DNA of 64,000 bases, taken from contig CAVVHS010000009.1 in assembly GCA_963748215.1 (NCBI GenBank), forward strand, positions 403,919 to 467,918, in the 5' to 3' direction. Origin of the DNA: an uncultured Gammaproteobacteria bacterium (GTDB taxonomy: Bacteria; Pseudomonadota; Gammaproteobacteria; UBA9214). Under the pieces are notes generated by a model that searched no databases, was not told the DNA's origin, and was given only the letters and a program-made list of their open reading frames with translations. A program made the position numbers and the translations under genes. Positions 1 to 64,000 of this stretch are shown here, in pieces. The first letter of the stretch is position 1, and each line of letters begins with the position of its first letter.

Positions 1-3000
1 CCCAGGCGACGGTCGGTCACCAGCCGGTAGAACAGCGGGATGAAGAAGATCGCCAGGAAGGTTGCCGCCAGCATGCCGCCCGGCGACACCGGTACCGACA
101 GCGTGGCGCGCCCCGGCGCCGGCACCGGTCGAAATCGCCAGCGGCATGACGCCGAGGATGAACGCCAGCGAGGTCATCAGGATCGGTCTGAAGCGCAGCC
201 GCGCCGCCTCCATGGCCGCGGCGCTGGCGGAATAGCCTTCACTCTTTTTGAGCACGGCGTATTCGACAATCAGGATGGCGTTTTTCGCCGCCAGTCCGAG
301 CAATGTCACCAGACCGATCTGGAAATAGACGTCGTTGTTGAGACCGCGCAGCCAGACGGCGGCCAGCGCACCGAAGGTGCCGAACGGCAGGGCCAGCTGC
401 ACGGCGATCGGCAGCGACCACTTTTCGTACTGCGCGGCAAGGATCAGGAACACCATCAGCACCGCCAGACCCAGGGCGAGGCCGGAGGTGCCGCTGGAAC
501 GTTTTTCCTGGAACGAGGCGGAGCTCCAGTCGTAGCTGAAGTCTTCGGACAGGGTGCGATCGGCGATCGCTCGACGATTGCCAGTGCCTGGCCGGAACTG
601 ATGCCGGGCGCCGAATTGCCAAAGATCTTCACCGCCGGCAGGTTGTTGAAGCGATCCAGCGTTTCCGGACCCGAGGTGTACTCGACATTGGCGAGTGCCG
701 CGAGCGGTACCATGGGTACCGTCCTGTGCCGGCACGTACAGCGCGCCGATATCCTCCGGCCTGACGCGATAGGCCGGGTCGGCCGACATCAGCACCTGCC
801 AGGTGCGGCCGAACTTGTTGAAGTCGTTGACATAGAAAGTGCCCAGCGTGGCCGCGACCGTGTTGAACAGCGCGTCGATGTCGACGCCGAGCAGCTTCGC
901 CCTGTCGCGGTCGACGTCGACATACAGCTGCGGCACCCGCGAGCGCCACAGCGTTAGCGGCTGGACAATGCGCGGGTCCTTGCGCAGTTCGGCAAGCAGT
1001 TGTTCACTGGCGGCGGCGAGGCCTTTGGCCCGCCTTCGCCGCGGTTCTGCACGTACAGCTCGAAGCCGCCGGCGTTGCCGAGGCCGAAGATCGGCGGCGG
1101 ACCGAAGGCCAGCACCAGGGCTTCCTGATGCCGGCGGTCTGGCCATGAACAACTCGCCGACCAGTCGCTTGACTGGAGCGCTGGCGCTCGTCCCAGTGCC
1201 GGTGCGGCGACGAAGATGGTCGCCGCGCTGTTGCGGAAGCCGCCGCCGAGAAAATCGAGACCGGTGAACGCCACCACGTGCTCGGCATCGGGATCGGAAC
1301 GCATGACAGCGATCACCTCTTGCGTGACCGCCTCGGTGCGGGCGAGGCTGGAACCGTCCGGCAGGAAGACCGCGCCGATGTAGTAGCCCTGGTCTTCGTC
1401 CGGCACCAGCGAGCCCGGTGTGATGTTCCACAGGAACGACCGCCGCGGCGACCATCAACAGGTAGAGTCCGATGGCAAGTACTGTCCGCCGCAGCAGGAA
1501 ATTGACCCCGGCCAGGTAGCCGCCGGTCACATGCGCAAATCCGCGGTTGAAGGCGGCGAAGAAGCGTCCCGGCTGCCGTCCCTGGTTCCTGAGGATGATC
1601 ACGGACAGCGCCGGCGTCAGGGTCAGCGCGACGATACCGGAGATCACCACCGCGATCGAGATGGTCACCGCGAATTGCCGGTACAGTTCGCCGGTCAGGC
1701 CGCCGAGGAAGGCGATCGGCACGAACACCGCGCACAGCACCAGCACGATGGCGATCACCGGCCCGGTGACCTCGTGCATCGCCTTGATCGCCGCTTCGCG
1801 CGCGGCAGCGCTTTTCCTCGTGCATGATGCGCTCGATGTTCTCCAGCACCACGATGGCGTCGTCGACGACGATGCCGATCGACAGCACCATGCCGAACAG
1901 GGTGAGGGTGTTGATCGAGTAGCCGAGCAGCTGCAGGCCGGCGAAGGTGCCGATCAGCGATACCGGCACGGCGATCACCGGAATCAGCGTTGCCCGCCAG
2001 TTCTGCAGGAACATGTAACACCACCAGCAACACCAGCAGCATCGCTTCGCCCAGCGTCTTGAGCACTTCGCGGATCGATACCTCGACAAAGCGGGTGGTG
2101 TCGTAGGGAACGCTGTAGGTCAGGCCATCGGGAAAATCGCTCTGCCAGTCCGGCGACCGTCGCCTTGACTTCGTCGCCCACCGCCAGCGCATTGGCACCC
2201 GGCTGCAGGAAGATGCCGACCAGGGTCGCCGGCTTGCCGTTGATAGCGGCCGATGAAGTCGTAGTCCTTCGAGCCGAGCTCGACGCGCGCGACATCCTTC
2301 AGGCGCAGCAGCGAGTGCCGTCCGGCTCGGCGCGCACGATGATGTCGCTCGAATTCTTCCGGGGTCGGACAGGCGGCCCTGGCGTGTGATGGTGTAGACC
2401 AGCTCCTGTCCCTCGCCGATCGGCGGCTGGCCGATCTTGCCGGCGGCGAACTGCGCGTTCTGCTCGTTGATGGCGCTCGCTGACTTCGGTGGCAGTGACG
2501 CCGAGTTGCGCCATGCGGTCCGGCTTCAGCCAGATGCGCATGGCGTAGTCCTTGGCGCCGAAGATCTGCACGTTGGTGGTGCCGGGGATGCGCTTCAGGC
2601 GATCCAGCACGTTCAGGGTGACGTAGTTGCTGGTGTAGATGTCGTCGAAGCGGCCGTCCGGCGAGAGGAAGGCGAGCACCTGCAGGAAGGCCGACGAACC
2701 CTTCTCGACGGTCACGCCCTGGCGGCGCACTTCTTCCGGCAGGCGTGGCTCGGCCTGCTTGACGCGGTTGTTGACGTTGAGCGCGGCCTGGTCGACGTCG
2801 GCGCCGATTTCGAAGGTGACCTGAATCTCCAGCACGCCGTTGGACGCCGAGGTCGAGCTCATGTACATGCAGGTCCTCGACGCCGTTGATCGGCATTTTC
2901 CAGCGGTGCGGCGACCGTTTGCTCGAGGATCTGCGCCGAAGCGCCGGGGTAGATCGCCCGCACCGTGACCACCGGCGGTGCGATTTCCGGGTACTGCGCG

Positions 3001-3101
3001 ATCGGCAGGATGCGCATCGACAGCACGCCGGCCAGTACGAGGAAGATCGACATCACCGCCGCGAAGATCGGACGGTCGATAAAGAAGCGCGACAGCACCA
3101 T
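1..3101 (-). pseudogene. RND efflux permease (AcrB/MexB, HAE1 family), broken by multiple frameshifts; C-terminus at the window edge
   Basis: Fragments in different frames: [25 protein letters not shown] (2859-3101), FGAKDYAMRIWLKPD (2299-2868), [18 protein letters not shown] (1313-2089), PDEDQGY (954-1406), DRFNNLPAVKI (456-713). Indels may be sequencing errors. Confidence 0.93.
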
Positions 3102-4345
3102 CAGGGCGCCTCGTTGTCGATGGTCTGCGTCGTGGCGTCCTGTGCGGGGGGGGTGGTCCCGGCCGGTTGCGGCATGATCGGCATCCCGGGGAAGAATATG
3201 CGCGCCGTGCCGTCAGTTACCACCTGGTCGCCCCGGGTGAGACCCGAGCGGATCACCCAGAGTCGTTCGACGCCTTTGGTGCCGGATTTTTCCACCCACT
3301 GGCCGACCTCGACCGGCTTTGGCTGCGCGACTGTCATGCCATTCTCACCCTGGCCGGCGACGTAAACGAACTTGCCGCTGGCGTCCTCCTGTACTGCCCG
3401 CTGCGGTACCGCCAGGGCGCCGGGAAGGATTGCGCCTTCGATCCGGACCCGCACGAACTGGCCGGGACTGAGCTTCGCGTCAGGGTTTGGCAGTGTTGCC
3501 CGAACCGAGAAGGCGCCGGTTTGCGGATCGGTGCGGTAATCATTGAAATCGACCTGTCCGGCCAACGGGTAGGGCGTGCCGTCGGCGAGCCGCACCTCGA
3601 CCCGGGTCTGATCGGGCGGGGACATGACCAGGCTGCCATCGGCCAGTTGTCGGTCGATGGTCAATCGATCGTTTTCGGCGATGGAGAAATTGACATACAA
3701 CGGATCGATCTGCGCGAGCCGGGCCAGCGCCCCGGATGTCGGTGACACCAGCGCACCCTCGACCTGCAAGGCGCGTCCGATGTGGCCGGAGATCGGCGCA
3801 GTGACGTTGGTGTAGCCGAGTTCGAGCGTTGCCTGTGTCAGTTCCGCATCGGCGACGGCGACGGCGGCGCGGTTGAGATCGCGGTTCGATACGGCATCAT
3901 CCAGTTCGCGCTGGCTGACGGTCTGTTTGTTGGCGAGTGGTGCGAGACGTTTTACATCGCGTTCGGCCTGAACCAGGCGTGTCCGGGCCTCCGCCAGCGC
4001 CGCTTCCGCCGCCTGCTTGCGCGCGGCGAACGGCGCGGCGTCGATGCGGAACAGGGACTGGCCGGCATCGACGCGGCCGCCTTCCTCGAACAGCCGTTGC
4101 TCGATCAGTCCGGTGATCTGCGGTCGGATCTCGATTTCGCGCGAAGCTTCCAGTCGGCCGACATACTCGAATTGTACAGGCAGGTCCTGTGGTTGCAGTT
4201 CGAGCACGGTGACCTGTTGCGGGGGTGACGCACCGCCGCCTTCCGAGGGTTGTGATTCACTCTTGCCGCAACCGGCCAGTTGCAGTGCGAGAAGGGCGCT
4301 CGCCAGGGTTGCCATAACGGCGAAGCTGCGCAGAACTGTCATCAT
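3101..4345 (-). CDS. RND efflux periplasmic adaptor (membrane fusion lipoprotein, AcrA/MexA family)
   Basis: Lipobox [32 protein letters not shown]; GAGGAG RBS before ATG at 4345; stop overlaps the permease start. Confidence 0.93.
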
Positions 4346-4734
4346 GCCGGAGTCTCCTCGACGGGATTCATCCGGCTCAGTTCCCGGATGCGGTCGTTGC
4401 GGTCCACTTGTGTCGCCGCAGGGACGCTGTGAGTTCTGCGCTGCCAAAAACATGGATATCCATCCCGGGTAACCGCTTGAGCCTGTTGGCCTCTTCAGGA
4501 AGATTGTACTGTACCATCCGGAAATTCTTCCATGGCACGAAGTGCAGGGCGAATTTCAGCCCAGGCGGAAGGGTGGCAGCGTCTAGACCGTGGCATTGTG
4601 TGTTCCATCTGGCGGAAGCTGATGAATCCATGCAGGTATTTTTCGGGACCCGGTTATGCACCGTCCTGCATCGTGGAGCCTTGGTCGAAACAGTAAATTA
4701 TTGAATAAAAAGGCTTATAAATTGCCTTTCTGTC

Positions 4735-4775
4735 CTGTTGATCCGATGGTCGCTGGCTCGAGCCGCGGCCGACGC
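4735..4775 (+). other. Degenerate fragment resembling the 3' half of tRNA-Asn (possible old att-site scar)
   Basis: ctgttgatccgatggtcgctggctcgagcc resembles the anticodon arm, variable loop and T-arm of tRNA-Asn(GTT); no 5' half and no CCA. Confidence 0.3.
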
Positions 4776-5005
4776 CGTCGGTCGGGACATCGGCATCGCA
4801 CAAGCGATGCTGACCCCGAAGGAGCTAAGGTGCGGCCCGGGTAATCCAGCACGACCCACCATTTAATCAATATGTTTTGAAGTAGAGCTTCAGATCCTGT
4901 TTCTCATGCAGGTGCTATATATACAACCCGTGAAGTCATGAGCTATATGCAGCCGGCCGTTCACCGTCATGAAGCGGATGAGCCGATATGGCCGGTAGTC
5001 GCCAA

Positions 5006-6010
5006 TCAGGAACGATGAAGCACGATGCGATAATGTGCCTGCCCGCTCCTTAATCTGGTAATCGCCTCGTTGACGTCATCCATGCTGAATTGCTCGATCA
5101 CGGGCCTGATGTTGTGGAGTCTGGCGAATTCAAGCATCCTGGCAATGGTTGACGGGCTGCCGACCGGAGAGCCGGATACCGATTTTTGCCCCATGATGAG
5201 TGAAAACACATTGATATCGAGTGGTTCCAGGGTGGCACCGACGAAGTGTAAACGGCCGCGGGCATTCAGCGTGCCGAGATAGAGACTCCAGTCCAGCTTG
5301 ACGTTGACCGTGGAAATGATCAGGTCAAAGCGACCTGCTGCCGCCTCGAGTGTACCCTGATCCCGGGAGTCCAATGTCTGGTGAGCGCCCAGGCCCAGCG
5401 CTTCTTTCCTTTTTGCTTCGCTGGAGGTAAATGCCGTCACCTCGCAGCCCCATGCATTGAGAAACTGCAGCGCAAGGTGGCCGAGACCGCCGATGCCGAT
5501 CACCGCCACCTTGTCGGTGGGTTTGATGTCGAACTGTACCAGCGGATTGAAAACAGTAATCCCGGCGCAGAACAGCGGACCGGCAGATTCCGGTTCAATA
5601 CCATCCGGAATCGGAACGACACTGTTGGCATCCGCGCGCACCCTGTCGGCAAAACCGCCGTGATGACCGATGATGGTTGGTTGTGCGGTGGTGCACAGGT
5701 TCTGGTCGCCGCTCTGACAAAGCGCGCAATCGTTGCAGTAGCCGGCATGCCAGCCCAGCCCCACTCTCTGGCCGACCTGCAGATGTTTAACCTGGTCGCC
5801 GACTCTGGCAATACTGCCTACCACTTCGTGCCCGGGCACGACGGGATACTCGGTCATTCCCCACTCGTTGTCGATGACACTCAGATCACTGTGGCAAATC
5901 CCGGTGTAGTGAACATCGATTTCGACTTCACGGGATTTCAAATCACCGGGATCGTACTCGAAGGGTTTGAGTTCTCCCCCGGGTTCAAATGCTGCAAAGG
6001 CTTTGATCAT
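5006..6010 (-). CDS. ahr: Zn-dependent NADPH aldehyde reductase / cinnamyl-alcohol dehydrogenase family (Ahr/YjgB-like)
   Basis: GICHSD, GHEVVG, structural Zn CxxCxxC-x7-C, GIGGLGHL. Confidence 0.88.
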   Translation of the reverse strand: MIKAFAAFEPGGELKPFEYDPGDLKSREVEIDVHYTGICHSDLSVIDNEWGMTEYPVVPGHEVVGSIARVGDQVKHLQVGQRVGLGWHAGYCNDCALCQSGDQNLCTTAQPTIIGHHGGFADRVRADANSVVPIPDGIEPESAGPLFCAGITVFNPLVQFDIKPTDKVAVIGIGGLGHLALQFLNAWGCEVTAFTSSEAKRKEALGLGAHQTLDSRDQGTLEAAAGRFDLIISTVNVKLDWSLYLGTLNARGRLHFVGATLEPLDINVFSLIMGQKSVSGSPVGSPSTIARMLEFARLHNIRPVIEQFSMDDVNEAITRLRSGQAHYRIVLHRS

Positions 6011-6137
6011 GATGATTTTCCTCTTGTCGGGATCGATGTTTGAAAAAGATGCCGGTGACGTGATGCCAGTTCACTGGCGCAAGGATATCCGGGTGCATTT
6101 TCTGTCTATATATTGAGAGCAACGTGCCCGGGCACCG

Positions 6138-7493
6138 TTATTTGTAAAGAAACCGTTCAAGGATAGCCCGTACATCGATATTTGCACGCAGGCGTGCTGC
6201 CAGCAGGTACAGCCCGCCAAGCTTGCGGTGCAGAAACACGGCATCGGCGGGCGGCGTGTGCCAGTAGCCCTGATCGAGGCTCAGTGCCATTCCGGCGTCG
6301 CGTATGCGCACGGCCAGGTCACTGGTGCCAAAGTCAAAGCGGCCGCGCGTGCGGGCCGGCTCGGTGGCCAGAACGAACAGCTCCATGACCGCCGCGTGCT
6401 GGTGTGCATGGATATCCTCCCGGAAATAACCGATCGCCTCTGCGCTCTCGGTCATGGCCTTATGGTCCTCGCGCAACGCCGCCTCGAGCAGTCCCCGGTA
6501 GGCTGCGATGACTGCGCCGGAATAACGCCTGGTGGCGCCGAAGTCCAGTAAACCGATCTGACGGGTGTCGGCGTTGTACAAATAATTCGCAAAGTTGGGG
6601 TCGGTTTGAATCATCCCGAACTCGAAGAGTTCCCGGAAAAACAAATCGAGCAGCAAACCGGTGACGCGATCGCGTGTCGCCCGGGCGGCACTGGCCAGGG
6701 ACTCGATGGGCTCCCCTTCCAGGAAGTCCATGGCGAGAATGTTTTCCCGGGTGAGGTGCGCCTCGACGCCCGGCACCCGGAACGCCGGTGTATCTTTCAG
6801 CCACTCCGAGAAGTGTCGCAAATGCCCGGATTCACGCCGGTAGTCGGCTTCCTCGTGCAGCTGTCGCTTGGCTTCCTGCAGCAGTGGTTTCAGATCCAGT
6901 TCGCCGGGTATGAGTCGCGAAATCCTGAGCAGCGTGGCGACATTGTCCACATCGCTGTCGATGCTTTGCCGGATTCCGGGATACTGGATCTTCAGCGCCA
7001 GGTGCCGATCGCTTTGCGATACTGCCGCGTGCACCTGGCCGATGGATGCCGCCGCCATCGGCGTAAACGAGAACCGTTTGAACTGTTGCTCCCATCCCTT
7101 GCCGTACGCCTGCTGCATCACCGCGACCACCTCGCTCATGGGCATGGGCCTGGCATGGGCGCGCAAGCGGGCGAGCAATTCAGTCAGCTCGGCCGGCAAC
7201 AGGTTTCCGGCGTCCATGGACAGCAGTTGTCCCACCTTCATGGCCGCACCGCGCAGCTCGGACAGCTTGTCGGCAACGCGACGGACATTCGCGGGCGTCA
7301 GCACCAGGTCCGCCGGACGGGGGATATTGCCCTGTGCCGCCTGGCGCAGGCCCTCGGCCAGCATGCCGCCAGCGACTCTGCCGGCCAGCTCGCCCAGGTG
7401 TGCCAGGCGCCCGAGCCGGCTGCGGGGCACCGACGATGTCACCACCCTGGCATCATTCACAGTGCGATCGTGTTTTCCGGGCCCGGTTGCCAT
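6138..7493 (-). CDS. ABC1/UbiB/COQ8 family atypical kinase
   Basis: MKVGQ (KxGQ), AAASIGQVH, ALKIQYPG, QTDPNFANY, LLDFG; start placed at MATGPG. Confidence 0.9.
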   Translation of the reverse strand: MATGPGKHDRTVNDARVVTSSVPRSRLGRLAHLGELAGRVAGGMLAEGLRQAAQGNIPRPADLVLTPANVRRVADKLSELRGAAMKVGQLLSMDAGNLLPAELTELLARLRAHARPMPMSEVVAVMQQAYGKGWEQQFKRFSFTPMAAASIGQVHAAVSQSDRHLALKIQYPGIRQSIDSDVDNVATLLRISRLIPGELDLKPLLQEAKRQLHEEADYRRESGHLRHFSEWLKDTPAFRVPGVEAHLTRENILAMDFLEGEPIESLASAARATRDRVTGLLLDLFFRELFEFGMIQTDPNFANYLYNADTRQIGLLDFGATRRYSGAVIAAYRGLLEAALREDHKAMTESAEAIGYFREDIHAHQHAAVMELFVLATEPARTRGRFDFGTSDLAVRIRDAGMALSLDQGYWHTPPADAVFLHRKLGGLYLLAARLRANIDVRAILERFLYK

Positions 7494-7577
7494 GTCATCT
7501 TCAGTCCGGCCGTGACGCCAGGCGCTTCGGCAGTGCCTGCCTTGTGTCATGCTTCAACCGCATTGTCTGAAAGGCAT

Positions 7578-8231
7578 TCAATGTCGGGTGGCTGAGCCGG
7601 GTGACCTGAATACAGTGTCAAGAATAGCGATGAATGTATCCAGGCGTTCAGCGGGCTGGACGGTTTCCAGCAGCACCTGCTTGTCTGCTTCGCTGAGCGG
7701 CAATGCCATGCTCATGCTGTTGATCAGTTTCACGGTCGACAGGCGTTCGAGCATTGTCCAGTCGACGTCCAGGCCTTCGGTGCGGAAGTAACCTTGCAGC
7801 GTTTTAATCAGGAGACTGTGCGCATTTCTCAGGACATCGCTATCGTCCTTGTAGTCGTCGGCGAAGCGCGACCACCGCGGTACGATCAGTCGATAGCCGC
7901 GGGTGGTCGGCAGTTCCTCGCCGAGATCGTAGCGGCACACTCCGACCAGCACCAATTCAATCCGGCCGTCGCTGGTTTCGCGATATTGGGTAATTCGTCC
8001 GGCACACCCCGTGCGGCAGAGTTCGACATCGCCTTTTGCGTTCGGATCCGGCTGGATCATGCCGATCATGCGGTGCTTGCTGAGCGCATCGCTGACCATG
8101 TTCAGATAGCGCGGTTCGAAGATGTTCAGCGGCAGCTCACTGCCGGGCATCACAATCGCTCCGGGCAGCGGAAAGATCGGCAGGGTGTCGGGTAGTTGAT
8201 CAAAGGGCACGATAAAGGGACTGTGGCTCAT
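7578..8231 (-). CDS. Stand-alone LON peptidase substrate-binding (N-terminal) domain protein
   Basis: LPIFPLPGAIVMPGSELPLNIFEPRYLNMV..GCAGRI. Confidence 0.88.
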   Translation of the reverse strand: MSHSPFIVPFDQLPDTLPIFPLPGAIVMPGSELPLNIFEPRYLNMVSDALSKHRMIGMIQPDPNAKGDVELCRTGCAGRITQYRETSDGRIELVLVGVCRYDLGEELPTTRGYRLIVPRWSRFADDYKDDSDVLRNAHSLLIKTLQGYFRTEGLDVDWTMLERLSTVKLINSMSMALPLSEADKQVLLETVQPAERLDTFIAILDTVFRSPGSATRH

Positions 8232-8431
8232 GGTCCTCCTCCTGGGTTGCTTATGACATAACCCGCCGCTGCACCGCTCCGAGGATCCTGCAGCAGCTCA
8301 CCGGCACAACGGCCGCCGGCTACTGCGCTGGATCGCAATCGACGGGAGCCCGTTGCACCGGTATCCGGCAAGCCAGTCGATACAGGCACGGTTGCGGTAA
8401 CAGGTTCCAGGGGCCGGCTCGCCGGGCAGTG

Positions 8432-8662
8432 TCAGTTGATGGAGCCTGTGTTCGGATTGTCCGCCATGTCGTCGTAGATCTTTTTCAGTCCGGACATGGC
8501 CTCAGAACCGTGCGTCGGCGTATTCAGGTATTCACGCTTGTTTGCTTCCGATTCGAAGTAGATCTTCAGACTGTTATTACCTTCGCCTTCCACGACGAAT
8601 GGCGCATTAGCCAGGTCGGTCACATCGTTCAGCGAAATCGGGTCCAGTGTGGTGGTAATCAT
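8432..8662 (-). CDS. Small acidic hypothetical protein (76 aa)
   Basis: GAGAGG RBS before ATG at 8662; MITTTLDPIS..KIYFESEANKREY (weakly YHS-like). Confidence 0.65.
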   Translation of the reverse strand: MITTTLDPISLNDVTDLANAPFVVEGEGNNSLKIYFESEANKREYLNTPTHGSEAMSGLKKIYDDMADNPNTGSIN

Positions 8663-8712
8663 TGGCAGGTCCTCTCGATCGGGTTTCCGGTTCGGGCTCG
8701 TTCGAACCGCAG

Positions 8713-8785
8713 TATAGTACAAATGTACAATAAATGTACAATTATAAGTAGAACAAAATGTTGACAGGTACAGATATTTGTACAA
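8713..8785. promoter_or_regulatory. Divergent promoter with TGTACA-type repeats (CarH/LitR-like operator)
   Basis: TGTACA at 8724, 8735 and 8779; AGAACA 8750 and TTGACA 8761 are 11 bp apart; AT-rich island between the small gene and hemH. Confidence 0.6.
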
Positions 8786-8824
8786 CTATGCAGGTCGGAC
8801 AGGCCTGACGGAGACAGCCCTATC

Positions 8825-9940
8825 ATGAAATCCAGGTACCACGGACAGCGCGAATTCGAGCACGGACGCATGCCGCGGCTGGGCGTCGTGCTGGTCAATC
8901 TGGGTACGCCGGAATCTCCTACACCGGCGGCCTTGCGGCGCTACCTGGGCGAATTTCTCTCCGATCCCCGCGTGGTCGAAATCCCGCGACTGGTCTGGCT
9001 GGCAATCCTGCACGGCATCATCCTGCGGGTGCGCCCGAAAAAATCCGCTCGCGCCTATGCCACTGTCTGGACCGAGGCGGGTTCACCGCTGCGCGCCTTT
9101 TCCGAGGCGCTCGCGGAGAAGGTGCGTCAGGAGCTGGAACATCTGGTGCCGGGTCCGGTTTCCGTTGCACTTGCCATGCGCTACGGTGAGCCTGCCGTCA
9201 ACCGCGTGCTCCTCGACATGCAGGCGCAGGGCGTTGAACGGGTAGTGATCGTGCCCTTGTATCCTCAATATTCCGGCGCCACGACCGGCTCGGTTGCCGA
9301 TGCCGTATTCACGAGCCTGAGCCGCTGGCGCTGGGTGCCCGAGCTGCGCTTCATGGGCGCCTATCACGACGATCCGCGCTATATCCAGGCCATTGCCGAT
9401 TCGGTCCGTACACACCGGGAAACCCACGGTCCGGGTGACAAGTTACTCATCTCCTTTCATGGCATGCCCGCAGCGACACTGAAAGCCGGGGATCCGTATT
9501 TTTGCCACTGCCATAAAACCGCACGCCTGATCGCAGATGAACTCGGTCTCGGGGAACAACAGTGGGAAATGGCCTTTCAATCACGCTTCGGGCGTGCGGC
9601 CTGGCTGCAACCCTACGTGGTGGAACGACTCGAGGCCCTGCCTGCAGAAGGGGTCAGGCATCTCACGGTTGTGTGTCCGGGCTTTGCCGCTGACTGCCTG
9701 GAGACGCTGGAGGAAATTGCCATGCAGGGACGGGACAGTTTCCTGCAGGCCGGTGGTGAACGTTTTGACTATGTCCCGGCCCTGAATGCCGGGGCGGCGC
9801 ATGTACAGCTGCAGGCAGCGCGGATCCTGCAGCATGCCTCGGGCTGGCCCGAAACCAGCGCCGGCTTTGACCCCGTGGCGCTGGAGACGGCCCTGTCGAC
9901 CTCCCGAAAACTGGCGCTGGCCGCCGGTGCCAAAGGCTAG
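8825..9940 (+). CDS. hemH: Ferrochelatase
   Basis: LVNLGTP, FLSDPRVVE, PLYPQYS, SFHG, FQSRFG, WLQPY, DCLETLEEI. Confidence 0.97.
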   Translation: MKSRYHGQREFEHGRMPRLGVVLVNLGTPESPTPAALRRYLGEFLSDPRVVEIPRLVWLAILHGIILRVRPKKSARAYATVWTEAGSPLRAFSEALAEKVRQELEHLVPGPVSVALAMRYGEPAVNRVLLDMQAQGVERVVIVPLYPQYSGATTGSVADAVFTSLSRWRWVPELRFMGAYHDDPRYIQAIADSVRTHRETHGPGDKLLISFHGMPAATLKAGDPYFCHCHKTARLIADELGLGEQQWEMAFQSRFGRAAWLQPYVVERLEALPAEGVRHLTVVCPGFAADCLETLEEIAMQGRDSFLQAGGERFDYVPALNAGAAHVQLQAARILQHASGWPETSAGFDPVALETALSTSRKLALAAGAKG

Positions 9941-10112
9941 TCGAGGTATCCATCGCCCAACGTCGCCGCGTTGCGGGATGTATACCAAAACCCTGCCGGT
10001 CGTGTGGTGCGGCTTTAGTCCAGTCGCGCCCGGCTTAGGAATCGAAATCTGCACGAACTCGGGTCGCGCCGGCTGCCCGGCAGCGATGACGGCGCTGGTT
10101 ATCCAGCAATCC

Positions 10113-10165
10113 CTGTGACCGTACCCTGAAGCCGTGCAGGGTCGGATTTAAGGGTACGGTCAACA
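10113..10165. terminator. Long imperfect hairpin downstream of hemH
   Basis: ctgtgaccgtaccctgaagccg ... cggatttaagggtacggtcaacag inverted repeat. Confidence 0.45.
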
Positions 10166-10279
10166 GCAGCACACTTTATTCGAAATCATTGCTGTCCCGC
10201 ATACATAGACTGAAAGTACAGTAAGTCCATGAATGAACGCATTGCACGGATCGGTTGAAAGTGACAGGACACGAAAGCT

Positions 10280-10563
10280 GACGAATTAATCAGAGATTCC
10301 CTATACATCACTGCATGAACAGTGCGTCCCTTCTCGGCAAATGCTCCATGCGTTACTCTCGACTCTGGCATGGCCCAGGCCAGCCTCTCGACCCGGGCCG
10401 TGCCCGTAATAATGGCTCACCTCCTCCCTGCAGTCGTCTCCCCAACCCTCTCGGCTTTGGCTCCTGCGTCGCACTACCGCCTCGGTAACTGCTCCATGCG
10501 TTACTCAACCTCCTACATCCATGTAGTCGTACGTGCATGCAAGCGTCCCGGAGGGAGAGGGAG
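10280..10563. repeat. Composite cluster of nested small repeats
   Basis: tgctccatgcgttactc twice (10342, 10490); ccctctc..gagaggg arms; gacgaattaatcagagattccct at 10280 matches the right end of the element at 26351-26466. Confidence 0.55.
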
Positions 10564-10673
10564 TATGCGGGACAGCAGTATCACCAACGCCTTTTTCTCG
10601 CAATCTCGTGATATCTTCTTTGTAGATGCCGGTTCCAGCTATCCTTCAATCACCCGGGTTCGAGCTGTAAGAC

Positions 10674-11573
10674 ATGAAACTATTTTCGTTATTGATGCGA
10701 TCTGTCCCGCTGCTGCTGCTGTTCGGCAGCCAGGCAGCAACGGCTGATTATCCCATTGAGGTGATCCAGCTCAAATCACGCCCGCTGGAGGAAATCCTGC
10801 CCGTGATCCGGCCCCTGATCGGTGCGGATGGAACTGCGACCGGCATGGGTAACAGCCTTGTCCTCAAGGCAGCGCCGGCGCAGGTTCGGGAAATCAGAAA
10901 ACTGCTGCTTGAGATTGACCGGCCGCCCAGGCGCTTGCTGATAACAGTCAGTAAACAGGGTGACAGCGCGCGTGGTTCCTCCGGCTATTCAGCGGGTGCT
11001 GATATCAGGACCGGTGACGGACAAATCAGCATCAATTCGCCGGGGCGTGCTGTTGATGACACGCGTGTCCGTCTGCGTATTCATGACTCGAGTGACCAGC
11101 GCACGCGTATGTCGGGGCAGCAGGTGCAGGCACTGGAAGGCAGGTCCGCCTTTATCGCCAGTGGTTCACGCATCCCGGTACAGGATGTCGAGCGTTACCA
11201 TGTGAATGGACATCTGCACGAGCGACAGGTAACACGAATGCAGGATGCAAGCAGCGGCTTCTACGTGGTACCCCGCCTGAACGGCGAGTACGTGACCCTT
11301 GAAATCAACCAGCGCGATGACCGTCCCGGCATGCGGCGTGGTGTCATCAGTACGCAGAGTACAGATACGGTGGTGCGCGGCAGGCTTGGCGAGTGGATCA
11401 GCCTGGGAGGAGTCAATACCACCAGCAACAGCCGCCAGGGTGGCCTGGGTCGCTCGCAGGCGTCACAGGAATCGGTCGTGCAGCAGATCGAGGTAATGGT
11501 GGAATGTCTGGATTGCGCAGGGGATGCGGAACGGCATCGCCAGTTGCAGCCGCCATTGCAGGGATCTGAATAG
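10674..11573 (+). CDS. Exported protein with secretin N-terminal (NolW-like) domain and short secretin-like C-terminal region
   Basis: Signal peptide; IEVIQLKSRPLEEILPVIRPL..GNSLVLKA..IDRPPRRLLITV; QQVQALEG..GFYVVPRLNG..GEWISLGG. Confidence 0.7.
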   Translation: MKLFSLLMRSVPLLLLFGSQAATADYPIEVIQLKSRPLEEILPVIRPLIGADGTATGMGNSLVLKAAPAQVREIRKLLLEIDRPPRRLLITVSKQGDSARGSSGYSAGADIRTGDGQISINSPGRAVDDTRVRLRIHDSSDQRTRMSGQQVQALEGRSAFIASGSRIPVQDVERYHVNGHLHERQVTRMQDASSGFYVVPRLNGEYVTLEINQRDDRPGMRRGVISTQSTDTVVRGRLGEWISLGGVNTTSNSRQGGLGRSQASQESVVQQIEVMVECLDCAGDAERHRQLQPPLQGSE

Positions 11574-11625
11574 CATAACAATGATAGGACGTTTGGGGTC
11601 GGACCTTTGAGACGTTTGGGACGTT

Positions 11626-11903
11626 TGGGGTCGGACCTTGCAAACCCCATGAAAACACTCAATATCAGCTTGTGAAAGGGGTTGTTTCCAGGGCTTGGAG
11701 CATCCATTTTGGTGCCCAAATATTGCCTATAAGATGTTAGAGAACCGCGCCATGCGGCAGCATTTTTTAACGAGATGTATCCGTTAATCCGCATTTCCTT
11801 AAACGCTTCATTTTGACCCCGAAAAATATCCGATAAGGCAGTAGTACGACCGAAACTGACAGTTTGTTTAATATATATCAATAGGTTGGGTAGGTCCGAC
11901 CCC
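11626..11903. mobile_element. MITE-like element bounded by GGGGTCGGACC / GGTCCGACCCC
   Basis: Terminal inverted repeats; interior and right end resemble 20723-20874; extra ggacgtttggggtcggacctt copy at about 11587. Confidence 0.55.
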
Positions 11904-11946
11904 GACTTCCATTCCATCACGCCGCCTGACAGCGTATAAAGCGCCT

Positions 11947-12858
11947 ATGAAAGTACCGAAAAGATTGCAGCCACTGGTCGACGACGGCCTGGTCGACGAG
12001 ATTCTCACCCAGTTGATGAGTGGCAAGGAAGCGCAGGTCTATGTGGTTCGCTGTGGCGCGGCGATACGCTGTGCCAAGGTGTACAAGGAAGCGAACCAGC
12101 GCAGTTTCAAGCAGGCCGCACAGTATCAGGAAGGGCGCAAGGTCAGAAACAGCCGCCAGGCCCGTGCCATGGGGAAGCGTACCCGCTACGGCCAGAAAGA
12201 ATCGGAACAGGCCTGGGTAAACGCTGAGGTGGATGCGCTCTATTGTCTGGCCGCTGCCGGTGTGCGGGTGCCCAGGCCCTATGGCTTCGTTGATGGCGTA
12301 CTGTTGATGGAGCTGGTAACGGACGTCGCCGGCAACGCCGCCCCGCGGCTGAATGAGCTGACCCTGACCGGCGCAGAGGCGCGTGAGTATCACGCCCGGG
12401 TTATTGCAGAGATCGTGCGCATGCTCTGCGCGGGCCTCGTGCATGGCGACCTGTCGCCGTTCAATGTGCTGGTTGACGGGGAAGGGCCTGTCATTATCGA
12501 TCTGCCGCAAGCGGTCAATGCCTCGGCCAATAATAGCGCGGGCATGATGCTGGAGCGGGATGTTGACAATATGGCGATTTATTTCGGCCGTTTTGCCCCG
12601 GAGTTACTGGAAACCGACTACGGCATGGAAATCTGGGCGCTGTATGTCAGCGGCAATCTTCAGCCTGATACACCGCTTACCGGGCGCTTTGAGCGCAGCA
12701 CAGTGGATGCCGATGTGGCACTGGTCATGCAGGTGATTGACGACGCCCGCGAGCAGGAAGCCGAGCGGCGCCAGCGGCAAGCTGGCTGCACGGGACGCAA
12801 TATAGTGACTCTGCAAATAAACGAGGCCGGGTACATTTCCGGTTGGAGCATACGCTGA
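11947..12858 (+). CDS. RIO1-family serine/threonine kinase (PA4780-like)
   Basis: LMSGKEAQVY, CAKVYK, LVHGDLSPFNVL, IIDLPQAV. Confidence 0.92.
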   Translation: MKVPKRLQPLVDDGLVDEILTQLMSGKEAQVYVVRCGAAIRCAKVYKEANQRSFKQAAQYQEGRKVRNSRQARAMGKRTRYGQKESEQAWVNAEVDALYCLAAAGVRVPRPYGFVDGVLLMELVTDVAGNAAPRLNELTLTGAEAREYHARVIAEIVRMLCAGLVHGDLSPFNVLVDGEGPVIIDLPQAVNASANNSAGMMLERDVDNMAIYFGRFAPELLETDYGMEIWALYVSGNLQPDTPLTGRFERSTVDADVALVMQVIDDAREQEAERRQRQAGCTGRNIVTLQINEAGYISGWSIR

Positions 12859-12914
12859 AGCCTGCACGGCCTGGCCGAACGAGCGACCTGGCCAGCAGGG
12901 CCTGAGCGGTTGAA

Positions 12915-13262
12915 TTGGATATACTGTCCCCTGACGTTCCCTGCCACAGTCCGCCACTCGATACCGTGCCTGATCCAGACCTTTTCATCTCCCTGCTCAC
13001 CATCGAACTGATGATTCCATGGGCCCGGTCCCTTAAGGACAAGCGCAGTGCCGTGCGCGGCCTGAAGGATCGGCTGCGTTCCCGTTTCAACGCCTCGGTT
13101 GCCGAGGTGTCCTATCAGGACAAATGGCAACGGGCGGTCATCGCTGTGTGTATGGTTGGCAGTGACAGACGTCAGCTGGAATCAGACATGACCCGGGTCC
13201 GTCAGCTGTGCGAAGAGGCCCAGGACTTGCAGATTGCCGATATGCGTCAGACCTGGTTGTAA
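12915..13262 (+). CDS. DUF503 (YlxP-like) protein
   Basis: SLKDKRSAVRGLKDRLRSRFNASVAEV..QDKWQRA; start uncertain. Confidence 0.85.
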   Translation: MDILSPDVPCHSPPLDTVPDPDLFISLLTIELMIPWARSLKDKRSAVRGLKDRLRSRFNASVAEVSYQDKWQRAVIAVCMVGSDRRQLESDMTRVRQLCEEAQDLQIADMRQTWL

Positions 13263-13455
13263 ACACGAGCACCATAAAAGGGGTCGGATCACTGCTATCC
13301 CGTAAACTCCCTCTCCCTTCGGGACGCCTCCATGGACTTACTGTACTTTCAGTCAATCTATGTGGGACAGCAGCGATGCCTGATACATTCTCGAACGTAA
13401 CTGAAGGGAAATCGACTCATCCCCAAATCATGACGTCTGCTCGGATGAACTACCG

Positions 13456-13570
13456 CTGGTCGAATGAATTCGACCCTATGGTCTGATTGAGCAGGTCCGG
13501 ATTCAACCGGCCAACAACCTTGCCATCAGAAGCAATGCGTCTCGTCTGTATTGATGTGTTACCCACTCAA
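13456..13570. repeat. REP-type palindrome (GGGTCGAATTCATTCGACCA family) with conserved flank
   Basis: Same unit at 30956-31040 and 60162-60240; flank gccatcagaag..aatgcgtctcgtctg.attgatgtgttacccactcaat shared with the 60.2 kb copy. Confidence 0.7.
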
Positions 13571-13635
13571 TAAGAGGAAAGTCCGGGAAATCAGGGCATC
13601 CGGAGTGCCAGATGCCGTTTACCTTACATTCGGAT

Positions 13636-13667
13636 AACACGGCCCGGTATTGCTACCGGGCCGTGTT
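13636..13667 (-). terminator. Hairpin terminator after the VWA gene
   Basis: aacacggcccggta-ttgc-taccgggccgtgtt, perfect 14-bp stem. Confidence 0.7.
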
Positions 13668-13676
13668 TGCAGCGGC

Positions 13677-14876
13677 TCAGTAAGCCGGCGCGTCGGCTTC
13701 GTAGCTCAGGCCCAGTCGGCCTGCCTGCTCACGCACGGTGCGGTAGATCTGGTCATCCAGGGAGTCCCTGGCGCCACCGGCGTCCTTCACTTTCCGGTCC
13801 AGGTAAGCCGACCGTTCCCGGGTCAGGTCACTGATCTGGCGCTTGAGTTCGTTGCGGCGCTCGGCCGTCTCGCTGATGACTTGCGCCTGTTCCTCCGGGG
13901 CCATGGCCTGCAGGGCTGCCGGTAACTTGTCCTTGTCGATGCTGGAAAGATCGACGCGGCCGCTGCTCACTTCATCCACCAGCTCGCCCTCGCCGAGGAA
14001 ATTGGCGGCACCGCTTTTCGAGGCATTGAACGTCGCCCGTCTCGCGCGTGACTCGACCGATGAGGCTGCATGCAGCTTGTCGGCCGCTTCGCTCTTGCGG
14101 CGTTGCTTTTCCTTCTCCGCCGCGCTGCCGTAGTACAGGCGCGTGCCATCCATTTTCGCAGACAGGGTTGCGATTTTCTCGTCGAAGGGGGTGGTGATCG
14201 CCACGGCGTTGCCGGTCTGTTCCACCTGGAAATACTGGCCAGCCCCGAGATTCGCGATCTGTTGCCAGGCCGGTGTGGTCTCGCCCGCCTGGCCGCTCTG
14301 GATGGCATTGACCACGATGCCTTTCGCCCTGGCCGCCCTGAGCGTGACCGGGTATTTGACATCGTCCTGGTAATCCATGTGCGGCGGCGCGTCACCGACC
14401 AGGAACACCACCTTGTAGGTCCCGGCCTGCTGGCTCCAGGACACCTTGTGTATGGCGTCATGCAGCGCCTGGTTCACGCTTTCCGGACCGTCACCGCCGC
14501 CGTCGGCCTGAAAATCCATCAGGGTGGCGTACATGGAATCCAGGTCACTGGACAGGTCCACTACCCGGGTGACGTAGGCATCACCACGGTCACGGTAGGC
14601 GACCAGCCCCATCCGGATCTCGGGTGCGGATTGGGCCGAGGCCAGGGTGGTGGCGATGGACCAGATCTTTTCCCTGGCGGCCTGGATCAGGCCCCCCATG
14701 CTGCCGGTGGTATCCAGAACGAACACCACGTCGATACGGGAACGGTCATTGATCACCGGATCGATAACGTGCGGGTCGGTGGGGCTAATCCCGCCAGCGC
14801 TCTGGTAGGCCGGCAGCAGGGCTACCGTGGCGGTGGTAAAGGCAAACAATGCCAGTGCGATGAATTTCGATTTCAT
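13677..14876 (-). CDS. Exported von Willebrand factor A domain protein with C-terminal coiled coil
   Basis: Signal peptide MKSKFIALALF; MIDAS DTTGSM, VAYRD, GGGDGPE, VGDAPPH; AAGGAG RBS. Confidence 0.9.
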   Translation of the reverse strand: MKSKFIALALFAFTTATVALLPAYQSAGGISPTDPHVIDPVINDRSRIDVVFVLDTTGSMGGLIQAAREKIWSIATTLASAQSAPEIRMGLVAYRDRGDAYVTRVVDLSSDLDSMYATLMDFQADGGGDGPESVNQALHDAIHKVSWSQQAGTYKVVFLVGDAPPHMDYQDDVKYPVTLRAARAKGIVVNAIQSGQAGETTPAWQQIANLGAGQYFQVEQTGNAVAITTPFDEKIATLSAKMDGTRLYYGSAAEKEKQRRKSEAADKLHAASSVESRARRATFNASKSGAANFLGEGELVDEVSSGRVDLSSIDKDKLPAALQAMAPEEQAQVISETAERRNELKRQISDLTRERSAYLDRKVKDAGGARDSLDDQIYRTVREQAGRLGLSYEADAPAY

Positions 14877-14896
14877 TTGAGTATCTCCTTGAAGCT

Positions 14897-15466
14897 TCAA
14901 TGGCTGGATGAAAGTTTGCGCACCGCGGTCTCTGCGGCGCGGTACGCGTGTTGAAAGCGGTCTTCGCCTGCCTGTCCGGCCTGACCTGCACCGGGCTTGC
15001 GACTGACGCTTTTCGGGATGAAGACGAACAGTGCCTGCACCAGGAAAAAACACCAGATGCCGAGCAATACGCTGCCGGTACGGGTGATCGCCCAGATGCC
15101 TGCTGCCAGGCCGAGGCCGTTCAGTCCCAGGTCGGCGAGCGCCGACAGTGCGCTGGAATAGAAGTACAGCGAGCGGATGAGCCAGATCATGCCCAGGTGC
15201 ACGCACACGTAGAGCAGCAGGGGCGGGTGCGTGAACCAGAGCACGCCTGCGACCAGTAGCCAGGCCGCGGCGGCCGTGACCCGGCCGACACGCTCGGTGC
15301 TGCGGCCCAGCAGATAGACGACATAGACGAGACCGATAGCGGCGATCAGCAGGCGCAGCACCGGGACGCCGGGAAACACCGTGTCCAGGGCGGTGTACAG
15401 CACGCCGCCGGCCAGGCTGGCGGCAAGCGCGACGGCGACGCCTTCAGGGAAGGTGGGTTGTTTCAT
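14897..15466 (-). CDS. Integral membrane protein (about 6 TM helices), hypothetical
   Basis: Hydrophobic segments throughout; ATGA overlap with the upstream PspA-like gene. Confidence 0.8.
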   Translation of the reverse strand: MKQPTFPEGVAVALAASLAGGVLYTALDTVFPGVPVLRLLIAAIGLVYVVYLLGRSTERVGRVTAAAAWLLVAGVLWFTHPPLLLYVCVHLGMIWLIRSLYFYSSALSALADLGLNGLGLAAGIWAITRTGSVLLGIWCFFLVQALFVFIPKSVSRKPGAGQAGQAGEDRFQHAYRAAETAVRKLSSSH

Positions 15467-16001
15467 GACCGGCTCCTGTGCTGTTTTTCACGCAGAAAGG
15501 CCACTTCCACATCCTCCTCGCGGACGGTGATATCCGGAATGGTCCAGTCGTCTTCGGGCCGGGCGCGGGCGTTTTCCCCGGCCAGCAGTTCGGCCTTCTG
15601 CCGCATGCTGGCCAGGCGCACCTGGTTTTCCCTGACCCGGGTATTGAGATCATCGAGCGTTTCCTCGAGCGCCTTGCGCTTGCGGGCAAGAATTTTCCCG
15701 AAGCGTTGTGCCTCAAGCTTGCGCCTGATGCAGGCGCGGGCGAGGTCGTCATTACCGGCGTCGAAACAGGTGTCGAGTTCCGCTTCAATATCGTGCAGAT
15801 GACTGTATCAAGATCGGTTGCACGGTTAATGAGCTGTCGCAGTTCATGCTGCAACAGCTTGCTGCGTTGTTCGTCGCGGGCCAGCTCCTCTTCCATTTCG
15901 CGGACCGCCTGCCGAAGCAGTACATCGGGTTCCTCGATGCGGTCGAGCACGGCGTGGAAATCGGCCTGGAACAGTCGCGAGACGCGTGTGATAAGTGCCA
16001 T
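15463..16001 (-). CDS. PspA/IM30 (ESCRT-III-like) protein, one frameshift near 15800
   Basis: MALITRVSRLFQADFHAVLDRIEEPDVLLRQAVREME; the other frame continues ..GNDDLARACIRRKLEA..REEDVEVAFLREK to TGA at 15463. Confidence 0.82.
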
Positions 16002-16099
16002 GGTTGTTACCTCCTGCGGGTTGATCCGAATGTGAATCCAGTCTGGGCGAGCGGGCGGTGAGCTTGTAGACAGGCTTTGGTAAAAGCTGTGGCAGGATA

Positions 16100-16115
16100 T
16101 TTACAAAAGATTTAC
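16100..16115. promoter_or_regulatory. OmpR-family-like direct repeat TTTAC-N6-TTTAC
   Basis: TTTAC at 16100 and 16111 in the divergent region between the pspA-like gene and the response regulator. Confidence 0.45.
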
Positions 16116-16269
16116 ATGCCGGAGATCGGGCGAACTGGTAGGCTTTAAATAGTCATGCACTAGTCGTCGCGACCGCGCGCATGACTGGCGGGTGTAATAC
16201 CGAGTGATGATATCTAATCGGGCTGCGCATGGCGTGACTCAAGGACGCAAAGGCCGGGACAAACAATTC

Positions 16270-16973
16270 ATGCAACGCAAGCTCCGACTACTGATCGTTG
16301 AAGACGAAGAGGCCATCCGTACCGGGCTGATGGATGTCCTTGTCTATCATGGTTACGACGGTGGAGTGCGCGGCCGACGGCCCGGCGGGCCTGGACATGG
16401 CGCTGGGCGGGCGCTTCGACCTGGTCCTGCTGGATGTCATGCTGCCGGGCATGGACGGCTTCGAAATCTGCAACCGCATCCGCGCGGAAGATCGCGATCA
16501 GCCGGTCATCATGCTGACGGCCAAGAGTACGGATGAGGATATCATCCAGGGTTTGTCGCTGGGCGCTGACGATTATGTGGCCAAGCCGTTTTCGGTTGCG
16601 CAACTGGTGCTGCGGGTGCAGGCCGTGCTGCGCCGCTCACGCATCGGCGCCGAACGGGATGCCACCCTCAGGCTGGGTGAAGACGTCGTGGTCGATTGCC
16701 GTAATCTCCAGGGTCATGCGGGGCGAGGCGGCATTGTCATTCACCCGCCGCGAGGTGGAGCTGCTGCAGTATCTGCGCATGAATTCGGATCGGCCGGTGT
16801 CCCGGGACGAGTTGCTGGCGAAGGTCTGGGGGTATGCGAGGAATCTCGATATAGAAACCCGCACCGTCGATATTCATATCGCGAAGCTGCGGCGCAAGAT
16901 TGAAACGGACCCGGCACAACCCCGTTACCTGGTCACGGTGCGCGGTGCGGGTTACCGGCTGCTGGCGGAATGA
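16270..16973 (+). CDS. OmpR/PhoB-family response regulator, two frameshifts
   Basis: LLIVEDEE, LLDVMLPGMDG, MLTAK, GADDYVAKPF, ETRTVDIHIAKLRRK, TVRGAGYR, spread over three frames. Confidence 0.9.
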
Positions 16974-19147
16974 CCCGCCACGGTAACAGACCCGCCATGT
17001 TCAGCAACCCGCTGACAGGCCTGGACCGGAAAAGACTGCGGCTCTGGCTGGCCGTGTTTTTTCTTGCCCTGGCCATTCCGACCGGGATCCTTGTCTACCA
17101 GGCCTACAGCCAGTTGAAGTGGGAGGCGTTTCACCAGTACCGGGTACTGGCAGAAGAACTGGCTGCACGCATCGATGACCGCATCGTTCAGCTGATCAAT
17201 GCCGAGGAAGCGCGTTCCTTCGCCGATTATGCCTTCCTGAACGTGGCGGGTGATCCGTCCGCCAACTTCCTGCAACGCTCGCCGCTGTCGGCCTGGCCAC
17301 CCGCGTCATCCGTTCCCGGCCTGGTCGGCTACTTCCAGGTCGACACCCGCGGGGAGTTCACGACGCCGCTGGTGCCGCCGGCGGGAACCGTGATGTCGAC
17401 CTACGGTATTTCTGCCGGGGAACTGCAACAGCGGCTGGCACTGCAACAGCAAATAGAACAGGTCCTCAGTCGCAACCGGCTGGTGCGGGACAGCAAGTCC
17501 GGCAGGGTAATGAGCGGAGAGTCCGTCGCGGATGCATTGCCTGCGAGTGAAGCACGTGTCGACGGCCAGGCGGGTACGGCTGCACCGCTGGTTGCCGGTG
17601 ACAGGGACGCATGGCAACAGCGCGCCCTGGATGATCGTGCCGTCCCGGGTACGGTGGAAACGGCTGCAGAAGAAGTGCCGGGTCAGGCCGCCTTCGACCG
17701 GCTCAACAAGGCCGCCGCGCCCCGTGAGCAGGAGCAGCAACAGCAGGCCGCCGGCGCCCTCGGTCGGGTCGAGGATCTGCAACTGGACTACCGCTACCAG
17801 TCCGAATCCGCCGATAAAGCCCGGCGCCAGGACGCGGGCGGGGCGCCCGTCGCCGCCAAACGCGCGCGCAGGGAGCGCAGCGCGTTGCCGGAAGCGGTGG
17901 ATGAATCCGGCGCCGCGTATTATTCGGGCACGCGCGAGGCCGACGCCCCGGTGCAGTCACGGCTGGAAAGCGCAATTCGCATCCGCACCTTCGAAAGCGA
18001 GATCGATCCATTCGAATTCAGCCTGCTCGACAGCGGTCATTTTGTGCTGTTCCGCAAGGTCTGGCGTGACGGCCAGCGTTACATACAGGGCGCATTGATC
18101 GAGCAGCAGCCGTTTGTCCATGACCTGATCGAAACAATGTTCCTCGACACGGCCCTGTCAGACATGAGTGACCTGCTGGTTGCGTATCGGGGTGATGTGT
18201 TATCGGCCTTCAGCGGGCAGGCGGCGCGGGACTACCTGTCCAGTGGCGAGGCATTGCGCGGAACGCTGCTTTATCAGACACGCCTGTCAGCGCCGCTGGG
18301 TGACGTGGAACTGATCCTGAGCATCAACCGGCTGCCGGCGGGTGCCGGTGGCAGGGTCATCAGCTGGCTTGCGGCGATCCTGCTGCTGGTGCTGTGCGGC
18401 GGCTTTTACCTGATGTACCGGCTGGGGGCCAGGCAAATCGACCTCACCCGGCAGCAGCAGGATTTCGTCTCCGCCGTCAGTCACGAACTGAAAACCCCGC
18501 TCACCTCGATTCGCATGTATGGCGAAATACTGCGCGAGGGCTGGGCCACCGATGAAAAGAAAAAGCTCTACTACGATTACATCTTCGATGAAAGCGAACG
18601 CCTGTCTCGCCTGATCGCCAATGTGCTGCAGCTGGCGCGCATGACCCGCAATAACCTGCAGGTTGACACAAAAACACTGACTGTGGCCGAGCTGATGGAT
18701 GGTATTCAGTCCAGGGTTTCCTCGCAGCTTGAACGTGCGGGTTTCGAGCTGAACATGCACTGCGATCCGGAAGCGGGGCGGGCCAGCATCCAGGCCGATC
18801 CGGACGGGTTTATCCAGATCTTCATCAACCTGGTGGACAACGCCATCAAGTTCTCCGCCAGCGCGGAACAGAAGGTCATCGACATCGGCAGCCAGCGACT
18901 GCGTGACGGCAGTGTGCAGTTCAGCGTGCGGGATTACGGCCCCGGTGTCCCCGGGGACCAGATGAAAAAGATTTTCAAATTGTTCTACCGTTCGGAAAGC
19001 GAACTCACCCGCGAGACCGTCGGCACCGGTATCGGCCTGGCGCTGGTGCACCAGCTGGCCCGGGCCATGGGCGGTCAGGTGGATGTGGTCAACCGCGAAC
19101 CCGGCGCGGAGTTCCGGGTGACCATCGAATCAGCTGGCAGCGTTTGA
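16970..19147 (+). CDS. Sensor histidine kinase with long extracytoplasmic domain
   Basis: Two TM helices, SHELKTPLTSI, NLVDNAIKF, DYGPG, GTGIGL. Confidence 0.95.
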   Translation: MTRHGNRPAMFSNPLTGLDRKRLRLWLAVFFLALAIPTGILVYQAYSQLKWEAFHQYRVLAEELAARIDDRIVQLINAEEARSFADYAFLNVAGDPSANFLQRSPLSAWPPASSVPGLVGYFQVDTRGEFTTPLVPPAGTVMSTYGISAGELQQRLALQQQIEQVLSRNRLVRDSKSGRVMSGESVADALPASEARVDGQAGTAAPLVAGDRDAWQQRALDDRAVPGTVETAAEEVPGQAAFDRLNKAAAPREQEQQQQAAGALGRVEDLQLDYRYQSESADKARRQDAGGAPVAAKRARRERSALPEAVDESGAAYYSGTREADAPVQSRLESAIRIRTFESEIDPFEFSLLDSGHFVLFRKVWRDGQRYIQGALIEQQPFVHDLIETMFLDTALSDMSDLLVAYRGDVLSAFSGQAARDYLSSGEALRGTLLYQTRLSAPLGDVELILSINRLPAGAGGRVISWLAAILLLVLCGGFYLMYRLGARQIDLTRQQQDFVSAVSHELKTPLTSIRMYGEILREGWATDEKKKLYYDYIFDESERLSRLIANVLQLARMTRNNLQVDTKTLTVAELMDGIQSRVSSQLERAGFELNMHCDPEAGRASIQADPDGFIQIFINLVDNAIKFSASAEQKVIDIGSQRLRDGSVQFSVRDYGPGVPGDQMKKIFKLFYRSESELTRETVGTGIGLALVHQLARAMGGQVDVVNREPGAEFRVTIESAGSV

Positions 19148-19543
19148 GTCGTCTCCGCTACAGTTACACAATCAAAGCGGGTACCCGTTAGCCGTATCCG
19201 GTCAATTGTACGGGCAAGTCCCTGATGACTGGCATCCTATGTCTGACTGCCAGCAATTTGTGCGCGCGCCCGGATTTCCAGTGTTCGTACACATGCAAGC
19301 CAAGGCGTATCAGTGACCCGTCAGGATCCTGACAGGCCCGTATTCTCGTGGAACCGCACGGCACAGCAGCAGGAATCCGGTTCGTGACGCGGGTACGCCG
19401 GACCGCGCCGATGATTTCCCGGATGCCGGCAGGGAGCTGGCCGACATCTCCCGGTGCATGCTGGTCTACACAGTCTTACCGCGTACGGGCAAACCGGTTA
19501 TATTCAGGGACCATCTCGTACCGACACGCCGGATACTCGCGCC

Positions 19544-20564
19544 ATGCCAAGACTGCTTGCCACGACCCTGTTCACACTCCTGATTGTCCTGCCGGCTCCT
19601 GCCCTGTACGCCGCCTCCTTCGAGGAGGACAGCAAGGCGGCCGCGCAGGGGGATGCGGCAAGCCAGTACCGGCTGGCCCAGCGCTACGAAGCGGGCAAGG
19701 GTGTTGACCGTGACGTCAGGCAGGCCGCTGACTGGTACCGCAAGGCCGCCTTGCAGGGGTATGCCCGTGCCCAGACCAACCTGGGCAATCTTTACCGGTC
19801 GGGGCAGGGTGTCAGCAAGGATTATGACGCGGCGCTGGAATGGTACCGCAAGGCCGCCGCACAGGGAGATACCAAGGCGCAGATCAATCTCGCCATGATG
19901 TATGCCCGGGGCATGGGTGTGGACCAGGACGAGGCCGAGGGCCTGAAGTGGTTGCAGCGTGCCGCGGACGCGGGTGATACCCAGGCCATGGTCCAGCTGG
20001 GCACCCTGTACCTGCAGGGCAAGGGCGTCGGGAAAGACTACGCGCAGTCCACGCGGTGGTTCCGCAAGGCCGCGGAGAAGGGCGATGTCATCGCCCAGCA
20101 AAACCTGGGCCTCGCTTATTCCGCGGGCAAGGGCATCGGTCAGGATTACACGGGAATCCGTCAAATGGCATCGCAAGGCGGCAGAGAAGGGCTATCCGCC
20201 TGCCGAGTACAGCATGGGTTTGCGCTATGCCAGAGGCAATGGTGTCGGCAAGGACGATGCTGAAGCGGCAAGCTGGTACCGCAAGGCTGCCGAACACGGG
20301 TATCCCGATGCCCAGAACAACCTCGGCATCCTGTATAAAAAAGGCCAGGGTGTCAGCCGGGATTACGCTGAGGCGGTGGACTGGTTCCGTAAGGCCGCGC
20401 AACGCGGTCATCCACTGGCACAGTTCAACCTTGGCAAGATGTACGAGCAGGGTCTGGGTGTGAAGCAGGATCACGGGACGGCGCGGGAATGGTATCGCAA
20501 GGCGGAAAAAGCCGGGAACAAGGGTGCCGCGAAGGCGTTGAAGTCACTCCAAGGTGTCAAGTGA
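19544..20564 (+). CDS. Exported Sel1-like repeat protein, frameshift near 20150
   Basis: Signal peptide; repeated AQxNLGxxYxxGxGVxxDyxxAxxWYRKAA units in two frames. Confidence 0.9.
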
Positions 20565-20587
20565 ATCAGGGACAGCGGTAAGCAGGA

Positions 20588-20874
20588 GCCCTGCACGGGT
20601 CGGACCTCGGCAACCCACTGAAATAAATCCAGATAAGACCCTGAAGCGGATTGTTTTCGGGGCGAGGACGCTCATTTCGGCAGCCCTGCCGGTCGGACCT
20701 CGGCACCCACTGAGGCCCTGCACGGGTCGGACCTCGGCAACCCACTGAAATAAATCCAGATAAGACCCTGAAGCGGATTGTTTTCGGGGCGAGGACGCTC
20801 ATTTCGGCACCGGAAACCTGCCGGTATTAACGGATTGTTTAATCGACATCAATAGCCTGGCCAGGTCCGACCCC
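20588..20874. repeat. 95-bp direct duplication (20588-20682, 20715-20809) of the left part of a GGGTCGGACC..GGTCCGACCCC element
   Basis: Two identical copies with a degenerate partial copy between them; right end ggtccgacccc at about 20863-20874. Confidence 0.8.
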
Positions 20875-20948
20875 GGGGCCACTTTTCTTTTATAGCGCCC
20901 GAGCAGAGAATCGTTGACGTGTTTCCCACCAAAATGGAGGAGAACGCC

Positions 20949-21398
20949 ATGAAACATCAGCTTCGGATCGGCTTCCTGTATGCGGTGGCTTTGCTTGTCA
21001 CCATTGCCCCGGGTGTTGCAGGTGCGATCGAGGTGACCAGCCTCGCCGGGCTTGAGGACATATTCGGCCGCTATGCGCCGGGTGGCGACTGCAGTCAACA
21101 GCCGCAGATACTCGTTGAACTCGGCGGACTGACCTTCGAGGTCCCTGGTGATACCGTAACAGTGACCAACCCCGAGTACGCCGCCAGTTATGGTGCTCAC
21201 GATTACGACGGCATCAGCAAGTGGATATTTCCATTCCGCCTCAAAGACGGCTACGCCATCCTGATGACGTTCAACGCCAACGAGCAGCAGGGCGCATTAC
21301 TCATTGACCCTCAGGACGAGGGCTGGGCCGGCGGGCCGCCGCTAAGCCCGAGGAACAAGGCGCTCGTAGACGGTTCACCGTACGCCCGCTGCGAGTGA
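20949..21398 (+). CDS. Exported hypothetical protein
   Basis: GGAGGAG RBS, signal peptide, two Cys. Confidence 0.7.
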   Translation: MKHQLRIGFLYAVALLVTIAPGVAGAIEVTSLAGLEDIFGRYAPGGDCSQQPQILVELGGLTFEVPGDTVTVTNPEYAASYGAHDYDGISKWIFPFRLKDGYAILMTFNANEQQGALLIDPQDEGWAGGPPLSPRNKALVDGSPYARCE

Positions 21399-21721
21399 GC
21401 TGACGGTCCGCCGCGCCGTTGTGCGGCGACGTGGACTCTGGTGCTTCACGATGTGCCGCACCCTGCTGTATACGCGTGCCTTGAAAATCACCTTTTCGCC
21501 CGGTCGAGTCGTTCAAAGCCCGGTGAATAAAGGGCTCAGGGTGAGGCACCACCGCTTTTACGGACGGCAGGTAACAGCCCTTCAGGGTATTGATTTCAAT
21601 GTCGGGGTTCTGTCGCTTGCTGGAACCCTGCGGGGCATTGTGTGATGATTCCGGCCTCGAATTACCTTGCTGATCGTTGCCTCCGGCGTCGTGCCTGCAT
21701 CGAATGAATCGGGAGACCTGA

Positions 21722-23080
21722 ATGCGCACCAAGATCCTGTTAAAAGAATCTGAAATACCCAGCCATTGGTATAACGTTGTTGCCGACATGCCGAATCCGC
21801 CGGCACCGCCGATGGGACCTGACGGCAAGCCGGTCGGACCGGAAGCCCTGCAGGCGATCTTTCCCGATAACATCATCGAGCAGGAGGTCAGCACCGAGCG
21901 CTGGATTCCCATTCCGGAAGAAGTGCGCGAGATCCTGCAACTCTGGCGTCCCTCTCCCCTGTACCGTGCACACCGCCTTGAAAAAGCCCTGGGTACGCCG
22001 GCCAAGATCTACTACAAGAATGAGACGGTCAGTCCCGCCGGATCGCACAAGCCCAATACCGCTGTCGCACAGGCTTATTACAACAAGGTCGCCGGCATCC
22101 GGCGCCTGTCCACCGAGACGGGCGCAGGGCAGTGGGGCTGTGCCCTGGCGCTGGCAGGTCAGCTGTTCGGGATCGAGGTCCGGGTATACATGGTCAAGGT
22201 CAGCTATGAACAAAAGCCTTACCGGCGCTCGATGATGCAGACCTGGGGCGCCGAGGTGTTCGCGAGTCCCACCGACATGACCGAATCCGGGCGCAAGATC
22301 CTGGCCGAACACCCCGACTCCCCCGGGTCCCTCGGTATCGCCATTTCCGAGGCGGCGGAAGAGGCGGCAGGCCGCAAGGACACCAACTACTCGCTGGGTT
22401 CGGTGCTCAATCACGTGCTGTTGCATCAGACCATCATCGGTGAGGAAGCGAAGAAACAGCTGGCCCTGGCGGGTGACTACCCGGATGAGATTTATGCCCC
22501 CTGTGGTGGTGGTTCCAATTTCGGCGGCATTGCCTTCCCGTTCTTTGCCGACAAGGCGGCCGGCAGGGACGTGCGCCTGATTGCAGTGGAGCCGACATCC
22601 TGCCCGACCCTGACCAAGGGACCGTATGCCTATGATTACGGTGATGCCATTGGCCTGACCCCGCTGCTGAAAATGCACACCCTGGGGCACGATTTCGTGC
22701 CGCCGGGCATCCATGCCGGCGGCCTGCGTTACCATGGCGATTCGCCGCTGGTCAGTCAGCTGCATTATGAAGGCCTGGTGGATGCCGTCGCGATACCGCA
22801 ACTGGAAACGTTCGAGGCCGGTGTGCTCTTCGCGCGCACTGAAGCCATCGTGCCCGCGCCGGAATCCAACCACGCCGTCGCGGCCGTTGTCCGTTCCGCC
22901 CGTGAGTGTGCCGGGACCGGTGAACCCAGGACCATCCTCTTCAATCTTTCAGGTCACGGCCACTTCGACATGTCCGCTTACGATCGCTACTTCAGGAACG
23001 AGCTGGAAGACTACGAGTTTCCAGCGGAGGCTATCGAGGAGTCCCTCTCGCATCTGCCCGGGATGTTACGAAACAGGTAG
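21722..23080 (+). CDS. trpB2: Type 2 tryptophan synthase beta (TrpB2), PLP enzyme
   Basis: [61 protein letters not shown]. Confidence 0.93.
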
Positions 23081-23085
23081 AACGA

Positions 23086-23109
23086 AACACAGGGGCCTGG
23101 CCCCTGTTT
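23086..23109. terminator. Terminator hairpin after trpB2
   Basis: acaggggcc..ggcccctgttt. Confidence 0.6.
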
Positions 23110-23280
23110 ATTGAATCCCTGCATCTGCTTTTGTTGTGGCGCGTATCAGCACCCGCCCGAATCCTCAGCCTGCAGTGACTTCTGCGTGAAAGGCACCCTG
23201 CATTCTATTTACACTTCCCGGTTTTCCGATGAGGCGGCGGATTAAATCGGCCGCATGGGCACATGGATCTGCGCGCATGC

Positions 23281-24453
23281 TCAACGACCCCTGCTGATTC
23301 GCTTGTACACCCCCAGCGCCATGAATATTGCTGTGCAGAATGACAGCAGCGCGACTACAGGACTTTTCACGGCGAATACGACCGGCGTCAACACCAAGCG
23401 CGTGATGGTTTTAAGGCCTTCGTTGTGTTCGATGTAAGCGGCAATCGGTGGTGAAAAATCGTAGTACAGGGACACCAGCATCCGCCCCGGCCGGCTATGC
23501 ATCAGTGTCTCATCCCTGAAACGGCGCAGGCTGCGCACATGCGGGTCCAGGTATGAGCCATAGGCAGCCGTGGCGATAAAACAGCCACCGCCACCACCGC
23601 CTTCGACAATCCCGGTCCAGTTGCCTGTCACAGTGTTAGGCAGGACAGGGTCCAGCAGCGCAACATCGCTGATCTGGAATTCCCAGTCGATCGTGTAGGT
23701 CGATTCCGGAGCATCCAGCCAGTCGGTAGCAAAGGTGAGTGTCCGGGTCTGCCCCGGATCGAGGCTGACAGCCACTGGCAGGTTCGGTGACAGCGGTACT
23801 GCACCGAAGGCGCTGATGTTGAAGTGCGTCACGCTGACGGTAGCATCGGACGTCACCGGCCCGTTGTTGGCGACGTCCACATAGAGAAAGAAGCGCAACT
23901 GGAAAGGGTCCGGAAAGGAAGTGTAGGCGCTATCAAGCGTGACGGACTCGATCTCCCAGTCAATGCAGAAGGCGCAGATAATGTTCGTGGTGGCTAGCGC
24001 ATCGAGTGGCAGCTGGGTGGCCGGCGCCACAACGTCCGCCCTGTTTGTTGCGCTGACCACGACGGCCGGGCCGGGTATCAGGTTCTGATTGACCATCACC
24101 TCGAGTCGCAGTCCGGCCGTCTTGTCGGCGACAGCCGTGCCCAGCGTTGGCAGCGTCCAGACACCGGACGCTTGATTGTAGCTCCCGCCGGGTGTGGGCG
24201 TGGCCTGCACGAATGTGACCTCCGCCGGCAGTGTGTCGAGTACCTCGACACCTGCAACGTCCGCCGTGCCTTCGTTCACGACCTCCAGCCGGTATTCGAT
24301 CAGGTCGCCTTCCCGCGCCGTTTCCGGTCCGTCCTTGGTAAGTGCCACGGTTGCACCGGTGCCTGTGAGTGGAAAGGCAAGCAGGGCGACGAGCAAGACA
24401 GGCACGGCAGGCTGTCGCATGTGCTTCATGCAAGGTTCAGGTTCGAGGATCAT
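23281..24453 (-). CDS. Exported DUF11-domain protein with C-terminal CFI-box-CTERM domain
   Basis: [28 protein letters not shown]; [31 protein letters not shown] plus TM tail. Confidence 0.88.
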
Positions 24454-24566
24454 GGATATCTATACAAAGGGGGACAGGGTCGACTGATTCGACCGTTGCC
24501 TGATATTGAAAATACGGGGTCGCTGACACTCGCAATGTATTACCATGGCCGCCGACCCCGTTGCTG

Positions 24567-25658
24567 TCAGTCCTTGATCACACCCTTTACGTACCTGGCG
24601 ACGATGGCGTGCCCTTTCCGGGTCGGATGGACGCCGTCCCAGAACAGGTAGCTGTCCGGTCTCCTGCAGGCATATGGAGGCACGTTCGGCATGATGCAGG
24701 CATCGGTGACATTGCGCAGCCGGTAGTCCCGCGGATTCCCGACGATGTCACGAAACAGGGCGAAGGAATCGATGCGAGTGAACGTGGTGCCGGGCAATGC
24801 CGCCTCCAGTCCGCCGATGATCGCCGCGAAGCCGGGGATCGCATCCGGAAAGTTGAACAGGGAGCACACCAGGTCATAGGGAGACGGGTACACGCTCTCG
24901 TTACCGCCCAGGTTGAACAGCAAGGTAAAGCAGGTGCCAAGCACGGGGGCATCCTCGATATTCAGCGGCGGATTGAATGCCGGTGTCAGCCCGAGGTCGG
25001 GCGAGTTGAAGACCAGAAACTCGCGTGCACCCTGCGAAAAATTGTACAGCGTCTGGACGGAGTCGGAAATCGAGGTCAGCGCCTCGATGATAATGCCCAC
25101 GCTGGTTGCCCCGGTCGGATCGATTGCCAGCGCACGCACCGCATCGACAACATCGTTGCCACCGATAAACAGGACGTACAGCGGGTCGGCGGACGGGCTG
25201 TAGTTGACGTCCGCCATGAAATCATTGACCTGGGTGGGAAGGTGTCGGTTGGGACTGGTCGATGATGCGTCGCGCGCCCGCGCACCGCCATAGGCATAGT
25301 TTTTGCCCTGCTTTCTGCTGCTGAGGGATGGCCTGACATCCTTGCCGAGCCCCAGTGGCCTGGCAAGCTGCTCGATCCACAGCGCGCCGTTGCTGTGGTT
25401 CAGGCCGCCGCGGGCATAGGGGCCATCGGGAATCAGGAACTCATCGAGCAGATCGTAGGGCGGCCGGTTGACCAGCCCGGTTTCAATGAACTTGTTGCCG
25501 GTGTCGGACAGGCTGTCGCCGAAGATAACGAGGCCAGCCAGATCATCCGGGCGGTGCTCCGGTTTGCCATGCGGTCTGTCGGCCCAGGCACCGACAGGTG
25601 CCAGAAGGACTGCGGCCAGCAGCACGAAAACAAGGCGCAAGGGACGGGTAGTCATCAT
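24567..25658 (-). CDS. Exported SGNH/GDSL hydrolase
   Basis: IFGDSLSDTGN, NYAYGGA, IGGND, FWDGVHPT. Confidence 0.93.
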   Translation of the reverse strand: MMTTRPLRLVFVLLAAVLLAPVGAWADRPHGKPEHRPDDLAGLVIFGDSLSDTGNKFIETGLVNRPPYDLLDEFLIPDGPYARGGLNHSNGALWIEQLARPLGLGKDVRPSLSSRKQGKNYAYGGARARDASSTSPNRHLPTQVNDFMADVNYSPSADPLYVLFIGGNDVVDAVRALAIDPTGATSVGIIIEALTSISDSVQTLYNFSQGAREFLVFNSPDLGLTPAFNPPLNIEDAPVLGTCFTLLFNLGGNESVYPSPYDLVCSLFNFPDAIPGFAAIIGGLEAALPGTTFTRIDSFALFRDIVGNPRDYRLRNVTDACIMPNVPPYACRRPDSYLFWDGVHPTRKGHAIVARYVKGVIKD

Positions 25659-25744
25659 GCATATTCTCCAGTGATTTCATTATGGTTTGGAGTGACTGCA
25701 TAACAGCCACCCGTCTTTGTAACACGATGCAGTGCGAAACCCGG

Positions 25745-25758
25745 TTGATTGACATCAA
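25745..25758. promoter_or_regulatory. FNR/Anr-type box
   Basis: TTGAT-TGAC-ATCAA, perfect consensus, 87 bp upstream of the GDSL gene. Confidence 0.55.
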
Positions 25759-25795
25759 TAAGGCGGCATAAGTGTCGTGCGCTAATACGTATGTA

Positions 25796-26040
25796 CTAGC
25801 CTGATTTCTCACCGGGCGGCGGTTGGCCAACTAATGAGTTGAAATAACGAACAGAAACCCGTTCAGCAAAAAACAGCGTGTCATCGGGCGCTGCCAATCC
25901 CGGCCCTGGCTGGTTCTCGCGCGCCCAAACTTGCTCTTCACTCAAGGGGCAGCTACGGCTACCCGTTTCGTTCCAGAGCGGCATCCGGTCACACGAGCCC
26001 TGCACCAGCATCCGGGATCCCGGTGAGAAATGCGGGCTAG
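25796..26040. mobile_element. Non-autonomous IS-derived element (MITE) flanked by CTAG
   Basis: ctagcctgatttctcaccggg ... cccggtgagaaatgcgggctag terminal inverted repeats; no transposase ORF. Confidence 0.65.
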
Positions 26041-26350
26041 TTGATATGAATCAGAGGGGTCAGGGTTACTGGATTCGACACCTGGTTGATTATCCGCTGG
26101 TGCCTGACACTGATCTTTATCTTGCGTGCACCGACGCCCACGTATTCACCTTAGCTTGCTTCCGTCCCGTACGGGCCTCGATCCCGGCCAGTCCGAAAAC
26201 GTTCACGACCAGGGGGTTGCATCACCGCGCCGGTTTCCCGGTTCTGCATTGCCGGATCAGGTCCGTGCACCTTTATGATCGAACCGGGGTCAGTCTAAGC
26301 CACCCCCCGCTTTCACCCCGGTTTCCATTGTGGTCGAACGGGACGTATAT

Positions 26351-26466
26351 TAAGGAACCCCTGATTAATTCACTCATCGTCATCCCGGCGCATGCCGGGA
26401 TCCAGTGTTTTCAATGGTCTGGATGCCGGCATGCGCCGGCATGACGAATTAATCAGAGCTTCCTTA
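26351..26466. mobile_element. Small TIR element enclosing an inverted pair of CGTC-type REP palindromes
   Basis: taaggaacccctgattaattc / gaattaatcagagcttcctta (19 of 21 match); inside, cgtcatcccggcgcatgccgggatccag and its inverted partner. Confidence 0.7.
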
Positions 26467-26496
26467 AGGAAAACCGGGGCCTGCTCACGGTTAATC

Positions 26497-27753
26497 ATGG
26501 AAACCGCGCGTGTGGATAAATCGGAACTCCTGAAACAGCTGCAACTCGACGCAAGCGTGCGTGGCACGGGTACGAGGCCGGCGGCTCCGCTGGTCATCGG
26601 ATTGGTGGTCGCAGTGCTCGCGGGGCTCGGTGCCTGGTACTGGCTGGCCGGGGGCAAGGTGCTTCCGGTCACTACCGCGACGGCGCAGGCACTGAGCGGC
26701 GTCCAGGGCAGTACGTCCGTGCTCGATGCCACCGGCTATGTCACCGCACGACGGCAGGCCACGGTCTCGGCCAAGGTGACCGGGCAGGTCACCGAGGTGC
26801 TGATCGAGGAAGGCCAGCAGGTGCAGTCCGGCGAAGTGCTGGCGCGACTCGACAATAGCGACGCGCAGGCCCAGCTCGACCTGGCGCAGGCCCAGCTCGA
26901 TGCGGCGCGCGCGCAGCTGGCAGGGCTGCGTCTGCTGCTTGCCCAGGCGCGGCGCGATGATGTGCGCCAGCAGGACCTGCTGGGGCGCAAACTCACCAGC
27001 CAGCAGGCGGCCGACGATGCGCGCACCCTGGTCGACACCCGCAATGCCGATATTGCCACCCAGCAGCGGCAGGTGGAGGTGACCGAACGGGGTGTCGAGG
27101 TCGCGCAGGTCGCGCTGGACAATACCGTGATCAGGGCACCCTTTGCCGGGGTGATCACGGTCAAGGCGGCGCAGCCCGGCGAGATCGTGTCGCCATTCTC
27201 CGCCGGCGGCGGTTACACCCGTACCGGGATCGGCACCATTGTCGACATGGATTCGCTGGAGATCGAGGTGGAGGTCAACGAGGCCTACATCGGTCGCGTG
27301 CAGACCGACCAGCCTGTGCAGACCACGCTCAACGCCTACCCGGACTGGAAGATTCCCGGCAGGGTCATCGCGATCATTCCGGCCGCCGACCGCAGCAAGG
27401 CCACGGTGAAGGTGCGACTCAGCCTCGACGCGAAGGACGCACGCATCGTGCCCGACATGGGCGCACGCGTGGCGTTTCTCGAGAACAGCACAACCACGGT
27501 CCGGACCGGCATGCAAGCCGAAACACCGGCCGGGGTACTGGTCCCGGCCAATGCCATTCGCACCTCGGGTGACAGCGAGCAGGTGTTCGTGTTGACCGAT
27601 GGGTACGCGCGCGCGCGGAGCGTGAAACTGGGACAGGCCTATTCGGACTTGCGCCAGGTGCTCGACGGGGTGAGTGCCGGTGAACGTGTCATACTCGCGC
27701 CGCCCGGTGATCTGCAGGACGGCGACCGGGTGAAAACGGAACAGCCCGGCTGA
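26497..27753 (+). CDS. MacA-like periplasmic adaptor of an ABC exporter
   Basis: N-terminal TM, ATVSAKVTGQV, IRAPFAGVI, EVEVNEAYI. Confidence 0.9.
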   Translation: METARVDKSELLKQLQLDASVRGTGTRPAAPLVIGLVVAVLAGLGAWYWLAGGKVLPVTTATAQALSGVQGSTSVLDATGYVTARRQATVSAKVTGQVTEVLIEEGQQVQSGEVLARLDNSDAQAQLDLAQAQLDAARAQLAGLRLLLAQARRDDVRQQDLLGRKLTSQQAADDARTLVDTRNADIATQQRQVEVTERGVEVAQVALDNTVIRAPFAGVITVKAAQPGEIVSPFSAGGGYTRTGIGTIVDMDSLEIEVEVNEAYIGRVQTDQPVQTTLNAYPDWKIPGRVIAIIPAADRSKATVKVRLSLDAKDARIVPDMGARVAFLENSTTTVRTGMQAETPAGVLVPANAIRTSGDSEQVFVLTDGYARARSVKLGQAYSDLRQVLDGVSAGERVILAPPGDLQDGDRVKTEQPG

Positions 27754-27788
27754 GCGCGCCCTGCGCCCGGGATTCGACGAGGTCAGGC

Positions 27789-28472
27789 ATGGACAATCTG
27801 GTTACCCTGCGCGGCGTTACCAAAAGCTACCGGCGTGGCAAGCAGAACATCGAGGTGCTGCACGGCATTGACATGGACATCGAGCAGGGTGATTTTGTCG
27901 CCTTGATGGGGCCGTCCGGGTCCGGCAAGACCACGCTGCTCAATCTCATCGGCGGGCTGGACAAGACAAGCGCAGGCAGCATCGAGGTGGCAGGAACGCG
28001 TATCGATCGGTTGAACAGCGGCGAGCTGGCCAGGTGGCGGGCCGCCAATATCGGTTTCGTGTTCCAGTTCTACAACCTGCTGCCGATGCTCAGCGCGCAA
28101 AAGAATGTCGAATTGCCGCTGCTGCTGACACGGCTCTCCGCCCGTGACCGCAGGCGCAATGCCGCGATCGCGCTGGCACTGGTGGGCCTTGAGGACCGTG
28201 CACAACACCGGCCGGGCGAGTTGTCCGGCGGTCAGGAACAGCGCGTCGCCATCGCGCGCGCCATCGTGTCCGATCCGAAGATCCTGGTCTGCGACGAACC
28301 GACCGGCGATCTCGATCGTCACACGGCTGACGAGATCATGGGTCTGCTGCAGCAGCTCAACCGCGAGCACGGCAAGACCATTGTCATGGTGACCCACGAT
28401 CCCAAGGCGGCCGGGTTTGCGCATCGCCAGCTGCACCTGGACAAGGGCACGCTCGCCGGAGACGGGCCGTGA
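27789..28472 (+). CDS. ABC transporter ATP-binding protein (MacB/LolD family)
   Basis: GPSGSGKT, LSGGQEQRV, DEPTGDLD, VTHD. Confidence 0.95.
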   Translation: MDNLVTLRGVTKSYRRGKQNIEVLHGIDMDIEQGDFVALMGPSGSGKTTLLNLIGGLDKTSAGSIEVAGTRIDRLNSGELARWRAANIGFVFQFYNLLPMLSAQKNVELPLLLTRLSARDRRRNAAIALALVGLEDRAQHRPGELSGGQEQRVAIARAIVSDPKILVCDEPTGDLDRHTADEIMGLLQQLNREHGKTIVMVTHDPKAAGFAHRQLHLDKGTLAGDGP

Positions 28473-28485
28473 CCCGAACACGGTC

Positions 28486-29640
28486 ATGAGGTTTTTGCCG
28501 CTGATCTGGGCCGCCCTGTTGCGCAAGAAGGTGCGCACCATCCTGACCTTGCTGTCGATCATCGTCGCATTTCTGCTGTTCGGGATGCTCGATTCCGTGC
28601 GCGTCGCCTTTACCGTGCGCGACAGTCTGGAGGGCGCGAGCCGGCTGGTGGTGAGTTCCAAGCTGTCGATCATCCAGCCGCTGCCCTACGCGGACCTGGC
28701 GCAGATCCAGCGTGTCCCGGGGGTGGAGCAGGTGGCGTTCGCCAACTGGTTCGGCGGAATTTACCAGGAGCGCAAGAATTTCTTTGCCAACTTCGCCGTG
28801 AGTCCCAACTACCTGGACATGTATCCCGAGTTTGTGCTGCCCGAGGACCAGCGACAGGCCTTCCTCAAGACCCGCACCGCCGCGATTGTCGGCGACAATC
28901 TGGCCAAACGTTATGGTTTCAAGGTCGGCGACAGGATTCCGCTGCAGGCGACCATCTTTCCGCACAAGAACGGCGACAATACCTGGACCTTCGATCTGGT
29001 CGGTATCTTTCGCACCCGAGAGGCGCGCGATCGCAACCAGGAAGACCAGATGCTTTTCAACTACGACTATTTCGACGAGGGACGCACCTTCGGCCAGGGC
29101 ACCGTCGGCTGGTACATGGTGAAGATCGGTGACCCGGAGCGTGCCACGGAGGTGGCCCAGGCCATCGATCGACTGTTCGCGAACTCGGCCGATGAAACCA
29201 AGACCCAGACCGAGAAGCAGTTCAACCTGGATTTCGTCAAGCAGATCGGTGATATCGGCCTGATCGTCAGCTCGATCATGGGCGCGGTATTTTTTACCAT
29301 CCTGCTGCTTACCGGCAATACCATGTCGCAGGGGGTGCGCGAGCGCATCCCGGAGCTGGCCGTGCTCAAGACCATCGGCTTCTCGAATCAGAGCGTATTG
29401 TGGCTGGTGCTGGGCGAATCGCTGCTGCTGGCCGCGATCGGCGGCAGCCTCGGTCTGCTGCTGGCGATGGCCGGCGCGGGTGCACTCAGTGCCGCCTTCC
29501 GCGGCGGTGCCTTTACTGTCGGCGCGCAGTCCTGGCTGACCGGCCTCATGATCATGCTGGTGCTGGGCGTTGGGGTGGGCCTGCCGCCGGCCTGGCGGGC
29601 AATGCGGCTGCGCATTGTCGATGCCCTGAACGAGCGTTGA
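28486..29640 (+). CDS. ABC transporter permease (MacB/FtsX family)
   Basis: RTILTLLSI, ERIPELAVLKTIGF, four TM helices. Confidence 0.92.
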   Translation: MRFLPLIWAALLRKKVRTILTLLSIIVAFLLFGMLDSVRVAFTVRDSLEGASRLVVSSKLSIIQPLPYADLAQIQRVPGVEQVAFANWFGGIYQERKNFFANFAVSPNYLDMYPEFVLPEDQRQAFLKTRTAAIVGDNLAKRYGFKVGDRIPLQATIFPHKNGDNTWTFDLVGIFRTREARDRNQEDQMLFNYDYFDEGRTFGQGTVGWYMVKIGDPERATEVAQAIDRLFANSADETKTQTEKQFNLDFVKQIGDIGLIVSSIMGAVFFTILLLTGNTMSQGVRERIPELAVLKTIGFSNQSVLWLVLGESLLLAAIGGSLGLLLAMAGAGALSAAFRGGAFTVGAQSWLTGLMIMLVLGVGVGLPPAWRAMRLRIVDALNER

Positions 29641-29655
29641 GGGGGGAGCCTGCAC

Positions 29656-30837
29656 ATGCGCTGGCTGGAACAGATTTTCGAGATCACCTGGATGAGCCTG
29701 GCGACCATTCCCCAGCGACTGGGTTCCGCGCTGGTGATCGTGGGAGGTATCGCCGGTGTGGTCGGCGTGCTGGTCGCACTGCTGGCGATCGGCGAGGGCT
29801 TTCAATCGGTACTTGCCCAGGCCGGGCGGCTGGACGATGCGATCGTGCTGCGCAAGGGCGCGAGTGCCGAACTCAACAGCGGCCTGAGCCGCGAAGATGT
29901 CGTGCTGGTTGCGCAGGCACCGGGCATACTGCGGGACAAAACCGGCAACCCGATCGCCTCGGCCGAGGTGGTGGTGGTCGCAAACCTGCCCAAGCGCAGT
30001 TCCGGCACCGATGCCAATGTCGAGATCCGCGGCGTGGGTCAGCGCGTCTGGGAGTTGCGCAGCAATGCGCGCATCATCGAAGGCCGGCGCTTCGAGACCG
30101 GCAAGCGCGAACTGGTGATCGGCAAGGCCGCGCAGACCGAGTTCGCCGGGCTGGAGGTCGGCAGGACGATTCGCCTTGGGCTGCAGGACTGGACGGTGGT
30201 GGGCGTGTTCGCCTCGAATGATGCGCACGAGTCGGAGTTGTGGAGCGATCCCGAGGTGTTGCAGGGCGCCTATAATCGCGACGGCTTCCAGTCGGTCACG
30301 GTCAAGCTCACCGACGCCGATGCCTTCGACACACTCAAGGCCGCGTTGAGCAGCGATCCGCGCCTGAAGGTGGACGTGCAGCGCACGCGCGACTATTACG
30401 CTACGCAGTCCGAGGACCTGACGCGGCTGATACGCATCCTGGGTGTGGCGATCGCGGCCATCATGGGTGTCGGTGCCGTGTTCGGCGCGCTCAACACCAT
30501 GTACGCGGCGGTATCCACGCGCTCGCGCGAGATCGCCACCCTGCGCGCGCTCGGCTTTTCCGCGACGCCGGTGGTGATCTCGGTGATGCTGGAGGCGGCG
30601 CTGCTGGCCCTGACAGGCGGAATGATCGGCGCCGGCATCGCCTGGGCTGTTTTCGATAACTACACGGCATCCACCCTGGGCGCGAATTTCAGCCAGGTGG
30701 TGTTCGCCTTCAAGGTCTCGCCGCAGCTGATCCTGAACGGTCTGCTGTGGGCGCTCGGCATCGGTCTGCTGGGTGGGCTGTTCCCGGCCGTCCACGCGGC
30801 ACGCCAGCCCGTGACCAGCGCATTGCGTGCCTTGTAG
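29656..30837 (+). CDS. ABC transporter permease (MacB/FtsX family)
   Basis: NTMYAAVSTRSREIATLRALGF, GGLFPAVHAAR. Confidence 0.92.
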   Translation: MRWLEQIFEITWMSLATIPQRLGSALVIVGGIAGVVGVLVALLAIGEGFQSVLAQAGRLDDAIVLRKGASAELNSGLSREDVVLVAQAPGILRDKTGNPIASAEVVVVANLPKRSSGTDANVEIRGVGQRVWELRSNARIIEGRRFETGKRELVIGKAAQTEFAGLEVGRTIRLGLQDWTVVGVFASNDAHESELWSDPEVLQGAYNRDGFQSVTVKLTDADAFDTLKAALSSDPRLKVDVQRTRDYYATQSEDLTRLIRILGVAIAAIMGVGAVFGALNTMYAAVSTRSREIATLRALGFSATPVVISVMLEAALLALTGGMIGAGIAWAVFDNYTASTLGANFSQVVFAFKVSPQLILNGLLWALGIGLLGGLFPAVHAARQPVTSALRAL

Positions 30838-30955
30838 GAGACCAGCAACGGCGACAAGGCCGGGGCCAGCCTCTCGAATGGTTCCCGGTCTTGCCTTCTC
30901 CACGTGCTTGTAACTCCTGCCTCCCTGCACCACGCCTGCTCGAATGAAACACCGT

Positions 30956-31040
30956 TGGTCGAATGAATTCGACCCTACAGAAAAACCACTGGTCGAATGA
31001 ACTCGACCCTACAAGGGCCGAATTCATTCGGCCAACAACT
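30956..31040. repeat. Cluster of three GTAG-type REP palindromes between convergent genes
   Basis: tggtcgaatgaa(t/c)tcgaccctac twice, plus inverted gggccgaattcattcggcca. Confidence 0.75.
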
Positions 31041-31176
31041 TGCCTTCCCTGTCCAAAGGGAAAATATTTCAACTGTTGTCCTGCGATGCAGTCACAGCTT
31101 TTACCGGGCAGGGTATGCGCTGCTGACAGTCGTGACCGGCAGGCATCCAGATATGCAGCCCCGTTTTTCACCCGGG

Positions 31177-32118
31177 CTACGCATTATTACAGCCATGATT
31201 CCGGAGATAAGACAGGTTTGCCTCGTTGAATGGCGTCGGCATCAGGCCGAAAGTATCGAATATATCCTGGCCGTCGCAGGTATTTCCCTCCATCAGCATC
31301 GTTAGCTGGTCACGGGTAATCGGGAAAAACGCATAGCGATCGAGCACGGCGGCAATTCCCTTCAACAGCAGCACAGGCGCGGGAAGGGCCCATTTGGTGA
31401 CGCCGCCGGCCCGCGCAATGGTCTGCAGGATATCCCGCCATGGCAGGGCATCGGCTCCGCACAGGCTGAAATTGCGACCCACCGTTCCGGGCATATCCAG
31501 GGCCTTGACGAAGACCGCGGCGACATCCTTCACGTGCACGGGCGCCATACGGAACATGCCGGCGTCTGTCGGGAGCAGGCCATCGAAAAACAGGGGTGCC
31601 GGCAGGGGGGAACGCACCACGTCCCGATACAGCTGGGTAGCGAATTCCAGTCTGCCGCGCGGGTCACCGAACAGCACGGAGGGTCGAAAGACGGTCCAGT
31701 CCAGACCGGTGCTGGCCAGATACTGTTCTGCCCGGTACTTGGTGCGCTGATAAGCGGTGCCGTCGATTTTCACGCCGTTGGCGCTCATCAGGATGAAGCG
31801 GCGCACGCCAGCCTGTTCTGCTGCATCCATCGCGTGTTTTGCACCCTCGAAATGCAATGCCTCGTAGGTTACACCCCGGGCCGGCGCTTCGCGCAGTATG
31901 CCGATGTTGTAGATCACCGCATCTGTACCATCGATGGCCATTTTTACCGCTGCCGGCTCGGCAATGTCACCCTGAACCAGCGTGCAACGCGCTGGCTGAC
32001 TGACCTTGTCTTTGCTGGCGGGGCGTACCAGCACGACGGGGCGATGACCCCGATCCAGCAGCTCGTCGATGAGGTAACTGCCAACGAAGCCGGTCGCTCC
32101 GAAAACCGTGACTTTCAT
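31177..32118 (-). CDS. NAD(P)-binding atypical SDR (NDUFA9-like epimerase family)
   Basis: MKVTVFGATGFVG, YQRTKYRAE, FRPSVLFG; GGAG RBS. Confidence 0.88.
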   Translation of the reverse strand: MKVTVFGATGFVGSYLIDELLDRGHRPVVLVRPASKDKVSQPARCTLVQGDIAEPAAVKMAIDGTDAVIYNIGILREAPARGVTYEALHFEGAKHAMDAAEQAGVRRFILMSANGVKIDGTAYQRTKYRAEQYLASTGLDWTVFRPSVLFGDPRGRLEFATQLYRDVVRSPLPAPLFFDGLLPTDAGMFRMAPVHVKDVAAVFVKALDMPGTVGRNFSLCGADALPWRDILQTIARAGGVTKWALPAPVLLLKGIAAVLDRYAFFPITRDQLTMLMEGNTCDGQDIFDTFGLMPTPFNEANLSYLRNHGCNNA

Positions 32119-32582
32119 GGTGCATTCTCCTTTCTCACGCGGGGCAGGCCCTGAGTGTTGGCAGTCGCACAACTGCCTGTGTCGCAGCGATGACGGTAGC
32201 GCCAGGCCGCGAAGTGGCGGTAGGCGAACCCGAGGGGGTGGCGCAAGCCAAGTACCGACACCGAGCGTGCCAGCCAGCGGTAACCGGGCAGGTGGTTCCA
32301 GATGACCATGAAAGCATCGATACCGCGCTGCCACTGCCCGGTCCTGTCCAGCACGTGCAGTTCAGCCATGGCGGCCTCGAGTGCGAGGCCATGCGCGGCC
32401 AGTGTGCCGGCTGCGCTGGTTGCATCCACCCAGTGCAGCCGGGCCGCCTTGTCCATGCGTCGATAATGGGCAATCTCGCGACGGCATAGCGGGCAGCCGC
32501 CGTCGAAAAATACCACCGGGCGTGATCCGGCAGGAGTGGTCATCGTGTGCAAATCCGGCTCCGTAGCGGGTGTGACTGGCAT
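32115..32582 (-). CDS. DCC-family thiol-disulfide oxidoreductase (DUF393)
   Basis: VFFDGGCPLCRREI (DxxCxxC); stop overlaps the SDR start. Confidence 0.88.
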   Translation of the reverse strand: MPVTPATEPDLHTMTTPAGSRPVVFFDGGCPLCRREIAHYRRMDKAARLHWVDATSAAGTLAAHGLALEAAMAELHVLDRTGQWQRGIDAFMVIWNHLPGYRWLARSVSVLGLRHPLGFAYRHFAAWRYRHRCDTGSCATANTQGLPRVRKENAP

Positions 32583-32597
32583 TGTTCTTGTGTCCTT

Positions 32598-32654
32598 TGT
32601 ATATCTGTACAACAATTGTACGCTGACTGTACATTTTTGTACAGATAATGTATA
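32598..32654. promoter_or_regulatory. Divergent promoter with six TGTAYR repeats (CarH/LitR-like operator)
   Basis: TGTATA 32598; TGTACA 32606, TGTACG 32617, TGTACA 32628 (11-bp phase); TGTACA 32638, TGTATA 32649 (11-bp phase). Confidence 0.68.
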
Positions 32655-32717
32655 AGGTCGTTGTGGATCAGCCATGCGCGGCTATCAACACGCCAATCAA
32701 CCTCAAAGGAGACGATC

Positions 32718-33344
32718 ATGAAAATTTACCTTGGAAGCTGCCGGCGCGCCGGCATCGTACTCGCACTTACGGCAGGAATGAGTGCACCTGGCATTTTGCT
32801 TGCCGGGCCGGGCTGCATGAACGATCAGCGCATGACGAGGAATGTCTACCCGTACAGCCCGATGGCCCCGCAACCGGCCTACCGGCAGATGACGCCCTAC
32901 GCTTACCAGGCTGCCCCGGCAGGCAACAGCATGAGGATGGCGGCTCCCTACTACCGACCGATGGCAGTTCAGCAGGCCGGTCCCCGCACCGGTAACCCCG
33001 CCACCCCGGCTCCCGCTATGACAGCTGCCGTCCAAACCACCCGGGTTGCTCTCGGCAACGACAGCGAAGCTGCCGGTGAAACCGTCACCGTGCGTATCAA
33101 TGGTATGCGTTTCGAACCGGCAAACATCACGGTCAAGCCCGGCACCAGGGTGACCTGGGTACAGGCCGATGGTATGCCACATATCATCAGCGGCAAGGCC
33201 ACCGGTATGCGTTCGAATACCCTCTACACCGGTCAGGACTACAGTTACATCTTTCAGAAACCCGGTGAGTACGCGTATGTCTGCGACCTGCATCCCTCCA
33301 TGAAGGGCAGTGTTGTCGTGGAGGAAGACGGGACCGGAACCTGA
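32718..33344 (+). CDS. Exported type-1 copper (amicyanin/plastocyanin-like) protein with Met/Pro/Tyr-rich N-terminal extension
   Basis: MRFEPANITVKPGTRVTW, MPH, YVCDLHPSMKGSV ligand loop; AAGGAG RBS. Confidence 0.88.
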   Translation: MKIYLGSCRRAGIVLALTAGMSAPGILLAGPGCMNDQRMTRNVYPYSPMAPQPAYRQMTPYAYQAAPAGNSMRMAAPYYRPMAVQQAGPRTGNPATPAPAMTAAVQTTRVALGNDSEAAGETVTVRINGMRFEPANITVKPGTRVTWVQADGMPHIISGKATGMRSNTLYTGQDYSYIFQKPGEYAYVCDLHPSMKGSVVVEEDGTGT

Positions 33345-33364
33345 GTGGCTGGACGGAGAGGTAT

Positions 33365-33775
33365 GAAACGTGAAACGTGAGAGGTGAGACGATATATGGC
33401 CACGGAATACACGGAAGAACACGGAAATCTGGATTAATGCGGTTTGACATGTAGGGTGCGTTTTACTGCTAAACGTAAAGACGTGAGACGTGAAAAACAT
33501 AATGGCCACGGAATACACGGAAGAACACGGAAATAAATACATGACGGGATGTAGGGTGCGTTTTACGCACCGACAACGGTGCACGAAGCGCACCCTACTC
33601 CACGGAATGTAGGGTGCGTTTTACACACCGACAACGGTGCACGAAGTGCACCCTACTATTGGGGTAGGCGCATCTCATGCGCGATCTTTATGGGTCGTAC
33701 AGGGATCTGCAACATAAGGATCGCGGACATCGTCCGCTCCTGCAATGCACCATTCCCGGTGCGTAAAACGCACCA
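33365..33775. repeat. Mosaic repeat region: 7-mer acgtgag/acgtgaa runs, cacggaa repeats and GTAG REP doublets
   Basis: atggccacggaatacacggaagaacacggaaat at 33396 and 33502; gtagggtgcgttttac..caccctac at 33551 and 33609. Confidence 0.8.
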
Positions 33776-33797
33776 ACTTTTCCCGTCAATGTGCGGC

Positions 33798-35469
<1,672 letters not shown>

Positions 35470-35540
35470 TCAACCATACCCGGGCGGAAAACGGGGCTGG
35501 AAATTTTCGCGCCATACCGGCCGACCGGATCGGCAGGTAC

Positions 35541-35554
35541 TTGATAAAGCTCAA
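35541..35554. promoter_or_regulatory. FNR-like box
   Basis: TTGAT-AAAG-CTCAA (one mismatch) between divergent pgm and OsmC-like genes. Confidence 0.35.
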
Positions 35555-35672
35555 TGTCCTGAACCCGCGGCCCCGGGTAGGCTGGGAAGCCCTTGATCAA
35601 GCCGGGTATGCAGGCGTCGCCATGTCGCCAAATCGGGGTGTTACCGGCTGTTGACGCCAATATCCGGAGGGC

Positions 35673-36098
35673 ATGATCTTGAGTGAACGCAATTTCAGCA
35701 TGCGCATGCAATGCAGCTACGAGGGGGATACCAACGCCATTGCCGACCTCGTCGTCGAGCATGAGGTGGAGGGCCAGTGGCAGCCGCTGGAGCTCGGCCT
35801 GACGGCACCGGGATTCGATATTTTCGTTTACGCGGTATTCACCTGCCAGCATATGTATTTCCGGGTCAACTGCGCGGAACGCGGGCTGCTGCTGAACAGC
35901 GCCGGGGGCAGCATCGTCATCGGCGCCGGCGCGGACTGGAACATGGAAACCCTGCGAGTGCATTTTTCCGGCCACGTTCGCAGCGGGCAGGCAAGCCAGG
36001 AGGATATCGACTTTATCGTGGCGCGCATGAAACAGTGCCCGGTGTCCCGCAATCTGGTCGAGGTCCCCGATGCCAGGTCAGGCGTCAGCCTGGACTGA
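35673..36098 (+). CDS. OsmC-like protein
   Basis: Two spaced Cys (FTCQH and KQCPVSRNL), typical size; GGAGG RBS. Confidence 0.65.
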   Translation: MILSERNFSMRMQCSYEGDTNAIADLVVEHEVEGQWQPLELGLTAPGFDIFVYAVFTCQHMYFRVNCAERGLLLNSAGGSIVIGAGADWNMETLRVHFSGHVRSGQASQEDIDFIVARMKQCPVSRNLVEVPDARSGVSLD

Positions 36099-36157
36099 AA
36101 GCAACAGGTAGGCGCAATGCCCGGTTAGCGCCGTCCCTGTTCAGCAGGGCGCCGGCA

Positions 36158-37036
36158 TCAGGCCGGGTCCTGGTGAATGATCACGTCCGCCAGCGGGAAG
36201 GCCTCGCGGATCGCGAGTTCGACGCGGTCGGTGGCGGCATGGGCCTCGCCCAGCGTGAGGTCCGCATCGAGTTCGAGATGTAACTGGATGATCTCCATCG
36301 CTCCCGACTGACGGGTGCGCAGGTCGTGCAGGCCGCGCACCAGCGGCTCGGCGCGGGCGAGCTGTTTCACGCGTTCGCGGACCTCGTCGGGCAGTTCGCG
36401 GTCGATGAGATGGTGAAACGCATCGTGCCCGATGTGCCAGGCGCCGTAACAGATATAGATCGCCACCAGGATGCCGAACAGTGGATCGAGCACCGACCAC
36501 CCGTACTGCGTCAGTGCCAGCGCGGCGATGGTCCCCAGGTTGGTCAGCAGGTCGGTCGTATAGTGCAGGGAATCGGCGCGCACGATGGTCGAGCGCGTGC
36601 GACGGATCACGTGGTGCTGGATAAGCAGCAGCGCCGCGGTGGCCGTAACGGCAAAGCCCATCACGACGATGCCGACCATCACGTCCTCGACCGGGCGCGG
36701 ATGCATCAGGCGGTCCACGGCATGCAGTACGAGGAAGACCGCGGAACCGGCGATGAACGCGGCCTGGGCCAGCGCGGCCAGCGGCTCGACCTTGCCGTGG
36801 CCGAAGCGGTGTTCCTCGTCCGGTGGCTGCAGCGAAACCCGCACTGCCACCAGGTTGATGATCGAGGCTGCCGCGTCCATGAGCGAGTCGACGAGCGAGG
36901 CCAGCACGCTGATCGAGCCCGTCAACAGCCAGGCAGCCGTCTTGCCCACGATCAGCAGCAGCGCGGTGAGGACAGAGGCCGTGGTGGCAAGCTTCAGCAG
37001 CCGTGCGGTATCGGCGGGGGTGGTGTGTTCGGTCAT
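36158..37036 (-). CDS. fieF: Cation diffusion facilitator (FieF/YiiP)
   Basis: LASLVDSLMD, PDEEHRFGHGKVE, ADSLHYTTD, HDLRTRQSG, IIHQDP. Confidence 0.92.
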   Translation of the reverse strand: MTEHTTPADTARLLKLATTASVLTALLLIVGKTAAWLLTGSISVLASLVDSLMDAAASIINLVAVRVSLQPPDEEHRFGHGKVEPLAALAQAAFIAGSAVFLVLHAVDRLMHPRPVEDVMVGIVVMGFAVTATAALLLIQHHVIRRTRSTIVRADSLHYTTDLLTNLGTIAALALTQYGWSVLDPLFGILVAIYICYGAWHIGHDAFHHLIDRELPDEVRERVKQLARAEPLVRGLHDLRTRQSGAMEIIQLHLELDADLTLGEAHAATDRVELAIREAFPLADVIIHQDPA

Positions 37037-37102
37037 GGTGAGATGCGCGGCTCTTTCATCAGGTGATTGTCACCGGCTCGGGCGAGTCAGCGTCCTGTTT
37101 TC

Positions 37103-38602
<1,500 letters not shown>

Positions 38603-38894
38603 GTCAAATCATCCGTTGATGGGTTTTGCGCAGGATGCCGCTTGGGCTGCCCGATTGTAGCCGTCACGGCGGCGGCCAGCCAGCCCGACCGGATGCACCG
38701 GCCACGGGCACGATCGATTAATATTTATCTGATAAATGCCGGCTTTTGCCCCTGTTTTTGCCGGCAATCCGGCCGAGTGCCTGCCTGCCTGATTGCGCCC
38801 GGCGAAACGGGCGCGTTATGCTACCTGTGCCCGTCACATCGAAACGGCTGCAGGCGTGCGTTGCGCCTGCTAATGACAACTCAAGGTGAATCCT

Positions 38895-39653
38895 ATGAAG
38901 CGTACAACACTGGCAATCGCCATCCTGTTTTCCCTGGCCGGCCCGGCTTCGGTCCTGGCCGAAGTGCCGGCAGTAACCGTAAAACCGCTGGCAGTGGAAG
39001 TGATACCCCTCGACGTTGAAGCGGCCACGCAGCAGGCACTGGAGGCCTTGCCGGCAACAGCCGCCGGCGCCGAAGCGGTGCAGCAGCCATCGGTCGAGGC
39101 AACGCCGGCAGCCGCCGCAGCGATCGACACCGCAACGGCCGCAGAGCCGGCGGTAGCGGAAACACCGGCACCGGCAGTCGCCGCGCCTGCTGCAGCGGCA
39201 GCAGAACAGGCCGCAGCGGAAATGAAGGCCGCGCCGGCAGCCGCCGCAGCGATCGACACCGCAACGGCCGCAGAGCCGGCGGTAACGGAAACACCGGCAC
39301 CGGCCGCCGCGGCTGCTGCAACGGCAGCAGAACAGGCCGCTGCGGAAATGGAGGATGCAGCCCCGGCCGCCGGCGCCGCAATGGTCGAAGCGCCAGCGGC
39401 AGCGCCTGTGGAATCGGCTGCCACCGACACTGCCACAGACACCGGATCATCCGCCGCCGGCATGCCCGGCAAGCGACCCTGCTGGAAAGGCGGCATGGGC
39501 ATGATGGGCAAGGGCGGCATGAAGCCGGGCCACGATCACCCTGGCAAGGGCATGCCGGCCCGGCATGCAGAGGTGGTGGAGCGCCTGGACATGATCGAGG
39601 CGCGCATGGCCAAGATCGAGATCATGCTCGAGACCCTGATGAAGCGCGAGTAG
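38895..39653 (+). CDS. Exported Ala/Pro/Glu-rich protein with an internal 43-aa repeat and Met/Gly/His-rich coiled-coil C-terminus
   Basis: Signal peptide MKRTTLAIAILF; 129-bp period repeat (PAAAAAIDTATAAEPAV twice). Confidence 0.75.
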   Translation: MKRTTLAIAILFSLAGPASVLAEVPAVTVKPLAVEVIPLDVEAATQQALEALPATAAGAEAVQQPSVEATPAAAAAIDTATAAEPAVAETPAPAVAAPAAAAAEQAAAEMKAAPAAAAAIDTATAAEPAVTETPAPAAAAAATAAEQAAAEMEDAAPAAGAAMVEAPAAAPVESAATDTATDTGSSAAGMPGKRPCWKGGMGMMGKGGMKPGHDHPGKGMPARHAEVVERLDMIEARMAKIEIMLETLMKRE

Positions 39654-39993
39654 GCCCGGCTTCGATACACCGTCCGCCGACCTTGCCGGCAACACGGCAG
39701 CAGGGTAGCCCCCGGTCTCTCTGCAGGGTCGGGAGAACCCGGGGTCATGCCCGTTTTTCCAGGTCGAGGCTCTGCAGTGCTGGTCGCACCGTGCCCCAAC
39801 ACAACTGCAGAGCATCGTGCCAGGACAGGACATCACCAGCCGGCGGTTGATTGCGATCATGGGTTCATCTTGTCAGAACAGGCCGCTGCTGTGCTGCAGG
39901 GATACGGGCCCAATGATATTGAGGCGCAGCGCAAACCATCGTGTGGCTTAACCGCCGGCCCGGGTGAGCCGAACGATCGGCTGCGTTCCTCAA

Positions 39994-41172
39994 TCAGGCA
40001 TTTGCAGCGCCGGGCGTTGCGCCCGGCGCTGCTCCCGTATCGACCACCACCCTGTCGCGTCCTGACTGCTTGGCCTGGTACAGCGCGCGGTCGGCCCGGC
40101 ACAGCAGGGTCTCCACGGTGTCCTGCCGGGTACAAACCGCGATTCCGATCGAGCAGGTGAGGCGGATGCTGACATCCCGGTAGTCGATGCTCAGGTCACG
40201 AACCGCCGCCAGGATGCGTTCACCCAGTGCTGCCAGATCGCCGGGTTCCACGTCCACCAGGATCACGGCGAATTCCTCGCCACCGTAGCGGGCAATGAAA
40301 TCCGAACGCCGCGGAAACACGCGCACGATGGCGTTGGCCACGGCCTGCAACACCTGGTCGCCGGCGGGGTGCCCGTGGCTGTCGTTGATGTGCTTGAAAT
40401 GATCCAGGTCGAGCATCAGCAGGGCCATGGTCTGGCCGGACAGGAACGAGAAATCGATCTGCCGGGCAATCACCTCGTCGAAGGCGCCACGATTGTGCAC
40501 GCGTGTCAGGGCATCGAGGCTCGCTTTCTCGCGCACACTCACCAGGTCGGCACGCAGGCTGCGCACGCGCTCGCCCATGGACTGCAGCTGTGCCTCGTAG
40601 CGGGCATGGCGTTCCTGTATCACACGGGACACGATATCGACGGTTTTCGCCAGCTGGGTCCGTATTTCGCCCAGGGAGTTGCCTTCGACCGCGGTGCTCA
40701 GCGCGGCGAGTTCGCAGGTGACCAGGTCATCCTTTGCGCTGTCCTCGCTGATGGCGTTGCGCAGGCCATTGGTCAGATCGCCGATCAGGCCACGCATGCC
40801 CTCGGCGCTGCTCTGCACGGCGGACTGTTCGTCGCGCCGGTGAGCGCGGAAGAAGTGCAGCAGGTCAGCCCAGCGCCGCTGGTCCATGCTGACCGGTTCC
40901 GGTTTGTCTTCCTCCTGTTCTGGCCAGTCCACGCCCAGCGGCGCGGGTGTGCCGGTCAGAATGTGCAGCGCCCATGCCTCGCAACGGCGCTCCAGCTCGG
41001 CGGCCGGCATGGCCTCGATATCGAAGCCGCGCGCGCCGTAGGTGCGCAGCACACCCGCGAGGGTATCCAGCACCTGGTCCGCCACGGCCTCTGCGGCGGC
41101 CTGGCGGTCCGCCTCCGCGTCCGGTGGCGGGTTGGCGTCTGCGCCATGCTTACCCCTGGAAAACAAGCTCAT
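39994..41172 (-). CDS. Diguanylate cyclase (GGDEF) with N-terminal helical region
   Basis: DALTRVHNR, DLDHFKHINDSHGH, RRSD I-site, GGEEF, ALYQAKQSGR. Confidence 0.95.
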   Translation of the reverse strand: MSLFSRGKHGADANPPPDAEADRQAAAEAVADQVLDTLAGVLRTYGARGFDIEAMPAAELERRCEAWALHILTGTPAPLGVDWPEQEEDKPEPVSMDQRRWADLLHFFRAHRRDEQSAVQSSAEGMRGLIGDLTNGLRNAISEDSAKDDLVTCELAALSTAVEGNSLGEIRTQLAKTVDIVSRVIQERHARYEAQLQSMGERVRSLRADLVSVREKASLDALTRVHNRGAFDEVIARQIDFSFLSGQTMALLMLDLDHFKHINDSHGHPAGDQVLQAVANAIVRVFPRRSDFIARYGGEEFAVILVDVEPGDLAALGERILAAVRDLSIDYRDVSIRLTCSIGIAVCTRQDTVETLLCRADRALYQAKQSGRDRVVVDTGAAPGATPGAANA

Positions 41173-41256
41173 CTGTCACCTCGGTTGTGAAACCCATGGC
41201 CGGGCCGGTTTGATCCGGCTGTTTGGCACTGCCGCATTGCTGCCTGACGTCGCTGA

Positions 41257-41859
41257 TCAAAGCCACCCGTCCCCGTTCTCCTTCGCGACCTGCTCGCCGG
41301 GCAGCACGCGACCCGCACCGACCGGCTTTCCGGGCAGTTTGCCGGCTTTGTTCGAGCGGCCCAATGCCGGGTACTGGCGCGCCCGGATGCCATAGCCGAG
41401 CAGGGCACCCCCGGTCGCGGACACGGCCAGCAGGCCGAGCGTCATGAACTGGGTGAACAGCAGCAACACGCCCAGGCCGGCGATGCCCGTCAGTGCCGCG
41501 CCCAGTTTCAGCGTCGAGCGACTCTGCACACGCCGGGTCTCTCGCAGCAACTGCTGGTGACTGTTGCGGATTTCCTTCGTTTTCTCCTTTTCGGCCTGGC
41601 GCACGAGGCGGTCACGCTGGCGCTGGTATTTCTCGCTGGCCTTGATAAAGGAATGCTGGCTGGCATGGCCGGTGATCGAGGTAAACCAGAATGCGGCTAT
41701 CACACCGATCAGCAGGCCAAGCGCGCCGAACAGCCAGCCGCTCTTGTTGAGGTCGGCGTCCTGTGCGGTTATGAGCAGCAGGGCTGTCGCGCCCTGCAGC
41801 AGGAAGATCCCGATCAGGAACTTGAGAAACGCCGAAAGACTGAAGGGGGTCATCGCCAT
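41257..41859 (-). CDS. Membrane protein, hypothetical (2+2 TM around a coiled coil)
   Basis: Hydrophobic pairs flanking a charged helix; co-oriented with the GGDEF gene. Confidence 0.7.
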   Translation of the reverse strand: MAMTPFSLSAFLKFLIGIFLLQGATALLLITAQDADLNKSGWLFGALGLLIGVIAAFWFTSITGHASQHSFIKASEKYQRQRDRLVRQAEKEKTKEIRNSHQQLLRETRRVQSRSTLKLGAALTGIAGLGVLLLFTQFMTLGLLAVSATGGALLGYGIRARQYPALGRSNKAGKLPGKPVGAGRVLPGEQVAKENGDGWL

Positions 41860-41971
41860 GCCTCGTCTGTGTCAATGCAGCTATTCTGCCACAATGGCCG
41901 GAGCGGTATGGCATGCCGCCGCCTGCTGCCTGTCCCGGGTTGTCCAATACGCCGGACAGGTATCATAAATG

Positions 41972-42119
41972 GCCACGGAAGCACACGGAACTACACGGAA
42001 TGAACACGTCTGTAATCAACTAACTGAACGGGGTAACGACGAGCATGGCGAGTGTGTCTGTGGTCCGGCAGCGCCCGATACAATCAATTTTTCCGTATTA
42101 TTCCGTGTGCTTCCGTGGC
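41972..42119. repeat. About 150-bp element bounded by inverted triplets of a 10-bp cacggaa repeat
   Basis: gccacggaagcacacggaactacacggaa ... ttccgtattattccgtgtgcttccgtggc. Confidence 0.75.
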
Positions 42120-42329
42120 TATTACCATTCTTTGCAATTTCCGGCGCTGACGCCGTCCCCTGGATAAATACGTCTTTGCATGGCTGGCGTGAATATCAAT
42201 CAGTTGATCCGGTAGGGGCATCAGCAGATACGTCCTTGCTGGATGGTCTGTCGTGGCAGGGGCGAAAGCGGGCGCGGGCGGCGGCAACTCATGTATATTT
42301 GGACACTGACTACACAACCTGCAGTGACC

Positions 42330-43952
42330 ATGTCCCGTAACCCCACCTTCAGACTGTTGCTCGCGGCCGGCGTTTTCGTCGGGATACTGGTGCTGCTGGC
42401 GATCCTGCTCAGCGCGGCGCAGTTCGCCCTGTCGCTGTGGCATGAGCTGCAGGCCGCGCCGGCCTGGGTGGTGGTGCTGGTGGCCGGTCTTGCCAGCGTG
42501 CTGCTCGGCTTCGGCCTCTGGCTGGTCTGGCGTATTGCACGCCCGGCCCGGGGCCGGGGCGGGAAGGCGGCCCCGCCACTGACGGAGGCCGAACTGCAGG
42601 CGCACCTGGAGGCCGCTCGTGCCGCGGGCATCGACGTCGAATCCGCCCGCCGCGAGCTGGAGGAGCTGGCACGGCGCCGCGAGCTGGAGGTCGTCCACCT
42701 TGCGCTGTTCGGCGAGATCAGCAGCGGCAAGAGTTCGCTGATCAATGCGTTGCTGCCGGGTGCGAGCGTGGCGACCGACGTGATCGGCGGTACCACGACC
42801 ACCGTCCAGCACTATCGCTGGCAGCGTGAATCCGGCGACGAGGTAATGCTGATCGATGTGCCGGGCCTCAATCAGATGGACGGCGAGTACGACCCGCTGG
42901 TCATGGACGAGGCGCAACGTGCGCATGCCGTGATCTTCGTCTGCGACGGCGACCTGACCCGCGGCGAATTCATGGCCCTGCAGCCGCTGCTGGCGCTGAA
43001 CAAGCCGCTGATCGTGGCCTTCAACAAGCTGGACCGCTATTCACGGGAGGACCGGAAACTGATTCGGCAGCATCTGGCCGCGCGTTTCGCCGGCAACCCG
43101 GAGGTGAGCATTGTCGGTATCGCCACCCACCCGACGCGCAAGGTCGTCAGGGTCGGTGCGGACGGCAGCGAGCATGAGGAGGAGCAGGTCCTGCCACCGC
43201 AGATCGACGAGTTGCGCGCGGCCGTGCAGTCCGCGCTGGATCGCAACATGCTGCTGCTGGAGCGCCTGCGCGATACCGCCGTGTTCGAACTGACCGCGCG
43301 CAAGCTGGACCAGGCGAAGGCGGAATACCGGGTCAGGGAGTCCTCTTCCCTGGTGAAGACCTATACCCGGCGCGCCGTGGCCGGCGGCATGGCGGCGATC
43401 AGCCCCGGCACCGACATCCTGATCCAGGGCTACCTGGGCACGCGCATGGTCAAGGCACTGTGTGAGCTGTACGAGGTACCGGTGCGCGAGATCGAGCTGA
43501 ACAAGCTGCTGGACCTGTCGCAGAAACAGGTGCGCACGGCCCTGCCGCTGCTGCTGGCCGTGGCCGGCAATGCGGCGAAGGCGTTCCCGGGCGTGGGTAC
43601 GCTGGCCGGCGGCCTGATGCATGCCGTCGCCTACGGGCTGATCTTCGACGCGCTGGGCCATGCCGTGATCCGCACACTGGAGACGCGCGGCGAGCTGCGG
43701 CCCGCCCCGACCAGCCTGACCTTCCGCGACAACCTCGTCACCGACGTGGAAACCCGCACGCGCAAGCTGCTGCGGCTGGCACTCGACGTGCGCAAGGAAC
43801 AGGGCGAGAACCCGGGCGGCCGACGGGTAGGGTCTGTGCGTAACAAGCTCTCGCGCAGAGACGCAGAGATCGCAAAGAGCAGGATGAATGGTGGCATGCT
43901 CGGGATACTATCTGGGAACGGGCAAGTTTCCGGATTTCCTTGGTTTTCCTGA
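42330..43952 (+). CDS. Membrane-anchored Era/HSR1-like GTPase with DUF697-like C-terminal domain
   Basis: Two N-terminal TMs, GEISSGKSS, DVPG, NKLD; C-terminus runs into a repeat element. Confidence 0.85.
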   Translation: MSRNPTFRLLLAAGVFVGILVLLAILLSAAQFALSLWHELQAAPAWVVVLVAGLASVLLGFGLWLVWRIARPARGRGGKAAPPLTEAELQAHLEAARAAGIDVESARRELEELARRRELEVVHLALFGEISSGKSSLINALLPGASVATDVIGGTTTTVQHYRWQRESGDEVMLIDVPGLNQMDGEYDPLVMDEAQRAHAVIFVCDGDLTRGEFMALQPLLALNKPLIVAFNKLDRYSREDRKLIRQHLAARFAGNPEVSIVGIATHPTRKVVRVGADGSEHEEEQVLPPQIDELRAAVQSALDRNMLLLERLRDTAVFELTARKLDQAKAEYRVRESSSLVKTYTRRAVAGGMAAISPGTDILIQGYLGTRMVKALCELYEVPVREIELNKLLDLSQKQVRTALPLLLAVAGNAAKAFPGVGTLAGGLMHAVAYGLIFDALGHAVIRTLETRGELRPAPTSLTFRDNLVTDVETRTRKLLRLALDVRKEQGENPGGRRVGSVRNKLSRRDAEIAKSRMNGGMLGILSGNGQVSGFPWFS

Positions 43953-44046
43953 ACAGGCTACATACTCAACGATATGCAACATACCCGCGTACTCCCTGTT
44001 CTCTCTGGCAGGATTTGTCCTGCGCACTCTGCGTCTCTGCGCGAGA
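43849..44046. repeat. About 200-bp element with perfect 20-bp terminal inverted repeats
   Basis: tctcgcgcagagacgcagag (43849) / ctctgcgtctctgcgcgaga (44027). Confidence 0.8.
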
Positions 44047-44077
44047 TATTGATATTTCGAATAGCGGTAATGACGAC

Positions 44078-45364
44078 ATGAGCTCCGACGAGCACCTCGA
44101 CCAGGCGCGCGACAGCCTGGAACTGCTGTTGCAGGACAAGCGCCTGCCGCCGGAGGCGCGCACGGAGCTGGCCGACGATTTCCGGCAGGTGCAGGCCATG
44201 CTCGACAAGCTGGAGCACGGTCACATTCATATCGCGGTGCTGGGTCGCGTCAGTGTCGGCAAGTCCTCGGTGCTCAACGCCCTGATCGGTGAACGGCGCT
44301 TTTCCACCAGCGCCCTGCACGGCGAGACCAAACAGCACGCCATGGCGCACTGGGACGAGCAGGCCAGTGGTTCGCTGTTCCTGATCGATACACCGGGCAT
44401 CAACGAAATCGACGGCGAGGCGCGTGAGCGCATGGCGACCGAAGTATCGCAGCGCTCCGACCTGGTGCTGTTCGTCATCGACGGCGACATGACCGACAGC
44501 GAGTACCACGCGTTGCAGGGCCTGGCGCAGCAGCACCGGCCGCTGCTGCTGGTGCTGAACAAGTGCGACCGCTATTCCGCCGCGCAGCGCGCGCAGCTGC
44601 GCAGCAGCCTGCTGGCGCGGCTGGAACACCTCATCCCGCCCGGGAATTTCATCGAGGTGTCTGCCGATCCGGCGCCGCGCATCTATATCACCACGGATGC
44701 CGAGGGCCGGGAAACCGAGACCGAACGTTCGCCGCCGCCCGATGTCACGGCGCTGAAGGACCGTATCTGGGACATCCTCGAGGCGGAAGGCAAGACGCTG
44801 GCGGCACTCAATGCCAGCCTGTTTGCCGGCGACCTGAGCGACAGGGTCGGTGTGCGCGTACTGGCTGCGCGCCGCCGGCTGGGTGACAGGGTGGTGCGCA
44901 ACTACAGCCTGGTCAAGGGCATCGCGGTGGCCATCAATCCGGTGCCGATTGCGGACCTGGCGGCGGCGGTGACCGTGGATTTTTCCATGGTGGTGCACCT
45001 GGCCGATGTCTACGGCATGCCCATGACGCGCGCACAGTCCGGCAAGCTGATCAAGACCATCAGCAAGCAGTTGCTGCTGCTGATGGGCACTACCTGGTTC
45101 ATACACCTGGTGTCGTCGCTGCTGAAGGCAGGCAGCGGCGGCCTGTCGACCCTGCTGACCGCCGGCACGCAGGGTGCGGTGGCGTATTACTCGACCTACG
45201 TGGTCGGGCGCGCGGCGGAGGCCTACCTCGCGGCCGGCTGTTCCTGGGGCGAGGGCGGGCCGAAGCGGGTGATCCGCGATATTCTCGACAGCCTCGACCG
45301 CGACTCGATGCTGGCGCGGGCGCGCCAGGATATTCTCGCACGCATCGGCAGCACGCGCGCCTGA
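44078..45364 (+). CDS. Era/HSR1-like GTPase with DUF697 domain
   Basis: GRVSVGKSS, DTPG, NKCD, AINPVPIADL, SWGEGGPK. Confidence 0.88.
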   Translation: MSSDEHLDQARDSLELLLQDKRLPPEARTELADDFRQVQAMLDKLEHGHIHIAVLGRVSVGKSSVLNALIGERRFSTSALHGETKQHAMAHWDEQASGSLFLIDTPGINEIDGEARERMATEVSQRSDLVLFVIDGDMTDSEYHALQGLAQQHRPLLLVLNKCDRYSAAQRAQLRSSLLARLEHLIPPGNFIEVSADPAPRIYITTDAEGRETETERSPPPDVTALKDRIWDILEAEGKTLAALNASLFAGDLSDRVGVRVLAARRRLGDRVVRNYSLVKGIAVAINPVPIADLAAAVTVDFSMVVHLADVYGMPMTRAQSGKLIKTISKQLLLLMGTTWFIHLVSSLLKAGSGGLSTLLTAGTQGAVAYYSTYVVGRAAEAYLAAGCSWGEGGPKRVIRDILDSLDRDSMLARARQDILARIGSTRA

Positions 45365-45665
45365 GTCCGCGTGTCGGAGGTGCATTCTTGCCCTTAACAG
45401 CAAGCAGGGGCAGAGGGAAGGGCGAGGTTTCCTCCTGTCCCCGGTTTTTCATTCCGGAATTGAAAAAACAGGGTAATGCCTGACCAAGCCGGGCCAAACC
45501 CGCGAGGATTTGGTCATGCGCCATTGAACGTCAGCCTGACGATCGATGGTTGTGATGCTCCGGTACCGTATATTTACGGTAGCAACGATATCAGTGCCGT
45601 GAAGAATGCCGTTGTGCAGGAGACAGCCGGTGAGCGTTCAGGCATTGGTACGATAATTACACGGT

Positions 45666-46139
45666 TTATACCGCCTGTATTTTCTGCCGTGACCGGTTCA
45701 GGCTGGCCGGGTCGAAGTCCGCAGCGATGTAACCGAGGATCGACTGTCCCGCGGTGACGCCGTACATCACGGTCACGCACGGCCGACGGTTTGCCTGGCT
45801 GATGTAGGTGTCGCACAGAAACGCACCCTGGAAGGCCGCGTTGTTCAGCACCGACAGGCTGACGGAGTAGGGGCGCCGGGACAGGTCCTGGCCGTAGGCG
45901 TCGGTGTCGATCGCGCCGGTGCGGATATTGGAACTGACCTGGCGTCCATCGCTGTCGATGGCATAGAGCAATTCACAGTGCGGACAGACGCCGACGTTTT
46001 CGCTCAATACCTGGTCGAGCCGGCCGCGGTTGAACCAGACCCTGATCGAGCGCCGTGCGATCAGGCGCAATGATGTATCGAAGCGCTGGCCGAGCGCGTC
46101 GAAATCCTGTGGCCGGGTGTCCCGTAGTGTGTTGACCAT
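45666..46139 (-). CDS. Stand-alone PDC/Cache-like sensor domain protein
   Basis: LLYAIDSDGRQVSSN, GQDLSRRPY, YISQANRRPCVTV, GYIAADF. Confidence 0.7.
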   Translation of the reverse strand: MVNTLRDTRPQDFDALGQRFDTSLRLIARRSIRVWFNRGRLDQVLSENVGVCPHCELLYAIDSDGRQVSSNIRTGAIDTDAYGQDLSRRPYSVSLSVLNNAAFQGAFLCDTYISQANRRPCVTVMYGVTAGQSILGYIAADFDPASLNRSRQKIQAV

Positions 46140-46198
46140 GGCTGCCCCCGTTGACAGGCGGCATGTGCCGCCAAAAACACCAGCTTCACCAGGGGAAA

Positions 46199-46215
46199 TG
46201 CAGGATGCATGCCAG
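46199..46215 (-). promoter_or_regulatory. Possible sigma-54 promoter
   Basis: CTGGCATGCATCCTGCA (GG-N10-GC) about 60 bp upstream of the PDC gene. Confidence 0.4.
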
Positions 46216-46391
46216 TTGCCCAGGGATTCGGCAAGCACCTGTAAACAGCCGGTATTACCGTGCGTGCTGACAACCCTGCAGCGGACGGTGCGCACGAACC
46301 GTGTGCAGGACAGGCAGATTTGCCCAACACGGGTGCGGGCAGACAGCGCAATCCCGACGGGTCTCACGCGCATGCGGGAGACAGGCTCGGG

Positions 46392-46839
46392 CTATTCCAG
46401 GCAGTCGGGGACGTGATATTCCTGGTCCAGTCCGTAGACTTCGTCGAAGCTGCCGTCGCAATCGCTGTCCCGGATGACATAGTTGTCGATGCCGCTGGTC
46501 GGAGTCGCGTGTATCCAGGCTCCAGGCCCAGAGTCGGTCCCTGGTGGTCATGCTGAACAAACTGTCACCGTTTATGCTCATGTACTGCATGATATGAGTT
46601 TCGTTCTCGCCGTCACCGTCACCGTCGGCATCGCGTTCGGAGTGCAGGGTAAAACCCTCCAGTCCCGGCGGCGTGAAGTTCTCGGCGTGCGCGATCGGCA
46701 GGTATAAGAGTGCCCCGACGATAATGACCAGCCAGGGTGTGACCAGCCGTGCGCCGGGCTGATGCACCGCTGTCAGGCCGGTTTGGTCTGTGAGTTTGCT
46801 GTTGCCGGCGACCGGCCGGCACGGGAATTGTTTGATCAT
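46392..46839 (-). CDS. Exported acidic hypothetical protein, frameshift near 46495
   Basis: Hydrophobic leader then ERDADGDGDGENETH..WAWSLD; the other frame continues NYVIRDSDCDGSFDEVY..VPDCLE*. Confidence 0.6.
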
Positions 46840-47237
46840 GGTTTTATACTCTTCTGTGTGACCGCGTTGTTTTCCGGAATCTGCGCCTGTGTGACGACAA
46901 CCCCCCTTGCCACAGTGGATCAGAATGCCATGGCTACATACAGCCGTCCTGCGGTGCGCATGCACTGTGGGGATGCTGTCATAACCGTCAGCCTCGATTG
47001 TACTTGTAAAATAGCATTATTTGTAATTCCAGGCTGTGAGCCGGCCACGCGCCGTGGTCGATGACAGGCAGGGTGAGAGGCCGGGGGCACAGGTTCAGCG
47101 TCTACCCTGGTCAACCAGGGCCGCGATCAGGGGCAGACAGCCTGCAGCAGGAAACCGCCGCCCGCTGGCAAGCCAGGTCACCTGGTCGCAAGCCGCCCGG
47201 CCGCCTGCGCCACGGACGCTGTGTACCGCGTGCGGAC

Positions 47238-47747
47238 TCAGCCCACCGGCTGCAGAGACTTGGCGTAGATCACCTTGCCGTCGCCCGGCGCGTAGAAATC
47301 CGGCAGCCGGGCCGCGGCGTGAAACCCCGTGCCTTCGTAGAATTTGCGCGTCGGCGCATACTGCGCGCGCGAGGACGTTTCGGCATACACCAGGCGTCCG
47401 CCCGACGCGCCGATGTGCGCCTCGGTTGCCTCGAGCAGTCGGCGTCCATAGCCCCGGCCCTGTTGATCCGGCGCCACGACGATCCAGTACAGGTCATAGC
47501 TGCCGGCGGTGCCGGGGATCTCGCCATAACAGGTGTAGCCCAGCAGGGTGCCCGACTGCTCGAGCAGCAGGAAGCGGTAGCCACTGGCCGCTCCGCGGGC
47601 GAGGGCTTCCTCGACCAGCTCGGCGGCAATGCCGACTTCATCGTTACTGAAAAACCCGGTTGCCTGCACCAGTGCGCGCACGGCAGCGATGTCCGCCGGC
47701 TGCAGCGCCGTGCGCAGCACCGGGTCAGCTGCGCTTGCCTGTGCCAC
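47238..47747 (-). CDS. GNAT N-acetyltransferase
   Basis: YDLYWIVV, QQGRGYGRRL, ETSSRAQYAPTRKFY; GTG start immediately after the upstream stop. Confidence 0.88.
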   Translation of the reverse strand: MAQASAADPVLRTALQPADIAAVRALVQATGFFSNDEVGIAAELVEEALARGAASGYRFLLLEQSGTLLGYTCYGEIPGTAGSYDLYWIVVAPDQQGRGYGRRLLEATEAHIGASGGRLVYAETSSRAQYAPTRKFYEGTGFHAAARLPDFYAPGDGKVIYAKSLQPVG

Positions 47748-47748
47748 G

Positions 47749-49509
47749 TCAAGGTCCCTTGCTGCGCGGCGGCTGCGCCGGGTGCATGCCTTCCCAGAGC
47801 CCCTGGAAGAAATGTCTGGCATTCTGTCCCAGCGAACGCGTGCGGTAACCACCCTCCTGGGTAACCAGCGTCGGCAGGCCCAGCGCGCCGATCATGCGGC
47901 CGTTTTCGTGAAAGTCCCTGGTGGTCAGGGTAAACGAGCCGGTCGGGTCGCCCTTCGCGGTATCCAGGCCGAGCCCCAGCACCAGGTAGCGCGGTTCGAA
48001 GCGGGCGACCTGTTTCAGCGCACGCGCGAGATGCTGCCGGTAAGCGGCACCGTCCAGTCCTTCCGGCAGCGGAATGTTGAGGTTGTAACCCAGTCCCTCG
48101 CCTTCCCCGCGTTCGTCCTCGAAACCACTGAAGTAGGGGTAGGTCATGCGCGGGTGGCCGTGCAACGATATCGTGAACACGTCGGCGCGCTGGTAGAAGA
48201 TGTTTTCCGTGCCGTTGCCATGATGATAGTCCACGTCGAGCACCACGACCTTGCCGTAGCGGCTCAGGTAGTTGGCCGCGACCGCCGCGGAATTGAAATA
48301 GCAGAACCCGCCGAAGCTGCCGCGTTCGGCATGGTGGCCGGGCGGGCGCACCAGGGCGTAGGCCGCACGGTAGCCGTCCACCAGGCACTGCGCGCCGGTC
48401 AGCGCGCAGTCGACGGCGCCGAGTGCCGCCAGCGAGGCATTGCGGTTCAGCGGTGTGAAGGTGTCGATGCAGTAATAGCCGGCGCGTAGCGGCAGGTCAT
48501 GTGGCGGGCGTGCTGCATTGCGGATCGGGAACACGTACGGGTAGACCGACTTGCCTTCCGGTACCCGCGCACAGGCATGCAACAGGTACTGGACGAAATC
48601 CCGATCATGCACGGCCCTGATCCAGGACTGCGGAAATTTGCGTGCCGGCATGCGTTCGAAGAAACCCGGTTTTTCCAGTTCCTGCAGGATCACCTTGATG
48701 CGCACCGGCGATTCCACGTAGCCACGCTCGCGTACGTGGTGGATATCGTGCTTGTCGTTGACGATCAGCGCGATGCGTCGCTCGCGCACCGGTGCCGGCG
48801 CCGTCTTGCCGGCGCCGCGGATATAGCGCGGCGCGCGCAGCTGCACGGGGTCGTCCTTGATGGAGGCGATGACAAGCTCGACATAGTCCTGCGGACACAG
48901 CTCGCCGTACTTCCTGTCCAGGATGGCGCGTACGATGCGGCGCGCCGCGGCACGACCCAGCGGCTGGTCGCTGCCGAGCGGGTCCATGACCAGGTAGGGC
49001 GGGTTGTCGTCACCGGGCCTGACCGGTGTCTCGTAGGCGGTGTTGGCCAGCGGACGTGCGCCATAGCGTTCGTAGAATTTCAGGCGTGCCGCGTTCTGCG
49101 CGCGTACCTCCGGGTCGGGCGACAGGGCCGGATCGTCGGGCAGGCATTCGAAGAACAGCCCGGTCACATCCAGCGCGGCGGCTTCCTCGCGTACCCGTTC
49201 GTACAGTGCCCCGCCGATGCCGCCACCGGTGCCGCCGGGCGCGGCGCTGATGTACTCCAGGTAGGCGAAACGCAGGTCCGGCGCATGCAGCAACAGCGCG
49301 AACCCGCGCAGCTCGCCATGGCCCTTTTCCGCGGCCAGCAGCTGGGCATGGAAGCGGTGCTTGAGCGGATCGTGCAGCTGGTTCGGCAGCTTGGCGATGT
49401 CGTCTTCACCCAGGCCGGGAAACTGCGCGCGCAGGATGGCCTGTGCCTGCGCGATGGCCGCCTGGTTGGCAGGCGTGGCGTCGTCGTAGATCTTGCGGAT
49501 CAGGAACAT
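47749..49509 (-). CDS. GNAT domain fused to a histone deacetylase / acetylpolyamine amidohydrolase domain
   Basis: N-terminal GGGIGGALY..RLKFYERYG; C-terminal RPPGHHA, GGFCYFN, DVDYHHGNGT, GLDTAKGDP, QEGGY. Confidence 0.9.
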   Translation of the reverse strand: MFLIRKIYDDATPANQAAIAQAQAILRAQFPGLGEDDIAKLPNQLHDPLKHRFHAQLLAAEKGHGELRGFALLLHAPDLRFAYLEYISAAPGGTGGGIGGALYERVREEAAALDVTGLFFECLPDDPALSPDPEVRAQNAARLKFYERYGARPLANTAYETPVRPGDDNPPYLVMDPLGSDQPLGRAAARRIVRAILDRKYGELCPQDYVELVIASIKDDPVQLRAPRYIRGAGKTAPAPVRERRIALIVNDKHDIHHVRERGYVESPVRIKVILQELEKPGFFERMPARKFPQSWIRAVHDRDFVQYLLHACARVPEGKSVYPYVFPIRNAARPPHDLPLRAGYYCIDTFTPLNRNASLAALGAVDCALTGAQCLVDGYRAAYALVRPPGHHAERGSFGGFCYFNSAAVAANYLSRYGKVVVLDVDYHHGNGTENIFYQRADVFTISLHGHPRMTYPYFSGFEDERGEGEGLGYNLNIPLPEGLDGAAYRQHLARALKQVARFEPRYLVLGLGLDTAKGDPTGSFTLTTRDFHENGRMIGALGLPTLVTQEGGYRTRSLGQNARHFFQGLWEGMHPAQPPRSKGP

Positions 49510-49527
49510 GGATACCTGCGGGGGCTG

Positions 49528-50550
49528 TCAGCCCAGTGAAGCGACTTGTGTACGGGCCGGGGCGGTCGTGCTGTCAGGCAGCCGGACACGCGCCACGATG
49601 TGTCCTATCAAATCGGTGAAGTCCAGGCCTGCCTCGGCTGCGGCAGCGGCAAAACCCGCGTCCGGCGACAGGCAGGGGTTGGTGTTGATTTCCAGCACCT
49701 GCGGCTCGCCCCGGGTATCGATGCGAATGTCGACACGGGCATAACCGCGCAGGCCGAACAACTGCCAGCATGCCCGCCCCAGCACCTGCAGGGTATTGTC
49801 GAGCGCAGTCTCGGCACCGGCCTGGATAAATCGCCGCGGCGTGTGATGGTACTCGAACGCCTCGCTGTCCCACTTGGCGGCGTAATTCACGATGCGCGGC
49901 TTGCCGTCCGGAAAGGCGGAAAAGTCGATTTCCGCGACGGGCAGGATGCGCACGCCCGTTGCGTCCTCCAGCAGGGCGATGTTGTACTCGCGACCGTCGA
50001 CAAAACGTTCGGCAAACCATGTGCCGCCGTAGCGCTCGCGCTGTTGTGCGATGCGCGCACGGATCGTATCGCCGCCGCTGACGATGGCGTGGTCGTCGAT
50101 ACCGATGGAGGCATGTTCCCAGACCGACTTGACGATCCAGCTGCCGGTCCCGGCGTCGCTGCCATCCTCGCTCCAGGCGGGGGTCGCCACGCCGTGCGTA
50201 GCGAGCCAGCGTTTCGCCAGCAGCTTGTTCGAGGTGAGAAACTGCGCGTCCGCGCCGGCGCCGGTATAGGGGATGCCGAGGCGGTCGAGCAGTTGCGGCA
50301 CCCAGGCGATGAAAGCCCCCTGGCCATTCAGCGATTCGACCAGGTTGAAAGCCAGCGCCGGCCGCGAGCGCAGCAGCTCGTGTTGCAGCTTGTCGAGGTT
50401 CGTGGTGACGGCCCGCAGCAGCGGCTGGTAGCCGTGCGCGCGCAGGGCGGCTGCCACTGCCTCGGCCTCGATCAGCGCATCCTGCTCATCGGGCGGGGCA
50501 TTGGCCGGGACGGCGCCGTACAACACCGCAACACGCAACTTGCCGGTCAT
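49528..50550 (-). CDS. D-Ala-D-Ala ligase-like ATP-grasp enzyme (non-canonical) 2
   Basis: FNLVES, IPYTGA, IVKSVWEHASIGI, GYARVDIR, LEINTNP. Confidence 0.88.
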   Translation of the reverse strand: MTGKLRVAVLYGAVPANAPPDEQDALIEAEAVAAALRAHGYQPLLRAVTTNLDKLQHELLRSRPALAFNLVESLNGQGAFIAWVPQLLDRLGIPYTGAGADAQFLTSNKLLAKRWLATHGVATPAWSEDGSDAGTGSWIVKSVWEHASIGIDDHAIVSGGDTIRARIAQQRERYGGTWFAERFVDGREYNIALLEDATGVRILPVAEIDFSAFPDGKPRIVNYAAKWDSEAFEYHHTPRRFIQAGAETALDNTLQVLGRACWQLFGLRGYARVDIRIDTRGEPQVLEINTNPCLSPDAGFAAAAAEAGLDFTDLIGHIVARVRLPDSTTAPARTQVASLG

Positions 50551-51557
50551 GACGTGGCCGCCTGCAGCGCGGGCGCCATGCCCATGGGGAGCCGCTGCAG
50601 TGCCGCCTCCAGGATCGTGCCGATCAGATCGCGGTATTCGATGCCCTGGAAGCGCGCGATGAAGGCGAGATCGGAGCGTTCCGGGTTGAGTCCCGCGAGC
50701 GGGTTGACCTCGATGAAGTGCGGCGTGCCGTCTGCGGCAAGTCGCACGTCGACCCGGCCCCCGTCGCGGCAACCGAGCGCGCGCCAGGCGTCGAGCGCGA
50801 CCTGCCCGGCCGCGTTTGCATCGGGGCCGCGTACCAGCCGGTATTCGCAGCGCGACTCGAACGCTTCCTTGTTGAGGAACGAGTACACTTCGCTGTCGCC
50901 TGCGCCGGTCGCCAGCACTTCCAGCACGCCGAGCGGGCGCGCATCGTTGCCGCTGCCGACGATGCCGACGGTGAACTCCCTGCCCGGCAGGAAGGTCTCC
51001 ACGAGCACCGGCTGCGCGTAGCGCGCGAGCAGGTCACGGCAGGTCGCGCCAAGGGTGGCGTGATCGTTGATCTTCGAGGCCGCGCTGATACCCTTGCTGG
51101 TGCCTTCCGCCACCGGCTTGGCGAACAGTGGCAGCGGCAGGCCGATGTGTGCGAGGTCCGCCGGGGTTTCCACCAGGATGAAGTCCGGCGTCGCTATTCC
51201 GCAGTCACGCACCACATGCTTGGCGAGTCCCTTGTGCAGGCACAGCGCCAGCGTGGTTGCATCGGAAAAGGTGTACGGGATGCGGTACGCGTCGAGCAGC
51301 GCCGGAATCTGCGCCTCACGTGCATGGCCGTACACACCCTCGGCGATGTTGAACACCAGGTCCCAGCGCTCGCCGGCCAGCAGCCGCGGCATCAGCGCCG
51401 CCAGGTTGCCGATCGGCTCGACGCTGTGGCCGAAGCTTTCAATGGCCGCGCGGATGGCGTCGATGGTCTCCGGTCGGTCGAATTCAGCCGCGGCTTCCTC
51501 GTCGAAACCCTGTGCGAGGTACTCGTCGCGCAGGTCGTAGGTAAAGCCTATTCTCAC
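50547..51557 (-). CDS. D-Ala-D-Ala ligase-like ATP-grasp enzyme (non-canonical) 1
   Basis: FNIAEG, IPYTFS, FAKPVAEGTSKGI, GRVDVR, IEVNPLAG. Confidence 0.9.
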   Translation of the reverse strand: MRIGFTYDLRDEYLAQGFDEEAAAEFDRPETIDAIRAAIESFGHSVEPIGNLAALMPRLLAGERWDLVFNIAEGVYGHAREAQIPALLDAYRIPYTFSDATTLALCLHKGLAKHVVRDCGIATPDFILVETPADLAHIGLPLPLFAKPVAEGTSKGISAASKINDHATLGATCRDLLARYAQPVLVETFLPGREFTVGIVGSGNDARPLGVLEVLATGAGDSEVYSFLNKEAFESRCEYRLVRGPDANAAGQVALDAWRALGCRDGGRVDVRLAADGTPHFIEVNPLAGLNPERSDLAFIARFQGIEYRDLIGTILEAALQRLPMGMAPALQAATS

Positions 51558-52867
51558 GAGTCCTGCTCCTTGGGCGTTACAGCCACGGCGCCGGTCACGG
51601 CCGGGTCATGGTAGCGGTACAGCCTGTTTTCGAAGTTGCGCAGCACCAGGTCGTCGCCGTCGCGGCCGACGACGTAGTCCGGCACCAGCGGGATCTTGCC
51701 GCCGCCGCCGGGGGCGTCGATGACGTAGTGCGGGACGGCATAACCGGTGGTGTGGCCGCGCAAGCCGCGGATGATCTCCAGGCCCTTCTCGACCGGGGTG
51801 CGGAAATGCGCCGAGCCGGTGATGGGATCGCACTGGTACAGATAGTAGGGTCGTACGCGTATCTTCAGCAGCTCGTGCATGAGTTTCTTCATGGTCTCGA
51901 CATTGTCGTTGATGCCGGCGAGCAGCACGGTCTGGCTGCCCAGCGGTACACCGGCATCGGCCAGCCTGCCGCAGGCCTCGGCGACTTCGGGCGTGATTTC
52001 ATCGGGGTGCGTGAAGTGAATGGACAGCCATACCGGTCCGTAGCGGCGGAACAGGCGCAGCAGGGCGGGCGTGATGCGCTGCGGCAGCACGGCCGGCACC
52101 TTGGTGCCGATGCGCACGAACTCGACGTGCGGGATCTTTTTCAGACGCGTGAGCAGGTACTCCAGCTTGTCGTCGTCCAGGCTGAGCGGATCGCCGCCCG
52201 ACAGCAGTACGTCGCGAATGGTCGGGGTGCGCTCGATGTAGTCGAGTGCCGCCTCGTGGTCGCTGCGCCGGATGGCCTTCTCGCCGGCCGCGCCGACCAG
52301 CCGCGAGCGCGTGCAATAGCGGCAATAGGTGGTGCAGATGCCCGTGACCAGGAACAGCACCCGGTCCGGGTAGCGGTGCACGAGGCCCGGCACCGGGCTG
52401 TCGTGGTCCTCGCCCAGCGGATCGTCTGCCTCGCCGGGGCTCCTCAGGTATTCACCGGTCACCGGTATCACCGACTTGCGCAGTGGCTGGGTCGGATCGG
52501 TCGCGTGCAGCAGGCTGGCATAGTAGGGCGTAATGCCGACCGGCAGCGGTCCGGTGTGACGCTCGATGGCCTCGCGTTCGTCCGCACTTGGCTCGATGAT
52601 GCGTGCCAGCTCGCGCAGGTCGCGGATGCGGTTACGGTTCTGCCAGCGCCAGTCATTCCAGTCGCGCACACTGGCCTCCGGGAAGAACTGCTTGCGGAAG
52701 GCGTGACTGCGCGGGCTTATGGTCAGCCGGGGAACGGGGTGTGCGAGATTGCGGGTGAGGGAGACGAGATGCGGGGCAACGGGGCCTGAACAGGCATTGC
52801 TCTGGCGGGTTTGTGCAACAAGTCCTGGAGGCTCTTCCTCTTCGGCAAGCACGATCTGTTTCTTCAT
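51554..52867 (-). CDS. kamA: KamA-family radical SAM/PLP aminomutase, probably lysine 2,3-aminomutase
   Basis: GLVHRYPDR, CTTYCRYCTR, LSGGDPL, YLYQCD, IDAPGGGGKIP. Confidence 0.92.
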   Translation of the reverse strand: MKKQIVLAEEEEPPGLVAQTRQSNACSGPVAPHLVSLTRNLAHPVPRLTISPRSHAFRKQFFPEASVRDWNDWRWQNRNRIRDLRELARIIEPSADEREAIERHTGPLPVGITPYYASLLHATDPTQPLRKSVIPVTGEYLRSPGEADDPLGEDHDSPVPGLVHRYPDRVLFLVTGICTTYCRYCTRSRLVGAAGEKAIRRSDHEAALDYIERTPTIRDVLLSGGDPLSLDDDKLEYLLTRLKKIPHVEFVRIGTKVPAVLPQRITPALLRLFRRYGPVWLSIHFTHPDEITPEVAEACGRLADAGVPLGSQTVLLAGINDNVETMKKLMHELLKIRVRPYYLYQCDPITGSAHFRTPVEKGLEIIRGLRGHTTGYAVPHYVIDAPGGGGKIPLVPDYVVGRDGDDLVLRNFENRLYRYHDPAVTGAVAVTPKEQDS

Positions 52868-53166
52868 GATATATCCTCGTAACGTTCAGCAGCCGGTGAC
52901 TGCGTGCAGGTCGTGAGCGGCTGATCCTGCAAAAGATTTAACCGTTCCGTCCCGGGTTGACTTCCCGTTGCCTTTTAGCTGGTGAAGACGCATGCCGCCG
53001 GTTTTGGAATCTGCGCAATCATAGGGATGGGCGGATAAAAAACAAGACGTCCGGTGAAATATATTTACCCTGCCGGCGCGGCTGTCCATGCCTGATCGAC
53101 GGGGCCATGCCCCGCTTCCCGGATCATGCCGGCACGTTGCTGACAGCGCCCTTGCGCCGTGCCTGT

Positions 53167-54285
53167 TCAGGTCCGCAGGGCTGGCTGTTGGGTGTGCAGA
53201 AACCAGCGCTCGAGCAGGACGTGCTGCACGAACCAGCGGTTGCCCATGAGTCCTGTCGCCAGCCGTGACTTGACGGGCTGTGGCAGCCAGGCCGACCAGT
53301 CGCGTGCCTCGCGCGGTCCGAAACGGGCTTGCAGCCGGGCACGGTAGGGCTCGAGGTCGGCGCGGGAATAGCGTCCCCGCGCCTGCAGGATGGTCGCGGC
53401 GGCCAGCAGGCCGGATTCGATGGCAGGCCGGATGCCTTCACCGCTTTCGCTAAAGGCCAGGCCGGCGGCGTCGCCGGCCAGCAATACACCGTCGTCGAGC
53501 AGCGTGCGGTGCGCGTGCCGGTAGAGCAGGTAGGCATGCCCCTTGAAGCGCGGCTGCAGGCCGGCGGGAATGCGTCCGGCGGCGCCCAGGAACTCGTGGA
53601 AGGCGGTCACGTGCTGCGCCAGTGCAGGCTCGCCTTCGCGGCCCAGACCGATGTTGAGAAAGTCGCCCTTGCGCATGCACCAGCCATAGCCCTTGAGGTC
53701 CTTGCAGAAGTACAGCTCGGGTATGCCGGGCTGGCAGCGGCAGGCGGCGCGTTGAGCGGGATCCAGCGCGAACTCGCTCTCCTGGGCCCTGACCGCGAGT
53801 TCGGTGTGTCCGACGTCGGCACCCAGCCTGCGCGCCACCGGGCAGAAGTGCCCGCCCGCGCCGACGATCACCGGTGTCTGCAACGATCCATTGACCCGCC
53901 AGCCATCCGCGTTGCGCACCAGCTGTGCGAGCGGCTCCCCGGTACGCAGGCGTGCGTCCGCGCGCTGCAGCAGATAGGTGTCGAATTCACAGCGGCGGAT
54001 GCCGTAACTGACCACGCAGTCGTGGCCGGTTTCGAGCATGGGTCCGTCCATGACCCCGGTGCGAAAGCCGCTGATGGGCTGGAATACCCGCTGCCGCCGG
54101 TAATCCTCGATATCCAGCTCAAGCAGTTCGATGACCGCCGGCGTGATCCAGCCCGCACAGGTCTTGTCGCGGGGGAATGCCGCCTTGTCCATCACGACGA
54201 CATCCAGTCCGGCCTGACGCAGTGCGCGTGCACAACTGCTGCCCGCGGGGCCGCCGCCAACGATCAGGACATCACACCGGTCCAT
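53167..54285 (-). CDS. FAD-dependent reductase, geranylgeranyl reductase family
   Basis: IVGGGPAG, FPRDKTCAG, GYGW, AGDAAG, GEGIRPA. Confidence 0.88.
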   Translation of the reverse strand: MDRCDVLIVGGGPAGSSCARALRQAGLDVVVMDKAAFPRDKTCAGWITPAVIELLELDIEDYRRQRVFQPISGFRTGVMDGPMLETGHDCVVSYGIRRCEFDTYLLQRADARLRTGEPLAQLVRNADGWRVNGSLQTPVIVGAGGHFCPVARRLGADVGHTELAVRAQESEFALDPAQRAACRCQPGIPELYFCKDLKGYGWCMRKGDFLNIGLGREGEPALAQHVTAFHEFLGAAGRIPAGLQPRFKGHAYLLYRHAHRTLLDDGVLLAGDAAGLAFSESGEGIRPAIESGLLAAATILQARGRYSRADLEPYRARLQARFGPREARDWSAWLPQPVKSRLATGLMGNRWFVQHVLLERWFLHTQQPALRT

Positions 54286-55693
54286 GGCCTGTCAGCCCTT
54301 GTTTTGCATAGAGGTGGTCCCGCGTCCATGCAATTTCGTTGCAGTCGGGGCGGGTGAAGACCACCTGGAAGAGTTCCAGCCAGCCGGTGCTGAAACTGGC
54401 AATCGACCCGGCCAGGTAGAGACGCCAGGCCCTGACGAAGTCCTCGTCGAAACGCGCGCGCACCTCGTCCTCCCGGGCAGTGAAGCGTGCCAGCCAGTGC
54501 TCGAGGGTCCTTGCGTAGTGCAGGCGCAGGTTTTCCACGTCCAGCACCGAGAAGCCCCAGGGTTCGAAAATGTCCATCATCTCGCGCAGGGTCGGCGGGT
54601 AGGCCCCCGGAAAGATTCGCTTCTCGATCCAGGCGTTCATGGGGCAGGGTTGGTCGCGGGCAATGGTATGAATGAGTCCCCTGCCCGTGGGCGCGAGGCA
54701 GCGGTCGATAATGCCGCCCAGGTTGCGATAATTGGAGCGCCCGACATGTTCCAGCATGCCGACCGCGACAAATGCGTCACACCGGCCGGTGATATTGCGA
54801 TAGTCGTCTTCGATGTATTCGACCTGTTGACCGAGTCCTCCCGCCGCCGCACGCTCGCGCGCATAGCGGACCTGTTCGCCGGACAGGTTGTAGGCGCGCA
54901 CCCTGACGCCGTACTCCCTGGCCATGTAGAGTGCCAGGGCCCCCCAGCCGCAACCCGCCTCGATGACGGTCTCGCCGGGCTGCAACTGCAGCTTGCGGCA
55001 GACGTATTCCATCTTGGCGCGCTGGGCCTGCTCCAGGGTCAGCTCCCGGGACGGAAAATAGGCGCATGTATAGACCATTTCCTCGTCCAGCCAGAGTCGG
55101 AAGAACGCGTTACCGAGATTGTAGTGATGACTGATGTTGGTCCGCGAACTGTCCGGCGTGTTCGCTCGCGCGCGATTGCGCCACAGCTGCCAGGCCCGGA
55201 GCAGGGTGTTGTACCGGCCGGTCCGGGGCGCGGCGCGGTTGATGGTTTCGAGAAAGCTGACCAGGTCGCCTTCCACCTCCAGGCTGCCCCGGCAGTAGGC
55301 ATCACCGAAATGCAACTCCGGGTTGATGATCAGCCGCCACAGCGTATTACGGTCATGGATCTGCAAGCGCCTGCCGCCCGGTGCGTCGCCGAGTGTCACC
55401 TGCTCGCCGTTCCAGAGCACGAAGCACACGGGCGGGCTGCCCATCAGCACGAGCAGTTTGCGCAGCGCCCGGCGTTCCAGCCCGGTGGGCGCCGCGACGT
55501 CCGGCCGGTTCGCGGCGGCCGGCCGTTTGCGTGGTGGCACGCCGATGGAATGTGTTGCGCTGGCAGCTGCCGGGACCTTGTGCCTGCTCACAACGCCGTC
55601 ACTGTTTGTGCTGGCGCATTGTCCGGGTATGCCGCTGCGTTCAGTCACGGGTACCGGTATCCTGCCGGTCCGGTTCCGGGGTGCCGGGCTCAT
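54272..55693 (-). CDS. Cyclopropane-fatty-acyl-phospholipid synthase family methyltransferase
   Basis: HHYNLGN, YTCAYF, EAGCGWG, GMLEHVG, IFPG, HYARTL; true start probably downstream of 55693. Confidence 0.9.
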   Translation of the reverse strand: MSPAPRNRTGRIPVPVTERSGIPGQCASTNSDGVVSRHKVPAAASATHSIGVPPRKRPAAANRPDVAAPTGLERRALRKLLVLMGSPPVCFVLWNGEQVTLGDAPGGRRLQIHDRNTLWRLIINPELHFGDAYCRGSLEVEGDLVSFLETINRAAPRTGRYNTLLRAWQLWRNRARANTPDSSRTNISHHYNLGNAFFRLWLDEEMVYTCAYFPSRELTLEQAQRAKMEYVCRKLQLQPGETVIEAGCGWGALALYMAREYGVRVRAYNLSGEQVRYARERAAAGGLGQQVEYIEDDYRNITGRCDAFVAVGMLEHVGRSNYRNLGGIIDRCLAPTGRGLIHTIARDQPCPMNAWIEKRIFPGAYPPTLREMMDIFEPWGFSVLDVENLRLHYARTLEHWLARFTAREDEVRARFDEDFVRAWRLYLAGSIASFSTGWLELFQVVFTRPDCNEIAWTRDHLYAKQGLTGHGPV

Positions 55694-56363
55694 CTGCCGC
55701 GCGGGCAGGCGGCTGAAGATCCGTGTCAGTCGCCGGTGAGTCCCTTGCGCTGCCGGTGCCGGCCTTGCAGCCGGGGTCCTGTTTTTCCCAGCTGAACACC
55801 CGCATTGGCGGGATGTTGAGCAGTTCCAGCTCGGTCCGGCCGGCCCCCATCAAGGGCTGGCACAGGGTCATCACCCGGTCGCTGGCCTGGTAGGCCACGA
55901 AGCGCCCGTTGGGGGCGAGTTGTGAGCAGACGGCGGTAAGGATCTCCGAGCCGGTGTCGCGGCTCATGGTGGAAAAGGGAATGCCGGACAGGATGACGTC
56001 CGGTGCATCCATGCCGTGGCAGGCGAGTATTTCCTGCAGGTCACATGCGCTACCGAGGTGTGCAACCAGCCGGTTGTCTTCGATCTTGTGAATCATGCGG
56101 TAAAAGTGCGGATTGATTTCGATGCACAGCAGCCGAGCCTGTGGTGACATCGCGCGCAGCATGGCCCGTGTTGTGCCGCCGGTACCGGGACCGAGTTCGA
56201 CAATGCTGCGTGCCGACCGGATGTCGGCGCTCTTCAGCACACGCTGTTCCAGAAAACGCGAGCTTGGCGTGACCGAACCGATTTGCAGTGGATAGCGGAG
56301 AAACTCGAGGAAAAAAGCCAGCCGGTTGCGCAGCGGGCTGTCGGGTTGCTTCCCATTTACCAT
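55641..56363 (-). CDS. Phospholipid N-methyltransferase (PmtA/OlsG-like)
   Basis: IGSVTPSS, VELGPGTG, SGIPF, LLNIPPMRV. Confidence 0.82.
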   Translation of the reverse strand: MVNGKQPDSPLRNRLAFFLEFLRYPLQIGSVTPSSRFLEQRVLKSADIRSARSIVELGPGTGGTTRAMLRAMSPQARLLCIEINPHFYRMIHKIEDNRLVAHLGSACDLQEILACHGMDAPDVILSGIPFSTMSRDTGSEILTAVCSQLAPNGRFVAYQASDRVMTLCQPLMGAGRTELELLNIPPMRVFSWEKQDPGCKAGTGSARDSPATDTDLQPPARAADEPGTPEPDRQDTGTRD

Positions 56364-56687
56364 GTCATGCTTCCGTTTGTGTCGAGGTGTCTGGTCTGTG
56401 CGGGGTCGCGGGCAGTGACTTCCGGACCGGCGTCGGGTTGTGTTCAGTCGCTCCGACTTCGGTGTCACCGGTTCGGTGGCGGCAGTCTTTGCCTGCCCAA
56501 GTATCCGCTTATAGTAACCATTATTGCAATTTACGCCATGCAAGCCTGCAATACAGCTGATAATGTCAATAAACCCGGTAACGCGCCTGCCTGGCCGGTG
56601 GCGCACCCTGGTCCGCGCCGGGTTATATGATGTCAAATCGCAGCGACGGGTGCAGGCACATCCGGGCGATTGATGAGGGGGCAGGGT

Positions 56688-57311
56688 ATGGGCGTTGAGA
56701 AGATGCACTGTGAACTCGTGAGCTGGGAGCGCTTCCATGCGCTGACCCGGCAACTTGCGCTTGCCATCCACCGGGCGCCCTTCCGGCCCGAGCTGATAGT
56801 GGCGATCGGCCGGGGCGGATACCTGCCGGCGCGGATCGTGTCGGATTACCTGGATGTATACGACCTCGCCTCGATCAGGATCGAACACTATCGGGGCGTG
56901 CGCCGGGAGCGTGCCGCGCGGGTCCGCTACCCGCTGACCGCGGATGTTGCAGGCAAGCGGGTGCTGCTGATCGACGATGTCAGCGATTCGGGCGAGACCT
57001 TTGCCGTCGCCATCCGCCATCTACAAGCGCATGGCGAACCCGCTGCGCTCAGGACCGCCGTGCTGCACCACAAGTCGGTCTCCGTCTACACCCCGGATTT
57101 TTATGCGGCGCTGGTCGCTGAATGGCGGTGGATCATCTATCCCTGGGCGGTGATGGAGGACCTGCGCAGTTTTTTACATGGCATGGATCCGCCACCGACT
57201 TCGGTCGAGGCCTTCGCGCGTCGCCTGCGCGAACAGCACGGCATCGAACCCGGGTTGCAGGCCTTGAGCGACGCGTTCGCCATGCCCGCGATCGGATACC
57301 GTGATGATTGA
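56688..57311 (+). CDS. Type I phosphoribosyltransferase (Gpt-like)
   Basis: AIGRGG, VLLIDDVSDSGET, WIIYPW. Confidence 0.9.
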   Translation: MGVEKMHCELVSWERFHALTRQLALAIHRAPFRPELIVAIGRGGYLPARIVSDYLDVYDLASIRIEHYRGVRRERAARVRYPLTADVAGKRVLLIDDVSDSGETFAVAIRHLQAHGEPAALRTAVLHHKSVSVYTPDFYAALVAEWRWIIYPWAVMEDLRSFLHGMDPPPTSVEAFARRLREQHGIEPGLQALSDAFAMPAIGYRDD

Positions 57312-58332
57312 AATCGACGGCATGATGGGTGAGGGCGGCGGCCAGGTGTTGCGCAGCTCGCTGTCGCTGTCGCTGCTGACCGGGCAGCCGGTGCATCTCA
57401 TGCGCATCCGCGCCGGGCGTGACAAGCCCGGGCTGGTATACCAGCACCGCATGGCCGTGCAGGCGGCCGGCCGCATCAGCGCCGCCCGGGTCGAGGGTGA
57501 CCGGATCGGTTCGCAGGAGCTGTATTTTTCACCCGCTGCCGTTGCGTCTGGCAACTATCACTTCGATATCGGCACGGCCGGTGCAACCTCGCTGGTGTTG
57601 CAGACGGTGCTGCTGCCGCTGGCACTGGCCGCGGGCGGATCGCAGCTATACGTCACGGGCGGCACGCACGTGCCCTGGAGCCCGTGCTTTCATTTCCTGG
57701 ACTGGCACTGGCGGACGCTGCTGGCACGGCTGGGCGTGACGTTCGAGCTGGAAATGATCCGGGCCGGATTCTATCCCCGGGGTGGCGGCGAGGTGCGCGC
57801 CGTGTTGCCGGGCGGTGCGCGGCTCAAGGGGCTCGAACTCGTTGAGCGCGGCAGGCTGTTGCGGGTGCGCGGATTGTCCGCGATTGCCAATCTCGCGACA
57901 GAGGTCGGGCAGCGCCAGCGCAACCGCGCGCTGCAGCAGTTGCGCGTCCTCGACTGCGACATCGATATCGCGCTGGCCAGCCTGCCGGCCTGGTCGCGTG
58001 GCACGGTGCTGGTGCTGCTGGCCGAGTTCGAGCACAGCCAGGCCTGCTTCTTTGCGCTTGGCGCGCGCGGCAAGCGTGCCGAACGGGTGGCCGACGAGGC
58101 CGTGGCTGACCTGCTGGAATTTCTGGCGACTGATGGCGCCGTGGATCGCTGGCTGGCCGACCAGTTGCTGTTGCCGCTGGCCTGTGCCGGGCAGCCATCG
58201 GTATTGCGTACCAGTGAAGTGACCCTGCATTTGCTAACCAACGCCGACGTGATCCGGTGCTTCCTGCCGGTAGCGATAGCCGTGTCCGGCGTCGTCGGTG
58301 AGCCGGGAACCGTTCGGGTGGTTCCCGGCTAG
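57304..58332 (+). CDS. rtcA: RNA 3'-terminal phosphate cyclase
   Basis: GEGGGQVLR, IRAGRDKPGL, GGTHV, GFYPRGGG, ADQLLL, catalytic His in HLLTN. Confidence 0.94.
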   Translation: MIEIDGMMGEGGGQVLRSSLSLSLLTGQPVHLMRIRAGRDKPGLVYQHRMAVQAAGRISAARVEGDRIGSQELYFSPAAVASGNYHFDIGTAGATSLVLQTVLLPLALAAGGSQLYVTGGTHVPWSPCFHFLDWHWRTLLARLGVTFELEMIRAGFYPRGGGEVRAVLPGGARLKGLELVERGRLLRVRGLSAIANLATEVGQRQRNRALQQLRVLDCDIDIALASLPAWSRGTVLVLLAEFEHSQACFFALGARGKRAERVADEAVADLLEFLATDGAVDRWLADQLLLPLACAGQPSVLRTSEVTLHLLTNADVIRCFLPVAIAVSGVVGEPGTVRVVPG

Positions 58333-58472
58333 ATCTCGCAGCAGTGACGTGGCGGCAGCATGCGGTTGCACGCTGCATGTCTGCATGACCAGCGGTTGCC
58401 TGCGTGCGCAGCAGGCTGTTCAATCGGGAAGCGGGACTGCCTTGCCAGGTGCAGTCCCGCGCACGGTTATGG

Positions 58473-59042
58473 TTACACCACCACGTGATGCTTGCCGACC
58501 GGCGATACACTGCTGGCCTGCGGTCCGAGTTCGCCGGCCTCTTCGGCGTAGCGCACCTCGCTGCCGACTTCCAGCGTGTCGAAGCCGCCGTTCAGTACGC
58601 TGTTGCGGTGGAAGTAGATCACCCGTCCGTCCGGGGTGCCGATCTTGCCGTAGTCTTCGTCCGGGTGCAGGCTGATGACATGGCCGCCGGGCGTCGGCTC
58701 GTGCTGCTTGACGCGGCCGCGCCGTACATCGATATGGCTACGCAACTGGCGTTGCATGGCGTTGAAGGCGTCGCGGATGGCCACGTATACATCCTCGTGC
58801 GAGTGGTCCTTGTGGTGATGCGGCTGCGTCACCACCAGCTCGCCGTCCGGCACGGTGACATCGATGCGTACCTCGAACAGCCTGCCCTGGTGATGATGGG
58901 CATGTGGCGCCTCCACTATTACGCGGCAGCTCATCATCCGGTCATAGTACTGCTCGAGCTTGTCGACCTTTTCGCGGATCCGCGTTTCCACGGCTTCGGA
59001 TGGTTCCATGTTGCGGAAGGTAATCTGTAACGGGATTTGCAT
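58473..59042 (-). CDS. HPF/RaiA ribosome-hibernation domain fused to a cold-shock domain
   Basis: LQITFRNMEPSEA..DVYVAIRDAF; YGKIGTPDGRVIYFHRNSV..GPQAS. Confidence 0.92.
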   Translation of the reverse strand: MQIPLQITFRNMEPSEAVETRIREKVDKLEQYYDRMMSCRVIVEAPHAHHHQGRLFEVRIDVTVPDGELVVTQPHHHKDHSHEDVYVAIRDAFNAMQRQLRSHIDVRRGRVKQHEPTPGGHVISLHPDEDYGKIGTPDGRVIYFHRNSVLNGGFDTLEVGSEVRYAEEAGELGPQASSVSPVGKHHVVV

Positions 59043-59080
59043 AGAGGTTCCTCCTGTCGCAGGTGCTTGATGCCTGCCTT

Positions 59081-59335
59081 TCAGTGTACGCGTTCCCAGA
59101 TCAGTTCACCGTTTCTGAATACCTGTTTTACCCGGTGCAGCGGGATACTGTGCAGCTCGCCGTCGCGGTCGTACAGGTCGAAGGTGAAGTGATCGCCGGT
59201 TTCAAAGAAGATCTCGCGCAGGGGTACGCGGATGATGCGGTTTTCCACCCGGTCGTAGTAGCCGATCTCGAACTCGGCCGCGCCGAACGCCGGGTCCCAG
59301 CGTATGCGGCTGAGAAGTTGGTGGATCGGCATCAT
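59081..59335 (-). CDS. DUF504 / MJ1316-like RNA-end recognition domain protein
   Basis: LLSRIRWD, IGYYDR, IPLHRV, IWER. Confidence 0.82.
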   Translation of the reverse strand: MMPIHQLLSRIRWDPAFGAAEFEIGYYDRVENRIIRVPLREIFFETGDHFTFDLYDRDGELHSIPLHRVKQVFRNGELIWERVH

Positions 59336-59374
59336 GCCGGTGGCCGTCCAGTCGGGCCGGCCGCCATGCGCCGG

Positions 59375-59623
59375 TCATACCATGTCCTGGTAGCAACTGC
59401 CTTCGCGGATCCATACGCCGCGCCCCTCGCAACGCAGCAGATCATCGCCGCTGCAGACATAACTGCCGATGGCATAGGATTCCGAGTTGAAGTAACAGAC
59501 GCCCGTCTCCAGTTCGAGATCCAGCGACAGATCGTCGGCGTCCGATTCGTCGAAGATGGGCGAATTCTTCAATTCCGGGTCGGGGGCGCCGACTTTCGGT
59601 GCATGTTTGGTCGCATCGGTCAT
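59375..59623 (-). CDS. Small acidic four-Cys hypothetical protein
   Basis: CYFNSESYAIGSYVCSGDDLLRC..W....C; AAGGA RBS. Confidence 0.7.
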   Translation of the reverse strand: MTDATKHAPKVGAPDPELKNSPIFDESDADDLSLDLELETGVCYFNSESYAIGSYVCSGDDLLRCEGRGVWIREGSCYQDMV

Positions 59624-59698
59624 TTGGTCATCCTTACGGGTTGTGGGTGGCTGACTGATTACAGGTATTATTCAATCACTTGACTGACCTGATTGACA

Positions 59699-59712
59699 TT
59701 GAGGAAGGTCAA
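59699..59712. promoter_or_regulatory. FNR/CRP-family-like palindrome
   Basis: TTGAG-GAAG-GTCAA in the AT-rich divergent region. Confidence 0.3.
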
Positions 59713-59812
59713 TTACCCGATACTAAACGTAACCACGCTCGCAAGCACCATCAGATCTGACAATATACCGTCAAATTATCCGGATTATCGACGGCAGGGA
59801 AGAGGAAATGCC

Positions 59813-60085
59813 ATGTTGAAACCGACAGACCATGAACTGCAAGCGGCGCTGGCCGAGGCCGAACGCATGCGCGAACAGGGTGCGGATCCCCATTATCTCG
59901 CCCGGTCACTGCACTACCTCGACCATCGGGTGCGGCTGCTGGAAGCCGTGTTCGATGCGGCGAAGAACTACCTGCATTTCGGACAGGAAGAGCATGAGCA
60001 TGCCATCCTGGCCAACGCTATCGAGGCGGCCAGGAGCGGGGAACTGCACGACCGGGAGCAGGACGATGAGACGCTGGGGCTGTAG
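59813..60085 (+). CDS. Small helical hypothetical protein
   Basis: GAGG RBS; MLKPTDHELQAALAEAERMRE..DPHYLA. Confidence 0.7.
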   Translation: MLKPTDHELQAALAEAERMREQGADPHYLARSLHYLDHRVRLLEAVFDAAKNYLHFGQEEHEHAILANAIEAARSGELHDREQDDETLGL

Positions 60086-60161
60086 TACAGGCGCATTCTG
60101 CCGGTCCGTGCTGCATAAAAAAGCGGCTCTTCCCCAAATCGAGTGGGTAGATAACCGTTGC

Positions 60162-60240
60162 AGGGTCGAATTCATTCGGCCAACAACGTCGCCATCAGAA
60201 GGAATGCGTCTCGTCTGAATTGATGTGTTACCCACTCAAT
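60162..60240. repeat. REP-type palindrome with flank shared with the 13.5 kb copy
   Basis: agggtcgaattcattcggccaacaac..gccatcagaaggaatgcgtctcgtctg. Confidence 0.7.
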
Positions 60241-60308
60241 CAGGGGAAGATCCAAAAAACAGGTCTGCCATTCAGGCAGCCCTGTTACATGTTGCCGCAG
60301 TATGGCTC

Positions 60309-61685
60309 TCAGTGATGGTTTCTTGATTTCCCGCAGCTGTTGTTTACCCGCGGCGTGGTGACCAGGGCACTGGTCTTGCGGTCGATGGCGTAGCATTCGC
60401 CACCGGCAAGCTCATCGTCTGTCAGGCCGATGAAGCCACCATCGGTGTAGACGCGCTGGCCATCGGGGCTGCGAATCCAGTCGATGAAGGCCTTGGCCAG
60501 CCGCTTGTGTTTGGCGGTCGACAGTAGTGCGATCGAGTAGGACACCGGAGGGTTAACGACTTCGGCCAGGTCGGCGGCGGCGATGTCCACACCCTCGACA
60601 GCCACCGGATTACCCGAGTTCTGTGCATAGGTGACTTCGGTGATCCACAGCGGTCCCGTGAAGGACGCGTCATTGCGCACGCGTTCCGGCGTCTCGACGT
60701 GGTGCACGCGGGTTTCATGGGTATTCGCCTTGTTCAGCACCGCGAATTCACAGAACCGCAGCGTGGCGTTCCCGTAGTTGCAGGCCGGATTGGCGGCCAG
60801 GTCGAAGTTGGTGCTGACGCCGGTGCGGGTTGCCGCCGGGGAACCGGCCTGCGGCATGGCCACCGCGGCCAGGCGTGCATCCAGTTCGGCTACCTGGCTC
60901 GCTGTGCCGTTGGTGCGGATATAGTCGTCCATGAAGCGATACATGTTGTTGATGGCGTTGTGGATGCCCTCGTTGATGTGATCGACCTGCGATACCGGTA
61001 CAGCCGGATCGAGCAGATCGAGCACAATGTCGACGATCTTGTCGACGTCGGCATTGCCCGTGGGTGCCACGCCGGTGGGCATTACGCCGTCACCGATGCC
61101 ATGCGGATTGCCCTGCAGCACCAGCAGATCCAGCTTGTTCTTGATGTAGGGCTGGGCCTCGCGGACAAAACCGCTGGTCGCCAGGTCCCGCATCAGGTTG
61201 TAGTTGGTGCTGGCAAAGACGTCGAATTCCACCTGGATGCTGAACGGCAGGAAGTTGCGCTCCGGATCATTCGGGTCAACATTGCCGAGCAGCATGCAGC
61301 CGCTCTTGATCTGGTCGCGAATCTGTCCCGGCGGGATGAGCTGGATGTAATAATCACTGCGGCCCTTTGCACGTAAATCCTCCAGGGTGTAGCTGGCCTG
61401 GTTGGCAGGGATCGTCGGGTCCAGGCCGCGGGACAGGTTGAAATCGCGCATCACCTGGTCGAACACGACCCACTGGTTCCCGGCCATGCCGAGCAGCAGC
61501 TTCGCCCGCTCCGGGTTGCCATGGAACTCGGTGGTGCGGTCCGCGCCCAGCGATGCGCAATTGCCGGTATAGGAAAATGCCCGGTCTTCCCTGGCATCTG
61601 CAGGTGCCTGCATTCCAAGCAGTACGGCACCGGCTGCGCCCAGCATGAAGCGGCTGAGGTTGCTTCGTTGAATGGATCTGGTCAT
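60309..61685 (-). CDS. Exported substrate-binding protein, ModA-like oxyanion-binding fold with large insertions
   Basis: Signal peptide; MAGNQW, NKLDLLVLQGNPHGI, VHHVETP, LWITE, AKAFIDWIRSPDGQRVYTDGGF. Confidence 0.7.
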   Translation of the reverse strand: MTRSIQRSNLSRFMLGAAGAVLLGMQAPADAREDRAFSYTGNCASLGADRTTEFHGNPERAKLLLGMAGNQWVVFDQVMRDFNLSRGLDPTIPANQASYTLEDLRAKGRSDYYIQLIPPGQIRDQIKSGCMLLGNVDPNDPERNFLPFSIQVEFDVFASTNYNLMRDLATSGFVREAQPYIKNKLDLLVLQGNPHGIGDGVMPTGVAPTGNADVDKIVDIVLDLLDPAVPVSQVDHINEGIHNAINNMYRFMDDYIRTNGTASQVAELDARLAAVAMPQAGSPAATRTGVSTNFDLAANPACNYGNATLRFCEFAVLNKANTHETRVHHVETPERVRNDASFTGPLWITEVTYAQNSGNPVAVEGVDIAAADLAEVVNPPVSYSIALLSTAKHKRLAKAFIDWIRSPDGQRVYTDGGFIGLTDDELAGGECYAIDRKTSALVTTPRVNNSCGKSRNHH

Positions 61686-61736
61686 TGTTATTTCCTCCTC
61701 ATGGTTGCATCGGCTTTCAGCAGTCAGTTTAGTCGC

Positions 61737-61768
61737 TCCTGGTCCGTTCCATCAGAAACGGACCAGGA
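61737..61768. terminator. Hairpin between the SoxB-like and binding-protein genes
   Basis: tcctggtccgtt..aacggaccagga. Confidence 0.5.
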
Positions 61769-61835
61769 ATGACCGGGACCGGAATAGCCGTGCATTCTGT
61801 ACGGTTACGTGATTGCCCGGCTGCGGGCGGCTCTG

Positions 61836-64000
61836 CTAGTGACCAACATGTCCCGAGAAGAATGTCGGGCCGGCACCGAAGGGCGGCTGCACGAAGGTCG
61901 GATCCGGGGTGTTGTCCGGCTGTCCGATCTGCTCTGACTCGGGCTGTGCCGGGTTGCCCACGAGACTGGAGTCCACCGTTTTCACCCGGCCGACGCCGAA
62001 CTGTGCCGCGGTGACTTCCCTGTTAAGCAACCCATCCAGATAACTGCGCAGCGCATGCACCGGGTGCAGGAAGGTGTCCGGTGCAACCTGCTGCACGGTC
62101 GCACCCACGATGACCGGGACAGTCGGGTCGTTGACCGGATCAACCAGGTGGTTGATGATGCTGCTATAGTCATCCGGATCAGCCAGTGCGAAGAACTTGA
62201 AGCCGGACCCGCCACCGGTGCGGCAGACCTCGTCCAGCGGGTTGCCATGGCCATAGCAGGAGGCAAAGCGGTAACGCTTGCCGGGATTCAGCGGTGCGTC
62301 GCCGATCTTGATGTCCACACTGCGGCCGGTCGAACTGCCGAATGGCCGGTTTTTCAGATCAACCGTCTGCTCCACGCTCTCGGACAGTCCCAGATACCAG
62401 CCACCGCGTTGCAGGAAGGGATTGCGGTCGAACACGGCGCCGAGCACGGTCTCGAGACTGCGCTGCACCGATTGGCCGGAGAACTCGGCGTAATTCACCG
62501 CCGGTGCAATCGGGAACCAGGTGTACAGGTCGCGCAGCGTGATATCGCCACCCGGCAGCACCGCGTTACCGAAGCGGAAACCGTTGGCCATCGAGATATC
62601 GACATCGAGGGTCACCGCGTTGGTCACTTGCCAGATGGCATCGGCGATGAAGTTGTTCAGGGTGTCTTCCAGCACATGGTGGCGCAGCAGCAGGGTATCG
62701 GTGGTGCCGACCACGGTATCCAGACCATCAACCAGCTGCAGGCCGCGCACGTCGGTATCACCACAGTTACCGGGGCTGTTCGGCGGGGTACAGAAGCCGC
62801 CGGGCATGAAGGTGTGGCGGATCAGGTCAGGGCCGCTGACAAAAGGCGCCTCGATCCAGGCGACCAGCTCTGCCATGGCCGGATCCTCGGCGACGCTCCC
62901 ATCGACCGGGATGGCCTCCCAGCTGAAATCGATGACCTTGCCGCCGGCTACCTGCACGTCAAGACGACCCACGTACATGTCGCGGTTGGTCTCCACCACG
63001 ATGGCGGCGCCGCGCGCCAGCCGGCTTCGCTCTCTTCCGCTCAGGCGTTCACCCGGTTCGGTCCTGACAACGCCCCGTTTGTCGGCGAGCAGCGCGCCGA
63101 GGGTGATTTCATGGGTATGCGCCGAGTACATCACGTCGATGTCCTCGAAGCTCTGTGCAATCTTGATGTTCTGCGACAGGCCGAGTTCCGACTGCACCAC
63201 AATGAGATCGACGCCGGCCGCCTTGACCTCGTCGAGTGATGCCGGGCAGTTCCTCGACACCCTGGGTGAAACGCAGGCCGATATTGAAGGTATCGGCCTG
63301 CTGCGGCACGATGGCGGCGGTGATGCCGATGACGGCGATCTTCACACCGTTGCGATCGATAATCCGGTAGGGATCCAGCACCCGGTTGAGGTTCGGCACC
63401 GGCGTGTCGTTATATGCATTGATTGCGACCGCCGGGAACTGGGCCTTGATGACGCCGAAACCGGCCGGTGTCGGGTTCGGTGCGGTCGCGGTGTTCTCGG
63501 TACAGGCATAACCGCTGGCTGCATCGGTCAGGCCCGCGATCACGGGGATGTCACCGCAGCCGATATATTTCGACATCACGCGAATGTTCGGCGGTATCGT
63601 CGGAAACGGCGGCCGGCTGGCGAAGCGGTTGCGGAACACGGCGGGACCGTAACCGAAATCCCAGTTTCCCGGGGTGAAGACGTCGATGCCGAAGGCATTC
63701 ATCGCCACCATCATGGCATCACCGACGGTGAACATGGTCTCGGCACTGCCATGGGTCAGGTCACCGGTCGAGAGCAGGATGGCACGGGGGTTGTCCGCGC
63801 GTATACCGTCCACCACGGTCTTGAGCCTGGCGAGTCCGCCCGCGCTGGCGACCTGCCGTTCCGTGCCGTCGTTGTTCTTGAGTACCGCGGCATGCGGCAC
63901 CAGGGTGCCGTGCAGGTCGCCCATCTCGATCAGTGTTACGGTCTTGCCGCCATGGGATTTGCCGGCAAACGCCTGGGGTGCGAACGAACCGATGATCAGC
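61836..64000 (-). CDS. 5'-nucleotidase / SoxB-like metallophosphoesterase, frameshift near 63240; start lies beyond the window
   Basis: GDLHG, GDLTHGS, PGNWDF, SAHTHE, NGFRFG, QRGGW. Confidence 0.82.

Follow-up and report, generated by a model that had tools for sequence, protein, structure and literature searches.

In an uncultured gammaproteobacterium, a gene of the lysine 2,3-aminomutase type is followed on the same strand by two ATP-grasp ligases resembling D-alanine--D-alanine ligase (Ddl), an acetyltransferase/deacetylase fusion and a small acetyltransferase, which raises the question of what compound such a set of enzymes would make. In the window, by which is meant the whole stretch of 64,000 nucleotides that was analysed, the features of this cassette are as follows:

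51554-52867, minus strand: kamA, 437 aa, radical-SAM/PLP enzyme of the lysine 2,3-aminomutase type, predicted beta-lysine maker
50547-51557, minus strand: AG1, Ddl-like ATP-grasp ligase 1, 336 aa
49528-50550, minus strand: AG2, Ddl-like ATP-grasp ligase 2, 340 aa
47749-49509, minus strand: GH, GNAT/deacetylase fusion, by Pfam domain matches
48805..49509, minus strand: acetyltransferase domain of GH (N-terminal, about residues 1-235), with a divergent GNAT fold
47800..48717, minus strand: deacetylase domain of GH (C-terminal, residues 265-570), a zinc enzyme of acetylpolyamine-amidohydrolase type
47238-47747, minus strand: small GNAT, 169 aa from the GTG at 47747 or 194 aa from the ATG at 47822
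52868..53166, minus strand: upstream intergenic region of 299 nt, preceding kamA

We consider it probable that these genes form a self-contained operon that makes a small amide or oligo-amide from beta-lysine, with acetylation reversibly masking its free amino group or groups. Most likely the pathway is one not yet described, leading to an acetyl-capped amide of beta-lysine, and is neither a route of cell-wall synthesis nor, in Desulfovibrio alaskensis G20, the main osmolyte route. A sequence-only reading of this DNA had stated that it knew of no characterised product for the gene set, and a literature search likewise found no paper assigning one.

The five co-oriented, tightly packed genes described in that reading were borne out when the open reading frames and their junctions were read directly: the kamA stop overlaps the AG1 start in GTGA (51557-51554), the AG1 stop overlaps the AG2 start in ATGA (50550-50547), the ATG of GH at 49509 follows the AG2 stop after 18 nt, and 1 nt separates the GH stop from the GTG of the small GNAT, for which the in-frame ATG is an alternative start. 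A GAGGA ribosome-binding site lies 8 nt ahead of the kamA ATG. Neither a sigma-70-like site nor, on the kamA strand, a match to a sigma-54 -24/-12 element was found in the upstream region, no Rfam family, riboswitches included, was detected there or in the window at E<=1, and the window holds no recognisable promoter or regulator for the operon.

The first enzyme, KamA, carries LAM_C and Radical_SAM domains (Pfam) and passes the subfamily model TIGR00238 (355 bits, cut-off 199); against the AblA model TIGR03820 it reaches 484.5 bits, below the curated equivalog cut-off of 525.4, and on the models for glutamate and arginine aminomutases it falls much further short of the cut-offs. Its match to 2A5H, a solved lysine 2,3-aminomutase, is 468.7 bits, and the acidic residues previously associated with lysine binding (in YQCD and IDAPGGGGK) are indeed kept, aligning to D293 and D330 of 2A5H together with K337. 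In 2A5H, K337 is the PLP lysine, and D293 and D330 are the aspartates holding the epsilon-ammonium group of lysine. Equivalents of all three residues are present in 38 of 38 KamA orthologues from cassettes, as is the CxxxCxxC radical-SAM cluster motif (38/38 rows, window included). By its sequence KamA reads as a lysine-type aminomutase, predicted to make beta-lysine; a second, separate KamA-family gene is present in the same genome (C1:56101-57048).

In methanogens and some bacteria, AblA and AblB make N-epsilon-acetyl-beta-lysine (Pflueger et al. 2003, cited in PMC9337991 and PMC3543383). The cassette is like AblAB in starting with a lysine 2,3-aminomutase and in the acetyl-CoA-dependent acetylation of a beta-lysine amine that is predicted for it, but it adds two ATP-grasp ligases and a GNAT/deacetylase fusion, its small GNAT has no AblB-model match and its KamA stays just under the AblA cut-off; furthermore, where both systems occur, in G20, a strong salt phenotype is limited to ablAB mutants. 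GNAT and ATP-grasp enzymes also act on small amino-acid derivatives in the synthesis of N-acetylglutaminylglutamine amide (Ngg), as do an aminomutase, an acetylase and a deacetylase in the Bacillus subtilis kamA-yodP operon, but these are other enzyme subfamilies and gene sets, and to our knowledge twin Ddl-like ligases are part of neither.

AG1 and AG2 match Dala_Dala_lig_C (Pfam) at 78.8 and 67.1 bits, respectively, and their closest sequence relatives are Ddl and VanA, yet on NF002378 (NCBIfam Ddl, cut-off 243) they score only 136.7 and 115.4 bits, whereas the true ddl of the genome scores 405.3 bits. This true ddl is located in a murB-ddl-ftsQ-ftsA cluster elsewhere on the contig, in agreement with the earlier remark that the two ligases stand outside a cell-wall cluster. 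With residue letters checked against the E. coli DdlB sequence, whose numbering is used here, both ligases of the window retain K97, K144, E180, K215, R255, D257, E270 and N272, the ATP/Mg residues. The canonical GGxSxE motif is lacking, as had been noted, since E15 is missing in both: AG1 carries E15->A, H63->E, S150->T, Y216->E and L282->D with S281 kept as S, and AG2 carries E15->D, H63->E, S150->A, Y216->W, S281->A and L282->G. In DdlB, E15, S150 and Y216 are the D-Ala-binding triad and S281/L282 the carboxylate site. Across the alignment of orthologues (47 AG1 and 50 AG2 rows, including two AG1 rows and one AG2 row that read through a stop), K97, K144, E180, K215, R255, D257 and N272 are kept in all rows with one exception, an AG2 row with A at E180, and position E270 is E or D; E15, H63, Y216 and L282 are replaced in both groups, with an almost invariant Glu at the H63 position. 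Judged by these residues, AG1 and AG2 look catalytically competent, yet not like D-Ala-D-Ala ligases, and the database name 'D-alanine--D-alanine ligase' is almost certainly wrong for them. They share with Ddl (E. coli DdlB, PDB 2DLN/1IOV) the fold, the family PF07478 and the ATP/Mg/acyl-phosphate residues, and their chemistry is probably the same, a carboxylate being converted to an acyl-phosphate that is attacked by an amine; they differ from Ddl in the four replaced positions and in being paired or fused, placed outside the cell-wall cluster and dispensable in G20.

In the GH fusion protein, residues 265-570 match Hist_deacetyl (Pfam) at 253 bits, and show an arginase/deacetylase fold with tandem His, an Asp-His-Asp zinc site and a catalytic Tyr; among orthologues the motifs PPGHH (77/77), DxDxHHGNG (76/77) and EGGY (77/77) are conserved. 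The best PDB matches are acetylpolyamine amidohydrolases (6phr 250, 9gkz 233, 3men 228 and 3q9b 224 bits), as opposed to about 122-127 bits for single-domain HDAC6 and bacterial HDAH chains and 190-215 bits for two-domain HDAC6 chains, the latter spread over two stretches. By family resemblance the domain is a deacetylase of the acetylpolyamine-amidohydrolase type. These four entries (6PHR, 9GKZ, 3MEN, 3Q9B) belong to cluster 4 of PMC11532494, where cluster-4 enzymes are described as deacetylating N-acetylputrescine and N-acetylcadaverine. GH shares their tandem His, zinc ligands and catalytic Tyr, but it carries an N-terminal GNAT, in some loci a C-terminal GNAT as well (10/80), and, as a predicted deacetylase, co-occurs with a cassette of beta-lysine ligases. 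The N-terminal region has a Pfam GNAT match of 25.2 bits, and a second search gave Acetyltransf_1 at 28.1 bits (cut-off 20.7 in both). Its AlphaFold2 model (mean pLDDT 90.9) has GCN5 acetyltransferase domains as top Foldseek matches (target-normalised TM 0.77-0.78; 2R7H 0.78), and in the CoA-binding loop G97 and G99 are unchanged in all 40 of the 40 sequences; by these signs the domain has a divergent GNAT fold.

The small GNAT matches Acetyltransf_7 and Acetyltransf_1 (Pfam, 46.5 bits) and is an orthologue of Dde_3044 of D. alaskensis G20, the protein named in the title of PDB entry 2R7H, a structural-genomics GNAT. The entry matches the small GNAT of the window at 153 bits (E 4.8e-44) and that of an Oleidesulfovibrio locus at 251 bits. 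The depositors' title, 'putative D-alanine N-acetyltransferase', looks like a guess, and a literature search by the Dde_3044 locus tag found no paper. The AblB model TIGR03827 does not match the small GNAT at E<=0.01, and its best match in the whole genome reaches 19.4 bits (cut-off 205).

Relatives of GH occur at at least 572 places in species-representative genomes, in phyla that include Thermodesulfobacteriota, Chloroflexota, Planctomycetota, Bacteroidota and Acidobacteriota, and also in Gammaproteobacteria; the hosts of the cassette are hundreds of mostly anaerobic sediment bacteria. From these, 80 loci were fetched via GH for a survey of the five genes' neighbourhoods such as the sequence-only reading had proposed, and 42 of them hold all five genes, 25 GH alone and 13 a partial set. 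Because the whole set recurs in 42 of the 80 loci across many phyla, the arrangement is not a matter of chance, and gene order varies among the five-gene loci. No further gene recurs beside the cassette in the 80 loci, the next commonest being a sigma-54 response regulator (9/80); the gene set is self-contained and widespread. Natural fusions tie the pathway steps together: among the best 120 longer homologues there are 60 AG1-AG2, 5 KamA-AG1 and one AG1-AG2-GNAT fusions, and a GH-GNAT fusion is seen in 10 of the 80 loci. The AG1-AG2 fusions support the suggestion that the two ligases act together, while the GH-GNAT fusions, and an AG1/AG2 tandem found elsewhere in the genome in five of five genomes with an unlinked GH, make the acetylation/deacetylation pair part of the system, as had also been proposed.

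Evidence on function comes from D. alaskensis G20, where the cassette is Dde_3040/3041-3044, with the small GNAT Dde_3044 as its last gene; this is another organism than that of the window, and GH does not adjoin Dde_3044 there. In PMC4045070 (Dataset S2), the cassette genes are classed as 'Dispensable'. Strain fitness values, for two strains per gene over 82 conditions, were taken from PMC4215793 (DataSheet2). At 800 mM NaCl, GNAT mutants score -0.58 and -0.77 (chip 440) and -1.00 and -1.63 (chip 492), as opposed to -0.19 and +0.09 (chip 440) and -0.35 and -0.05 (chip 492) for kamA, -0.27 and +0.12 (chip 440) and -0.14 and -0.02 (chip 492) for AG1, and -0.07 and +0.01 (chip 440) and -0.03 and -0.13 (chip 492) for AG2, while the values of ablA/ablB mutants in the same experiments range from -0.66 to -1.26 on chip 440 and from -1.6 to -2.4 on chip 492 (PMC4215793). 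Fitness of the GNAT mutants is lowered at pH 6.0 (-0.77 and -1.01) and in 200 uM H2O2 (-0.37 and -1.09) as well (PMC4215793). Among cassette mutants, only the GNAT strains are impaired, in salt, acid and peroxide, an effect that is moderate and seen in two strains; mutants in kamA, AG1 and AG2 have no consistent phenotype in the examined rows of the 82 conditions (PMC4215793) or in the phosphate-limitation set (PMC5193443). Dde_2337, an unlinked gene of the deacetylase superfamily and possible GH orthologue, has neutral mutants (PMC4215793). A defect in the capping enzyme that the upstream enzymes do not share is what one would expect if an uncapped intermediate were harmful, although the GNAT phenotype could alternatively come from a second beta-lysine acetylase activity or from an unrelated substrate. 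Redundancy can mask phenotypes, since two further genes of the KamA family, Dde_0189 and Dde_2747, are present in G20.

In the pathway that we propose, KamA would convert L-lysine to beta-lysine, as its strong homology suggests, and the fusions and conserved catalytic residues point to beta-lysine passing directly from KamA to AG1. AG1 and AG2 would then work as one unit, each forming one ATP-dependent amide bond via an acyl-phosphate, and the second substrate could be a further molecule of beta-lysine or some common metabolite. The small GNAT would acetylate a free amine of the product or of an intermediate, as the fusions and one mutant data set suggest; without its cap the compound, then more cationic, seems to do harm. 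The deacetylase domain of GH would strip N-acetyl from an aminoalkyl chain, for which we note that the spacing in an N-epsilon-acetyl-beta-lysyl group (acetamide-C4-ammonium) equals that of N-acetylputrescine, and the GNAT domain of GH would re-add the acetyl group, so that the charge is switched or the compound goes through a cycle of protection and deprotection. Identifying the product would bring a new beta-amino-acid metabolite to the physiology of anaerobes, correct a widespread misannotation of ligases and assign a function to 2R7H, a solved but orphan structure. G20 lends itself to a direct test, as it is cultivable, bears the cassette and has mapped transposon mutants in every gene.

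More specifically, and tentatively, the product may be a new beta-lysine-based polycation, either an oligo-beta-lysine or a polyamine-like beta-lysyl amide, whose charge is switched by the acetylase/deacetylase pair. If so, the acetyl switch would govern nucleic-acid or membrane binding and toxicity, the cassette would be an unnoticed polyamine-like homeostasis system of anaerobic sediment bacteria, and polycation poisoning would be what makes the G20 capping mutant sick under particular stresses.

Rather unlikely is a compatible-solute pathway, in which an acetylated, dipeptide-like beta-lysine osmolyte would be made, comparable to the product of an extended AblAB route or to N-acetylglutaminylglutamine amide, and GH would break it down or retune it as salinity drops. 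The sequencing runs holding at least half of this DNA's sampled words are labelled as sediment and marine metagenomes and come from two studies, the genome is without AblB and ectoine synthase (the ectoine model matched no control genome, so that this absence is weak), and the G20 GNAT mutants are salt-sensitive; Na+ and c-di-AMP riboswitches control beta-lysine genes elsewhere, according to PMC9337991. However, no riboswitch was found at the Rfam gathering score across 27 cassette loci, nor in the window at the threshold given above, and AblB stands alongside the cassette in one of five cassette genomes tested and in G20, so that the two systems coexist. Moreover, the G20 mutants in kamA, AG1 and AG2 stay between -0.35 and +0.12 at 800 mM NaCl, where ablA/ablB mutants are strongly impaired, and the cassette is thus neither needed nor compensating there; the AblAB-like osmolyte idea implicit in the sequence-only reading finds no support in these genetics.

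It is unlikely that the cassette makes a secreted antimetabolite or signal, a beta-lysine di- or tripeptide joined by the ATP-grasp ligases (compare the tabtoxin, bacilysin, rhizocticin and bialaphos-type pathways), with the GNAT protecting the producer and the deacetylase activating the compound. Such a role would fit the patchy distribution (18 of 300 same-class genomes and none in the single congener sampled) and the confinement of sickness in G20 to the GNAT mutant; when fitness is assayed in pools, mutants in shared secreted goods score neutral. The weak PDB matches of the small GNAT (E 4e-7 to 7.5e-3) include the tabtoxin resistance protein and phosphinothricin acetyltransferases, but at superfamily level only. 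Next to the cassette, the 80 loci show no recurrent gene for an exporter, a peptidase or immunity, and the enzymes are unusually well conserved across phyla (GH 55-66% identical), as is seen more in core physiology than in antibiotic clusters.

Protein modification, in which beta-lysine would be attached to an EF-P-like or ribosomal protein by RimK-like chemistry and then acetylated and deacetylated, is very improbable. EF-P does receive beta-lysine via EpmB/EpmA, protein S6 is modified by RimK-type ATP-grasps, enzymes that acetylate or deacetylate protein lysines are found in the GNAT and HDAC families, and the small GNAT has a weak RimI match (39.8 bits, cut-off 86.4). However, the GH deacetylase groups with acetylpolyamine amidohydrolases, the second KamA-family gene could serve EF-P, and G20 ligase mutants are neutral in the examined rows of the 82 conditions. 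A protein acceptor, which the sequence-only reading had allowed for, is also disfavoured by the 80 loci, where no conserved candidate target gene travels with the cassette.

The cell-wall precursor named there as another acceptor fares worst, and it is hardly credible that AG1 and AG2 are spare D-Ala-D-X ligases or add beta-lysine to a peptidoglycan precursor: their kinship to Ddl and VanA and the deposited title of 2R7H speak for it, but their scores lie far under the Ddl cut-off, the D-Ala-contact residues E15, S150 (in AG2), Y216 and L282 are replaced, the genome has its true ddl, and the G20 ddlB (Dde_0366) is classed as 'ExpectedEssential' despite the presence of the dispensable cassette (PMC4045070 Dataset S2). 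Taken together, the G20 mutant data argue against both cell-wall synthesis and a principal salt-stress solute.

The five minus-strand genes at window positions 47238-52867, namely kamA, the Ddl-like ATP-grasp ligase genes AG1 and AG2, GH (an N-terminal GNAT fused to a C-terminal zinc deacetylase) and a small GNAT, form an operon that is real, conserved and misannotated, and that represents a variant of beta-lysine metabolism not characterised so far. The genes are the following:

51554-52867, minus strand: kamA, ORF of 437 aa
50547-51557, minus strand: AG1, ORF of 336 aa
49528-50550, minus strand: AG2, ORF of 340 aa
47749-49509, minus strand: GH, ORF of 586 aa
47238-47747, minus strand: small GNAT, 169 aa from a GTG, with an alternative in-frame ATG at 47822

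The sequence-only reading of five co-oriented genes was right in every detail checked against the ORF list and the junctions; read directly in the sequence, the first two junctions are overlaps (GTGA, then ATGA) and the last two are gaps of 18 and 1 nt. The kamA ATG is preceded by a GAGGA ribosome-binding site. G+C is 60-69% around the operon, and spurious ORFs therefore abound in this region.

At least 572 relatives of GH occur across species-representative genomes, and a neighbourhood survey of loci fetched via GH bears out the view that the five genes belong together, with all five found in 42 of the 80 loci kept, in variable order. GH stands alone in 25 loci and a partial cassette occurs in 13, many ended by contig edges; in all five genomes picked from those with GH alone and full flanks, an AG1/AG2 tandem lies elsewhere in the genome. 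No sixth gene recurs across the 80 loci, the commonest neighbour being a sigma-54 response regulator (9/80). Ten of the 80 loci encode GH and the small GNAT as a single fused protein (750-758 aa; verified in locus L049), and the 120 best longer AG1 homologues comprise 60 AG1-AG2, five KamA-AG1 and one AG1-AG2-GNAT fusion and 54 tandems of two AG1-like halves; the fusions link the pathway steps. In three examples of the AG1-like tandems (among proteins P0054-P0120), identity to AG1 is about 37% for the N-terminal half and 44-48% for the C-terminal half. These tandems, which where named come from Myxococcota and Anaeromyxobacteraceae, are a second fused architecture whose partner is not AG2-like. 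A candidate KamA-AG1 fusion in locus L062 was rejected, as the ORF listing gives two genes with a stop between them. Within the window's class the cassette is patchy, being found in 18 of 300 sampled genomes, the window's own included (two positives, G146 and G301, are unpublished), and it is absent from the sole congener sampled, a 100% complete genome. In a Dehalococcoidales MAG, the gene immediately downstream of GH is a tmRNA gene (L020:9831-10180, minus strand; 162.8 bits), which is incidental.

Against the solved lysine 2,3-aminomutase of Clostridium subterminale, 2A5H, KamA scores 468.7 bits over residues 58-423, and, counted on this alignment, it retains D293, D330 and K337, which upholds the claim that both lysine-binding acidic residues are present. 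All three are kept in 38/38 cassette orthologues, two rows reading through a stop having been removed beforehand. KamA reaches 484.5 bits on the AblA equivalog, under the cut-off of 525.4, and falls far short of the cut-offs on the glutamate, arginine and EpmB models. The window's genome has another KamA-family gene (G000:C1:56101-57048, minus strand; 318 bits on TIGR00238), which may encode the EF-P beta-lysylation enzyme EpmB.

AG1 and AG2 score 136.7 and 115.4 bits in the Ddl family, against a cut-off of 243, and the ESM Atlas returned solely 'D-alanine--D-alanine ligase family' clusters for AG1. Both were aligned with E. coli DdlB from NC_000913.3, using 47 rows for AG1 and 50 for AG2; three of these rows proved to read through a stop. 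DdlB residues K97, K144, E180, K215, R255, D257, E270 and N272 are present in both ligases; in place of E15, Y216 and L282, AG1 has A, E and D, and AG2 has D, W and G, and H63 is replaced by a nearly invariant Glu in both. The letters were verified against the DdlB sequence. From the retained and replaced positions, AG1 and AG2 look like active enzymes with altered substrate pockets. Prediction of an AG1-AG2 complex from two alignments gave scores of 0.29 and 0.30, where the mark is 0.32, and these count neither for nor against pairing. The ligases had been placed outside any cell-wall cluster, and this stands, as the window's genome houses a separate true ddl (405 bits) within murB-ddl-ftsQ-ftsA.

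The closest solved structures to the GH deacetylase domain are acetylpolyamine amidohydrolases (6phr, 250 bits; 9gkz, 233; 3men, 228; 3q9b, 224), compared with about 122-127 bits for single-domain HDAC6 and bacterial HDAH chains and 190-215 bits, over two stretches, for two-domain HDAC6 chains. Its catalytic motifs are retained in 76-77 of 77 orthologues, and the substrates given for characterised enzymes of this type in PMC11532494 are N-acetylputrescine and N-acetylcadaverine. The N-terminal 235 residues of GH are a divergent but real GNAT, with 28.1 bits in Pfam (cut-off 20.7) and an AlphaFold2 model (pLDDT 90.9) that Foldseek matches to GCN5 domains at target-normalised TM 0.77-0.78. The small GNAT has no match to the AblB model, and a profile search found no AblB in the window's genome; it matches PDB 2R7H at 153 bits, which in the Foldseek listing is DDE_3044 of Desulfovibrio desulfuricans (now alaskensis) G20.

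In G20 the cassette comprises Dde_3041 (kamA), Dde_3042 (AG1), Dde_3043 (AG2) and Dde_3044 (GNAT), and can thus now be tested directly in a host that is genetically tractable. In Dataset S2 of PMC4045070 the entry for Dde_3040 is a sigma-54 two-component regulator and that for Dde_3041 a lysine 2,3-aminomutase family protein; there, Dde_3040-3044 are all 'Dispensable' and the real ddlB, Dde_0366, is 'ExpectedEssential'. The same source lists ablA (Dde_0189), ablB (Dde_0188) and an unlinked deacetylase-superfamily gene (Dde_2337). Strain-level fitness is available in DataSheet2 of PMC4215793, which includes two experiments at 800 mM NaCl, where the ablA and ablB strains serve as a clean internal control.

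Fitness of G20 mutants at 800 mM NaCl (PMC4215793, DataSheet2; values are for two of three or four strains per gene)
ablB: chip 440, -0.76 to -1.26; chip 492, -1.61 to -2.34
ablA: chip 440, -0.66 to -1.11; chip 492, -1.72 to -2.43
Cassette kamA: chip 440, -0.19, +0.09; chip 492, -0.35, -0.05
AG1: chip 440, -0.27, +0.12; chip 492, -0.14, -0.02
AG2: chip 440, -0.07, +0.01; chip 492, -0.03, -0.13
Dde_2337: chip 440, +0.04, +0.31; chip 492, -0.18, +0.16
GNAT Dde_3044: chip 440, -0.58, -0.77; chip 492, -1.00, -1.63

In the same data sheet, GNAT mutants are also affected at pH 6.0 (-0.77, -1.01), on a chip labelled 'pH' (-0.86, -1.02) and in 200 uM H2O2 (-0.37, -1.09), and ablA and ablB mutants are near zero outside NaCl (PMC4215793). 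A polar effect of the Dde_3044 insertions is unlikely, since the operon ends with this gene and the genes that follow lie on the opposite strand. Under phosphate limitation all four cassette genes lie between -0.53 and +0.46 in the data of PMC5193443. In 0.1 mM THPS (chip 446), mutants of the cassette and of the sigma-54 regulator were all mildly positive (regulator +0.49 to +0.97; kamA +0.54, +0.61; AG1 +0.25, +0.43; AG2 +0.20, +0.32; GNAT +0.12, +0.30), an effect missing in the second THPS experiment, chip 494 (PMC4215793, DataSheet2).

Stress exposes a need for the capping enzyme but not for the enzymes ahead of it in the pathway, a pattern most simply explained if the ligase product is harmful when it lacks its cap. 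KamA would convert lysine to beta-lysine, the AG1/AG2 unit would form two ATP-dependent amide bonds, and the GNATs would add an acetyl cap that the deacetylase would remove; we infer every step past KamA, the two amide bonds and the cap included. AblA would enlarge the beta-lysine pool at high salt and in this way supply the ligases. By our own reasoning, an N-epsilon-acetyl-beta-lysyl group would be a natural deacetylase substrate, since it shares with N-acetylputrescine an acetamide, a four-carbon chain and an ammonium. Alternatively, Dde_3044 may be a minor beta-lysine acetylase; this role alone, however, leaves unexplained the acid and peroxide phenotypes, which ablAB mutants lack. An osmolyte role like that of AblAB gains no support in G20, where kamA, AG1 and AG2 mutants range from -0.35 to +0.12 at 800 mM NaCl and ablA/ablB mutants from -0.66 to -2.43; in this one organism, salt protection is due to the AblAB route and not to the cassette. 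Ligation to a cell-wall precursor, another target once proposed, is disfavoured by the dispensability of the G20 cassette beside an expected-essential ddlB and by the true ddl of the window's genome, and the cassette is not a cell-wall ligase set. Lysine fermentation or catabolism was set aside, as no aminotransferase, CoA-transferase or thiolase gene recurs across the 80 loci and two ATP-consuming ligases do not fit.

That the gene set has no characterised product agrees with the full-text literature (subscription-only papers and bioRxiv supplements aside), in which no description of set or product and no paper on the G20 locus tags was found. Papers pairing 'aminomutase' with 'ATP-grasp' included none on the cassette, as judged by title and abstract start; no mention of aminomutase, lysine or D-alanine was found in the main texts of the G20 papers, and the locus tags are not in the supplements of PMC4001038 and PMC3658271.

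Na+ and c-di-AMP riboswitches are reported in PMC9337991 to precede a Dehalobacter lysine aminomutase gene. Upstream of the cassette, no riboswitch reached the Rfam gathering score in 27 of the 80 loci, chosen for an upstream spacer of at least 72 nt (at least 144 nt in 26), the only match being the tmRNA in L020. Of 26 upstream regions, just two show a sigma-54 promoter pattern, those of the Desulfovibrionaceae loci L056 and L072, where near-consensus promoters TGGCACATACGTTGCT and TGGCACATGCGTTGCT lie at L056:3736 and L072:3713, between an NtrC-type regulator gene and kamA. This layout agrees with the Dde_3040-3041 arrangement, and L072, from Oleidesulfovibrio, has the G20 gene order with the regulator gene and a TGGCAC-N5-TTGC promoter upstream. 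The pattern does not occur in the window, where a looser version matched 102 times, too close to the expected 90.6 to be informative. Neither a known RNA element nor a recognisable promoter was found 5' of the window operon, and an Rfam scan of 46000-54000 gave no family at E<=1 except a chance-level DicF match.

Sequencing runs that contain at least half of the sampled words belong to two studies and carry the labels sediment metagenome and marine metagenome; the best-matching DNA run may be the source sample. In an estuary metatranscriptome run (X20), contigs match parts of each of the five genes at 90-99%, and of 82 contigs, 2 are at 99% or more, 17 at 95-99% and 63 at 90-95%; these come from relatives, with DNA carry-over possible, and are no proof of cassette transcription. 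The run has a depth gap over part of AG2.

The genes flanking the operon in the window, all on the minus strand, are the following:

54272-55693, minus strand: cyclopropane-fatty-acid-synthase-like methyltransferase, upstream, overlapping the next gene by 14 nt
53167-54285, minus strand: FAD-dependent oxidoreductase, upstream
46255-46965 and 45666-46373, minus strand: two overlapping ORFs, downstream

The 80 related loci contain no counterpart of any of these, which places them outside the system. The downstream ORFs match no Pfam family, the sole trace being a sub-threshold dCache_1 match, and may be either two orphans or a single sensor gene with a frameshift. Two adjacent plus-strand GTPase genes, at 42243-43952 (MMR_HSR1) and 43940-45364 (MMR_HSR1 and DUF697), overlap at their ends by 13 nt and are unrelated to the operon.
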